Positions 1 to 64,000 of a stretch of DNA of 64,000 nucleotides are shown in pieces. The notes beneath the pieces are model-generated. The model was not told the DNA's origin. It saw nothing but the letters and a program-made list of their open reading frames with translations, and did not search any database. This DNA comes from the human T2T-CHM13v2.0 reference genome, Homo sapiens. Positions within the stretch are counted from its first letter, which is position 1. Every line of letters begins with the position of its first letter. The translations under genes and the position numbers were made by a program. The stretch is taken from assembly GCF_009914755.1 (NCBI RefSeq), contig NC_060928.1. The stretch is one strand, 5' to 3'.

Positions 1-678
1 AACTGCATGTGCCTTCTTTCCTAAAACAAAAACTCTAAATGTCACCTCTCAATTTCTTTTTTTAAATTAAATGTTAAACTCTATAAAGCAAGTAATCGCA
101 GAAATGCGAATTTTATATTAAAAATAATGTAACAATAAAAATTAAGTTTTTACAACTATTTTATTGTGATATAATTTTGGTGTTTAGGAATGCTGTTCCC
201 GTATTGACTCCTCTGTTGAGGATACCACTCTCAATTTAAAAGGAATAATAACCAGAAAGTCAAAGAATTATTGATCATCTTTTATCACTTTCCAGATACC
301 TTTTTCTCTTTAATTTTTATTACTATTATTGGACAATTTTAAAGTAAAAAAAAAGACATATTTATCTTTAATTAAAACTAAATGGCAGGTTTTTTTTTTT
401 CCACTTCGAGTTTTCACTCCAAACCATTAAACCTAGAAAATTCACTGATGCCTTATTTTGTTGCATGGCCCATTCTTAATCCTCTTTCTGCCATTCAACT
501 GTAAAAACCAACTCACTCACAATGTAGCAGCCTTTCAAATCAATTAGATGACAATATAGAGTTTAAGTTCCACAGGCAGAGACTAATTAAGGATTCTGTT
601 AGTACAAGCAAAAGTTAGTGTTAAAAAAGACCAAAAGCAGATACGTATTTTAAAAAGCATTTGCTTTTCAGTCCATAC

Positions 679-804
679 CTTTAATTAGCTGCATAACTCC
701 AGGGACTATAATTATCAGAATTGCTGTGAGCTTGCAAAAGGTTAAGAAAATCTGGATCCGGGCGCTCCAGCTGACACTCATGCTATTTAGGACCATCACT
801 ACAG
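679..804 (-). CDS. SLC7A11: SLC7A11 coding exon 4, 126 nt (gene continues beyond window start)
   Basis: Acceptor TTTGCAG|CT and donor AAG|GTATGG. Encodes (T)[41 protein letters not shown](G). Symmetric phase 1-1 exon. Confidence 0.97.
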
Positions 805-892
805 CTGCAAACAAATAGAGGAAGTTACAAAAGGTGAATTCTCACTGGCACAAAGACATTTTAGGTCCTTGTTACTCAAAGGGCAATCTGTG

Positions 893-1030
893 AGGCAGCA
901 GTGTTGACATTACTTAGAAGTGTTTTAGAAATGCAGAATCTCAGGCTCTGCCCCAGGCCTAATGAATACAAATCTACATTTCAACAGGTTCTCCAGCTGG
1001 TTTTTATGCACATTGAAGTTTGAGAAACAT
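893..1030. mobile_element. MER5A-like hAT-Charlie DNA transposon relic
   Basis: Contains TTAGAAATGCAGAATCTCAGGC...TATGCACATTGAAGTTTGAGAA, typical of MER5A. Confidence 0.7.
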
Positions 1031-2249
1031 GGATAAAGCCTCTGGACAATAAGAATTCTTCTCTTGTTCTTTGTATGTAAGAGTGGACATATATTGTAGT
1101 ACTCTAACAATCACATAAAAATGTCTTCTAACCAAACCCAGCATCCAATCAGATGGCTGAATTTCACTGTCTAGCTTGATGTGACAACTCTTTCCTGTCT
1201 CTATGATGGTATGCCTGCCAATGTGGATCACACTCAAGAAGGAGCAAGAAGTGTAGAAGTTGGCTCAGATCTTATTTTTCACTCTCAGGACTAGCCTCAG
1301 GCAGCACTTTTCTTTTGGTTGTCTTCTTTCTAATTAGCATGTCAAGGGGCGACTTTCAACCCACCGTACAAGTATAGTTTTTCAAGATATGTTTCAGGGC
1401 TTCAGCACAATATTCTAAGTGATGAGTGCAAAAGACTAACCAGGCTAGAATGCACATTGGGTTCAAAGCCAGAAGAATTTTTCATTCTTACTGATGCTGT
1501 CTACAATTTCCCAAGCAGCAATAACTATCCACCTTCGACACCTTGTGGACCATGAAAACCTCAAGGATAGAGCAAGGGTTATTCATCGCTGTATCGCTGG
1601 TATCCAGCTCCATGCCTGGCCCAGGTAACTTAATACATTTTTGTTGAATGAATGAACTGGATCCTCAGTTAGAAAATCTAAGGCACAAGGGAAATGGTGA
1701 TGCTCTAAGACCTTTCTCCCCTACTCTGCTGGGATGACTGAGGTTATTCTAGACAGTGGTTTTCAACTTTATACTCTTTCCACAACCTTATGCTTGGAAC
1801 AACCCAAAACACTACTTTATTCCTGACATTTACAGTTATTAACTATAACCTTTATATTTATAAAGGTATATTCTCCCTAAACAAATATTTAAAATGTAAA
1901 GATATTTCTCAAAGAATGAAACAAAACTCCTACAGAATTCTTATTATTCAAATTGAAATTGGAAGTTTTCCTTATATATAGTAATGAGTCCGCCTCACAG
2001 TTTTCACTGCCTGATATAGTTACTAGCTCACTTCAGAATTTAACAATCAATGCAAATGTCAGCAACACATAATCTTTAAAGGCAAAAAAATGGAAATAGC
2101 CTAAACCTCCTAAAGGAAGGCTAATTAAGGTATATCATTTTAATAGTTTATATGCAGCCACTTAAAATTATGAGGCAGTTAAATATTTATTACAAGAAAG
2201 GATATTCATGATATATTACTGATCAATACAGCAAGTTAGAGGAATGGAT

Positions 2250-2336
2250 GGAAAGAAGGAAGGAAGGAAGAAGGAAAAGAAGGAAGGAAGGATGAAAGGA
2301 AGGAAGGAAGGAAGGAAGGAAGGAAGGAAGGAAGGA
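2250..2336. repeat. (GGAA)n purine-rich simple repeat
   Basis: Imperfect GGAA tandem array. Confidence 0.9.
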
Positions 2337-2467
2337 GAAATAGATCTGGAAACATATTTACCAAAACATCAACAGCAGGTGTTTATAAGTGATAGAACAC
2401 TAAATAATTTTCAATTTTTTAAATTTATTTTTAGGAATAGTTTAATAAATTTTATGATGAACATATA

Positions 2468-2610
2468 GCATTTTGGTGGCTATAGTTTCAAATACTGAAT
2501 TGTATACTTGAAATATACTTAAATGTTCTCACCACAGAACAAAACAAAAAAAAGAGGGGTAACTAAATGATGTGACAGAGGTGTTAACTCACTTGATTGA
2601 GACAATAATT

Positions 2611-2648
<38 letters not shown>

Positions 2649-2710
2649 ATCATTACATTGTACACCCTAAAATTACAATTTTATTTGTTGTATATACCTC
2701 AATAAAGATG
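2468..2710 (+). mobile_element. Old L1 (L1MA/MB-like) 3' end with internal (TA)n at 2615-2642
   Basis: Contains TGTTCTCACCACA...CATTGTACACCCTAAA...ATACCTCAATAAAG. Confidence 0.65.
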
Positions 2711-3654
2711 AAAAAATTTTCAAAAGTAAATGAAGCAATAAAATACATTTTGTTTTTGGAAAAAACTCCAAGATGGGAAAAATAAGGGATCAGAAGATCT
2801 CATACAAAGTGAAATACAGGGTTACTAACGAAGAAATATTTCAAAGGAGTAATTATGAGAATGATCAAAAAGGCCAAACCCCTGAATAAGCTACAGGGGC
2901 ATCTAAGGGGGGTTATTTCATCTGTGTTGGAAGCTGAAAACATGAAGGGATAGACAGGTCTGTTGTCAATGACAAAGTGCATTATTTTATCAGAGGAATC
3001 ACAAAAATAAAATTATTTATCTCTCCCCAATATAAGGCACTTATATATGGAAAATAAGTTAGTGTAACTCTGCTCCCTGCTCCATCATCCAGTGATTCCT
3101 TTCCTTTTCTATGCAAATGACTGTGTGATGAGTCATTACACAATAATGATTATTGTTTTAATTAAGGAGGTTCAACGTTGGTGTAAAAGTGAAAAAATTG
3201 TCTCATGTGGCCACCAGCAACAAAAGGGCAGTGTTTTCTTTCAAATAGGGCTCCTAAAACCCAAAGCACTCTGTATTTATGAAAGTTCTTTCCACAGTAG
3301 AAAAGAACTGTTATATAGAGAGAAAGAGAGAAAAAGAAAGGAGAGGAAAGGAGAAGGATAAAAACGAAAAGAGGCAGGCAGGGAGGAAGGAAGGAGAGAG
3401 AGAGAGGCATTCTTATTTTTGGAACAACTAACTATATGTTTGAAAATAAGAAAGAGGTTTTGTTACTTTCATAAAGAGTATAAGTACCTAATGTCTATTG
3501 AAATATTAAAAAAACTGGGTATTTGGGATTTTAAAAAATACTTTGTAAAGTTTTCTTAGGCAAATGGAAGACAAAATTAAACAGATATTATGAATTGATC
3601 ATCTCACCCTGCTTTCCTCTCAGATAGCTTAACAAAAATTCTTATTAAGATGCT

Positions 3655-3895
3655 AGTACACTGCTGGTGGGAATGTAAATTAGTATAGCCACTATAGAAA
3701 ACAGTATGGAAGTGTCTCAAAAAACTAAAAATAAATCTATCATATGATCCAGCAATCCCATTGCTGGGTACTTGATTGTGGTGATAGTTTCACAGGTGAA
3801 TACATACATCACACTTTATCAAACTGTACATTTAAAGCATGTGTGGTTTATTGTATGTCAATTACACCTCAATGAAACTTTTTAAGAAAAAAAAA
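3655..3895 (+). mobile_element. L1M fragments
   Basis: CACTGCTGGTGGGAATGTAAATTAGTA...ATGATCCAGCAATCCCA, followed by an L1M 3'-end segment. Confidence 0.7.
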
Positions 3896-4949
3896 GATGA
3901 ATTTTTTTCAAAGGGTTCTTAAAACCCTGCTTTATCTGAGCATCCAGACATTGTACTCATTATTTGGTACACTAAATTCCAGCTGAGATGCCCCTGAATT
4001 ACCCTGAAGGCACAGTTTAACAAGTAACAAGGCAGCCAGCGAGAGGACAGTGAAGCTTCTCCGGTGGCTATAACTGCTGTTTCATCACGTGTCTTTACAG
4101 TGAAATTTATGTCTATGTATGTTGCTTCTCCAACAATATTGAAAAGGGACTTGGGATTCACTAAATGCAAGAGCTTTCTAAGTTTCTGAAACAAATAATA
4201 TATACTTTTAAAAAATACTACCTTACCCACATTGCAATAATGAAAGAAATCTGGGCCAGCTCTCTGGTCCTAGTTTTACTTCCTTTGAATAACAATTTGC
4301 TAATTTCACACATGAGGAAATAATTATATCAGTCTGGGCATTCTTTTGTATGCTCCCCTTAAATTTTACCAAAATAAAAATACAGGGACATATAGTTTTT
4401 ATTTACTTATTTATGATGCAGTTTCCTAAGAACTGAAATGTGGCAATGGAAGTGATATCTATAAATCCTGGAGATAAGAAATACATATTTGAAGGAAGCT
4501 GTATTTGAAGAGGATGTTTAGGGGAATGTTAAGGACTGAAGCTGTGATTTAAGGACTGGCAAGTATTTCTTTCTGCACTATGTAATTCAAGTCTGTCTTT
4601 GGGTTTTGAAGAGTGAGATTACAGAGTCTAGATATATTGGGTTTTCTCCCAGGGTCAGGTTCTTCTTGGCTTCTGAATTCTGAGTACTTTGTGCTTAACT
4701 GATAAAATATATGGATATTGTGTATGTATGTTACATGTTGAGATAAAGTGGGTTGTTTCACTGCTGTTTTGTAATGACTGCCTGGATTCCTTTTATCTTT
4801 TTATTAGAATTCATCTCCTGGATGCATTAATTTTAGAGAAGACAGGTAGCAACAAACCCTTTAAAAAGCAGAGTGACAGTTTGTATCTAGGATCTCACTA
4901 TTGGGAATAAAAATGTTAAGTGATATATAAATATAAACTTATTTTATGG

Positions 4950-5155
4950 CAGACATTGTACAAAGACTTTACATGAATAATGTTATTTAATCCTCATATC
5001 TCTATGACCTAGTCATTTTATTGGCTTTATTTTTCAGATGAGCAGCTGAGACTCAAGATATTGTTTAACTTGCGCATGTTTGCATAGGTAGTAACAGTGA
5101 AGATGGGTCTGGAGCCCAGGTAATCTAACTCTGGAGCCCACACTTTTACCATTAG
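4950..5155. mobile_element. MIR
   Basis: TTTAATCCTCA...TTTTCAGATGAG..CTGAGACTCA...CCCAGG core. Confidence 0.6.
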
Positions 5156-5945
5156 TTCCCAGGCAACAATGAGGAAGTAGTTCAAAAGACATACATGATC
5201 CCCTTGGTGTACCTAGTTCTTTTAAACTCTTGATGGCTCTTTCTCTCTGCAAAAGTTCACATTTATGTTAGCTACAGGACCCTTTGTTTCCACATTTTGC
5301 ATGTCATCCTCCTAAAGTATGTGATAGTTGTTCTGCAGTACTTGTAAATTTTAATACTATGTTTATTTACCTAAGAATTGGTTGTGTTGCTAAGTTACTT
5401 ATGGTAGAAAAGAAGTAGGTATAGCCAGATTTCAAAGATTTAAACAGAGCCACTTCATATGCTGTATTTGAAGTGTTAACACAGAAATAGTCCTAGATTT
5501 TCTTTTATGTAATTTAATGGTGCCAGGAAAATATAGATTTCAAACAGAATATAAAGTAATACGTTTGCAGAACTGGGTAATTTTTTTCACAATACAATCA
5601 CAAATGTTATTTTTGCTTGTTCCTCCCAATTACTTTCAAAAGTTTGAGAATTAGGATGGGGTTCTTAACTCATCTTTATTTTATATAGATAAAATAAACT
5701 AGCAAGGAAATTGACATCCAACAATTGATGGTGTTAGGGATGGATCTGGGACTAGATCTCGTATCTTAAGGAGAATATTTTTATTATAATATTCTGACAT
5801 TCAAGTGTATAATTATATAGGGTCCAATTTCAGGAATACAGAACAGATAAATATTTTAAATATTGAGCATACTTCAATGCTTATTGAATCTATAAAAGCA
5901 GTGAAAATTCATGAACTTCTACAGAAGGTGAAGAAAGTAATTACA

Positions 5946-6320
<375 letters not shown>

Positions 6321-7561
6321 TTAACTTCCACGCACCTGACATGTTTACTGGAATGGATGAAATTTGTATAAGCAAAAACTTTTTTATCTTCATTAAATTT
6401 GACAGAAATGAAATACAGTACTTAAAAAAATGGGGGTGAATTAGTATTTACTTAACCCCCCACCCTTATCCCATTATCATCTCTCAAATGGTTGGCTAAC
6501 ATTTCACAAAATTTGAAATTCTTTTTTTCTATGATGTAGCAAGACCCTTCAGGTTTGCCCTTTTTCTATGCTTAACTAGAGATTTCAAATGACCATGAAC
6601 TGTTTCCTTCCCCAGGGATCACAGGGAAGCAATTCATGCAATTCAACTCTGTTTTCTACATCTTGGTTAACCTTCCACCCCTAACAGGTAGAAAATCACC
6701 TAGACTCACTTTGAAGAAAGCAGGGTGTGAGAGATTTGCCCCTAGATAAATTTCTCCTTCTCTATCTCCATCTCCACCCGCTGTTGCACCATTAAAGCTA
6801 AATTTTTCTTACAGACAGTTTGACTTTCCCAATTAGGGCACTGATTTACATTACCTACCACTGAGTCATAAGGATATCCAGTTTGCTTTTTAACTGTTGC
6901 TGATTATGGGTACACATTTCTTTCTCCGAATTTCAAGCTTGCAAAAGGAACATCAAAATTTAAAAATGAATGTAATAACTTATGGCAAAAATAGAAGGAA
7001 ATGTCTGGGTTCATCTAAGATTTCCTCAGGCTCCTTGTTAACTATTCCGTCACCAATGTCTACTACAGAGGTTTTGTAAACCCCAATATGGTTATCCTTT
7101 CCTAGAACTGTTTTAAAGTTTAGTTTGAGCAGTTTTCATTTAATCCTCAGAGATACGAATTTTCCCTTTAAAATGTTTAATTGAATTGGGATAAACAAGA
7201 AGAGAGTTATCTAGACTTATAAAAACATAAATATAGCATTAGTATTCATATAACTTTAACTCCAAAGTGAGTAAAATTTGTGGATTTATAAATGTTTACA
7301 TGCAATCTACTTAGTCTTCTGGTTATGGCTTTTAATTAATAACTATCATTGTTAATTTACAGAGCTCTCAAAAATGCCACCCCTGCTCTTCTCTTTTTTA
7401 AATATAATAATTGTGATATGATTCTGCCTCAGTCATTCAAGGGACAAGAAAATGGTGAATATAACAATGGCTGTTAGTTCAGTCCCTTAGTGGAACAGTG
7501 GACTTATCAAGAACTTTCTATAGGCAAGGCACTCTGTTAAAGGTCTTAAAAATCTGACTGT

Positions 7562-7905
7562 GATCATGTCTTTTGCGGGAACATGGATAGAGCTAGAGGC
7601 CATTATCCTTAGCAAACTAACACAGGAACAGAAAACCAAATACTGCATGTTTTCACGTATAAGTGGGAGCTAAATGATGACAACTCATTAACACAAAGGG
7701 GAACTACAGACACTGGGCCTGCTTGAGGGTGTTTGGAAGGAGGGAGAGAATCAGAAAAAAATAGCTTGGGTACCAGGTTTAGTACCTGGGTGATGAGACA
7801 ATCTGTACACCAAACCCCCATGACACGAGTTTACCTATGTAACAAACTGCACATGTACCCCTGAACTCAAAATGAAAGCTAAAAAAAAAAAAAAGAAAAA
7901 ATAAT
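7562..7905 (+). mobile_element. L1PB/L1PA-like 3' end
   Basis: GATCATGTCTTTTGC...GAGCTAGAGGCCATTATCCTTAGCAAACTAAC...CACATGTACCCCTGAAC plus A tail. Confidence 0.85.
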
Positions 7906-8481
7906 GAAAAAGAATGTGACCCAAACAAAAAATTTGGCTTAACTTCATCTTCCTTCAGCTATTCAAGATATTAATAGATTATCTTTTCATAGGCATTTTC
8001 CTAATATATAAAACTGGGGCTTAAATAGGTTTAAAAATTAGCACAAGATCACAAAACTAAGAATTGTAACACCAAGCTTCAATTCCAGGTTGTTTCCCTC
8101 CAAAGCCTAAACTGTAACCACTATGCTCAAATGGTTCAACCCTCAAAAACTTAGACTGCTAGATCTGAACATAATATGAAGCAAACTCTATTTCATTTTT
8201 ATCATTTTCCCACTGCCTGGAAATATACTGAAGATATCTAATCCTCCAAGTTTAACAAGTAAACAGACTATAGACTTTTCTGCTGGAGAAAAAATTCTTA
8301 GACTTCTCAGAAAATCAAGTCAACAAATACTTACTGAGCACCAACAACAACATGCTAGGAGCTAAGTGAGGGGCTGGAAATACAGCAATGAATAGGTCTC
8401 TAGTCTCCTGGAACATCAAATGATGTTTATCCAAAAGTATAAATAGTTACCATTTTTTATTGTCTTCTTAATAAATTGAAT

Positions 8482-8830
8482 AAAATAATGTCTTTGCTGC
8501 CAGTAACATGGATGGAACTGGAAGTCACTATTTTAAGTGGAATTAAAGAAAAAGAAAGTCAAATACCATAGGTTCTCACTTATAAGTGGGAGCTAAATAA
8601 TGTATACACATAGACGTAGAGTGTGAAATAATAGATATCGGAGACTCAGAGAGATGAGAGGGTAGGAGGAGGATAAGGGATGAAAATTACTTAATATCTA
8701 CGATGTACACTATTTGGGTGATGGTTACACTAAAAGCCCAGACTCCACCACTACGCAATATATCCACGTAACACAACTGCACTGTACCCCCTAAATCTAT
8801 TTTTTAAATTTTAATTAAAAATAAATAAAT
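8482..8830 (+). mobile_element. L1PB/L1MA-like 3' end
   Basis: ACATGGATGGAACTGG...TTCTCACTTATAAGTGGGAGCTAA...ACTAAAAGCCCAGAC. Confidence 0.85.
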
Positions 8831-9734
8831 GAATTACAGGCAATAAGTAAATTACAGGCAATACCCCAGGCATTGTCCCATTGAAACACCTTAGCCATAC
8901 AAACTAAAAATTCTTCCACGATTATGCAGTTGAGTTATTCCTGTGTAGCTTTCTCTTTATGAGTAGCTAAAACTCGGTTAAATGTGATCATATTGATTCT
9001 TAAGACAGTGATTCAAATGGCACCTAGAATTAAGTTATCCTTTCCCATATTTAAGGATTTGGTACCTGGCATCTTTTGGGGAATTAGAGTCATATATGGC
9101 TTCATATCACTCATGCAATTTTGTACATGTTCTTCTTTTTGTTTCTTTTTTTAATCAATGAATATTTGTGCCCATTGATAAAAGATGAACAACTTCTTAA
9201 TTTGGAGACCATAAAGAAATCTAGTTAGAAAATACTACTAATAATCAATCTTAAAAGAAAATTCTTTTCATGACCAACAACAGGCAGCTGACATTATAAC
9301 ACTGGGAGTGACAGCTGCTAACACTACAAAATGTATAAGTACAACTTAAACACCCACTACATAAAGGTAACTCCATGATTACACATGAGATATAATTCAA
9401 TATATAGCTAATTTCCAATTCAAGTAGTCTCTAAAATAATTGGGGTTTTCTCTTTAAAAGTCTTGTTCATGTATAATAGACTTAATATTTTACTAGTAAG
9501 GTGATTTTTACTATTTAAAAAGATTAGCCATCATATCTATTGACCAAATACAAAACTGGCATGGAATACAGTATTGGATCCCACTCCAAATCCTTCCAGT
9601 AGAAATTTGGAACTGTAAGCAAAAAGAACAAGATGTGAGAGGCAATCCCGCAATGCAAAAAGTCTAAAGACACTTTGTCTTCAATCATTTTTGTGTTGTT
9701 TTTCCTTTTTCACATATATAGCTATAATACTCAC

Positions 9735-9850
9735 TTATGCCCACAGCTGTAATGAGCTTGATCGCAAGTTCAGGGATTTCACATTGAATAAAAAATGGTT
9801 CCAGAATGTAGCGTCCAAATGCCAGGGATATCACAGCAGTAGCTGCAGGG
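9735..9850 (-). CDS. SLC7A11: SLC7A11 coding exon 3, 116 nt
   Basis: Acceptor TTTTTTTTAG|CC and donor TAA|GTGAGT. Encodes (R)[38 protein letters not shown], including the extracellular Cys (Cys158) known to form the disulfide with 4F2hc/SLC3A2. Confidence 0.97.
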
Positions 9851-10658
9851 CTAAAAAAAAATGTATATATTTAGGTTAACCACAGGGGAAAAAACTGCAT
9901 TTTCATTAATTTTTTCTACCTTGAGTGTATTTAGCATATGGAACATGTTAAATATGAAAGTCCATAGTTTTCAGAATTCCGTACTTGATTAGGTTGCCAT
10001 AGACATTCCAAATGAAGTACTTCCTGTAACACTGGTGGCTAGATTTTAAACTTCACATATTCTTGGGAACAAGGGTAAGTACTATCAACTTTTCCCCTGC
10101 TCTCCCATATTTGACTTTTCCTTAAAAATCTGGTTTATTACATGAGATCTTGACAGAGCTAGGCTTACAGGAAGCCATCTTCTTTCTCAAAAAGTCAGTA
10201 AGTAAACTTCAGCCATATTATGAATTAATTAATGCCATACAGATCTAATGTGTCAGGGCATAGTCAAAAGAATGAACACAACACTCAACCTAAAAAATTA
10301 GTATTAAGTGTTCCCTGCAAATACATGCCTAAATATTTGACATTGTTTTATTTTTTCTGTACAGACAAAAACTCAAAGTCAAGTGATTATTCTTAATCCT
10401 ATAGTAACATTCAGATATAAAATATAAATTTAAAAATAATAGATTTATTATAATCTGATACAATTAAGAAAATATAAATGAGACAAGAATATGAAATAAA
10501 TTCAGGTATATAGAAATATAGGTAATACATCTTTCTATTTTAATTCTTCAAATATTTTTATGAGAAAATTGCACAGACCTTTTCATTTTAGATGTATGTA
10601 TATATGAATGCATATTTTTTCCATAAACATGCAAGTCTGTGCAATTATCTAATTTCTT

Positions 10659-10951
<293 letters not shown>

Positions 10952-11269
10952 GCAATTATCTAATTTCTTATGCCAAACTTCCTTTTTAGCTTCTCTTTCT
11001 TCTCGTGGTTACCCAACATTCATGCCCGATCCATAGATTATCAGAAAACCAACCACCATTACATGTTCCCAACTTTGGCCGGCTGATACTGGAGAGCGGC
11101 ATAAGGTTTTTCATTTTCTTCTTTTCCTGGACACCCTCCCATCTTCCCCAAACAAAACTGTTTATCCTATTCTCCATCATTTATACAATTTTTTATGTAT
11201 AATTTAAAATCTGATTATGTCATTTTAGTGCTTTCAAAATATGTTCAGGATATGCAAAAAGCCTTCACA

Positions 11270-11680
11270 TTGCATTCAAGGCTCCATCTGGTCTAAGCTC
11301 TCCCTACTTCTTCAGTTAGCTTCTTCCCACTAGAAGGATATGAATCTTCTCTGCCTGCAGCCTCTGCAACTAATTGACTATGTTTTATACTTCAGATCTT
11401 AGTTCAATTTTCCTTTCCCAGGGAAAACTTCTCCAACCTATGACTGGGCCAGATCTCTTGGAGTATATTCATACTGAAGCCCTTGGCCTGTCTTCCACAG
11501 TGCTTATCACAGTAGCAATTTTATATTTACCTATGTGATTTCTCGATTGATAATGATTTCCTCCCACTTGACTCTGAGCTCTAAGGGTACAAAATCATAT
11601 CTATCTTAATCACAGTTTTACCTCCAGTGTTTAGAACAGTGTCTATCATATAGTGGAAACCCAATATATATTGAATATAT
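11270..11680. mobile_element. L2 relic
   Basis: Degenerate L2 3'-end motifs (TCAGATCTTAG...GGGAAAACTTCTC...CCCACTTGACTCTGAGCTC...TAGAACAGTGTCT). Confidence 0.5.
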
Positions 11681-13161
11681 AGTGCACATGCAAATTCGGT
11701 TTAATGACCCCTGCTGTGTACAGATAGATAATATTTCTGTCCTTGAAATCTGTGTTTTACAGATTATTTCTGGCGATACTAACTTAATCTAAAGGTATAA
11801 TTTTAATGGGAAGTACTTAGGAACTATGGGTATTAGTAAAAGAAGAGAAATATTTACATACTTAGATATTTTGTCCCTCCTCATGTCATTTGTTATTCTG
11901 CCTATTTAAAAGGCCAACTCAGCAATATGAGTATGTTATGACAAAGAGATATATGAACATATTTTAAAAGCTTCTAGAATACAAAGGTACTTTCCTCTGT
12001 CAACAGACACACACACACAGAGAAAAGTAGTTTTTTTTTTTAAATTAAAGTAACATTTGATTATCCGCTACCTGGGAGCAGAAATTGTGGCTAATTTCAT
12101 TTTAGATCTCTTTTTATTGCCATTTATCATTCAGTAGCAGTTTGTGGAATAAATAAATTAATATATGAATATTTTATCTGTGCTACTGTAAGATATAAGC
12201 TATATTTATATGGAATGATCATGTTCATCATAATGCTAAGCAATGAGCCAAAGTTACACAACTAATACATGGCTGAAGACGGAGTCAAGTCCAACTGTAT
12301 TAAGCTCCAAAGCCCACCAGCCTGACAGGCCAGCAGTCAATAAGTAGTACATGCATTTGAATGCTGAGTATGTTGTACACAATATATTGTAACTTTAAAC
12401 TTTCAATTACTTATTCAAAAATAATTTAATATATGCCAAAAAAAGGGCACTGACCTAAGTAGTATATGGGTTACAAAAAGATCTTATCTTTGTATGCTTG
12501 AAATGTTGGCAGTTTTAAAAGGGAAACAAAATATAGACACCTAAAATATTAAGGAAGAATAGAAGGTATCATGCTCAATGCCAAATGTGAAGCAGAGATA
12601 GAATTTTCAGAAGAATTTAGAAATGAAAGAAATAACATAAATTAGAATAAACAGGAAATTAATTGTGGGAAAGAAAGGATTTAAGATGACCTTTGAAGAG
12701 CAGATAAGATTGAGATAACCAAAAGGAATAGAAGTGCATTCCTGATAGAGGAATTTCAGGAAAGGAAAAAAATACTTATTATTATTTCATTATAACAATT
12801 TTAAATAATGCAGAGTGTTTAAAATGAAAAAGCCTTCATGAAGCATATACTACTTTGAAGATCTTTTTTTGGTTAAAAAAAAAAAGACTTCTAACACTGT
12901 AAAACTCATGATTAGTGTTGTCAATACTTACTAGCACTGTATTTGGCACTTAGCCATAAAAGCTCACATGAACTCTCAATCACATATGTTTGATAAGTTT
13001 GATAAGAGCAAGTTTCCCTAGTAATATCCATTAAATTCTGTAATCAGACTGTGCACATCACATTTTATCGAAGTAGTTAGCCTTAAGGAACTGTGATACT
13101 CTGAAATGCTCATATGACATCATAAGCTTCCCACAAAGTCGAAGGAAATTTGCTATTCAGA

Positions 13162-13172
13162 GTGACTTAGCA
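13162..13172 (+). promoter_or_regulatory. Consensus antioxidant response element in intron 2
   Basis: GTGACTTAGCA is an exact RTGACnnnGCA match. Confidence 0.55.
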
Positions 13173-13791
13173 CTATTCAGTGTGATTTTAAACCAAGACA
13201 AGCAGGAATGTAAACACATTGTTACAACAATAAAATCAAAAAAGACTTTTGGAACTGTAGTTCCTAATCTGTTTAATATAAGGAAATGAGTCATTTGACT
13301 CTGTCATGCAAACTCTGTTTTTTATGAAGTATAAGACTTGGTGACCAACTAAGTTGTGAGGCACAGAAGTGTCTTGGTCACAATGACTAAGTAAAGTTAA
13401 ATGCCTTAATGATATAATCTACAATAAGAGAAAACTTCAATATTTAATTTGGTCTAGTTGGTCAAAAGGTATCCAGGTGAATTTTCATGTTCATATTCTT
13501 TCAAGTAAGCATCTTTCTCCTGGAAGTGTCAAAGAGAATAGCTGAGGGTCAAAGAAAGGTAGATATTTCTAAAAGTTTGGCATTGCTGGTGAACTGCTTG
13601 TCAGTGATAAAATTGCATTAAAAATATCTTAATTCAGAAAGGTACTTTATCACAGGCTTTATATCCTGAGGTAGACATGTTTATCATGTAGTCACATGAC
13701 ATGCATGTGTCTAACCAGTTAAAAATAATCAAGGTGATTCATAAGAATGAATTGGTTTATTTTTTCTTAATTCTTTCTACTATGCTCTTAC

Positions 13792-13918
13792 CGTATTATG
13801 AGGAGTTCCACCCAGACTCGTACAAAAGCTGGTAATGGACCAAAGACTTCCAAAATATATGTGTAATGACCTCCAGATTTCTTTATAGTTGTTCCCAATT
13901 CAGCATAAGACAAAGCTC
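13792..13918 (-). CDS. SLC7A11: SLC7A11 coding exon 2, 127 nt
   Basis: Acceptor TTTCACAG|GA and donor ACG|GTAAGA. Encodes (G)[41 protein letters not shown](R), including the YAELG...SGG APC-family motif, in frame with exon 1. Confidence 0.97.
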
Positions 13919-14396
13919 CTGTGAAATATTTGTCACAAAATGGTACCAATTTAATACATTTTCAAGACACCCAGCATTAGAATAGATACAATAATGTTTA
14001 TATGTTGCCTGAGATGTAACTGCCTCCTTTGGTCTGAATGGCATCCTTACTCAAGACAAATAACCATCATCTAATTGCTAAGACCCGCCAAGTTCCTTTT
14101 CTAACATCCTCACAGTTGAGATTTAGTGTATTCTATTTGAACACTATAATTTTACTTGAAATGACAAAGATACATGTCTGCAACAATATCATGTGTTCCA
14201 GAATTTTGAGCTGAAAACCTGGAAATAGGGGAAAAAGAGGAGAGAGATGTCAATAATATTGACCTATTTTTAGAAGAACACAACCTCACACCAAGACAAG
14301 GCATTAGTACAAATGTTTGAGTTAGCTTTTAAGTTTTTTGAGTTATTTTTTGAGAACCCTTTTAATAAATTATGTTTCAGTGGAAAATCAAAATGA

Positions 14397-14754
<358 letters not shown>

Positions 14755-14860
14755 AAGATTTCATTTAATTTGTAGGATATATTTTGTCAACAAAATGAAT
14801 TCTGACTCTGTTTCTATAAAAGGCTATCTTGGATGTTTTTTGAAGTGTACTCTCTGGGTG

Positions 14861-15165
14861 TTTTTTTTTGTTTGTTTTTTGTTTTTTTGAGATGGAATTT
14901 TTGGTCACCCAGGCTGGAGTGCAATGGCGCTGTCAGCTCATTGCAACCTCTGCCTCCTAGGTTCAAGCAATTCTCCTGCCTCAGGGTCCCGAATAGCTGG
15001 GATTACAGGTGGCTGCCACCACATCTGGCTAATTTTCATATTTTTAGTAGAGACAGGGTTTCACAATGTTGGCCAAGCTGGTCTTGAACTCCAGACCTCA
15101 GAAGATCCATCCACCTCGGCCTCCCAAAGTGCTGGGATTACAAGTGTGAGCCACTGCGCCTAGCC
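14861..15165 (-). mobile_element. AluS (intron 1)
   Basis: Full reverse Alu ending GCCTAGCC. Confidence 0.9.
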
Positions 15166-15169
15166 AGAA

Positions 15170-15514
<345 letters not shown>

Positions 15515-16060
15515 CAGAATATACTTTTTAAAATGAGGTGCTATAATTTATATTTGTGTACTTTAGATCAAATTAACTATAAGCTAAATTTTTAACATTT
15601 AACGATACAATTCACATAAAATTGGACAAATATGCAACTCCCCAAAACCTCAGTTTCACTCTCTGTGAAATGGAGATCTCAGCTTCTACCTCATAAAGGA
15701 GTTGTGTGTATAAATGTGGCAGCGGGTACCTAGTACAGTACATGGCCTGACACATGGCAAGCACCACATGAAATATAGCTATACTTATTAATTTGAGTAA
15801 TTAACAAGAAAATTTAAAAAAATCCTGTCATTATGTGAAAAGTTCTATCTGTACTGCCAAGTGCTCAAATGTAAGAACACAATTTTTTTCCAATCTACTT
15901 CTGAGAATAAAAGTGTAGAAAAGTACTACTGATTAGTAATAATTTAGACAGAACTGCTCAATATAAATATAATTTGGATATTCAGTGAAATCTTAGTGTC
16001 ACATATTTTATATCTGATTTCTAAACTTATCATGACATCAAAGTCACCTAGGAATAATTT

Positions 16061-16364
16061 TTTTTTTTTTTTAATTTTTGAGATAGGGTATCACTCTGGC
16101 ACCTAGGCTGGAGTGCAGTGGCACAATCTTGCCTCACTGCAGCCTCTGCCTCCTGAGCTCAAGTGATCCTTCCACGTCAGCCTCCCAAGTAGCTGGGACC
16201 ACAGGTACACACCACCATGCCCAGCTAAATTTTTGTGTATTTTTTGTAGAGGCAGGGTTTTGCCATGTTGCCCAGGCTGGTCTGGAACTCCTGGGCTCAA
16301 GGGGTCTGTCTGCCTCAGCCTCCCAATGTGCTGAGATTATAGGCATGAGCCACCATGCTCAGTC
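16061..16364 (-). mobile_element. AluJ (intron 1)
   Basis: Reverse Alu with CACTGCAGCCTC and CTCCTGGGCTCAAG. TSD GGAATAATTT. Confidence 0.88.
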
Positions 16365-17746
16365 TGGGAATAATTTTTAATTCGAAAACACTCAAACCAA
16401 AAACAGACTCTAATCAAGAGAGTATAGATTGTCCACAAGAGAAATTCAAGAATCTCTATCATTTTAAAATTTGTACAAATAATTCTAAAGTAACGAGTCT
16501 GCAGACTAATATTTGGGGAACACTGATGTATTTCATCTACCTATAACTAATTTTAACTAGTTGCAACTCACTCTCCATGGGGAAACATTCGCCATGTTGG
16601 TAGGCTGTCCAGAAAAGGATCCAATATAAAATGTTATTGGGAAGAGTCTTAAGTACCTCAGAATTTATTGTCAGAGAATCAATACCTAGACCTCTATATG
16701 CTTTGCTGAAACTCCAGGATGGTTGCCCTAGGTTTAAACTGAGTTCTGGGGGAATGATTTTCATTTAAAGGTCTCAAGCTTCATAACCATTTTGCCCAGA
16801 TGAAAAAAGTTCAAAACAAGATGTAAAAATCCATGTATTGACCCTTCACTTAAAAAAAAAGTATATATATGTATTAAACCAAATGTACAGATTCTTTACA
16901 GTTGGTCCCAAAGTTCTAGAGTCTTTTTAAAAAGAAGGATTATTTTTTCTTCAGATTTTGCTTTGCTTGCTGTTACAGAGGCACTCCTGTCCAAAAGCTT
17001 CTGGTAACTTAAGTGACAAATGCAATGCAAATAAAGATAAGTAGATTAATACAAGAGCACACTCCCTGCAATTACTAATCAAAGAATACCAACTCAAGTG
17101 TAATGTTAGCTAGTCTCCTTAGCTGTTTCTCTCTTTTTATTTTTTTTTGAGCTTTTGCTTCAGATGATATGTAATACTTATGCATAAGCATATTTTCATA
17201 GTGCAAGTCAACACACTTTAACTAGTTCAATACTCATACTGATCTATTTTATTACATCTGAATAATCTTTTATTATGTGCAAAAATTGAATCACATAGTG
17301 GAAGCTGCATGCACATAAGTATGCAAAGTCCAGTAAACTGGTTGTGGTTTTTCTGATTAGATATTGATTTATTCTGAATATATAAAGTGCTGTAGGAAGA
17401 TTTAAAGACTGAGGGTGCACAAAATCATTTAAGATGATCAACAATTAGGTTTCTCTTTTTCTATAAGTGCATATACCAGAGCTATTTTAATATTAATAGT
17501 GGCTAAGGGTACTATTAGAGTTTTTCATAATGATATTACTCCAAATTATTTTATAAAGATGGGAAGTAATACTGGGAAATAATGATACACAATTGTTACT
17601 GAATATTTAATAAAGCACAAGTTAGTTATAAATAATACCACAAACTCTCTCTAAAAACCCCAAATAATTCCTCTATAAATCTTTCTATACTACTTGTTTT
17701 AACAAGTTCTATTTAAAATAACTTCTTCCTAAAAATGGAATTTGAG

Positions 17747-18060
<314 letters not shown>

Positions 18061-18144
18061 CTAGATGAGTGTCAAACCAATGATTTAAAACATCACAAGG
18101 CCTGAGTAGAAAGAATGAATTGATTGGTACACATGGGAACAGGA

Positions 18145-18212
18145 GTTAGTACTTGTTAATTAGTCCTAGAGTTAGCGTTAGTACTTGTTAGTTAGTGTTA
18201 GTCCCAGAGTTA
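18145..18212 (-). repeat. Imperfect GTTAGT/ACTAAC motif array
   Basis: Six ACTAAY motifs and one GCTAAC on the minus strand within about 60 nt. Confidence 0.85.
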
Positions 18213-19256
18213 AGACAAAGAGCAACTTTAAAGTACAGAATCTTTCCCAAGAAGAGTAAATAAATCCTCATAGCATAAATCAAATTTAATGTTTGACAGT
18301 TCACCAGTTTTTATCATCTTTACAACAAACTCAGGTAGCTCTCTAGTAATTTGCCTACTCCATAAGGGGGCATTTATTTACCTCTTTACTATTAATTCTC
18401 AGATCAATAGAAGAGACATAAACTTTGAAGAAAAATTCATAATTATACTTCTGCCAGTTCCCTTCAGATTAATTTAGTGAACAGGTGGACAAATTCTCTG
18501 TGTCCCTGGAGAACAAGTGAAATATAATGAAAAAAACAGATCTGGGCAAGTACAGAAAACTAACGCCCAACTGAAGTTTTAAAACTTATATTGCAAAAGT
18601 GTATGGGTATTGAGAAGAGATGAAAGGTTGAAAAGTAATTTGAAATATGCTCAGGCCATTGCAATATACCCCATTATGATAGGGATTGAGTTATGCGCCA
18701 TCATACATCTCTCCCATGTCAAGGACTTTTGAAAGGATATTAAGAGGTGACAAGCACATGAACTTAAAAAATATTTTTATAAAGACTGCCACCCATTTGT
18801 TTGGCTAATAAAAAGTCAGTAAGACTTCTGCTGAACACTCCGTTCTATGTCTAAATAGCCCATGCCAGGTTCCACTTCACAGGTGTCTCATTCAGCATGC
18901 CAGCTGCCAGAATGCCCAAGCTAAGTGTACAACTGCCCGGCACAGAAAGTGTGCATGTTTTTTACTGGGTCATGAAAGTTAGCCTTTGCTCTCATCACCA
19001 CAGAGAAAAGTCAGAAGATAGCCTGTCTTAGTCAGGAAAAGAAAGTACAGCCTGTAGGAAGCAATTTGAGGGTGTTCCAGATCACACCAACAGCGGATGC
19101 TGCATCTGGGTAGTTCACGTACCCGAACAAAAATTTTAAAAATTTGGTGTGGCCTTTGCCATCCATTCACTCCTCAAAAACTACCATTTGCTTTCCCAGA
19201 AAGCAAGCTTTCCAGCCCCACAGCCACGCCCCCACGAGAGAAAAAGTCGCACTCAC

Positions 19257-19533
19257 CAAATAGTGACAGGACCCCACACACCGTCCAGATGGTCAGAGAC
19301 ATGCCCACGCTGCCCGTGTTCTGGAGCACGCCCTTAGGAGAGATGAAGATTCCTGCTCCAATGATGGTGCCAATGATAATGGAGACTCCCCTCAGTAAAG
19401 TGACTTTCCTCTTCAGCTGCACTTTCTCCTGCCCAGGTGGCTCCTTGTTGCCCAGGGAAGGCAGCCTCCCGTTAACATTTCCCTGCAGGTAACCTCCTTT
19501 GGAGATGGTGGACACAACAGGCTTTCTGACCAT
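19257..19533 (-). CDS. SLC7A11: SLC7A11 (xCT) coding exon 1, 277 nt
   Basis: Translates [92 protein letters not shown](G), the xCT N-terminus with the LAT-family IIGAGIF TM1 motif. Strong Kozak context ACT-ATG-G. Donor TTTG|GTGAGT, phase 1. Confidence 0.98.
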
Positions 19534-19705
19534 AGTAGGGACACACGGGGGAAAAATAAAACAGAGGGAAAGAAAACAAAACTTTCAACTTTGGTGTCTC
19601 TTGGTGTTACTGATCGATGTCTTCCTCTGCTTTCAGACTGTCTCTCTCAGCGCTATAGTGTTCACAGGTGAAAACTCAAAGGTGTGCTTTTTCCTTCACA
19701 GCGAT

Positions 19706-19738
19706 CTAATTACTACTCAGAAACACCTGTGTATGCAT
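19706..19738 (-). other. uORF2 MHTQVFLSSN* (10 aa)
   Basis: ATG at 19738-19736 with A at -3 (ACG-ATG-C) and TAG at 19708-19706. Translation is not shown. Confidence 0.6.
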
Positions 19739-19745
19739 CGTGCTC

Positions 19746-19805
19746 TCAATTCTCCACCTCCTCGTTCCACCACTGCTGCTGCTGCTGCTGCTGCCGCCCT
19801 ATCAT
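19746..19805 (-). other. uORF1 MIGRQQQQQQQWWNEEVEN* (19 aa)
   Basis: ATG at 19805-19803 (GTA-ATG-A), then (CAG)7, then TGA at 19748-19746. The frame is visible; translation is not shown. Confidence 0.6.
19773..19793 (-). repeat. (CAG)7 trinucleotide repeat in the 5'UTR
   Basis: (CTG)7 on the + strand. Confidence 0.95.
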
Positions 19806-19829
19806 TACAAACCAGCTCAGCTTCCTCAT

Positions 19830-19853
19830 GGGCTTGTATTTAAGCGCCTGCCT
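19830..19853. promoter_or_regulatory. p53-like response element straddling the TATA box
   Basis: Degenerate RRRCWWGYYY half-sites GGGCTTGTAT (19830-19839) and AGGCAGGCGC (minus, 19853-19844), 4 bp apart. p53 is an established repressor of SLC7A11. Confidence 0.5.
19837..19843 (-). promoter_or_regulatory. TATA-like box TTAAATA
   Basis: Lies about -24 to -30 from the inferred TSS. Confidence 0.65.
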
Positions 19854-19881
19854 GTCACACCAACTTACTACAGCTAAATGA

Positions 19882-19908
19882 TGATGCAAATTCTCCAGGT
19901 TTGCATCA
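19882..19908. promoter_or_regulatory. Two inverted amino-acid response elements (AARE/CARE; ATF4-C/EBP)
   Basis: TGATGCAAA (19882-19890) and TTTGCATCA (19900-19908), 9 bp apart. Matches the established ATF4-responsive xCT promoter architecture. Confidence 0.9.
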
Positions 19909-19927
19909 GCCACATGAGAAGCCTCCA

Positions 19928-19940
19928 GCATTACTCAGCT
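19928..19940. promoter_or_regulatory. ARE/AP-1-like element (candidate NRF2-sMAF site)
   Basis: GCATTACTCAGCT contains TTACTCAGC, one mismatch from TGACTCAGC. SLC7A11 is an established NRF2 target. Confidence 0.5.
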
Positions 19941-22659
19941 CTTTTTTTTAAAAAAAGAAAAAAACAGGAGGAGCTTGTTGCTCAACTGACCTAAGCTTTT
20001 TAGAGAACAAAGCACACACTTTAAAGAGATTTTAGCCAATCCAGAAGTAGTAAATTCGGAACAGACCTTCCCAGAGATTTAAAGCAACTCGTAGTGAGCA
20101 ACAAAAGCTGTTCAAACAAAATGAAACAGGAAATAGTTACTTCATTTTAAGGAGTTTCTTTTTCTTTAATGCGTGTATAAAAACATTTTACATGCGACTG
20201 TTTTGTGAGTAGAATGTATCCTAAAGCTACATTGTTTATAACAACACAGTTTGAATTTCATAATTTGTGTAATGCTTTTTATTTTTTTATTTTGAGTTTT
20301 TTATAAGGCAATACAGTCAAATCCAATATTTACAAAATTAAAGATTCTACACTTTATACTTCTGTCACATACACACAACTATAAGCCTTCCTCAACATTA
20401 AAAGATAAAATTATTTCTTACTACTCATAATAAACCAGTATTTTAAATCACCATCCGAGTGTGACTAATACAAAATTCACCATGACTCCAGAAAATAGTC
20501 ATTTTCTGATTCTCATTAGCACTAGGTGATTTTTTTGAACTATGTAAAAGATACATATCCTTCATTGTCATGTTGTTCCTTTGAATTACCAAAAAAAATT
20601 TCTAAGTTCAAAATTACACAATTACAATTACATAAAAATATGTATATAGCAAAAGCCTGTAAAGGAAAACAGAATGGTAGTTATAGAAAGTAATGATATT
20701 ATGTATGACTTTTTTCCACATTATATAAACTATTGTTATTATTATAAATTTAAAATGCATTAAAAATGTAAGCTAAATTAAAATATTTACTTTGCAATAG
20801 TCAAAAAGGCAAAACATTTTTAAACCCTTCTAACTTTCTCAACCAAGTGTCAAGAAAAAACAAATATGAAAAGAAAAGAAATCCTAGATATCATTTTTGG
20901 CTATAGTTACATGTGGTTTTGGATTCAGTGAGAAGAATTGAATGTTATCATTACCCTGAAGCTACCTTTATACGCACCATTAAATAAGCTTCTGAACCTT
21001 TGAACAAAAACCACAAACAAAAAGCCTGTGTGCGAGAGGTTGGCAGGGAAAGAAGGGAGTCAAGTATGGTGAGGATGATCAAAGAAAGAAATGAGAAATC
21101 GCCATTAGGAAAGTAGCATGGAAAAGGTCAGAACCATTTTCTGTTATGTTGACACCTGAGAAAATGACACCACCTCAATGCTTTGCCATCCAAATAATTG
21201 AGGCTACATTTTCTCCTTTTTAAATTATCTATCTAAATTCTATATAATTGGTTTCAGCTACACCAAGTTAAAGTTTTTATAAAACCAAAATAAATACTTT
21301 TTCTCAGTTGTTAATGTCTTTCAAAAAACAAAAATGGATCATTTTCCTCATGCAATCCTGCTAAAACTCCCAAAGAAGGAAGCTAAATAGAGATTCTTTT
21401 CTTTCCAATTCTCTTCCTCCTCCTACATCTCCTTTCACTCACACAATTTTCCTGATTAATGGACCTAAGGAGCAGCTCTTCTTTCCCAGTAAGAGAAACA
21501 TATTAGCTCTGAAGAAATATGAGGTAAAAGTAGGACACTAGGAATCTCAGGGAACAGCAACTTTCTCTAATTAACACAGTGTCACACTTTAATTTTAAAT
21601 TTTGTTATAAATAACTGAACTCATAAGTTGAGCCAAAGACCCCACTCAGATAGGAAACTGAATGAATTATAAAGGATGATTATTCTTTCAATATTAAATA
21701 ACATTTTCCTCCTCACAGTATTTTTTTTTTAATTATGAAGAAAAATGGCTGATGTTAGACTAAAAACCAAAAGGATTGTACTTTCATGTAAGATAGAGGC
21801 CACCACTCAGAATGTTTGCAAAGCTGCACATTGCTGCTAAGGGCACCAGTGTACCTCTTCTAAGCACCCCAAAATCTGTAGAAAATGCAGTTTATAAAGA
21901 AAATGTTGAATTGCCTTGAACTCTTAAAATTGCCAGTTCTAAGCTTGTAAACTAAGAGTTTGGATGGTCCTCAAATACTTGTGTATCATAAAAATGTGTT
22001 CAAAGCAAATGAATACATATTTTTCATCCTGTATTAGGCCTTATTTTAAGTATAGCTGTCAAATTATGAGACTATCCTAGTGCTATTCGCAAATACTTAT
22101 TTACTGCTTATTGTGCACAAGAAATAGTCCTAGCTTCCTCACAGCATCTCGTAATAGAAATAGAAATAATGTATACTGGTAGCTACCGTTTTCTAGTAAC
22201 AATTTCTGTCCCATGGTTATAAATACAGGCATATCATCTAGGCCTGGCCAAAAATAATCCAGTGCTCTGGCTGCAGAGTATTGGAATATTACCTGAGCTG
22301 GGATATTTCTAAACAGAATTAGAATCAGCTTTTTTCATCTGTTGTTGGAGATTGTAAAGATGTGATCTGACAACAACTGGTGGCCATGTTCCCTGGCGTG
22401 TTGCAAATATCCTCACAGAATAACAGAGAATGTGCAGAAATTAGAGATATTCAGAAAGTCCTAGTACTATCATGCCCTATGTTAGTTCCTAAGGGACCCA
22501 GATTGGCTCGGGATCCTGAAGACCTTCATTTGCTTCTGTAAGCTACCTAGTTTCCTTGCTAGGTATGCTACCTAATAACACACACAAAAGTCAATTGCAC
22601 GTGGATCATGGAGCTAAATTTGAATGGTGCATCATGAACGCTTCTAGAAATGGGTCACC

Positions 22660-22875
22660 TGATATGATAATAATTAGTTACATGTGGTTATCAGCCCTTG
22701 AAATATGACTAGAACTTGAAGTCTTAAAGAAAAATAACAAAAAAGTTATTAACAATTTGTATTATTCATACTAGTTTTACCTATTTTATTTATTATTATG
22801 GCTACTAAAAATTAAAATCATATCCGTGGTTCAAAGTTGTGGCTTCCATTATAATTCTACTGGACAGTGCTGATC
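22660..22875. mobile_element. MER3/MER33-like hAT relic
   Basis: TAGTTACATGTGGTTAT...CTTGAAATATGACTAG...TACTGGACAGTGCTG. Confidence 0.55.
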
Positions 22876-23896
22876 TAGAGGAAAATGCAGAATATATTTC
22901 TAAACTTTGTGTAAGCAGGGATTTCTTAAAAGGGACACACAAAGCCCTAATACAAAAAAGAGAAAAATACAGTGTAATACATTAAAATTAAGATTTTGAG
23001 TTTATTGAAATATATTATTTGATTATAAAAGTGAATCTTAAAATGGGACAAAATATTTGCAATTTGCAAAGGTCTCATATCCAGAATAAATAATAAGTTT
23101 GTATAAATAGGAAAATGACAGACAACCCAATAAAAAATGGCCAAGAAATTTGAACAGATGCTCAATAAAATAGTCAATTCATTTGTAAAAAACTGCTCAA
23201 CAGTATTAGCTATTGGGGCAATTAAAACCGAAACCACAATAAGCCATCAATTCCCACTGAAATGGCTCACATGAGACAGACTGGCAATACCAGGAGTACT
23301 GACAGCATGGAGCAACCAGAATTCTTACACTGCTGGTGGGGGGACACAAATTGGTGCATCCATTATGGAAAGCTGTTTGGTGTTATCTTTTAAAGTTAAA
23401 CAGACACATACCCTTTGAACAAAAAAAACCCACTCCTGGGAATATGCCCAGTAAAAATGCAGGGCATCTATATGCCAAAAAGCTTGGATGAGAACATTCC
23501 TAGTACCTTTATTCATTTGAAAATAACCCAAATGTCCATTAACAGTACAACGGATATATGTATCATTGTATTTATTTAGTGAAATACTGCAATGCAATAA
23601 AAAAAAGGACGAACAATAGTGATATAAAAAAACAATATGGGTGACTCTCACATAATGTTAGAAGACAGAAGAAAAAAGCATATACTGCATGGTTCAATTT
23701 ATATAAAGTTTAAAAACAAGTGAAATGATTCTATAGTCTGAGAACTCTCTGGTTATCTTTGGAGATAAGCATTTCTAGTGATTGCGAGGGGGAACAAAAA
23801 CAGTTATAGAGTCCTGGTATTGTACTATTTTATAACCTGGGTAGTAATTACCTGAATATTTTAACTTTCTGACAATTCACTGAGATTTACATTTAT

Positions 23897-24241
<345 letters not shown>

Positions 24242-24611
24242 TAACTCAATTATTAAAAAAAAGCACAATAGTTGAAAATTTGTGATATTCTTTCAGAAAC
24301 AGATTGCTCAAGCAGACAAATAAGCAAAACTGTAGAAAATTTGGAGAGCATAATTAATCAACTCAATAGAGTTACTTTATAGAGAATTTCCCATCCACCA
24401 AATAAAAAATAAAGATTATTTTCAAGCATATATGAAACATTAACAAAACTATCCGTATCGAAGACAAAAATGAAACCCCAGTAAGTTCCAAAGAATCAAC
24501 ATTGTGTAAACTATACACTCTTACTATAAACATGCAACAAAATTAGAAATTAATAGTTATAAAACTAATAAAATAAATCTTATATGTCTGGAAATTAAAA
24601 ATCATACTACC

Positions 24612-24749
24612 AGCTGCGTGCAGTAGCTCATGCCTATAATCCCAGCATGAGGCTGAGGCAGGAGAATCGCTTGAGCCTGGGAGGCAGAGGTTATAGTGAG
24701 CTGAGATTGTGACACAGGGGGACTCTGTCTCAAAAAAAAAAAAAAAAAA
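24612..24749 (+). mobile_element. Monomer-length, internally deleted Alu
   Basis: Left-arm start joined to right-arm GAGGCTGAGGCAGGAGAATCGC, with poly(A) and TSD CATACTACCA. Confidence 0.8.
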
Positions 24750-25499
24750 CATACTACCAACTTATCTTTAAATTAGAAAATAGGCCCTGAGAAAAAATTC
24801 ACAAAATACTTAAAACTGAATAACAATGAAAACCATATGTTCAAATTTGTTAGAGTAGATTAAAGAAAACTTAAAGGAAAACTTAAAGCTTCAAGATACA
24901 TTCATCAGAAAATAAAAGAGGAAATGAGCTCAATATTCAACAGAAAAATTTAGGTAAAAACAATATAGTCAAAGAAGAAAAAAAGATAACTACAGAAATA
25001 AAAAAATTAAGAACAAAAGGGGAATAGAAAACATTCCCAATTGGAAAATCTAATTATTTAGAAAGAATAATAATTTAGATACAGGTTTGGCAAATGTAAG
25101 CAATAAAAAATTCGGAAATATATTAAATGTGAGTTTAAAAAAAGAGAAAATATCTTAAGAGAGCTAAAGAGAATTTTTAAATAATAAAGGAGTACAGTGA
25201 TCTACTATATGGAAAATAATGTGAAACTCAGAATAAAATGGACACATTTCTGGAAAATGAATCGATTCTATTACGTCATTAGAAAAAACAGAAAAACTGA
25301 ATGGAATGGCAACTATTTATGGTGCTAATCAAGGATATCCCTGGCTCAAAAAAATAAAACCAAACAAAACTAGGTTCTACTTGTGTTACAGGTAAGGCCT
25401 ACCACATTTTTATGAAATAAATAATCTCCTCCTTAGAGAAATTATTTCAGAAAGTGAAAACAGGAGGAAAAACTGCCAGACTCATTTTTGTGAGTTTAG

Positions 25500-25922
25500 T
25501 GCAGACATTGGCCTACTTCCTGTAAAAGGCCAAGTAGTAAATATTTTAGACTTTAAGGCTACCCATTGTCTCTGTCCATGTTCTGTGTGTCTGTGTGTTT
25601 GTGTGTGTGTGTGTGTGTGTGTTACAGCCCTTTAAAAATATAAACATTTTTCTTAGCTCCTGTGTAGTTCGCCAACTCTTTGTTTAGCAATATCTTAACT
25701 GCAAATAAGGCATTACAAGGTCAGTGCAATGGGCTAATGACAGGAAGTTTTATAAATAAAGTTTTATTAGAACATAGCCATGCCCACTCATTTATATATT
25801 TTCTATGGCTGCTTTCATATTACAACAGTAGAGTTGAGTAACTGCAAAAGAGACTGAATGGCCTGCCAAATAAGAAATGTTTATAATTTGCCTCTTTACA
25901 GAAAAAGTTCGCTGACTCTGGC
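25500..25922. mobile_element. MER58-like hAT-Charlie relics with (GT)n at 25585-25622
   Basis: CTGTAAAAGGCCAAGTAGTAAATATTTTAGACTTT and GTTTTATTAGAACATAGCCATGCCCA...TTTACAGAAAAAGTT. Confidence 0.7.
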
Positions 25923-26227
25923 TTAAGAGAAGATACAGGAATTGACTATTTATTTCCACTTTGATGTTCTCTCTTACTAGTAACTCTCTTTGCATATTCA
26001 GTGCTTGCTATTCCTACAAGATAGGAGTTAAAACAAAAAAACTGTGAAGCAAAAACTATTATGAAGAGAGTCATTGTACAGATAAAATATCTTTATGCAT
26101 CTAAGAACACAGCACAAAATATGTGAAGCACATACAATAAAATAACAAAGAAAATTTGATAAGCAAATGTTGAAAATTCAACACACTTCTCTCAATATTA
26201 AATCAATAGGAAAAAAATATTATCAAT

Positions 26228-26910
26228 TGTAGGTGATAGTTGATGTTCTATAGAGATTTTCTCATATCACTTTTCTTATTTCTGGGTATTTGTTCCTTAG
26301 CTTCTGTTTTTGCTTAAAAAGGCATACCTGCGACTCTCCTCAGAGGACGGCGCTTAGATTAACGGAGCCACTTTTCCCATGGGGGCAGAGAGTAGGGATG
26401 CCTGGGAGTTTACATCCCTTATGGAATGTTAACAGATGTTAACCGATCACTCCTTGATTTGAGAATATGACAGTCCAACATACTTGCCTTTAGTTGAGAC
26501 AATCTCCGGAGTTATTTTCCCAAGCTGCAGGATCAGGCTAGGCGTTTACCTGAAATTTTAGCTTTCTTTGTCTTTCCCGTCCGTGTTCTGCTTCCTGCAC
26601 TCCCTCCACAGTATTCATAGAAGCATTTCCTTATTTTGTGGTATTTTTTTTTTTTTAGAGAACTTGAATTAAGACAGTTGATATTGAACGTAGTCTAGAG
26701 TGCAGACTCAAAAAAATCTGTAGTTTACTGACTCACCTGCCAAATGGCAGTAACGAGCCCAACTCAAGTGACCAGCAGAGTATGGATAGCTGCTGTCAGG
26801 CTGCTGTATTGCAGTTACTAAGACTTTCACCTGGGATGAACTGGGATAGGGTACAGTTGAATAGGGATGAACTGCTTTGTGCATCCTCTAGTATTTGGGA
26901 ATATTACAGT
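26228..26910 (+). mobile_element. ERVL LTR16-like LTR followed by the start of internal sequence
   Basis: TGTAGG start, GCCTGGGAGTTTACATCCC and ...AATTAAGACA|GTTG end at about 26676. Family called by eye. Confidence 0.5.
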
Positions 26911-27326
26911 ACTCTTCTTAATCTTAGAGATAAGATAAAGAAATATATTGTCACCTCTATCATTTATCATTTTCTATGCATTAACTGCTAGAATTAGACA
27001 AGAAAAGGCATGAAGAAGGAAAAAAAGAGCACAAAAACTCATTATTTTATGATTACCTGGAAAAAATAAAACATTCAACAACAACAACAACAAAAATCTC
27101 TCCTACAATGAATTAAACCATTTTAAGATAATGTTTACAAATAAATAAATTTCCAAATCAGTACACTTTGTATATACAAACAAGTTACATGAAATATTGA
27201 AAGACGTCATACCATTTACAATAGCAACAAAGAATTTAAAAGCTAAGAATAAAATTAACAAGACATTTGTAAATTGTATATTTTTTAAAAACAGCTTGAC
27301 CAGATAGAAAGATATGTCATGCTTTT

Positions 27327-27620
27327 TTTTTTTTTTTTTGCGACGGAGTCTTGCTCTGTCGCCCAGGCTGGAGTGCAGTGGCGTGATCTCGGCTCACTGC
27401 AAGCTCCGCCTCCTGGGTTCACGCCATTCTCCCGCCTCAGGCTCCTGAGTAGCTGGGACTACAGGCGCCTGCCACCACGCCCGGCTAATTTTTTGCATTT
27501 TTAGTAGAGACGGGATTTCACCATGTTAGCCAGGATGGTCTCGATCTCCTGACCTCGTGATCCGCCCGCCTCAGCCTCCCAAAGTGCTTGGATTACAGGC
27601 GTGAACCACCGTGCCTGGCC
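27327..27620 (-). mobile_element. AluY with a ~59-bp flanking direct repeat
   Basis: CpG-rich AluY. Duplicated flank at 27268-27326 and 27621-27680. Confidence 0.93.
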
Positions 27621-28025
27621 TGTAAATTGTATATTTTTTTAAAAACAGCTTGACCAGATAGAAAGATATGTCATGCTTTTAGATAGGAATACTAATAACA
27701 TAAGTTGTCAATTTTTTAAGTTAATTTACAAATGGAACATAATACAAATAAACATGCCAAGAACATTTTTAACTAGGAAAAGTAATTCTACAATTATATG
27801 AAAATATTAACTTTTCGTGACTAAAAAACAAAGATTGAGAAAATACAAGGTCATCAAAATATACTACGATTTTTCAGTAATTAAAACCCGGTGGTGCAGG
27901 TACATTAAAAACAGAATCTAAAGACCAGAAATTGGCCCAAATAAATTTGGAATTTTATCTAACGATAAAAGTATCATCTCAAACCAGAGGGAAAAATATG
28001 AACTATTTAAAAATGATGTGAGGCT

Positions 28026-28432
28026 TGGTTATACACCATGGACTACTACGCAGCTGTATAAAAAAGAACAAAATCATGTCCTTTGTAGAAACACGGATGC
28101 AGCTGGAGGCCATTATTTTAAGCAAATTAATGCAGAAACAGAAAAGTAAATACCACATGTTCTCACTTATAAGTGGAAGCTAAACACTGAGTACACATAG
28201 ACATAAAGATGGGAACAACAGGTACGGGGGACTACTTTAGAGAAGAGGGACGGAGGAGATGGGGACTGAAAAGCTACCCATTGGCTACTATCGGTGACAG
28301 TTACTACCTGGGTGACAGGATCATTAATACCCCCAACACCAGCATCACAATATACCCATAATTTACCCATGTAGTAAACATGCACATGTGCCCCCTGAAT
28401 CTAAAACAAAAGCTAAAATTATTTTTTAATAA
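28026..28432 (+). mobile_element. L1PB-like 3' end inserted in older L1
   Basis: ATACACCATGGACTACTAC...AAATCATGTCCTTTG...CACATGTGCCCCCTGAATCTAAAA. Approximate TSD AAATGA(T/A)GTG. Confidence 0.8.
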
Positions 28433-28553
28433 ATGAAGTGGGGAAACCTACATAAACTGTTAGAAAAACATAAAGTTGAACTAATTGTTCATACCATACA
28501 ACAGAAATAAAATCATAATAGATCAAAGGTATAAATGTAAAAATAAAGTCACA

Positions 28554-28605
28554 AAAGTCCTATAATAAAACATGGTAGAAAGTCCTATAATAAAACATGG
28601 TAGAA
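28554..28605. repeat. Perfect 25-bp tandem duplication
   Basis: AAAGTCCTATAATAAAACATGGTAG twice. Confidence 0.95.
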
Positions 28606-29495
28606 TTCCTTTAGAGTCTAGAGTGCAAAAGGTTTATCTAACTGACACAAACTCTAGAAGCCACGAAAAAAAAGATCATTTTAACAAGATAAATTGTTGA
28701 AATCTTTCTGACAAAAAGAAAAAAATCATAAAGTCAAAACATAAAATCATAATGTCACAAAAATGTGATATATTTAAAACCACAGCCAAAGTCCTAGTCC
28801 TTTTAAATTTAACAAAGTTCATACAAATTGATAACAAAAAGATGAGCAACCTAACTGAAAATCAGCAAAGGATATTAATAAATTCTTCACAGAAAAAAAA
28901 TACATATGGCTTTTATACATATGCAAAGATGCTCAATCTTAATCATATTGAAATGCAATTTCAAAAATCAAGAATGTTCTCATTAACAAATAAGAGTTGA
29001 TCAAAAGGAGAAGCTTTCTTGAAGCAGCATATTCTGGCCCAACTTGGAATAATTTGAGCACTAAGAAAGATAATGATTGCAATGAATTATTATACATTTT
29101 TTAAATGATGAGTATAGTTTTATCAGAAGAGAGAAGGGAAAAAAGAAAAAGGAGGTTCTTTAAAGAATCACAGCTAATAAATGTAAAAGGAATGAAAGAA
29201 TTAGAAAATCAATGATTTTGCAATTCTATTCAATAATTGATTCAGACAAGCATCATAATGAGTGTGGAAACCTCTGAGTGAAATCTTATTAAAATAGAAA
29301 ATTTCACATACTTTTGAATTATTCATCCAAAGATCACTTATACATTTCAAAGGAAAGCGTACCTTTGTAAAAGGGAGATCTGATTGTCACCCTTAATTAA
29401 ATGACCAAAGCAAACATCACCAATACTGCCAGTTAACATAACCAATATTGATAACGCCATATACTTTATGTAAAATGCTTGCCAAAAATGCTTAC

Positions 29496-29863
29496 CCTGA
29501 ATCCAGTGATGAGAAAACAAAAGAATCCAAAAAATCCAGAATATGATAAAATCTATGCCACAATTGGCCTGGAATTTCCTCTCTCTCTTTTTCTTTCTTT
29601 CTTTTTTCCTTAATTCTGTTTGAGACAGAATCTCACTGTCACCCAGGCTGGCATGATCTCTGCTCACTTCAACCTCCATCTCCCGAGTAGCTGGGATCAC
29701 AGGAGCCCGGCACAATGCCCGACTCATTTTTGTATTTTTAGTAGAGATGGAATTTTGCCATGTTGTTCAGGCTGGTCTCGAACTCCTGACCTCAGGTGAT
29801 CCGCCTGCCTTGGCCTCCCAAAGTGCTGGGATTACAGGTGTGAGCCTCTGTGCCCGGCCTGGC
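29496..29863 (-). other. Candidate upstream alternative exon of SLC7A11 (5' boundary uncertain)
   Basis: Strong donor AGG|GTAAGC at 29496/29495. Upstream pyrimidine tract (about 29885-29915) with TTCCAG| at 29864. Confidence 0.45.
29578..29859 (-). mobile_element. AluS with internal deletions and GA-rich tail (sense to SLC7A11)
   Basis: Reverse Alu with a 13-bp TSD TGGCCTGGAATTT at 29565 and 29860. Confidence 0.88.
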
Positions 29864-31601
29864 CTGGAATTTTCAAAAACTCAGTGTAATAAAAAATAAA
29901 AAGGGAGAGAGAGTGTTCTAGATTCAAAATAACTAAAGGGATACAACAACCTAATGCAGTTTGTCAAACTTGATTGAACCCCAGATTTTTACATATATAC
30001 AATATATTTTGGAAAATTGAAAAAATATGAATAAGAATTGTATTTTAATTTATATATGGAATTATTAATTTTCTTAGATGTGACAATAAAATTGTGACTG
30101 CACAGGAGAATGTCATTATCTTTCAGAGATGCATGTGAAATACATATGGGTGAGGTGTCATAGTGTATGTAATTTGTTGCCAAATGATTCAGCAAAAATA
30201 TATGTAAAGATAAGTCAGATGCAGTAAACTATTACCGTTGCATCAGAGTTTATGATAGCAAAAGTTTGGAAAAAACATCAATATCCATCAAAAGGGAATA
30301 GTTAAATAATTATCAAATATAAAATGAAATACTAACCAGCTTTAAAAATTTGTTTTAATCTCGTAATGTAGTGGTATAGGTAAATTTCTAAAATATAACA
30401 TATCTGATATTAAGTAACAAAAGAAGGGCAATAATTGTGTGTGTGTGTGCATAAAGATAATTATGTAAAATCTCTGCATAGAAATTGAGCAGACAGGTGT
30501 AAAAGTAGGAGAAATGTTTTTAGTTTATACTTCTTTTTAATGCTGATATCTAACCTTTGTGAATGAATACCGATTTTAATAACCACAAAAATGTAACAAA
30601 CAATGAGGCAAGTGCCAAGAATGTAGAGAAAAGGTAGATAATGTAATAACAGAAATAGATTTAAACATAATGATGAGAAATAACAAATATGACAACTGTT
30701 TTTCTGAAAAGCTAATAAATTTAAGCATGTTTTTGGCAAGACAGCTCAAGATAAAGAGAGACAGTCATAAGAAAATCTTAAGAAAAAAATACAGGTAATA
30801 ACCAGTAACAAAGTACAGGTTTAAAAACCTTAATAAAGGGCCCAAATTCAGAACAATTTATTTTAAGAGCCAGATTAAATGGGCAATTTTCTAGAAAAAC
30901 CAATACTACCAAAATGACTCAAAAATAAATAGAAAATTGGAATATATTTTTAAATAGTTAGAAATTAATCAACGTTAAAAAGCTACATTTAACAAAATAA
31001 TCAACAAAAAGTAGACAGGTATTTTATAGCAGATGTCCACAAACATTTAAAGGACACATAATTCCTAACTTTTGCAAACTATTGCCAAAGTAGTAAAAGT
31101 AGAAAAACTCCCAATTCTTTTTTATTAAGCTATTGTAATTTTGATAACAAGTAATAGAAAAAGACAGTAAAAACATGGAAAAAGAAAGTACAGCCTTACC
31201 TAAAATGTAAATAAATGCATGCTAAAGTGTTAACAAAAATACTTAAAATATTGGCAAATCATATTTAATAATGCATTTAAAAATTCATAATAATCTAATA
31301 TGATATCTTAGAATAGAAAGATAATTGAACAATAGAAAATAAGCATAGTCCTTTGTGTATTATTTATATGCAATTTACTTGTATAAGTATAGAATTCACA
31401 ATTCCTATACTGGAATGTACATAATATGGAATTTACAATTTTTTAGAATCCTTTTATTGTGTAATTGTATAACCAAAAGATGGTAAAATGATAAATTTAT
31501 TTTATTTATAGTATATTATTATATATGCATATATTTTATTATATATGCATATATAAAAATATATATATTAACATATGCTATTAAACATTTTCTTAGAAAT
31601 T

Positions 31602-31901
<300 letters not shown>

Positions 31902-33410
31902 GGAATTTTAACCAATAAAAACAGAAAAGAAAGAAAATAAATAAAATGGCTAAGTATTGTAAAAAAAGTATATAAAGAGTTTTTGTTATTCACAGATAGT
32001 ATTATTGTCTAAATAGAAAGTTGAAGAGAAGAGACTCTACCAACAAACATATTTAAAATAATGAGGATGCCCTGTAAGGTTGCTGAATATCAGATCATTA
32101 TACCAAAAAAACTTATATTTCCAAAAGCAAAAAAATACAAAATATCCTTTAAAAAGTATTAAAAGTTGAAAAATGTAGATGACCTAGAAATAAATAAAAA
32201 GTTTATAAAATATTAAAATCTTCACTGAAGGATTTATAAGCAGACTTAAATTCATAGAGATATATGCCCTCTCCTGGATGACAAAACTCAATAGCTTGAA
32301 GATGGCAATCCTCATTAAATGAATTGATATGTGAAAATAAAATATTTTTTAAAATTTTTATAAAACTAGATAAGTTCATACTCAAATATATATATTTTAG
32401 GATGAAAGGCCAAGAATAATCAGCACAAATTAAAAATAAAAACTAGTAAGAGGAGGAAAGAGTCAACTGGAAATCAAGACTTATTGCAAAAACATGGTAA
32501 TTAAACTAGTGATCCTGGTACAGAAACAAATAAGTAGACCAATAGAACAGAATAGAAAGCTTACTTTAAAAGGCTCAATTATATATGAAGTCAAAGGTGT
32601 ACAACAGGCAGCATTACAAAACAGTGGAGACAGAGTGGCCTATGTAATCCATGGTGTTAAAATAGTTGGCTTTCTGCATAGAAAAAGTTCAGATTAGATT
32701 CTTACCTCAAAGTATACACAAAAATATTTTAAACAGATTAAAGACCTGAATATGAAAAGCTAATTTTTAAAGTATTTTACAAGAATGTTTAGGAGTAAAT
32801 GTTATGTCATCAGAACAGTGAAAAAATTTTAAACAAGACAAATATCTACATGGGTTGCTCCCTCCCTTGCCTAACAAGTTCTCTGCTCTACTCAAAAGGG
32901 CTTGTTTTTGGCCATCAGATATAAAATACGAACCTCCACACTTAATGCTTACTATTTGCTATATCATTACCCTGTTTTACTTTTCTTTATATCAATTATT
33001 ATCGGTGCTGAGAAGGGAATAGGCACTTCATCTATTGTGTTTGCTGCTGTACCCCTAGATCTAGTACCTGGCACATAATATTCTCTGAATAGAATATTTA
33101 AAGAATTGTGAAAATGAAAAAAGAAAGTGAAACTATAAAGGAAAGTATTTGTAAGTGTATGACATTAAATTAAAAATTTTCTGTACATTAAAATTACTAT
33201 AAATATAGAAATAGTCCATATCCAAGAGACCATATTTGTTTTGCATCTAAGGGAAAGTTGTAAAGTCCAGAATATGTGTGTGTGTGTGTGTGTATGGAAA
33301 TGTATAAGAAAAGCAAACAATTCAAGATAGAAAGGACAAAGGATTTAATCAGTTTATTCAAAGAAGAGAAAACTTAATTGGCAGAACACATGAAAAAGTG
33401 ACCTTAGGTA

Positions 33411-34197
33411 TGATAGCAACAGGAGCAGATGCATCCCTGGGCAGACAGGGAAAGTTCCCCGATGAAACCTAACCTTCAAACCAAAGACAGCCTGAAGCCT
33501 GAGAACCTGAGCTGCCAGTTCTGGGTGGAGCCCACAACTGGAGTGAAAACTTCCCCCATGCCTTTTAGCCAATTGAATGCTGCTTTTCCAGGCCTGCCCG
33601 TGGACCAACCAGCATGCACTTCCCCATTCTGAGCCCATAAAAATCCTGGACTCATCCTCACAGAGGGCTACCCACTTTGGGTCCCCTCTTGTTGTTGAGA
33701 GCTTTTCTGTCACTCAATAAAATTCTTCTCTGCCTTGCTCACCCTCTGATATCCACCATACCTCATTCCTCTCGGTCATGAGACAAGAACCCGGAAACCG
33801 TAGAACAGCAGGTGCAAAAGGTGCTGTGTACATACACTCCTGCTCGTCAAGCTACAGGAGTGAAAAAACCGCTGGGCGCCACACAGCCCCATTCATTGAG
33901 CTGCAGGCAGTGGGACCAAATGAGATGTGTGACACACCCCACTTCACCAAGCTCAGGCAGCAGGAATGAAAGAGAGCTGTAACACTTCCTTGGGGCTCAG
34001 ACCTCGGGACTCCCTGAGCAAAAGCTGTAACACCCCTTGGAACTCCACAGTTGCTGGCATCTCCGAGTTTTGGGGTGCCACTGTCTCCCTCTCGTCCAGA
34101 TGCCAGGGCCCAGTGGCCCCAGCAAAGCCTGGGCAGAAGCGCCACTGGCTGTGGAGAATTCCGGCTGGTGAAGCAGCATTGAAAAAATTGTGTGTCA
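33411..34197 (+). mobile_element. ERV1-class solo LTR (LTR27/LTR28-like)
   Basis: TG...CA termini with a 4-bp TSD GGTA (33407-33410 and 34198-34201). CCAAT at about 33589, CATAAAA at about 33636, AATAAA at 33716. GC-rich island inside L1. Confidence 0.85.
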
Positions 34198-35796
34198 GGT
34201 ACACAACCACTTTGTTGACATTTGTCAATAATAAACATTGACTGGCGCTGCTTGTGAAAATCAAGTAGTGTTTACTTACCTAAAGCACAGAGAGAAGAAA
34301 GCAAATGCAGTCAAGGTATACCACAGAGATCTTAGCTACATTCTTCAGCACAGATGGTGTTTTCCTTTCACCACTTGCAGACCATAACATACAAGAAAGC
34401 TGAGTGAGGTGGCCCAAGCTTTCTGTTACCATGACATTCTCTTTCTAGATCTGAAAGCAATCTACATGTAAGCAAATCTGGCATATATCAGTATCTCATC
34501 TGAGTCAGGTTTACCTTATCAATCTCAAAATTGTACAACCCACAAATTCAATTACAAGTTATACGGCATTATACCTAGATATTAACATAGCTCCTCATCT
34601 GTTTCCTTCCACTTTCCCAGGCTAATATAGTCTCATCAAAGAAAACACTGGTAGAAAAAACACATTCCTCTCAAACACATATGGAAGAGTTACCACAGTT
34701 GCCTACATCCTATGACATTTAAGAAATCTCAAAATATTTCAGATAAGACCTATTATACAATTCACGTACTTTGACTGCAACACAATTAAGTTAGAAGTTA
34801 GAAACAGGAAAATTAAAATCGGCATTAAAACTCATTGGTCTAAAAGAAAAATAAATGGTAAGAAATGTTACAATTCTTAGAGGTGAATAATAATAATAAT
34901 AGTATATCTAAATGTGTGAGGAATATACCTTAGGCCACATTGAGAGGGGGATTTACAGCCTTAACTGCTCAAATTAGAAAAGAAGAAAGACCAAAAATTA
35001 AAGAGTAACTGTCCAACATAAAAAATTAAAAGCAAGCAATAGGGCCAAAGAAAGTTAAGTAAAGGAGATAATTAAGATAACAAAATAGATGAAGATAAAG
35101 TAGAAAAATTCCACAAATTCTAGCTATTTTAAGAGTAGGAAAATAAAAGCAAACTTCTGGTAATATTGATGAATAAAAAGATAGAGACAGAAAATGCAAA
35201 TATAATATTATGAATGACAAAGGAGACAGTACTAATGATACAACTGAAATTATAAAGAGAACAAGCAAATACTATCAATAACTTTGTTCAAATTAGATTG
35301 AAAACCTAGGTGAAATGAACATATTTTTGTTAAAAGTTAACCTAAGAAAACTAACTTGTCAGAATATAGAACACTTGAATGGCACTATCATTAGTAAAGA
35401 AATTGAAGTATTGCTAAAATCTCACACAGAATTAATACAAGATCTGGGTGGGTTTACAGGCGATCTTACAAAACCTTTCAAAGATCAGTATAGTAGAAAT
35501 TTGTATACCCCAAACCCACCAATTCTACTCACAGCAATTTAACTAAGAGAAAACTTTATCCATGTTCACCAAGAGATGTTGACAAGAACAATCAAAAAGC
35601 AAAAAATTATAAACAACCCTAATTGCCTTTAACTGGAGAATGCTAAATGAATTGTGTTTTATTCACACAATGCAGCATGAAAAAGACGAAACTACAACTG
35701 CCTGAAAAAACGTGAGAAAATCTTAACATAATAAAACCCCCAAAGCAATTCAATATGATACTCTCTTTATAAAGTTTAGCAACAAGCAAATGCAAA

Positions 35797-35797
<1 letters not shown>

Positions 35798-35831
<34 letters not shown>
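35798..35831. repeat. (CA)n microsatellite
   Basis: About 16 CA units. Confidence 0.95.
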
Positions 35832-35833
<2 letters not shown>

Positions 35834-38829
35834 TTCCTAAAAGGCAAACTAAACTTTACGGCTAAGGGATGCAAAGGGAGAGGGGTTTAAGAGGTCATGG
35901 GTATCCACGGCATTATTTATAAACAAACAGATAAGCAAAAATATGGCCGTGCCTGGACTAATAATGTTGTGTCATAAACCTAGGAATATAATGAACGTCA
36001 TTCCTCATGCCAGAGGTCTTACAGAAAAGAAAAAGAAGTAATTTTATCTTCTGGTCTCATAGTAACAAATCTTAACCAGCTACTTTACACAGGGAAATAA
36101 AAGTTAAGGTTTCACCTCTCTCCAGTTGGCAAATATTTAGGATGATTAACATCCACATGTGGGTGAGGATATGGGGAAAGGAAACCTAAATATTGACCTT
36201 CAAATGTAAATTTATACAATGACTTTAGGTAGCAATTTAGAAATATCTAGAAAAGTTAAAGTCGCACTTGCCCTATGAGTTAGGAATTACACTTCCATAT
36301 ATCTACGTTAAATAAATTTCTTTACAAGTGCTCAATGGAGACAAGTACAAGGATCCTTCATTGCAGTGTTGTTTATCACAGCAAAAATGCAGAAACATCA
36401 CAGAGAAATGAACAAACTGTGGTGTATTCCTACTGGTAAAGTGTATTAACAACTTAAAACCATCAAGTTAAGTGAGAAAAGCAAATTGCAGTCGGATACA
36501 CAGGATATGATACTATTTAAGTAAAGTTTAAAAGTACACAATACAATTTTGCATATTGTTTATGAATTCATTCAATACTTAGTAAAAGAACATTAGGTTA
36601 TTACCAATTCCTGAATAGCGAGTAGTTTGCCTATCAGGCAAGAGAAGGGAGGGTTCCAGGGATAAAGCTTTGCTGGGATCCTCAATGTATTATTTCTTTA
36701 AAGTAAAAATAAGCTGTGAACTCCAGGAACATGGCAAAATAGCATCTGTTAAACCTAAATCGTGCATCGTGTGTTTGTTACTTTCTTTTTTTCTGTAGGT
36801 TTTAATTATTTCATCAGTAAAAATGAATTGAATTAAATTCTATTGAATTATGCAACAAAATAGTCTGCCATCTCAAACTACCTTAAATGCCAGAGAACAT
36901 CATCCGTTCCACAGCACAACAGAATCATTGGAATCCTTGGAATGGTTTGATGTGTCCAGTCTTGCCTGTAATTATTTCACTCAACTAAGCCTAAATTCCA
37001 ACACGAAAAAGGAAAGAGATTTTGGGAGGAGTACTTAGCCTTCTGTAATATAAATTTTTATCAATTATCAGAGAATGCTGAAAGTGCTGTTTTGTAACAG
37101 ATTGTTGAGGTTATATTAAACCTAGACAAACTAAAATCATTCATACATAAGCAATTTCAAAACACCTTAAATAAGGTCATTAAAATCTTTAATTTTTTGT
37201 AGTATGTTTCTTTTATAGAAATGTGTAAACTCCAGAGAAAATATATAGAAGCAATGTAAGAAAATTATAAATACATGTATAAATTTAGGTCATATGAACA
37301 TCTGAAATACCATAATTATGGTGCTGTTTCCATTTCAGAAATTCAACCTATCAAAAAAATGTGGTCCTTGATTTCAATCATGATACTGAGTCATCAAAAT
37401 GTAACCACAAGCAAGTCTCCACGTGGATTTCCACTCCTTGTTCTTTTAAGAAGCAGGAAATCATAATCTCTGAAAAGGACACACCCATCACCATTAATGA
37501 CAGCCTATCTACAGTGTAATTTACGTCAACATTCACTTGAATAATTTGTTAGAGACCTTGTACTTCACACTTTGCAGTGGGGAAAGTGATTATTAAAGGA
37601 ATTTGCCACAGGAAATAGTTACAAATAAGAGAAAAACATTACTGAAGTTGGGGGGGGTGGGCAAGAATCTTAGTCCATAACATAAACAAAATCCATATAT
37701 TTTAATCTCTTAAATAAAACAAGTAATAAGCAATTAGTTCCAATCTAGTTAAATTCAATTATGAGTTACATGAAAATCTCAATATGAAATTCAGGGCCAG
37801 AATTCACTAAAAAGATGTCTATTAAAATGACTAACTCACCATGAGTTGTCACAAAGAACCCTAAACACATTTTAAAGTTTTAAAAAGTGTAAAATAATTT
37901 TGCTAAAATTAGATTGTTTTTAAAATCTGTTTATGTTAATAAATATTTGAATTAATTTTACTAAGTAAATTCTCCTTATACTTGAACATCCTTAGGAGGT
38001 ATATAAATGATATACAAAGTCATATATACCTGATTGACAATTAGCCCTTAGGTGAGAATGTTCACTTTGGACAAGCTGGGTCAGTTCATTGACCTCCTCA
38101 GTTTAAGTGTCTCCCCTCTGCATCTGTCATTTTATTCCTGCTTTAGGTAAACATTTAATGACTATTTACCATGTTCCAGGCATTATACTAGGTGGGGATA
38201 TATAGAGGTTAATAATAATACTAATAAGAGTGTGTAAGTGCCTATCACTGTATAAGCAATTTACAGTCCCCACCATCATAAAATTTACAATGAAGTAGAG
38301 AAGACACAACTAATAAATTGATTTCAATTGTAATAAGAGCCAACAAGAAGACCAATAGGAGTCTAAATAACAGGGAAATGGTCTGAAAGGCAGGGTTGGT
38401 ATCCTTGAGAAAGGACAAGAACACTACCAGTTTCCACCAATTGCTTACTATTTTGCCCCAGTTGCCCCATACAGCTTTTCTCTGAAAACCAATGCTGTAT
38501 TTCTAAAAACTTTATTAAACCCTTTCCTCATTCTTACCCACTTTTCTCCCATGTCTGATGAGCTCTTCACTAAGAAACCTACACTTGCCCCCCATATGTA
38601 GGTAAATATACGTCATCCCACTGAAGATTCAGAGACTCATATGAGCATTAATTCACAATTAATTTCCTGCATGATGTTAGTAAAACCAAAGAGAATGCAG
38701 GTGTTGCTGATTAAAAGCTGCCTTTCTCCAAAATTGTTACATACCATTTCTACTGCAATCTGTTCTCTTTCATTGCCAGGAAGACAATGAGAGCAGGAGG
38801 GCAGAAAAGAAGGGAGGAATAAAAGAAGG

Positions 38830-39199
38830 TGTATTAGTCTGTTTTCACACTGCTATATAGAACTACCTGAGACTGGGTAATTGATGCAGAAAAGAGGCTT
38901 CATTGACTTACAGTTCTGCAATCTTAACAGGAAGCATGATGGGGAGACCTCAGGAAACTTATAACCATGGCAGAAGGCAAAGGGGAAGCAAGGACCTTCT
39001 TCACATGGTAGCAGAAGAGACAGAGTGCAAAGGGGGAATGTGCCACACACTTTTAAACCATCAAGTCTCATGAGAACTCACTCACTCTCGTGAGAACAGC
39101 ACAGGGAAAATCCATCCCCATGATCCAATCACCTCTCACCAAGACCCTCCTCCAATTCAACGTGAGATTTGGATGGGGACATAAATCCAAACCATATTA
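38830..39199 (-). mobile_element. MaLR solo LTR (MSTA/THE1-like)
   Basis: TGTATTAGTC...CCAAACCATATTA with a 5-bp TSD GAAGG. Confidence 0.88.
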
Positions 39200-41463
39200 G
39201 AAGGGAAAAAGAAAATAAAGAAAAGAAGAGAGGATAAGAAGGAAGGGAGGAGGAGAGAGGGGCAGCAGCAGAAAATTCATGCTCTCCACATGAAAAGAAC
39301 TTCGGCACATCTTTTTCCTGTCTTCCTTTTTCCTTCTTCTTCCTCTTCTCTTCTTTACCTCCCTCCTCCTGTTTCTTCTTATCTCCTTTGTCTAACAATA
39401 CACATAAATGCACGATTTAAAACTGATATCATGGGATATACTCAGAGCTCTTTTCTAAATGCAGTTCATATTGTAATGCAAAAATCAGCTCCTGGATGCA
39501 ATAAGCACTCCACAGTATTGGAGACGTTTTAAATAAAGCTGACAAATCTCACTTCTCATATTTGCTACAGATTTAGAGTGAGAAGTGATGGCACTTAAAT
39601 TTCTGCCAGCCACCACTGGCACTGAAATGTTACTTTTGCTGAAGTTTATATCACTACCCTGCCCTTGCTTCTTGCTTATGCCTTTGATTTTCCTCACCTC
39701 TTCACCCACTGTACACCGCCCCCAATCATTTCACACCCCCAAATAGCAACCACTCGGAGTTGTATATTTATCTATGACTAGCAGACTAGTGTGAAGTTTT
39801 GGTGCAAAGCAAATTGGAGAAGGGCCGTTTCCATATTATAGTGACATAGGGAACAACTTGGAATTAAGAATTAGTTATCTGATTTTAAAGCCTCTTAGCC
39901 ATTTCTGACGTTGGAGACTTCACCCTTCTTTAATATAGAATGTCAACCATTGCCTAAGTTTCTAGATCTGTCGTTCCCCACCTACTTTCATCTTCTTTCT
40001 TGTTCTCAGGCTGCCTAGAGAAGCTCAAAATGCTTCTCACATGACCATTCATAGAAATATGTTTCCCTTTGCCTCACTTCCTACCCAGCCTATTCCTATG
40101 CTGAGAGACATTCATTGTTCAACCAAACGGATGGTCTACCATGGTGCTGGTCTCAAGAAACATATTCATTTCACCTAAGAGGAATTCCTTCTCAGTTCTT
40201 AAATTAACAGGTTATTTTTTTCTTCTTTCTTACAATTTGAAAGCAGAGTCGTAAAAGAAAAGTAAACATTAAAAAAAGAGCAAGCAAACAGAACAAAGTC
40301 TACAAGGAATAATATTGAAAGGTAAAATATGCTAGAATAAATGGTTTAAAAGTCCTGACTAGTGACTTCCAGTAACAGTGCTTCGTTGAAACCGTCATAA
40401 TGGAATTCTCTCCAGCAAATAGCACAGTGCAACTTTTATTCAGTTTGTATGTGCATGTATGTGTGTGTATCCATCAGTTTCCGAAATTGTAGTAAAAATC
40501 TAAATATATGGTGTAATGCAACGTGAGGATGAAGGAAAAAGAATGTTAAGACTTTGGCTAAGTGGTAAAATCCATTAGCAGAAACCTCAAAACTGCAAGC
40601 ATAATTATGACCCCTGAAAGTCAAATCAATTGTGCATGTCTGTGCGGGGAGTCAGGGTGAGGAGGAGTGGGGCTGAGTTGAAAGAAATGGGAAAAATGAA
40701 TGTGATTGGTGAAGATGAGAACCTCTAAAGCAGCCACTCAAATGACAAAATACATCAATATGGTGCATTTGTTCTGTCTTTTTCTAAAACTTTGAACTGA
40801 TCATTCTGCCAAATAAATGAACAAACTGAAACTTAGCCGTCTGTCCTATGCAGCCCTACAATGATTGAATGTACAACAGCTTGTGAAAGAACCAAAAAGG
40901 AAAGCCAGGCTGGAGCTAGCCAACAACATATATCATGTGGTAGGAAAGTGTCAATGAATATGGAACTAACATTTTTTTTTGAAAAAGAAATGAAAAGAAA
41001 AAAAGATGACAGTTGTTCATGAGAAGGCTGAGAGGGAGAGGGCAGATGATAAGTAAAGCTGACTCAGAGAGCACATGGGTACAGTTTTGAAGTACAGCAG
41101 GTAGTTATGCAATGCTTGGTGATTACACCCTCAAATACAGCACGACAGGCAATAATTTAATTTTTCAAACCTCCATGTTAAAAGCAAGTTTTGAATTTGG
41201 CAGTGAGGCCTTTTCCTTCCACTAGTGTCAAGTGAGAGTGCAGCCATTTCATTTGAATGCCCAGCTGCAACATTCAGTGCATTTATCATAGCTAGATATT
41301 TGACCAAATTTTTGTGACTTCTATTTCTTGACAAGAATAGTAGTAAATTGGACCAGTTTTTGCTTTGAAGTCTTCATATTCAACAATGGAATAAGGGTTC
41401 ATCTTGTACCTATTAGTATCACATATCTTTTCCTAGGAAACTGAGACAACACTGGTTTCCATT

Positions 41464-41762
41464 TTTAAAAGAGTTATAAATGTAAGGGGTACAAGTACAG
41501 TTTTGTTACACGGATATATTATACAGTGTTGAAGTCTGGGCTTTTAGTGTTGACTGTCACCTGAATAGTGTACATTGCATCCTTAGAGTACCTTCTTACC
41601 CTCACCCCCTCTCCCTTCCCTGCCCTTCCAAGCTCCAATGTCTGTTATTTCACACTGCATGTCCATGTGTACACATTATTTAGCCCCCACTTATATGTAA
41701 GAACATGCAGTATTTGACTTTCTGTTTCCGATTTGTTTCACCTAAGGTAATGTCCTCCAGTT
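41464..41762 (-). mobile_element. L1 (L1PB/MA-like) 3' end
   Basis: GGGGTACAAGTACAGTTTTGTTACA...CCCACTTATATGTAAGAACATGCAGTATTTG. Confidence 0.82.
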
Positions 41763-41783
41763 AAGAAAAGGAAAGAAGGAAGG

Positions 41784-42109
41784 TGTATTAGCCCGATCTC
41801 ACACTGCTATAAAGAACTGCCTGAGAGGGGGTAATTTATAAAGAAAAGAGATTTAATTGACTTACAGTTCCACATGACTGGGAAGGCCTCAGGAGACTTA
41901 CAATCATGGCAGAAGGTACCTCTTCACAGGGTGGCAGGAGAAGAAGAAGCAAACAAGAGAGGAACTGCCAAACACTCATAAAACCATCAGAACAGCACGG
42001 GGGAAACTGCCCCATGATCTGATCTCCCCCCACCAGGTCTCTCCCTCAACACCTAGGGATTAAAATTCAAGATGAGATTTGGGTGAGGACACAAAGCCTG
42101 ACCAGATCA
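41784..42109 (-). mobile_element. MaLR solo LTR (THE1/MST-like)
   Basis: TGTATTAG...GACCAGATCA with a 5-bp TSD GAAGG. Confidence 0.85.
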
Positions 42110-42241
42110 GAAGGTAAGGAGGCAGAGAAGGAAGGAAGAGAGAAAATAAGATATATAGGTAGGGAGGGAGCAACAGAAAGGAGCCACTAAAAAAATAGAT
42201 GTGCATGGCTGAGTGTTTTATGGTCATTTTAATCGAGAGTA

Positions 42242-42595
42242 TGCTGTGTTCTGAAGTATATATCCTCCTAAAATTCATATGTTGAAAGACTAATCACTAT
42301 GTGACAGTATTAAAAGGTGGGGCCTCAGAGAGGTGAATAAATCATGAGGGCTCAATGGGATTCGTGTTCTTATAAAAGAGGCCCCAGGAAGCTGCCTTGC
42401 CTTTTCCACCATGTGAGGACACAGCAAGAAGGTGCCACCTATGAATGAGGAAATGCGCTCTCACCAGACACCAAAAATGCCTGCACCTTGATCTTGGACT
42501 TCTCAGCCTCCAGAACTGTGAAAAATAAATGTCTGCTGTTTATAAGCTACTCAGTCTATGATATTTTGTTATAGCAGCCCAAATGGACTAAGATA
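42242..42595 (+). mobile_element. MLT1A-like MaLR solo LTR
   Basis: AAATTCATATGTTGAAA...CTTGATCTTGGACTTCTCAGCCTCCAGAACTGTGA...GACTAAGATA. TSD GAGTA/GAGTG. Confidence 0.85.
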
Positions 42596-43878
42596 GAGTG
42601 CCATGAGAAAAACATCCAATTACAATAACTCATGTTTCTATGACACATTTTCAAATATGAGAAAGAAATTGGAGCCAACTATTTTACGGATTTGACAGAA
42701 CCAAAACATTTTTCCTGTTTTAAAAGATAACGTACAGGCAATCTGTGTCATACAAAGTCTTCCAAAGAGAAAATTTTCAGTGGCACACTTAAAATGGAAA
42801 ATTAGGAAAAATTTGTTGTTAATATCCTTTGATCATCCTTCCCTCCTCCCTTTTTAGCTGAATATTTTTGTTATATCTTGCTCTATTCCACTTCCCTAAT
42901 TGTACCCAATTTTCACTAAAGTGCCCCATGACACAAAATAATTCCTTCTTCACTGATAACTTATTTTTCTTTACTTATAACAAAAAAGAAAAAGCAATTT
43001 TTGTTGGAGAACTTCATGCAAAATGTGAATGGTTGCTATAAGCCTTAACCTCAAAGAGATTATTTTCTAATTAAAATCAATTAGAGATATATGTAGGAAG
43101 GTTTTTTGTTTGTTTTGGTTTGTTAATTGTTTGTTTTAGCATGGAAGCTTTCAAAGTATACCTTGCTTACTCTGAGAGAGTAGCCTTTTATTCCGTGTGT
43201 TTTTAGACTAATTACATAACTATTCAGTAGCCTTTCTAATAAGTTGGGGACCTTTGGTAAAAACTGACAACTTATCCTTTTGTTTGTAGCCTTGTGGCAT
43301 CTTCTTGACTCCTCCCCCTATTTCTAGATTCACTGTCATTGGAGGGTTTATTTCTCTCAAGTGCTACATCAGGGTGATGATGAGAGCAGGTAGTGAATGA
43401 TCAGCCTCATTCAGTGAGCAGCTATGATTAGAAAGCCTTCTCACCGTTTCCCCAGTGGTCAGGTCCTCAGATACCCCTGCTCACCCACATGCCCAGCCTG
43501 TTACTACTGTTCCAAGCCCACCACATGCTAGCCTAGTCCATGTTAGTAAGTTTCTGTCTCAATTTCTCAACACATTCTCTCTTCTGGGACTAGAGCCCTA
43601 CCATGACTGCATCTCTTTTGTGAGACCTGGACCCTTCATCACCCTCAGAAGCCAGGGTCCCGTAAACATTCTCCTTTACCACCTCAAGTCACTCGCACAC
43701 ACTCACTCAGCCCAGGTCTTCTTATCTGTTACATGGAGGTAACACATCTTCCTAAGGCTCTGAGAAATACATAACGTAAAGAATATAAATTACTCAGCCC
43801 AGTGCCTAACTGGAAAAGTTGAGTAAAATAGCTTTGACTATTTTTGCAAAAAGAGACAACAGAAGCATAGATCTCCTA

Positions 43879-44423
<545 letters not shown>

Positions 44424-45419
44424 TAAACTAAGATGAGCCTCTCTATATGAAATGCGAAGTGAGATGTGTCTTCTACTTACTTAAAGCTGTGGTTTTTTAC
44501 TATGTGCATATGTCCACTAACATTTTAAACTAGTTTTTTAGGGCTCTTGAAGAATGTTTAGTTTTGAAAACAATCACTGCGCTTTGAACTTTAACCATAT
44601 CAGTGAAACCCGAGCGAAAGACATTTCAAAGAGGGTTTAGATTTAAAGCAAATATCTATTCACTCTAATCTGCTTTAAAATCTGTTGTTTTCCTGGAGAG
44701 ACTTAATCAGGATTCCAAACCATGAATCAAAATGAAATAAGGAATATAGTGCACATTTAAAAAGCATATTTACCATTCATCTATACCGACTAAACACTGT
44801 CAAAATATACAGAGCCTACATTTATGAATCAGTGTTTTAAATACTCTACCATAGCTGATAATTCATTTGCTAATTTAAATAATATTTGATATGATTTACA
44901 GAAAACTGGTGACCTTCAGTCCCTGCTACAAAATACAGTATGTGGATCTGTGGAGATATTTTCATTCACTCATGGTCATTAATACAAAAGGCAATGTATT
45001 TGATTAAACACTATAATTAAACTGCATAGTGGAAAGAACTGAATTAAAAAAAAATTTATATACACACATAGGTATAAAATAGTTAGATCTCATTTAATGT
45101 CCTGTAGGGGAAGACATATTAGAGTCTGAACTCTAGAACCAGATCTTCTCAATGCAACTCACTAGCTCTGTGATCTTAGAAAAGTTCCTTAACTCTGTAA
45201 ACTCTTTTTCCTACCCATAAGATAAGGATAATATATGTACTATATGTCATATTATTAGAGGAATTTAATGAGATTATATAATATTAAATCTATACAAGAT
45301 AGATCTATATTTGGTATATAGTAAAAGTTTGAATAAATATGTTACTATTCTTACCATTTATTTTACCATTTCACATGTTAAGATTTTAAACAAACTATCT
45401 TCCTAATCTCCTTTACAGA

Positions 45420-46010
45420 TCACTGAGAACTTGCAACACAGAAGCCAGAGTGAATGTTGCTCTAGAGTAAGTCTTATCAGGTCTCTCCTCTGGCTTACCA
45501 ACTCAGCCTAAGGGAAAGCAAAAGTCCTTATAATGGCCTGCAAGCTCCCTCAGTTCTTTGATAGTTGCTGCTCCCCCCCAACTCCTCAGTCCACTCCCCA
45601 TAGTGCCTTTTGTGCTGTTCTTGAGGGAATGCCATCTTTCTTCCTGCCTAAATGCATTTACCCTTGCTCTTCTTTCTGTTTGGAACATTTTAGTCCCACA
45701 AATCTGCTGGCTTCCTACCTCTTCCAAATCATGAACACTGACGCCTTCCCTGCCCATCCAGGATAAAATAGCCCTTTGCTCCTCACAACATTCTCAATTA
45801 CTTTCTGGTTGATTTTTCTCCAGAGCACTTATTCCTTTTCTATCATATGTTATAAATTACCTGTTTTTCTTTTCTATTGCCTGTGTTTCCCATGCATTTA
45901 TAAACTCTAAGAAATCAGAAAATTTTGTCTCTTTTCTTCATTACTGCATCTCCTTTGCCTAGAACAATGCCAAGGAGATATAAGATATTTTGGTGCCTTT
46001 GTTGAAATTG
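45420..46010. mobile_element. L2 relic
   Basis: CAAAAGTCCTTATAATGGCCTGCAAG...TTCTGTTTGGAACATT...CCTAGAACAATGCC. Confidence 0.6.
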
Positions 46011-49000
46011 ATGCTTTCATTTTCTTTCAAATGAGGGAGAGCCAGACCAGAGCCCCTCATTCACTGTAAACCCCTAATACCATCCTTTGAACAGCATGCT
46101 CCCCTCTACTGTTCTCCATTGTCAGGACCAGGTTGTTGATGGGGCTTCCTGTCTAATAATTTTTACACATTCCTGGCTCATTTACTTTACCCCTCACATT
46201 TCATGTGGCAAGAGCAAGTATGACTGGAATATATGATATAATGGGAACAGCTTCAAACTCCTTATTGCCATTTGATAAAATGTCCACCCTCTTTATAATA
46301 GTCGTCTTCCACTGTTGATGTTTTACTTTGCTAATCACACATGATTCCACTTAATGTTCATGGTAATCCTGTGAAGTACATACTATAATCCCTATTTTAC
46401 AAATGAGGGAACAGAGTCTCAAGGAGTTTAAGGAAATCTGAAGATGGTGAGTAAGTCCCATGAGAAGTGACTTGGACTTAAAGATGTCTCTCTCCAAAGT
46501 CTATGTTCTCAGCATTCTGTTATACTGCCTCTTCAACTGTGGAAAATCTGACACCATTTTTAAAGTCTTGAAACCTAAAACTGCATTATTTTCTGGCATC
46601 CCCAGAGAAAAATTAGTAGTTGAAATATATATCAATGTATTTCTACTCCATACAAATTCCAATAAAGATAAATGGTTTCTTTTTATGTTTCTTAAATATG
46701 TGTGAATTCCAGATGTAGCTTTGCAACAAAACATCCTCTGTGTTGTTGTAAAAGGCAGTCATCACTTCTGCTGATAAAGGATGGTATAAGAATAATCAGG
46801 ATATTCACATGAGATTTAAGTCAGACCAGAGAAGAATCTGATTTATAAAGCTGACTAAGTAATAAAGCAGACAGCCATGCTCAAAAGAAATAAACATTGA
46901 AAACAAAAGGAGAATGGAGGGAAAAAATGAGTCAATACAAATTATCTGTAGTAAGAAATAAATTAAAAATAAAAATGGAGAAAACATCCTGAGTATGAAA
47001 AAAAAAGTCTTCTGGATGAGTAATATCAGATCGCATATGTGCTCTCAGAGTTAGGGTTGAATTGCTGTCAACAGATTCTAGAGGGGCTCGTTTTCCTGAC
47101 ATCTCAATGTGCATATTGCATCTTCCTAAACAACAAATGCTCACACAGAAAGGACATTACCTGGAGCTCAGCCAAGGAGGTTTACCAGTTTACAGGAACA
47201 CAGTCTATATTTTATTCCTGCATTTTTATTGCAATCATTATTTTAGTCTCACAAATATTTTTCAAAATTTATTCCCACCTTTTTTGTTTTTTAGCCTATC
47301 TGAAAAGCATCAGAGCTCAACTCTCCAGTTTTGCAATATGCTCTTCAGTTTAGCATATTATCTTTAACAATTATGTCTAAAAATTGCAACCTAATTGTAA
47401 CAGACAAAATACCACCATGTTGAGGTGAATGTATTGCATAAATAATTCCTAATGATATTCAAGAATATTTTGTAGTTGAGGACTTATGTCATTCTATTCT
47501 TTTAAAAAAATACATTGAAAATATATCCCTAATGTTTGCCCAACCGTAGGTTCTTAAGAATCGTGATCATGTGCCTAGTTGACATATGACTTCATCACGT
47601 ACTTCATATTGCTTTGGTGATTAAAAATGATTTTAAATGACTAAATTAAAATATACAAATAAAATACTTGAAAACTAGGAAAAGCTAGTAACTTTTAAGG
47701 TTACATTATATTTAAATCAAAACCCACAAAATCTAATAAAAAATACAGTTCTGTTTCCTCATTACCTAGGGTGAATAATCAGGAGGCATCAGTCTTTTGC
47801 TCTTTTCTTTAGTTGCAATTGATACAGGCACCAGTTTTGCATGTTATAGGTGTCAATATACCAATCTTATTTAACTCTAATTGCTCTATGTCACAGATCA
47901 GGGAGGGAGACATGAAGGCAAGTTTCAGCTTTGGCTAAAGTCATTAACTTCTAGTCTCTTAGAAGCAGTGCCTGCTCCAACATGTTGAAGAAACTTGGGC
48001 CCAACTATTTCTACAAAGCTCTGTTAAGAAGGCTGAAATTTTGGGTAACCCTTGGCACGTGAGAAAAACATTCAAAACTGCTGTAGACAAGGGGTGGAAA
48101 TTTAACTAAATTCAACCGGAATCTGAAATTTTGCTGCACTCAATTGATTTTGTTATATTACATTTATTTTAAACAGAAACAGGAAGCCAAAACCAAACAT
48201 GTGTTCATTAAAAACCCATTTTCAAGGCATGTTTATGTGCAGTGAAAATAGGCACCTCCTGAAAGACAATGAACAAATAAAAATAGTTGATCTACAAATG
48301 TGAAGCATCAGAACACTTACAAGATGATTTATTCTGATCTCCAGATACTAAAATGAAGCTTGAATTCACAAATAGCTTCAGCTGTAATGGTTCATTTACT
48401 CTCTTGACATTGGTGATATCACTACCAATAATGGTATAACTAGATTTGATTAAACTTATGTTTATTTTCATTTGAAGAGCATTTCATTATGATCATCCTA
48501 ATTGCTAACTTTTGAAGTTCACTTAAGTTCTTGGCATTTATTTGTCCATTTAATCCTCATAACAAAAGCATTAAAACTTACTCCAATGGGTTACCCTGAT
48601 GTCTAATGAATTTATATATGTAAAGTGCTTTGTTCCTGGCACAAAATATGAATTTAGTAAGTGCTAAACATTTGGCAAGTAGAATTATTTTCCACATTTT
48701 ACAATTAGAGAGAACTTTTAAATATAGAGCTGAGCTTCCAGGGTCATGCTCTTGCCCACAGTTCTCTGTTTCATACAGTGTGGACTGTATACAGTTAGAA
48801 GTCATGTGCATACACGTCTTTAATGTCTAATTCTCTTCCTATACAGTTCTACATCATCAGTCTCATTTCTCACTACTCTCTCTAGCAATATGCTTTCCTT
48901 GCTTCAGAGTGACCTTTAAATCCCAGTGCTACTTCTTACTTCTGGACCAATTTCCAGGAAAGCATATTGTATCTTATGTCTAAATGTTTCACGTATACCT

Positions 49001-52000
49001 ATTTTCTGAGCTTTTTCAGGTTGACTCCATCTCTTTTCAACTTCTATCTTATCTGTATATACCCTGACCTCTTAATATTCTTCATTTCTTTTCTTTGTAT
49101 AGAGAAGTATGCTTAGGAATACATCTGTTATTCTCTCTTTTGGATTCTGAATTCTTAGGAAGTAGCAACTTTACCTGAAGTCTCTGTTGTTGTTCCATAC
49201 AAAGTTCCAATGTATTATAAATTGTAACCTTCTAAGGACATCTACGTGAAGAAGACCGCATCTTTGCCAACATGTCCCAAAGAATGATAATAGATCATCA
49301 ATGATCAAACAAAACTATAAGAAAAATTTGATTATGAAATTCAAATTTTTAACATACTAAATATTGCACTATTGTGATGTAAATTCCAAAGATTCAAACT
49401 ACTGCTTTTCCTCCATTTAACAGGTCTGAAGTTCAAAAGCAAAACCTGCTATCCATTAATAAATTGTATGCTGTATGTCTAAGAACTGGAGTATACAATT
49501 ACACAAAGAACCCACAATGTTCAAATAATAAATCACCTTGGTATTTAGAAAGTATTGTGCCATGAATCAAAACCGTTATTAGAATCATAAGATATTTTAC
49601 TTATGTTACATCAAAGTGACTATGAAATATTACACAGGTTTTTCAGTATGAAGTTATGTAAAATTTTTCTGATATGAGATTTACACATGATACATATTAA
49701 TATGACAGTCTTGTATTCTAAAAGCATTCTTACACTTGGGAGTGAGTCTGGTAAATTAAGAATGGTCCTGCATGTCTATACTGTACCAGGTATTAATGGG
49801 ACAATAAACAAATGATTTATCTTATTTAGGTCTCAATTTTCTCATCTGCAAAATGGATGGATTCACACAATCCTGACTTGTTTCTAAATTCTACCAAAAA
49901 TTTCTAAATATTTCATACAATTTTTAATGATTAGAAATTATTAATAATAATAATTCATTTAGTCATCATATTCTATATTAAATATCTATGGCATTCATAG
50001 TTCACTATTGAAAATCCATACTATAGTGCTACACTGCTGATGGAATTATATTATAAGCTGTGCTACTCTGAGCAGTTTTATAATTTATTCTACTTAGAAT
50101 GTTTCTGTAATGAATATTGTCTTGATCATTATAGGAAAATAATTTCTCTATTAAGAAAGCTTTCAGAGAAAAACTGATAAAATATAAATATTGCACATAA
50201 ATTTTCAATTGGGTGCTTTTAAAAAAATTAATTCATTAAAGTAATTATAAAAACTAAATATATTTTCAGAGAGGGAGAGGTAAGGATGGTGGTATTTTAG
50301 GGTAGTTTGTTATATTATTCGGATGTAAATATTCTTGCCAGCTTCTCCCGCTCTCCTTTGCTTCTGAACCTCTGTTTTTCTACTCTCAACTTATAAATGC
50401 AAAGAGAACTAGGGGACATATCAAAAAGCAAACACAAACATATCATCTTAGTAAATCACACCCATTTTCCAAGCATGAACATTGGCACAGTTTTTCTGAA
50501 GAGTATATTTCTTTACAGTGATCTCTGTCCACATCGGCTCTGATTATCAATAGTTGTAGAAAACATATTCAGACAGGAGAGACATTCAACACTGAAGACC
50601 AGGATGCCAGAGGCAAATAATGACTTATTAGAAATAATTCATTTTAGATAACACTAGGGATTTTTCAAGTAGATGCTCCTGGGTTCTCATGCCTGACAGC
50701 TGTGTGAGGTACAGAAATGGTAGCTACTTTCTGCAGTGGCTGTCAAAAGTAACAGCTTCTAAACTTTTTTTTTTTTCAAATGGCTTTTTGTAATGGAAAG
50801 GAAAATATCAGAGAGAATGGAAATCAGATTATTTTATGCTCCTCCCTTCCAACAACTTTAAAGTAGATTCAGAGGCTGCCTTGCTAAGAAATTTGCTAGC
50901 AACATACAAATAAATCCATTTTCAAAGTAAAATGAACAAAGATGGCATGACTATAAACACATCAGCTACCTTTCTGGATTTGTCCTTATTTATCTCATCA
51001 CTCAGTTCTTTGCTTCACAAAAGCTTGATTATTCCTGTTAAGATATATTAAGGAAAACATCATTTGAAAGGAAAAGGCAGAGCAAAGATCCAAGTAGTAG
51101 AGTATAAGAAGAAAATCTCCATTTGGCTTTACTGTTTTTTTCTTATGATATTGACCTTTATTATTTACTTACAGACTTTTAAAGCTAGAAAGGAAATGAC
51201 ACAATTATCTAGCTCACCTCCCTATTTTAAAGTAAACAAATTTTTGTTTCATTAATGAAATGCAAAAATAATTTCTGTACTATAATACAATATTTCCTAA
51301 TATGAACATACTTTGATTCTATCTCTAGTATGCTGTTTATTCCAAAGAACATCCCTTTCAGCAGAGTAACTCTTAAAATTGCACAGCAATTGAAGACTTT
51401 ATTTTCAAATATATTTGCAAGTAACTGTGTCCAATTTTGAAGCCCTAGGCTTAGGAACATATGTGTAATTTTTTTTAAGTTACCTGGTAACCTTAGGATA
51501 GGTTGCACCTCATCAAACTGGTTATATTATGTGCAGTTCAATGTCAGGCCTGCTGAATCAATTAGAAAAGACATAAACTGAAATATGAGCTATGTCTTGC
51601 TAGAATGAAAAATCAGATGTTATGTCTGTTTTTTAGTTTGATATGTGCCCTTGATCTTCAGCTGTCAGACCAACTTTGGATGTTATGTTTTTTATGGTTT
51701 ACAAAGTATTCACAGGTGTGAGACCCCAATTTTTTTCAAAAAAGGGATTATTTCTTCACAATTCAAATAATCATATATAAAATACCTTGTCTATAAACTA
51801 CATCTTACTGTTACCACTGAGATATGACATCATGAGTAAAATAGAAATCTAGTCTTACGGTTCTATGTTTTTAAAATGTACCTAAACACACACATATATA
51901 TTTACTTATTATATACTTATATATATCCACCAACACTTGAATGTGTATCAATTATAAGTCACAGAACTAAAAATCATACAGTATGTGTAATTTTTTATTT

Positions 52001-52276
52001 GTATTCAAAATCTGTAAACTGAACACAAAGTTTGACAACTTATGGGGTTACAAACCACAAACAGGCATAAAAACATGACCAGAAATTATGGTTTTTTCCC
52101 TTTTTATTCTGAAATTAATTCTGTGAAATTTATTCACAATATCAAGGTAAAGTTTGGAGAGATAAGGAATCAGGAACTACTAACATCTGTGACCATTATC
52201 TCTACAATATGGGAAAAAAATCTTTAATAGAAATCTATGAAAAAATAACATTGTCAATATTATAACAATTAGGAAG

Positions 52277-52314
52277 GAAAGAATAGGGAGAAGAAAGAAT
52301 AGGGAGAAGAAAGA
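52277..52314. repeat. 16-bp tandem duplication
   Basis: GAAAGAATAGGGAGAA twice plus a partial copy. Confidence 0.85.
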
Positions 52315-53792
52315 TTAGCCAAGCTAATTATGTGTTTAAGTAGATTTTTATCTTGTACTTTATTCCACTATATTTATTTAAGGGTGCCCAGGAATATGTT
52401 TTAATTAATTTGTAATATTGTTTCTCAATAAAAAAATCTTCAAACTTTTCACTAAAACATATTATTCACTAAAATCTGCATTGCTCCAAAGAAAATTTTT
52501 AGAAAATTGCATTCTATTCAGTGGGCATAATTAGACCCATAAGGCTTCCAAGAACTTTTTAGAAAGTCCCCTTAAATCTTTGCAAATTTTTAAAATAAGA
52601 ATTCCTGCCATGCACAGATTATTAGGTCAATATTTATATTAAAATAGAGAGAAACAGAATTGTAAAACATGAAATAATTATGTTTGGCTATAATAGTTAA
52701 CATTCTCCAAAGTGTTTTAATATATTCAAACTTATTTAGTTGAAACAACTCTATATCATAGGTACTTAGTTATTATTACATGGCCCAAGCTTCATCTGTA
52801 TATCAATTTATCTCCCTGATGATTTCATCCTACCATTGTACCCTTCCCATGGCAACAACAACAATAACCAAAAAACCATCTGAGCTCAACCTGGTAGGCA
52901 GGTCATAAGGAATCCATCTCATATGCATCTGTATTTCAAATCCCAGTTGAAGTATTAACAATCTAACATTAAACCCTATTTTAAATATCTGAACACCAGT
53001 ATGTCCGGTTACAGGGAAAGCCCATTCACTGTTGGTAGAGAGATGATATTGTCTTGGTCTTTGTTTGTGTTTGTTAAAATGCCTCAAAAAATAGGAATAT
53101 TTTATATGCATTTTATATATATAGCATACCTCTGTATGTATCTGTACATGTGATAACTATTTAAATTACAAGTTCAAAAGTGCAAAATAAGCAGCACCAG
53201 AAATCAATGTGATGAAGAATATCTTATTTCTGGACTCAGAAAAATGTCTTTGTGACTTTGGTATACTACCCATCATTTGACAGAGTGAAGAAATACAGAT
53301 TTTATCTGAGGCCTTCAGGTGCTGGCTTCATTTAAAATTACAAGCACCATCAGCTCATTCAAGTGTTTTGATAATAAAATTGTCAGTAGTCCAAAAGTGA
53401 TTTCAAGATTTAATTATTCATCACGTGATTAAAAATAAAATTAATATTAACATGCAAATGTGTAGTTTTCTTAACAATATTGGCCAATATTATTTTAAAG
53501 AACATCTCTGAATGTTTTCACGTAAGAAAAGAGACTGTCCCAGAAATCCTGGACCCAGTTATCCTGAAGTTTCCTCTGATTCATCAAGTATTTAAGTTTC
53601 CAGGCCAACAGAAGCCTGAGGCTCAAATATTTGTAGCAAATCGGTGACTCAGGGCAACACAGCAGAACCCTGAGAAACAATGAAGAAGGAATTGTTTATA
53701 ATCTTGTGCTCAGTTACACAAAAGATACACATTTATTTTCACCACCACCCACCAAAGACCCCAGAGGATCCAGAGGCTATAATAATAGAATA

Positions 53793-53988
53793 TGTTACCA
53801 AAGGAAATACAAGATGACCCATTAAATTTGAATTTCAGATACTCAAACAAAAAAATTTAAAGTATGCTACAGGCACTATTTGGAGTATACTTATACTAAA
53901 AAAAATGTTGTTTATCTGAAATTCAAATTTAAATGGGCAATTTTTATTTTTGTTTTTGTTTTGTTATTTTGATAAATCTAGGAACATC
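53793..53988. mobile_element. MER53-like palindromic hAT MITE
   Basis: Inverted arms CCCATTAAATTTGAATTTCAGATA and TATCTGAAATTCAAATTTAAATGGG. Confidence 0.75.
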
Positions 53989-54049
53989 TTTACCTCCACA
54001 TACAATTCAAGGCTGATCAGTGAGGGAAGGATAAGAGTTTTAGACAAGA

Positions 54050-54381
<332 letters not shown>

Positions 54382-55556
54382 CTAAACTAATCTAGGCCAG
54401 ACTGGACTTTTTTCAATACAAAAGTGACAGGAAAGTTTTAAGTCTCCCATAAATCTCATTAAAGGGTGACAAGGAGAAAAAAAGTAAAAGAGTTTCATGT
54501 TTTTATGCCCCTCCAATTTCAGATTTTCTCAATAAGACAATTAAATATCCAGAGCTTGATAATTGAGTTCAACTCTGCATTGTTATTAATCCTATCTTAG
54601 TCCGTACAGAGTCATCATTACCATCCCTAGAAATAGATGCAATGAGCATTTCAGAATAATAGTTGTGACATTCTTTGAGGACAAATGCAAAAGTTTTGAT
54701 GTGGATTCTCAGACATCAGTGCAGGTTTGGGAAATACCGACAGCTGAGATGGTGCTGAAAATGAGAACTCTCCAGCCTCTCCTTTAAAGCCTCTGTGACA
54801 GACATAAAAGTGCTTGGCTGGATGTTTAAAGTGGGAATCTCATGAATGCATTCTTGATAAAGCTTGCTGAAGATGGTGATTCCTCTGCAGTTTCCAGGGA
54901 GCTCTTGTGAGAGAGGGATGTCTAGAAAGTGACATTTAAACACAAACTCAGAAACTGATTTTTCTTTAAAAAATTGAGCCTCTACCTATAGAAATAAGGA
55001 GAAAAAAATGTATAAAAGTGGCCGAAGTCTTACATTCTGACATCCCTCCCTAAAGTGTTTGGGCATGCCATAAAAGAAGCAGGCTCATCTAATAGAATGG
55101 GCAGAACAATGTATGCTATCCAGCTACTTGGGGAAACTCAGAAGGCACAAAAATACAGGGAATTCTGGACCTGTCCCAGGGAGACACTTTTCAGCCTTGA
55201 TTAGAATAGGTCATTGAGATGCTTAGAAGACTGATAGCTGATATGAAAAAGAAAGCACCTTTTCCTCTCTGTCCTAGGGACTGCAATGTGCCAAAAATGC
55301 CTCTACATGAAAAGATATAAGAAATATCATGAGAGAGCTGTAGGAATAAAATGTTTAAAGATATATCAGAAGGAAAGGAAAATAAATTCTCCACATATAT
55401 GTCATGGTTATAAACTTTGCTCTAAAACGATGTCCAAAAAGCGATTAAAGATAGCAGAAATGGTAACCAGGTTCAACTGACAAAAGTTGTTGTTGAGGCC
55501 ATAGTTAACATCTTTGAAGGCAGGCACAAGCTGCAGGAATAACAAAGGAAGCCTAC

Positions 55557-56298
55557 TGTTATAAACTAAATGTCTGTGCTATGGTTTGAATATATCTTCC
55601 AAAAGTGTGTTGGAAACTTAATCCCCAATGCAACAATGAGGTGAGGCCTACTGAGAGGTAATTAGGCCATAACGGTGGTGTCCTCATGAATGAATTAATG
55701 TTGTTATTGCAAGAGTGGATATGTTATAAAAAGGGGATTTTGGTCCCCTTCTCTCTCTCTCTCATTCTCTCTCATCCTTTCTTACCTTCTCACCATCTAC
55801 CATGACATGATGCAGCAAGAAGGCCTTTTCAAGATTCTAGCCTCTTGATCTGGGACTTCTCAACCTTTGGAACTGTGAGCCAATACATTTCTGTTCATTA
55901 TAAATGTATTCTGTTCTAGCAGCACAAAATGGACTAATACAGTTTGTGTCTCCCCAAAATTCATATGTTGAAGTCTTAATGTCCAATGTAATGGCATTAA
56001 AAGCTGAGGCCTTTGGGAGGTAATCAGAATTAGATGAGGTCATGAGGATGAAGCACTGTGATATTAGTGTCCTCATAAGAAGAGAAAGAGACACCAAAGT
56101 TTCCTGTTTTAATTGCATGAGGACATAGTAAGAAGGCAGCCATCTGCAAGCCAGGAAGAGGGCCCTATACAAGGACCAAATCTGCCAGCACCTTGATCTT
56201 GGACTTTCTAGCCTACAGAACTATGAGAAAAAAATGTCTGTTGTTTAAGCCACCCTGTCTGTAGTATTTTGTTAGGGAAGCACAAGCTGATTAAGACA
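55557..56298 (+). mobile_element. MLT1(A/B)-like LTR interrupted by a nested MaLR LTR
   Basis: Starts TGTTATAAACTAAAT, resumes at 55942 (GTTTGTGTCTCCCCAAAATTCATATGTTGAA), ends GATTAAGACA. TSD CCTAC/TCTAC. Confidence 0.8.
55577..55941 (+). mobile_element. MST(D)-like MaLR LTR nested in MLT1
   Basis: TGCTATGGTTTGAA...GGACTAATACA. TSD GTCTG/GTTTG. Confidence 0.8.
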
Positions 56299-58509
56299 TC
56301 TACCATTCTCCTAAAGCTAATGAAGTTGATTTTGGAAAAGAAGGATAGAGAGGTCAAAGTCACTGAAGAGAGAAAGAGAGAAAAGACCAAACTATGTACA
56401 ATCACGAAGATCCCTGCCAGGGCTTTAAGGGAACAGATGATGACTTCTTGGAACATTGTTCATGTGATGACTTCAGAGGCTTGGGAGTAAATCAGACAGA
56501 CTGACCCTGTTTCCTTGAATGAGTGCTTAAGTATTCGATACCAACTTGGTAGGTCTTCTGCTCATGAACTGATAGGATTCTACCAGAAAGTTAAAAATAT
56601 ACAGAAAGCCCAACTTGTGGCAGGCAAAGAGATAAACTCAGCTGCATAAGATGCTTAAAGAAGCCCCCTCTGAGAATGCAGCATTTAAGATGAGAAGGAG
56701 CCAGCCTTGAACAGCGGAAGGCAGAAGAGAAGAGCAGTCCAGACTGACGGGACAGTGCATGCGATCATTTCAAGGTGAAAAAAATCATGGCATGTCTGAA
56801 GTACCGAACAGAAGTCAGTTTAACTAGAGTATAGTGAGAGAGCAAGTCACTCAAAAGAATTTAAAGAGGTAAGTTGTAAGTTGAACAGGAAAATAAATGA
56901 GTGAATAAATAAATGATTACTCTGAAGAATGATTGCATTCCACTTATTAGACAGAGTTGTGAAGGAGGGATTCTCTAGGTACACAGTGAGTCATGGCAAT
57001 TTTATAGAGGAAAGAAAGCAAAATGAATTTCTAAGACCTACAGAAAGAATAGCATTTGAAATCTTGGGGGAAAACAACATGTATGTCAGTGGACATGGAG
57101 CTCTGTGGTCCAAAGGCCCAGGAAGTAACAAATGGTAAGAAAGACACACTTTTCTTGATGTGCCAAGAAAACTGATGGAGCAGAGATTCCTCTCCCATGA
57201 CCCCACATTTGAAAAGTACCAGTGCAAAGAAAAGCTCCAGTGCAAAAGCTTGTTGCTTTCCATGAAATTGCAAGATCATCCCTCAAAACAGGTGTTAAGT
57301 GGTATCCTGTGTACTTATAATTTTCTTAGTTAGCAAAGAATAGCTTGTAAAACTCATTTTTGAGAAAATGGTGGTTACTCTCATTGATAATTATTAAATA
57401 TGATATAGTTAATAGTGAGAAGAACTATCTAGATAACTATAACTGTCAATTTCTTGATGCTAAGTAGAATTTAGCCTTCAAGAATGGAGGTTTTTAAATT
57501 ATTAAAGTTTGGAGCTAGAAAGTAACTTGAAGCAAACGTCATTCTCTCTCTATTTTGCAAATTAGGAAAGTGAAACAAAGATGCATTAATTTAAGAATAG
57601 CAATAATGCATTTAATATCGACTAGTTTCGTGTACACTTCCCATTGTTCTTCTTTTGTCCCCAAAGTTAGCATAAACAAGATTTCTAAGAACTCTGGAGA
57701 GTGTAAGTGGTATATAAGCACAATATTTTCATTACTAAATTAAATAAATAGAATGGAATGAAGGTTTTTATCTATTTATTTCTGGCAAGAGAGAAATTTG
57801 GGGGACTTGACATTTCCTTCTTTGCACGTACACAGTCGTTTTTAGAAATGATGACCTCTAAATCATGCTTGTGTTCTTGCCTAAGGAGCCATGCCTTAGC
57901 TAACTCAATAATCTTGCTGCAAAAGTAACCAGTGATCAGATGAGAAGATAAACAATACACTGGTCTCAGAGACATGAGTCTGAGATAGGTTACTAGTCTA
58001 GGACCCAAGTAAATTAGCAGGCAAGGATAATATCATCTGCAATTTAACATGTGAAAAATTCAAGTTAGTGTAAATTGTATTATATTCTATGCATAGAAGA
58101 TAAATCTCACAAGTAAACCCTCGCTATTAGAAATAAGTAAGATTTACAAGTAAATTGACAAGAAGTTCCTCAGGATCATCACTTATTAGTTTGGCTATAC
58201 GGAAGACATAGAAACCACCCAGTTGCCAAGTACACTGACTTGAATCAAGTGGCTTAGAGAGTAATTTACAAATTTGAATGGCATTATATGAGATATGAAT
58301 ATGCCACAATTCCAAAAACTAATACACGTTCCCATCCCATTCAATTGGATATTATCATTGAATGATCATTTTCTCCGTTCAATAACCACGATCTGTTTAC
58401 TAATTAAATAATAATTATAGAAAGAAGTCAATATAACAATACATTACAAAATTATCTACTAATTTTTGATGTATAATAATAATACATTACAGACTGTAAT
58501 AATAATATT

Positions 58510-58760
58510 TAACACTTTATCATGTTGGATAAATGCAGGAATCATTGTAAGTGCTTTTAATTAATTATTTGATTTATCACCCAAGCAAACCTTGAAGTAA
58601 AAACATTTATTATCGCCATTTCACAAATGAAGAAAGTGAAGTCTAAATAAGTTAAATTACATGCTTGAGGTCACAAAAACTAGTGAGTTGCAGGTGTAAG
58701 ATTTGAATCCAGAAAATATGATCCAGAGCCCAACTTCTTAATTGTTATTCTACAGTACCT
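58510..58760. mobile_element. MIR
   Basis: CCATTTCACAAATGAAGAAAGTGAAG...GAGGTCACA...GATTTGAATCCAG. Confidence 0.65.
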
Positions 58761-59329
58761 CAAAGTATACAGATAAATGGAAAAACAGCCTTTTCCAAAA
58801 CATTGTCAACGTTTACTTTAATAGTTTTTAATATCAATCTATTAGTGTTTCCTTGTTATTAAACATCTGTGTGTTATAAATTTATAATATAAAATTCTGC
58901 CTCATTTATAGACATTACTGTTACAAAAATACAGATTCTGATTTCAGTAAAAGCATATCAGGTAACTTGTATTAACTCTTAAGAAGAGCCAGAAAATTTG
59001 GGGCTAAACAATTTTTCTTTTAATCTGTTGAAGATCTCAAAGAGCTAGCAAAGCAGTCATGAATTTTAGGGCAAAGATCTAGAGGAGAAGGAGAAAACCT
59101 AGAGTGGCTAAGACAGTTATACGTTTGACCAACATTATATGAGAGATTTTGGATTCACAGCAATCGCATCATTCTGAAGCACTTACATCATTCTATCCTG
59201 TGCAGTTGAATAGAATGTGAGGGGTGAGCCTGGCATTTAGATCCTCTTTTCTCCCAGTGGAATCCACCTAAAAATGAAATAAATGTATTTAAATGATCTA
59301 AGATTGCTAGAATTTTTATCTGCCTACTA

Positions 59330-60320
59330 GATGCCAAGGCAAATCTTCTCTGAATAAAGATAATTGTATCTTAAGCCTCAAACTATTTCTACTAATCTTA
59401 AAAGCTAATATACAACACTCAATTACAGAGAAATAAACACATGAAGTGATAAATTCACTTGATCACTTTTGATAAATTAACAAAATAAGCAATAAATAGC
59501 AGAAACAGATCCTCAGTGAATCCAGATAAGAAAAAGAGAATTCAAAAGAAATATGCTGCCTAAGCTCAAAAAAAAAAAAAAAAAAATGACAGGATTAAGA
59601 ATTTTGTCAGAAAACTAGACACTACAAAAAAATTTAGGAATTCTAACTAAAAGGTATACTAGTCAAAAAAGAAAACTCAATGGATAGATTCAACAGCAAA
59701 TTAGACACGACTAAAGAACAAATTGGTAAACTAGAAGATAAGTGAGAAGAAAATAAGCAACCTAAAGCATGGAGGGACAAATGAATAAAACATATAGAAA
59801 AGAGTATAGAAGACATACAGGATATAGTAAAGAGGTAAAAGGGTCTATTATATGTGTAATTGGAGAAAAGGGAGATAACAGGGCAGAAGTAATACTTGAA
59901 GAGATAATGGCCTAGAATTTTCACTGATTGTTTCAGTCATATATTGGGATACTATAAAACAGTGAAAATGAATGGCCTCCGGGTACATCAGAACAACGTG
60001 GGTTAATCTCCTACATGTAATATTGAGGCAAGGAAGCCAAACACAAAGAGTACTATATGATTATGTTAACATAAAATGCAAACACAGACAAAATTATATT
60101 GCAATTTGAGAAGTCAGAACAGTGGTTATATCTTGGACAGAGGGAAGGAATACTGATTTGGTGGATCATGAGGCAGTCTTCAGAGTGTTGATAATGATCT
60201 ATTTCTTAGTCTCAGCACTGGATACCTAGGCATATTTACTTCGTAATAATTCACATATTTTTTGTTTACTTTATTGTATATATGTTATATTTTACATAAA
60301 AGTTTAAAAACAAAATGAAA
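59330..60320 (+). mobile_element. Old L1M fragments (ORF1-like and 3'UTR)
   Basis: AAAACTCAATGGATAGATTCAACAGCAAATTAGAC...GAAGAGATAATGGC..GAATTTTC, then an L1ME-like 3' end. Confidence 0.65.
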
Positions 60321-60434
60321 ATAATTATTATGTGTTAGTGGGAGAAAAATTATTAATTCAAGAAACAAAAAAATTTTTTCATTCTTAAATCAACAATTAC
60401 ATTTTAAGATTCATATTTGAAATATTTGATTATT

Positions 60435-60740
<306 letters not shown>

Positions 60741-63700
60741 AGAGAAATATTTAATTATTAATAAGACTGGATTTTTCTAATTTTCTAGTCTTTCTATAAT
60801 TTCTATAATTTAGGACTTTCATGATTTTATAAAATGGTCTAAAACACCTTACTTTAGAAAAAAGAAACTATGATGGTGCATATACAATTTATCTTCTGCT
60901 TTCCATTTTTTCTGATTTCCAAAATAGTCAGATAGAATATGTGAATAATAAAAGCTACATGTGAATGTCTTCACTTTTTCAGAATCATGACCCTCTTTTA
61001 AATGGTAATACATGCAGGAAAATACTTCTAGTCACAATATTTACTCTAGTTTGGATATAAGGCAGCAAGTAACAAGAGGTGTTCATGTTAAACTATCTGA
61101 TTAACTCGAATCCTGATTGCTTGCTTGATATAGTATCATTGTTGGGTAATAATCTTTGTGATGATATCTGTGACCTTAAATCATATTTTAATGAGGCTTG
61201 AAGAAAGTATGTGCAGTCACAAAGAGTTGAAACTATTTGATAATTTTCACAAGAAAACATCAGCATGCCAAATATAAGTAAATGCATAAAATTATCTTCA
61301 CATTATTGGGTGTGAATGCTAAAATCGAGAGGTCATTTCACTGTTTAACAAACTCTTGGGAACAGGATACTTAATCATTTATAATTGAAACTGTAAATAA
61401 CTGTTGATTATGTAAGACATGAATTACTCTGACACTTGCCGAGAGAGGTCTGAAAAGGCGTTTCTTCAATCAAGTGTATGAAAAACAATACCTATCATCC
61501 TCAATAATAAATTAATGTTGAAAATGCCAAGAGAAAAGTTATAAGAATCTATATATCTCTGCATTCTTTAAAAATTTACTTTTTAGAGGCAAATCGATCC
61601 TCAAAAGAATTCGGAGAAACAAACAAATTCCACTTTATAAATCACTCATAGGTAGGATACCACCCATAATAATAAGAGACTTATAGAGGTCACTCCTTTG
61701 TTTAAAACAAAAGTTTATCCACATGCTATTGTTTCTCTACACATTTTACTGGGAGAATTGGAGGGATAGTTTCTATTCTCTGTACCATTTCTCTGGTTAT
61801 ACATGTACCAAATTATTTTTGAAAAATCAAATTTATTTGTAATTGGTTTCATAGAATGATAGTGTTTTCCTTATATCCTTAGCATTTTTGATTAGCCTCC
61901 ACAGTTCTTTGAGTCACAAAAATTTCTTGTTCGTGCTTGGTAACTAAATTATCATATTTGTTTTGACAATTTGAAAATATCTGTTTTAAAATAATGATGG
62001 ATAAATACACCAAAAATGTAACTTTTATGTAATCTTATTCTTTTAAAGAAAGATAACTTGCAAGAAAATAAAATTTAAATGTACACCACTATAAGTTTTT
62101 TCATATAAATAAATCAGTGAATGAGCAAGTGCTTAGACAGCCAGTTGAACCTCTGTCAATGGGTTTATCACATCATATTAAAATTGTTTATTTCTTTATT
62201 CTTCTAGTGCATGTAAGCACTCCATATGTAGGAGCAATATCTTATTTAAATCCCCAGGACCTTATACAATATGGTGCTCAGTAACAATTCTTGAATGAAA
62301 CTGAGCCATAAAAAGTAGTCTTATTCCTAGAATGCCTCAAGGTTGAGGCAATATCTGCTGGATGTGTTTTTACTTAAAATGAAGATTGAAGAGATGTAGA
62401 ATGGTAATAGATAAGGCTATTGGGACATGTACACAAACAAATCTTTACTACATTCAGGCATAGACTATTACTAGACAGGATAAACATTATAGAGTTTCTA
62501 TGAAAAACATTTTTATATTTTAAGGAAATATAAAAACTAAAGTGGAATTAAAAAGGAGGATCTGTCTGTAGTGTTTGGTACACGTGGGTATTGACTAAAC
62601 AGGAAAGAGACCACGATAGGGAGTAGCGGAGGAACAGGACTTCAAGGTAAGTGTAAGTGGTCTGTCTACAGAAGTAGGAACCAGAGAAGAAAAAATGACT
62701 GAGTAATCATGAGTTTAGAGTGAAATGTCATCAGAATTCGTGAGAGTAATAAACCAAGGGAAAATTTCCTTAGTCAAGGCATAATCTAGGAAAGGCATGT
62801 TGAGTTACTATTGCTGAGTGATGGTTATGGCACTTTAGGAGGTGCTCCTAGACCTTAAAAGAATTCCCTTTTGGACATTCCATTGAGAGCTCAGTGGCTT
62901 ATTTCTGCCCTAAACCCCTTTCATCCTCACCTCTTCCATCTGTAGTTGTCCCAACATTCACAGATCTCTCTGCTATTTTACTTTCAAGTATTAGTGTCAT
63001 GGTTTTCCACCTAAAGTTGGACTCACATAAGAATATCTTTTCTTAGGATCAATTTCCAAGTATGTGCATCAAGCATTTGACTTATCCTGTAGGTCTGGGT
63101 AGACTCTAATTTAATCTGTTCTTCCACTTACAATCCCTGGTTAAAGCTCCAAGTGAGGTTTTGGCTACACAAGCTGATGCTAAAAAAGTGCATTGAGTCT
63201 AAAAGCACCATTGTCAAGTGAGACTGGAAATTCTCATTCTACACATGCCCAATAATCTGTCTTTTGGGTAATTTCTTCCCAACCCACACTCTTTTCTCCA
63301 TCAGCTCTGTGCCTATCCTACTCATAACATGCATATACATAATTGCATTTACCGTACATTTTGATTTGATTTTAAAAAGTAGTAGTGTTTTGTTTGCTTC
63401 AGGTATATCCTTATTCTTTTACTCTTATATGAATAAATGTCACTAGATTTTAATAAATCAAATATCAAAAAACTTTAGTACTCACCCATAGTCTGTGATA
63501 AAATATATTTTGTGGAATGTTTCATCCTTTAAGAAATAGTTTCTCATAAAACTAATATTTCTATCTGCATCTGTGAAAATAATCAAATTTTTCAGACTAT
63601 TAAACTGTGAAACAAAATGTAATTATTTGATGTTCAGCTCCTATTTTCTTAAAAACATATTATAATAAAAGAAATATTAATGCAAGCAAGAGCAAGAATG

Positions 63701-63975
63701 AGCCAAGATTTAATACATATTATCACCTAATTTTAAAGTATTTATTGAGTATTTGTTATATATTTAGCATGATGCTAGGCATTATGGAGTCGTGTACGTT
63801 TGAATCCTCCTAATGTGTATGGTTACAGATGTTTGGTAGATTATAAATTTATAGAAATAACTATAGTAAAGGTAGGACAATAAAGAGATGAGGACAGTTA
63901 CTCATAAAACACAAAGACTTTCTTGATGACAAACAGGCATGAACATAGACAGCCTATTTAAAAATAAATAAAAAT

Positions 63976-64000
63976 GGCCGAGTGCAGTAGCTCACGCTTG
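63976..64000 (+). mobile_element. Alu 5' end, truncated by window edge
   Basis: GGCCGAGTGCAGTAGCTCACGCTTG after an A-rich target site. Confidence 0.7.

What the first reader, a model, noticed from the sequence alone, without database searches (positions are those of the whole stretch)
19413..29863. Upstream Alu-containing exon could splice into the xCT CDS, delete the start codon and encode a 98-114 aa alternative-frame peptide
Seen: a near-consensus donor AGG|GTAAGC at 29496/29495 lies inside the ORF 29727-29347 (-). An acceptor-like site ATGGTCAG|AAAG at 19526/19525 lies 8 nt into the xCT CDS, behind a long pyrimidine tract. Joining them is phase-compatible (CAG G|AA AGC). From the ATG at 29679 this gives [98 protein letters not shown] (98 aa; 114 aa from the ATG at 29727; stop TGA at 19415-19413). 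The peptide has a Lys/Arg block from the Alu tail, a hydrophobic F/I/W segment, and a C-terminus read from exon 1 in a non-xCT frame. In the xCT frame, the upstream exon has a TGA and no later ATG, so this mRNA could make xCT only from a downstream Met (M78) or a near-cognate codon. Inference: a TE-derived transcript that uncouples SLC7A11 RNA from functional xCT (probably NMD-sensitive) and may yield a tumour-restricted neo-peptide. I have an unverified recollection of a very similar peptide from tumour cDNA collections, so it may be described but unannotated.
Basis: partly seen in the sequence, partly recalled or inferred. Interest (0 to 1): 0.8.

Follow-up and report, generated by a model that had tools for sequence, protein, structure and literature searches.

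The report
Hypothetical Alu exon upstream of SLC7A11
The motifs are all there, and the splice acceptor just inside the xCT start codon is real and already annotated with a different upstream exon, but nothing shows that the donor next to the Alu is ever used, so the proposed 98-residue peptide remains a paper construct.

Summary
The two splice sites are not equally supported.

- **Acceptor at 19525:** it is genuine. It is the first AG after a 54-nt AG-free, 81% pyrimidine tract. RefSeq already uses it, joined to a different first exon (26328-26425; table supplied with the finding). AUG-deleting SLC7A11 transcripts are therefore annotated.
- **Donor at 29496:** it is a good motif, but 12 other GTs in the 44.5 kb upstream score the same or better. 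That count is near chance expectation (13 observed, 8.4 ± 3.1 in surrogates).
- **The Alu:** it is an ordinary sense-oriented copy with a 13-bp target-site duplication. It supplies no splice site, and four T-runs would stop its own Pol III transcript before the donor.
- **The ORF:** 49 of 76 donor-like sites give an ATG-started ORF across a virtual join to 19525.
- **Literature:** nine searches, a long-read study and the held supplements of four TE-transcript catalogues show no such exon.

RNA-seq junction data, the decisive test, could not be reached. Verdict: an annotated acceptor plus a chance donor. Low interest.

The parts
19526..19579 (-). AG-free pyrimidine tract ending in the acceptor AG (19527-19526). 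It lies in the 5'UTR and the first codons of SLC7A11 exon 1.
   Evidence: 38 of 47 pyrimidines at -50..-4 and 54 nt without an AG. The previous AG-defined position is 19581.
19257..19525 (-). Shortened exon 1, as used by other RefSeq SLC7A11 transcripts. It starts 8 nt after the A of the xCT ATG.
   Evidence: Hub annotation table (exons of other transcripts 19257-19525). Sequence read.
19531..19533 (-). Canonical xCT start codon, removed by use of the 19525 acceptor.
   Evidence: Exon-1 translation is identical to PDB 7epz_B over query residues 2-92.
26328..26425 (-). Annotated alternative first exon (donor CAG|GTATGC) that joins to 19525. It lies in single-copy sequence.
   Evidence: Hub annotation table.. 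The only genome match of 26250-26850 is itself.
19413..19478 (-). 21-codon ORF in the non-xCT frame of exon 1 (ATG 19478, TGA 19415-19413).
19300..19302 (-). ATG of xCT Met78, the first in-frame AUG left once 19525 is used.
29491..29498 (-). Donor-like motif AGG|GTAAG (exon end 29496). It is unannotated.
   Evidence: PWM score 5.76, rank 13 of 2294.
29514..29551 (-). Four runs of at least 4 T between the Alu and the donor. These are Pol III termination signals.
   Evidence: T-runs at 29551-29548, 29534-29529, 29522-29519, 29517-29514.
29578..29859 (-). Alu element, in sense orientation relative to SLC7A11, with an A-rich tail at 29612-29578.
   Evidence: 13 other copies in the window at 73-83% identity. 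Metazoa_SRP similarity at 29742-29858, 37.2 bits, E 6.9e-8. Tail shown.
29860..29872 (-). Upstream copy of the 13-bp target-site duplication. It contains the acceptor-like CCAG|G (exon start 29863).
29565..29577 (-). Downstream copy of the 13-bp target-site duplication.

Best explanation
Three unrelated things lie in the interval.
1. A genuine latent 3' splice site inside SLC7A11 exon 1. The 5'UTR ends in a long AG-free pyrimidine tract, and the first AG after it falls in codons 2-3 of xCT. Any transcript that starts upstream of the normal promoter and carries a donor will therefore tend to splice to 19525 and lose the AUG. RefSeq already records this from a first exon at 26328-26425. That mRNA offers only a 1-codon ORF, an 8-codon ORF, a 21-codon out-of-frame ORF and then Met78. 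A Met78 start would lack the first hydrophobic segment of xCT, so the mRNA is effectively non-coding for functional xCT (inferred).
2. An ordinary old sense-oriented Alu insertion, 10 kb upstream.
3. A GT in unique AT-rich DNA, 69 nt past the Alu's downstream target-site duplication, that resembles a donor about as often as chance allows.

The 29496-to-19525 junction and its 98/114-aa peptide are a virtual construct. If the junction occurs at all, it is splicing noise on rare upstream read-through transcription, not a defined isoform.
For: - The acceptor is annotated (hub table) and structurally strong: 38 of 47 pyrimidines, 54 nt AG-free, and only 1 of 587 AGs in the virtual intron equals it.
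- AUG content of the annotated alternative mRNA.
- Donor: 13 of 2294 upstream GTs reach its score, against 8.4 ± 3.1 in surrogates. A textbook CAG|GTGAGT at 26737 is better and nearer.
- 49 of 76 donor-like sites give an ATG-started ORF across the same virtual junction, so an ORF is not evidence.
- The Alu is in sense orientation with a perfect 13-bp target-site duplication and supplies no splice site. Four T-runs precede the donor.
- No GC-rich stretch lies upstream.
- No Pfam family reaches its cut-off.
- Long-read sequencing in UMRC6 cells showed a single SLC7A11 transcript with rare alternative forms (PMC12127883, passages).
- Described splice variants are internal exon skips (PMC13705330, passages).
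- SLC7A11 does not occur as a TE-initiated or TE-chimeric gene in the held supplements of four catalogues. Three have 0 occurrences and one has only SLC7A11-AS1.
- Only 1 of the 40 listed TE papers mentions SLC7A11, and only in its introduction.
Against: - The donor scores above all 7 annotated donors in the window on my rough matrix (5.76 against 2.89-5.29).
- Its partner acceptor is truly good.
- The upstream edge has an acceptor-like CCAG|G behind 35 of 47 pyrimidines, though an AG lies only 14 nt upstream of it.
- The ORF it sits in is one of only 3 ORFs of at least 126 aa in the window, and 0 of 40 surrogates had three.
- LINC00498 lies upstream on the same strand and could feed read-through transcription (hub table).
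- I had no RNA-seq junction, CAGE, Ribo-seq or EST data.
- The catalogues cover limited samples, and one supplement file was cut when stored.
- The matrix frequencies are recalled. MaxEntScan and SpliceAI were not run.
Confidence: 0.78

Rival explanations
1. A Pol II transcript containing the Alu (exon about 29863-29496) is made in some tumours or NRF2-high cells. It splices to 19525, is NMD-sensitive, and is translated into the 98/114-aa chimeric peptide, a possible neo-antigen.
For: - All motifs and frames are as stated.
- The donor motif is as good as real donors, and the acceptor is real (hub table).
- The stop lies 156 nt upstream of the next junction.
- SLC7A11 mRNA rises when NMD factors are depleted (PMC11507897 and PMC6680220, passages).
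Against: - There is no annotated or published exon here and none in the held supplements of four TE catalogues.
- The donor is at chance level and junction ORFs are generic.
- No promoter-like composition lies upstream.
- The Alu's own Pol III transcript would stop at T-runs before the donor.
- One preprint found that UPF1 knock-down did not lengthen SLC7A11 mRNA half-life, and its authors suggest the rise is indirect (10.1101/722702, passages).
Confidence: 0.07
2. Acceptor-sink model. 19525 captures all transcription that initiates upstream of the promoter: the 26425 start, LINC00498 read-through, and occasionally the 29496 donor. The result is a class of AUG-less SLC7A11 RNAs that inflate RNA counts without making xCT and may be regulated. 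The Alu-adjacent donor would be a minor member.
For: - The acceptor's architecture, and the annotation of one such transcript (hub table).
- The annotated variant's AUGs give only 1-, 8- and 21-codon ORFs before Met78.
- A same-strand lncRNA lies upstream (hub table).
Against: - Long reads in UMRC6 show essentially one transcript (PMC12127883).
- No paper that I found discusses 5' variants of SLC7A11.
- Abundance and regulation are unknown.
Confidence: 0.12
3. In-frame variant. The same ORF read on to the donor-like AAG|GTACGC at 29363 and joined to 19525 stays in the xCT frame without a stop. It would give xCT with its first three residues replaced by a 121-residue N-terminal extension.
For: A frame calculation and an open reading across the join. 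PWM score 4.95, within the range of annotated donors.
Against: It is purely virtual. A one-in-three frame coincidence is unremarkable: in 22 of 76 virtual joins the longest junction ORF is in the xCT frame. There is no transcript evidence, and the ORF has no family.
Confidence: 0.02

Closest known systems
RefSeq alternative SLC7A11 transcripts using first exon 26328-26425 joined to 19525 (hub annotation, RS_2025_08)
   Same: Identical acceptor, and the same consequence: the xCT AUG is lost and the next in-frame Met is M78. The same out-of-frame reading of exon 1 ends at TGA 19415-19413.
   Different: The upstream exon is single-copy, not Alu-associated, and lies 3 kb nearer. Its AUGs give only 1-, 8- and 21-codon ORFs, not a 98-aa chimera.
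Alu exonization (recalled from the literature: mostly antisense Alus, whose poly-T and internal sites become the acceptor and donor)
   Same: An Alu would sit inside an alternative exon of a protein-coding gene's transcript.
   Different: This Alu is in sense orientation and provides neither splice site. The acceptor-like site is in the flanking target-site duplication, and the donor is in unique DNA 69 nt beyond the downstream duplication.
TE-initiated chimeric transcripts / onco-exaptation
   Same: The proposed outcome is a TE-containing 5' exon spliced into a cancer-relevant gene, with a possible tumour-restricted peptide.
   Different: There is no evidence of a start site in or near this Alu. 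The Alu's own promoter is Pol III, and T-runs precede the donor. SLC7A11 is absent from the held supplements of four catalogues.
Unproductive splicing coupled to NMD (AS-NMD)
   Same: The virtual mRNA has a stop 156 nt upstream of an exon junction.
   Different: The isoform itself is undemonstrated. The NMD sensitivity of SLC7A11 is not attributed to a 5' isoform in the passages I read, and one preprint calls it indirect.

Membership tests
Alu SINE | 7SL-derived sequence | tested here: met
   Rfam RF00017 Metazoa_SRP at 29742-29858 (-), 37.2 bits (below the gathering score of 70), E 6.9e-8.
Alu SINE | High-copy dispersed repeat of about 280 bp with an A-rich 3' tail | tested here: met
   13 other copies in the 64-kb window at 73-83% identity. 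The element is 29859-29578, with its A-rich tail at 29612-29578.
Alu SINE | Target-site duplication flanking the insertion | tested here: met
   A perfect 13-bp direct repeat at 29872-29860 and 29577-29565.
Alu exonization | At least one splice site of the exon lies within the Alu | tested here: not met
   The donor at 29496 is in unique DNA. The acceptor-like AG at 29865-29864 is in the flanking duplication.
Alu exonization | The exon is observed in spliced transcripts | not testable with these tools
   No RNA-seq or EST resource is available. The exon is not in the RefSeq table, and none was found in the literature.
TE-initiated chimeric transcript | A Pol II transcription start inside or at the TE | tested here: inconclusive
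   No CAGE data were available. There were 0 occurrences of SLC7A11 in the held supplements of a RAMPAGE TE-TSS atlas and a long-read CAGE study. GC is 0.24-0.37 upstream. T-runs would end a Pol III transcript.
AS-NMD isoform | A termination codon more than 50-55 nt upstream of a downstream exon junction | tested here: met
   The stop ends at 19413 and the exon-1 donor is at 19257, a distance of 156 nt. This holds for the virtual mRNA only.
AS-NMD isoform | The isoform exists and is stabilised by NMD inhibition | not testable with these tools
   No expression data were available. The primary paper on SLC7A11 and NMD (PMC4433865) is not held.
Annotated SLC7A11 5' variant (acceptor 19525) | The same acceptor coordinate as the RefSeq exon 19257-19525 | tested here: met
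The sequence was read.
Annotated SLC7A11 5' variant (acceptor 19525) | The same upstream exon (26328-26425) | tested here: not met

The most novel reading that the evidence does not exclude
In tumours with transcription entering from upstream (LINC00498 read-through or a cryptic start beyond 29863), the 29496 donor pairs with the strong latent acceptor at 19525. This would yield a recurrent, NMD-sensitive, AUG-less SLC7A11 RNA. Its Alu-started ORF would be translated into a basic, hydrophobic 98-aa peptide presented as a tumour-restricted antigen, and it would contribute to a mismatch between SLC7A11 RNA and xCT protein.
Probability: 0.06. Interest if true: 0.45.

Novelty: already known. Interest (0 to 1): 0.12.

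Why it matters
SLC7A11/xCT RNA level is widely used as a proxy for ferroptosis resistance. Transcripts that enter exon 1 at 19525 cannot make full-length xCT, so if they were abundant they would mislead such read-outs. That concern applies to the isoform RefSeq already annotates, and it is worth a junction-level look in expression compendia. The Alu-linked version adds only a speculative peptide. As it stands it is ordinary: a good acceptor, a chance donor and a common repeat.

Tried and rejected
- **Papers not held:** two TE-oncogene/antigen catalogue papers recalled by DOI, and the primary SLC7A11-NMD paper PMC4433865.
- **Literature searches that found nothing on a 5' SLC7A11 exon:**
  - alternative first exon: 17 papers, 2 opened
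  - TE chimeric transcript: 5 papers, 1 opened
  - isoform names: 3 papers, all opened
  - LINC00498: 2 papers, listing only
  - TE vocabulary: 220 papers, 40 listed
  - uORF: 79 papers, 15 listed, 1 opened
  - cryptic exon: 18 papers, 12 listed
  - alternative promoter + CAGE: 5 papers, 4 listed, listing only
- **Whole-genome protein search** with the 61 upstream residues: 9778 first-look candidates, 150 scored, and 3 weak matches besides itself. This was too shallow to count Alu-encoded look-alikes, so I draw nothing from it.
- **Pfam:** one sub-threshold hit (NADH_B2, 15.1 bits against a cut-off of 25), treated as chance.
- **Idea rejected:** that the annotated first exon is TE-derived. The region 26250-26850 matches only itself in the genome.


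Full report
**1. The observation**

On the minus strand the sequence reads TTCAGG|GTAAGC, with the last exon base at 29496. At the other site it reads CTATGGTCAG|AAAGCC, with the first exon base at 19525, 8 nt after the A of the ATG at 19533.

- Joining 29496 to 19525 by coordinates gives an open frame of 98 codons from the ATG at 29679, or 114 from the ATG at 29727. It ends at TGA 19415-19413.
- In the xCT frame the upstream stretch contains stops and no later ATG. The next in-frame Met is M78 (ATG 19302).
- Ten of twelve residues at positions 24-35 are K/R and are read from the A-rich Alu tail (29612-29578). The most hydrophobic 19-residue window, residues 38-56, has a mean Kyte-Doolittle value of 1.87.
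- The exon-1 translation is identical over query residues 2-92 to the cystine/glutamate transporter chain 7epz_B.

**2. The acceptor is real and already annotated**

The table supplied with the finding lists 'exons of other transcripts 19257-19525, 26328-26425'. RefSeq therefore already joins a different first exon (donor CAG|GTATGC at 26328) to exactly this acceptor.

The structure explains why. The 5'UTR ends in a tract with 38 of 47 pyrimidines at -50..-4 and no AG for 54 nt. The AG in codons 2-3 is the first one after it. Of 587 AGs in the virtual intron 29480-19526:
- 49 are YAG with at least 13 of 20 pyrimidines at -23..-4 and at least 12 nt AG-free upstream;
- only one (26987) also matches the long tract.

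By inference from the usual first-AG rule, any upstream-initiated transcript carrying a donor should land here.

A Met78 start would lack the hydrophobic segment that precedes it in exon 1. That this is transmembrane helix 1 of the transporter fold is recalled knowledge, not tested here.

**3. The donor is not distinguishable from chance**

I used a rough position-weight matrix whose frequencies are recalled and serve only for ranking.
- The candidate scores 5.76. The seven annotated donors in the window score 2.89-5.29.
- 13 of the 2294 minus-strand GTs between 19534 and 64000 reach that score, counting the candidate. Thirty first-order Markov surrogates give 8.4 ± 3.1.
- A textbook CAG|GTGAGT lies at 26737, nearer to exon 1.

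**4. The ORF is not evidence either**

I made the same virtual join for all 76 GTs that score at least as well as the weakest annotated donor.
- 49 give an ATG-started ORF across the junction.
- For 22 of these, the longest such ORF is in the xCT frame.
- Among the other 27, the candidate's 114 aa is the second longest.

It is long because it starts in a 126-aa unspliced ORF (29727-29350). That ORF is one of three of at least 126 aa in the window, against 0.62 ± 0.73 in 40 second-order surrogates, none of which had three. This is a real oddity against a homogeneous null. However, about 50 of its codons are Alu, and it matches no Pfam family above cut-off (best 15.1 bits against 25).

**5. The Alu**

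- The element at 29859-29578 is in sense orientation on the gene's strand.
- Its left arm matches SRP RNA (RF00017, 37.2 bits, E 6.9e-8).
- It has 13 relatives in the window at 73-83% identity, and a perfect 13-bp target-site duplication at 29872-29860 and 29577-29565.
- It supplies neither splice site. The acceptor-like CCAG|G at 29863 belongs to the duplicated flank and has an AG only 14 nt upstream. The donor lies 69 nt beyond the downstream duplication.
- Four runs of at least 4 T at 29551-29514 precede the donor. By established knowledge of Pol III termination, an Alu-promoted transcript would end before the donor.
- GC content is 0.24-0.37 from 29700 to 31299, so there is no promoter-like island.
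- The non-Alu part (29347-29571) is single-copy in the genome apart from two short weak matches. The annotated first-exon region 26250-26850 matches only itself.

**6. Literature and catalogues**

- No paper found describes a 5' alternative exon, a TE chimera or a cryptic exon of SLC7A11 (searches; passages).
- PMC12127883 (passages) reports long-read sequencing in UMRC6 cells with a single transcript and rare alternative forms. It also reports seven NCBI-predicted variants, described only by their 3' differences.
- A review (PMC13705330, passages) describes an exon-4-skipped SLC7A11-S isoform.
- The held supplements of four TE-TSS or TE-chimera studies contain no SLC7A11 entry. One lists an AluSz6 in SLC7A11-AS1, a different gene, and that file was cut when stored.
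- SLC7A11 is used as a natural NMD target (PMC11507897 and PMC6680220, passages). One preprint found that UPF1 knock-down did not lengthen its half-life, and its authors suggest an indirect effect (10.1101/722702, passages). The primary paper was not held.
- bioRxiv supplements, and any PDF supplements, were not visible and might list junctions.

**7.

This could not be tested, because no EST, nr or patent database is on hand. Within this window:
- The 34 Alu-derived residues find 8 alignments at E ≤ 0.01, in 5 other Alu copies, at 37-43% identity.
- The 27 non-Alu residues find nothing below E 0.05 except themselves.

A whole-genome search scored only 150 of 9778 candidates and is uninformative. 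Resemblance through the Alu part is a plausible source of the recollection, by inference only.

**8. Verdict**

What is really there is an annotated latent acceptor that deletes the xCT AUG, an ordinary sense-oriented Alu, and a chance-level donor. The Alu-linked exon and its peptide are unsupported, but they are not excluded, because junction-level RNA data were out of reach. For that test, the T2T coordinates are donor chr4:141,575,496 and acceptor chr4:141,565,525.

Noticed in passing
window 29363 (-), with ORF 29727-29350: A second donor-like site, AAG|GTACGC (matrix score 4.95), lies near the end of the same ORF. It would join to 19525 in the xCT frame with no stop, a virtual 121-residue N-terminal extension of xCT. 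There is no transcript evidence.
   Followed up: partly
window 26737 (-): The best donor consensus in the 44 kb upstream of exon 1 is CAG|GTGAGT (score 9.44). It lies 312 nt upstream of the start of the annotated alternative first exon (26425), in single-copy DNA. It might mark a longer or alternative 5' exon.
   Followed up: no
window 19773-19793 (-): A (CAG)7 microsatellite lies in the SLC7A11 5'UTR, just downstream of the annotated transcript start at 19813. It shows as seven AGs at a 3-nt period.
   Followed up: no
window 19478-19413 (-): A 21-codon out-of-frame ORF sits inside xCT exon 1. It becomes the third AUG-started ORF on the annotated AUG-less transcript and could be checked in Ribo-seq ORF catalogues.
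   Followed up: no
window 19097 (+, 131 aa), 19505 (+, 112 aa), 34238 (-, 128 aa): These are other long ATG ORFs in the window. Two lie antisense to the exon-1/promoter region. One lies at 34238-33855 on the gene's strand and has no Pfam match.
   Followed up: partly
window 54563-54921 (-): The last exon of LINC00498 lies on the same strand, 25 kb upstream of the Alu and 35 kb upstream of SLC7A11 exon 1. Read-through from it is the most obvious source of any transcript crossing 29496. Only 2 papers mention this lncRNA, seen as a listing only.
   Followed up: no
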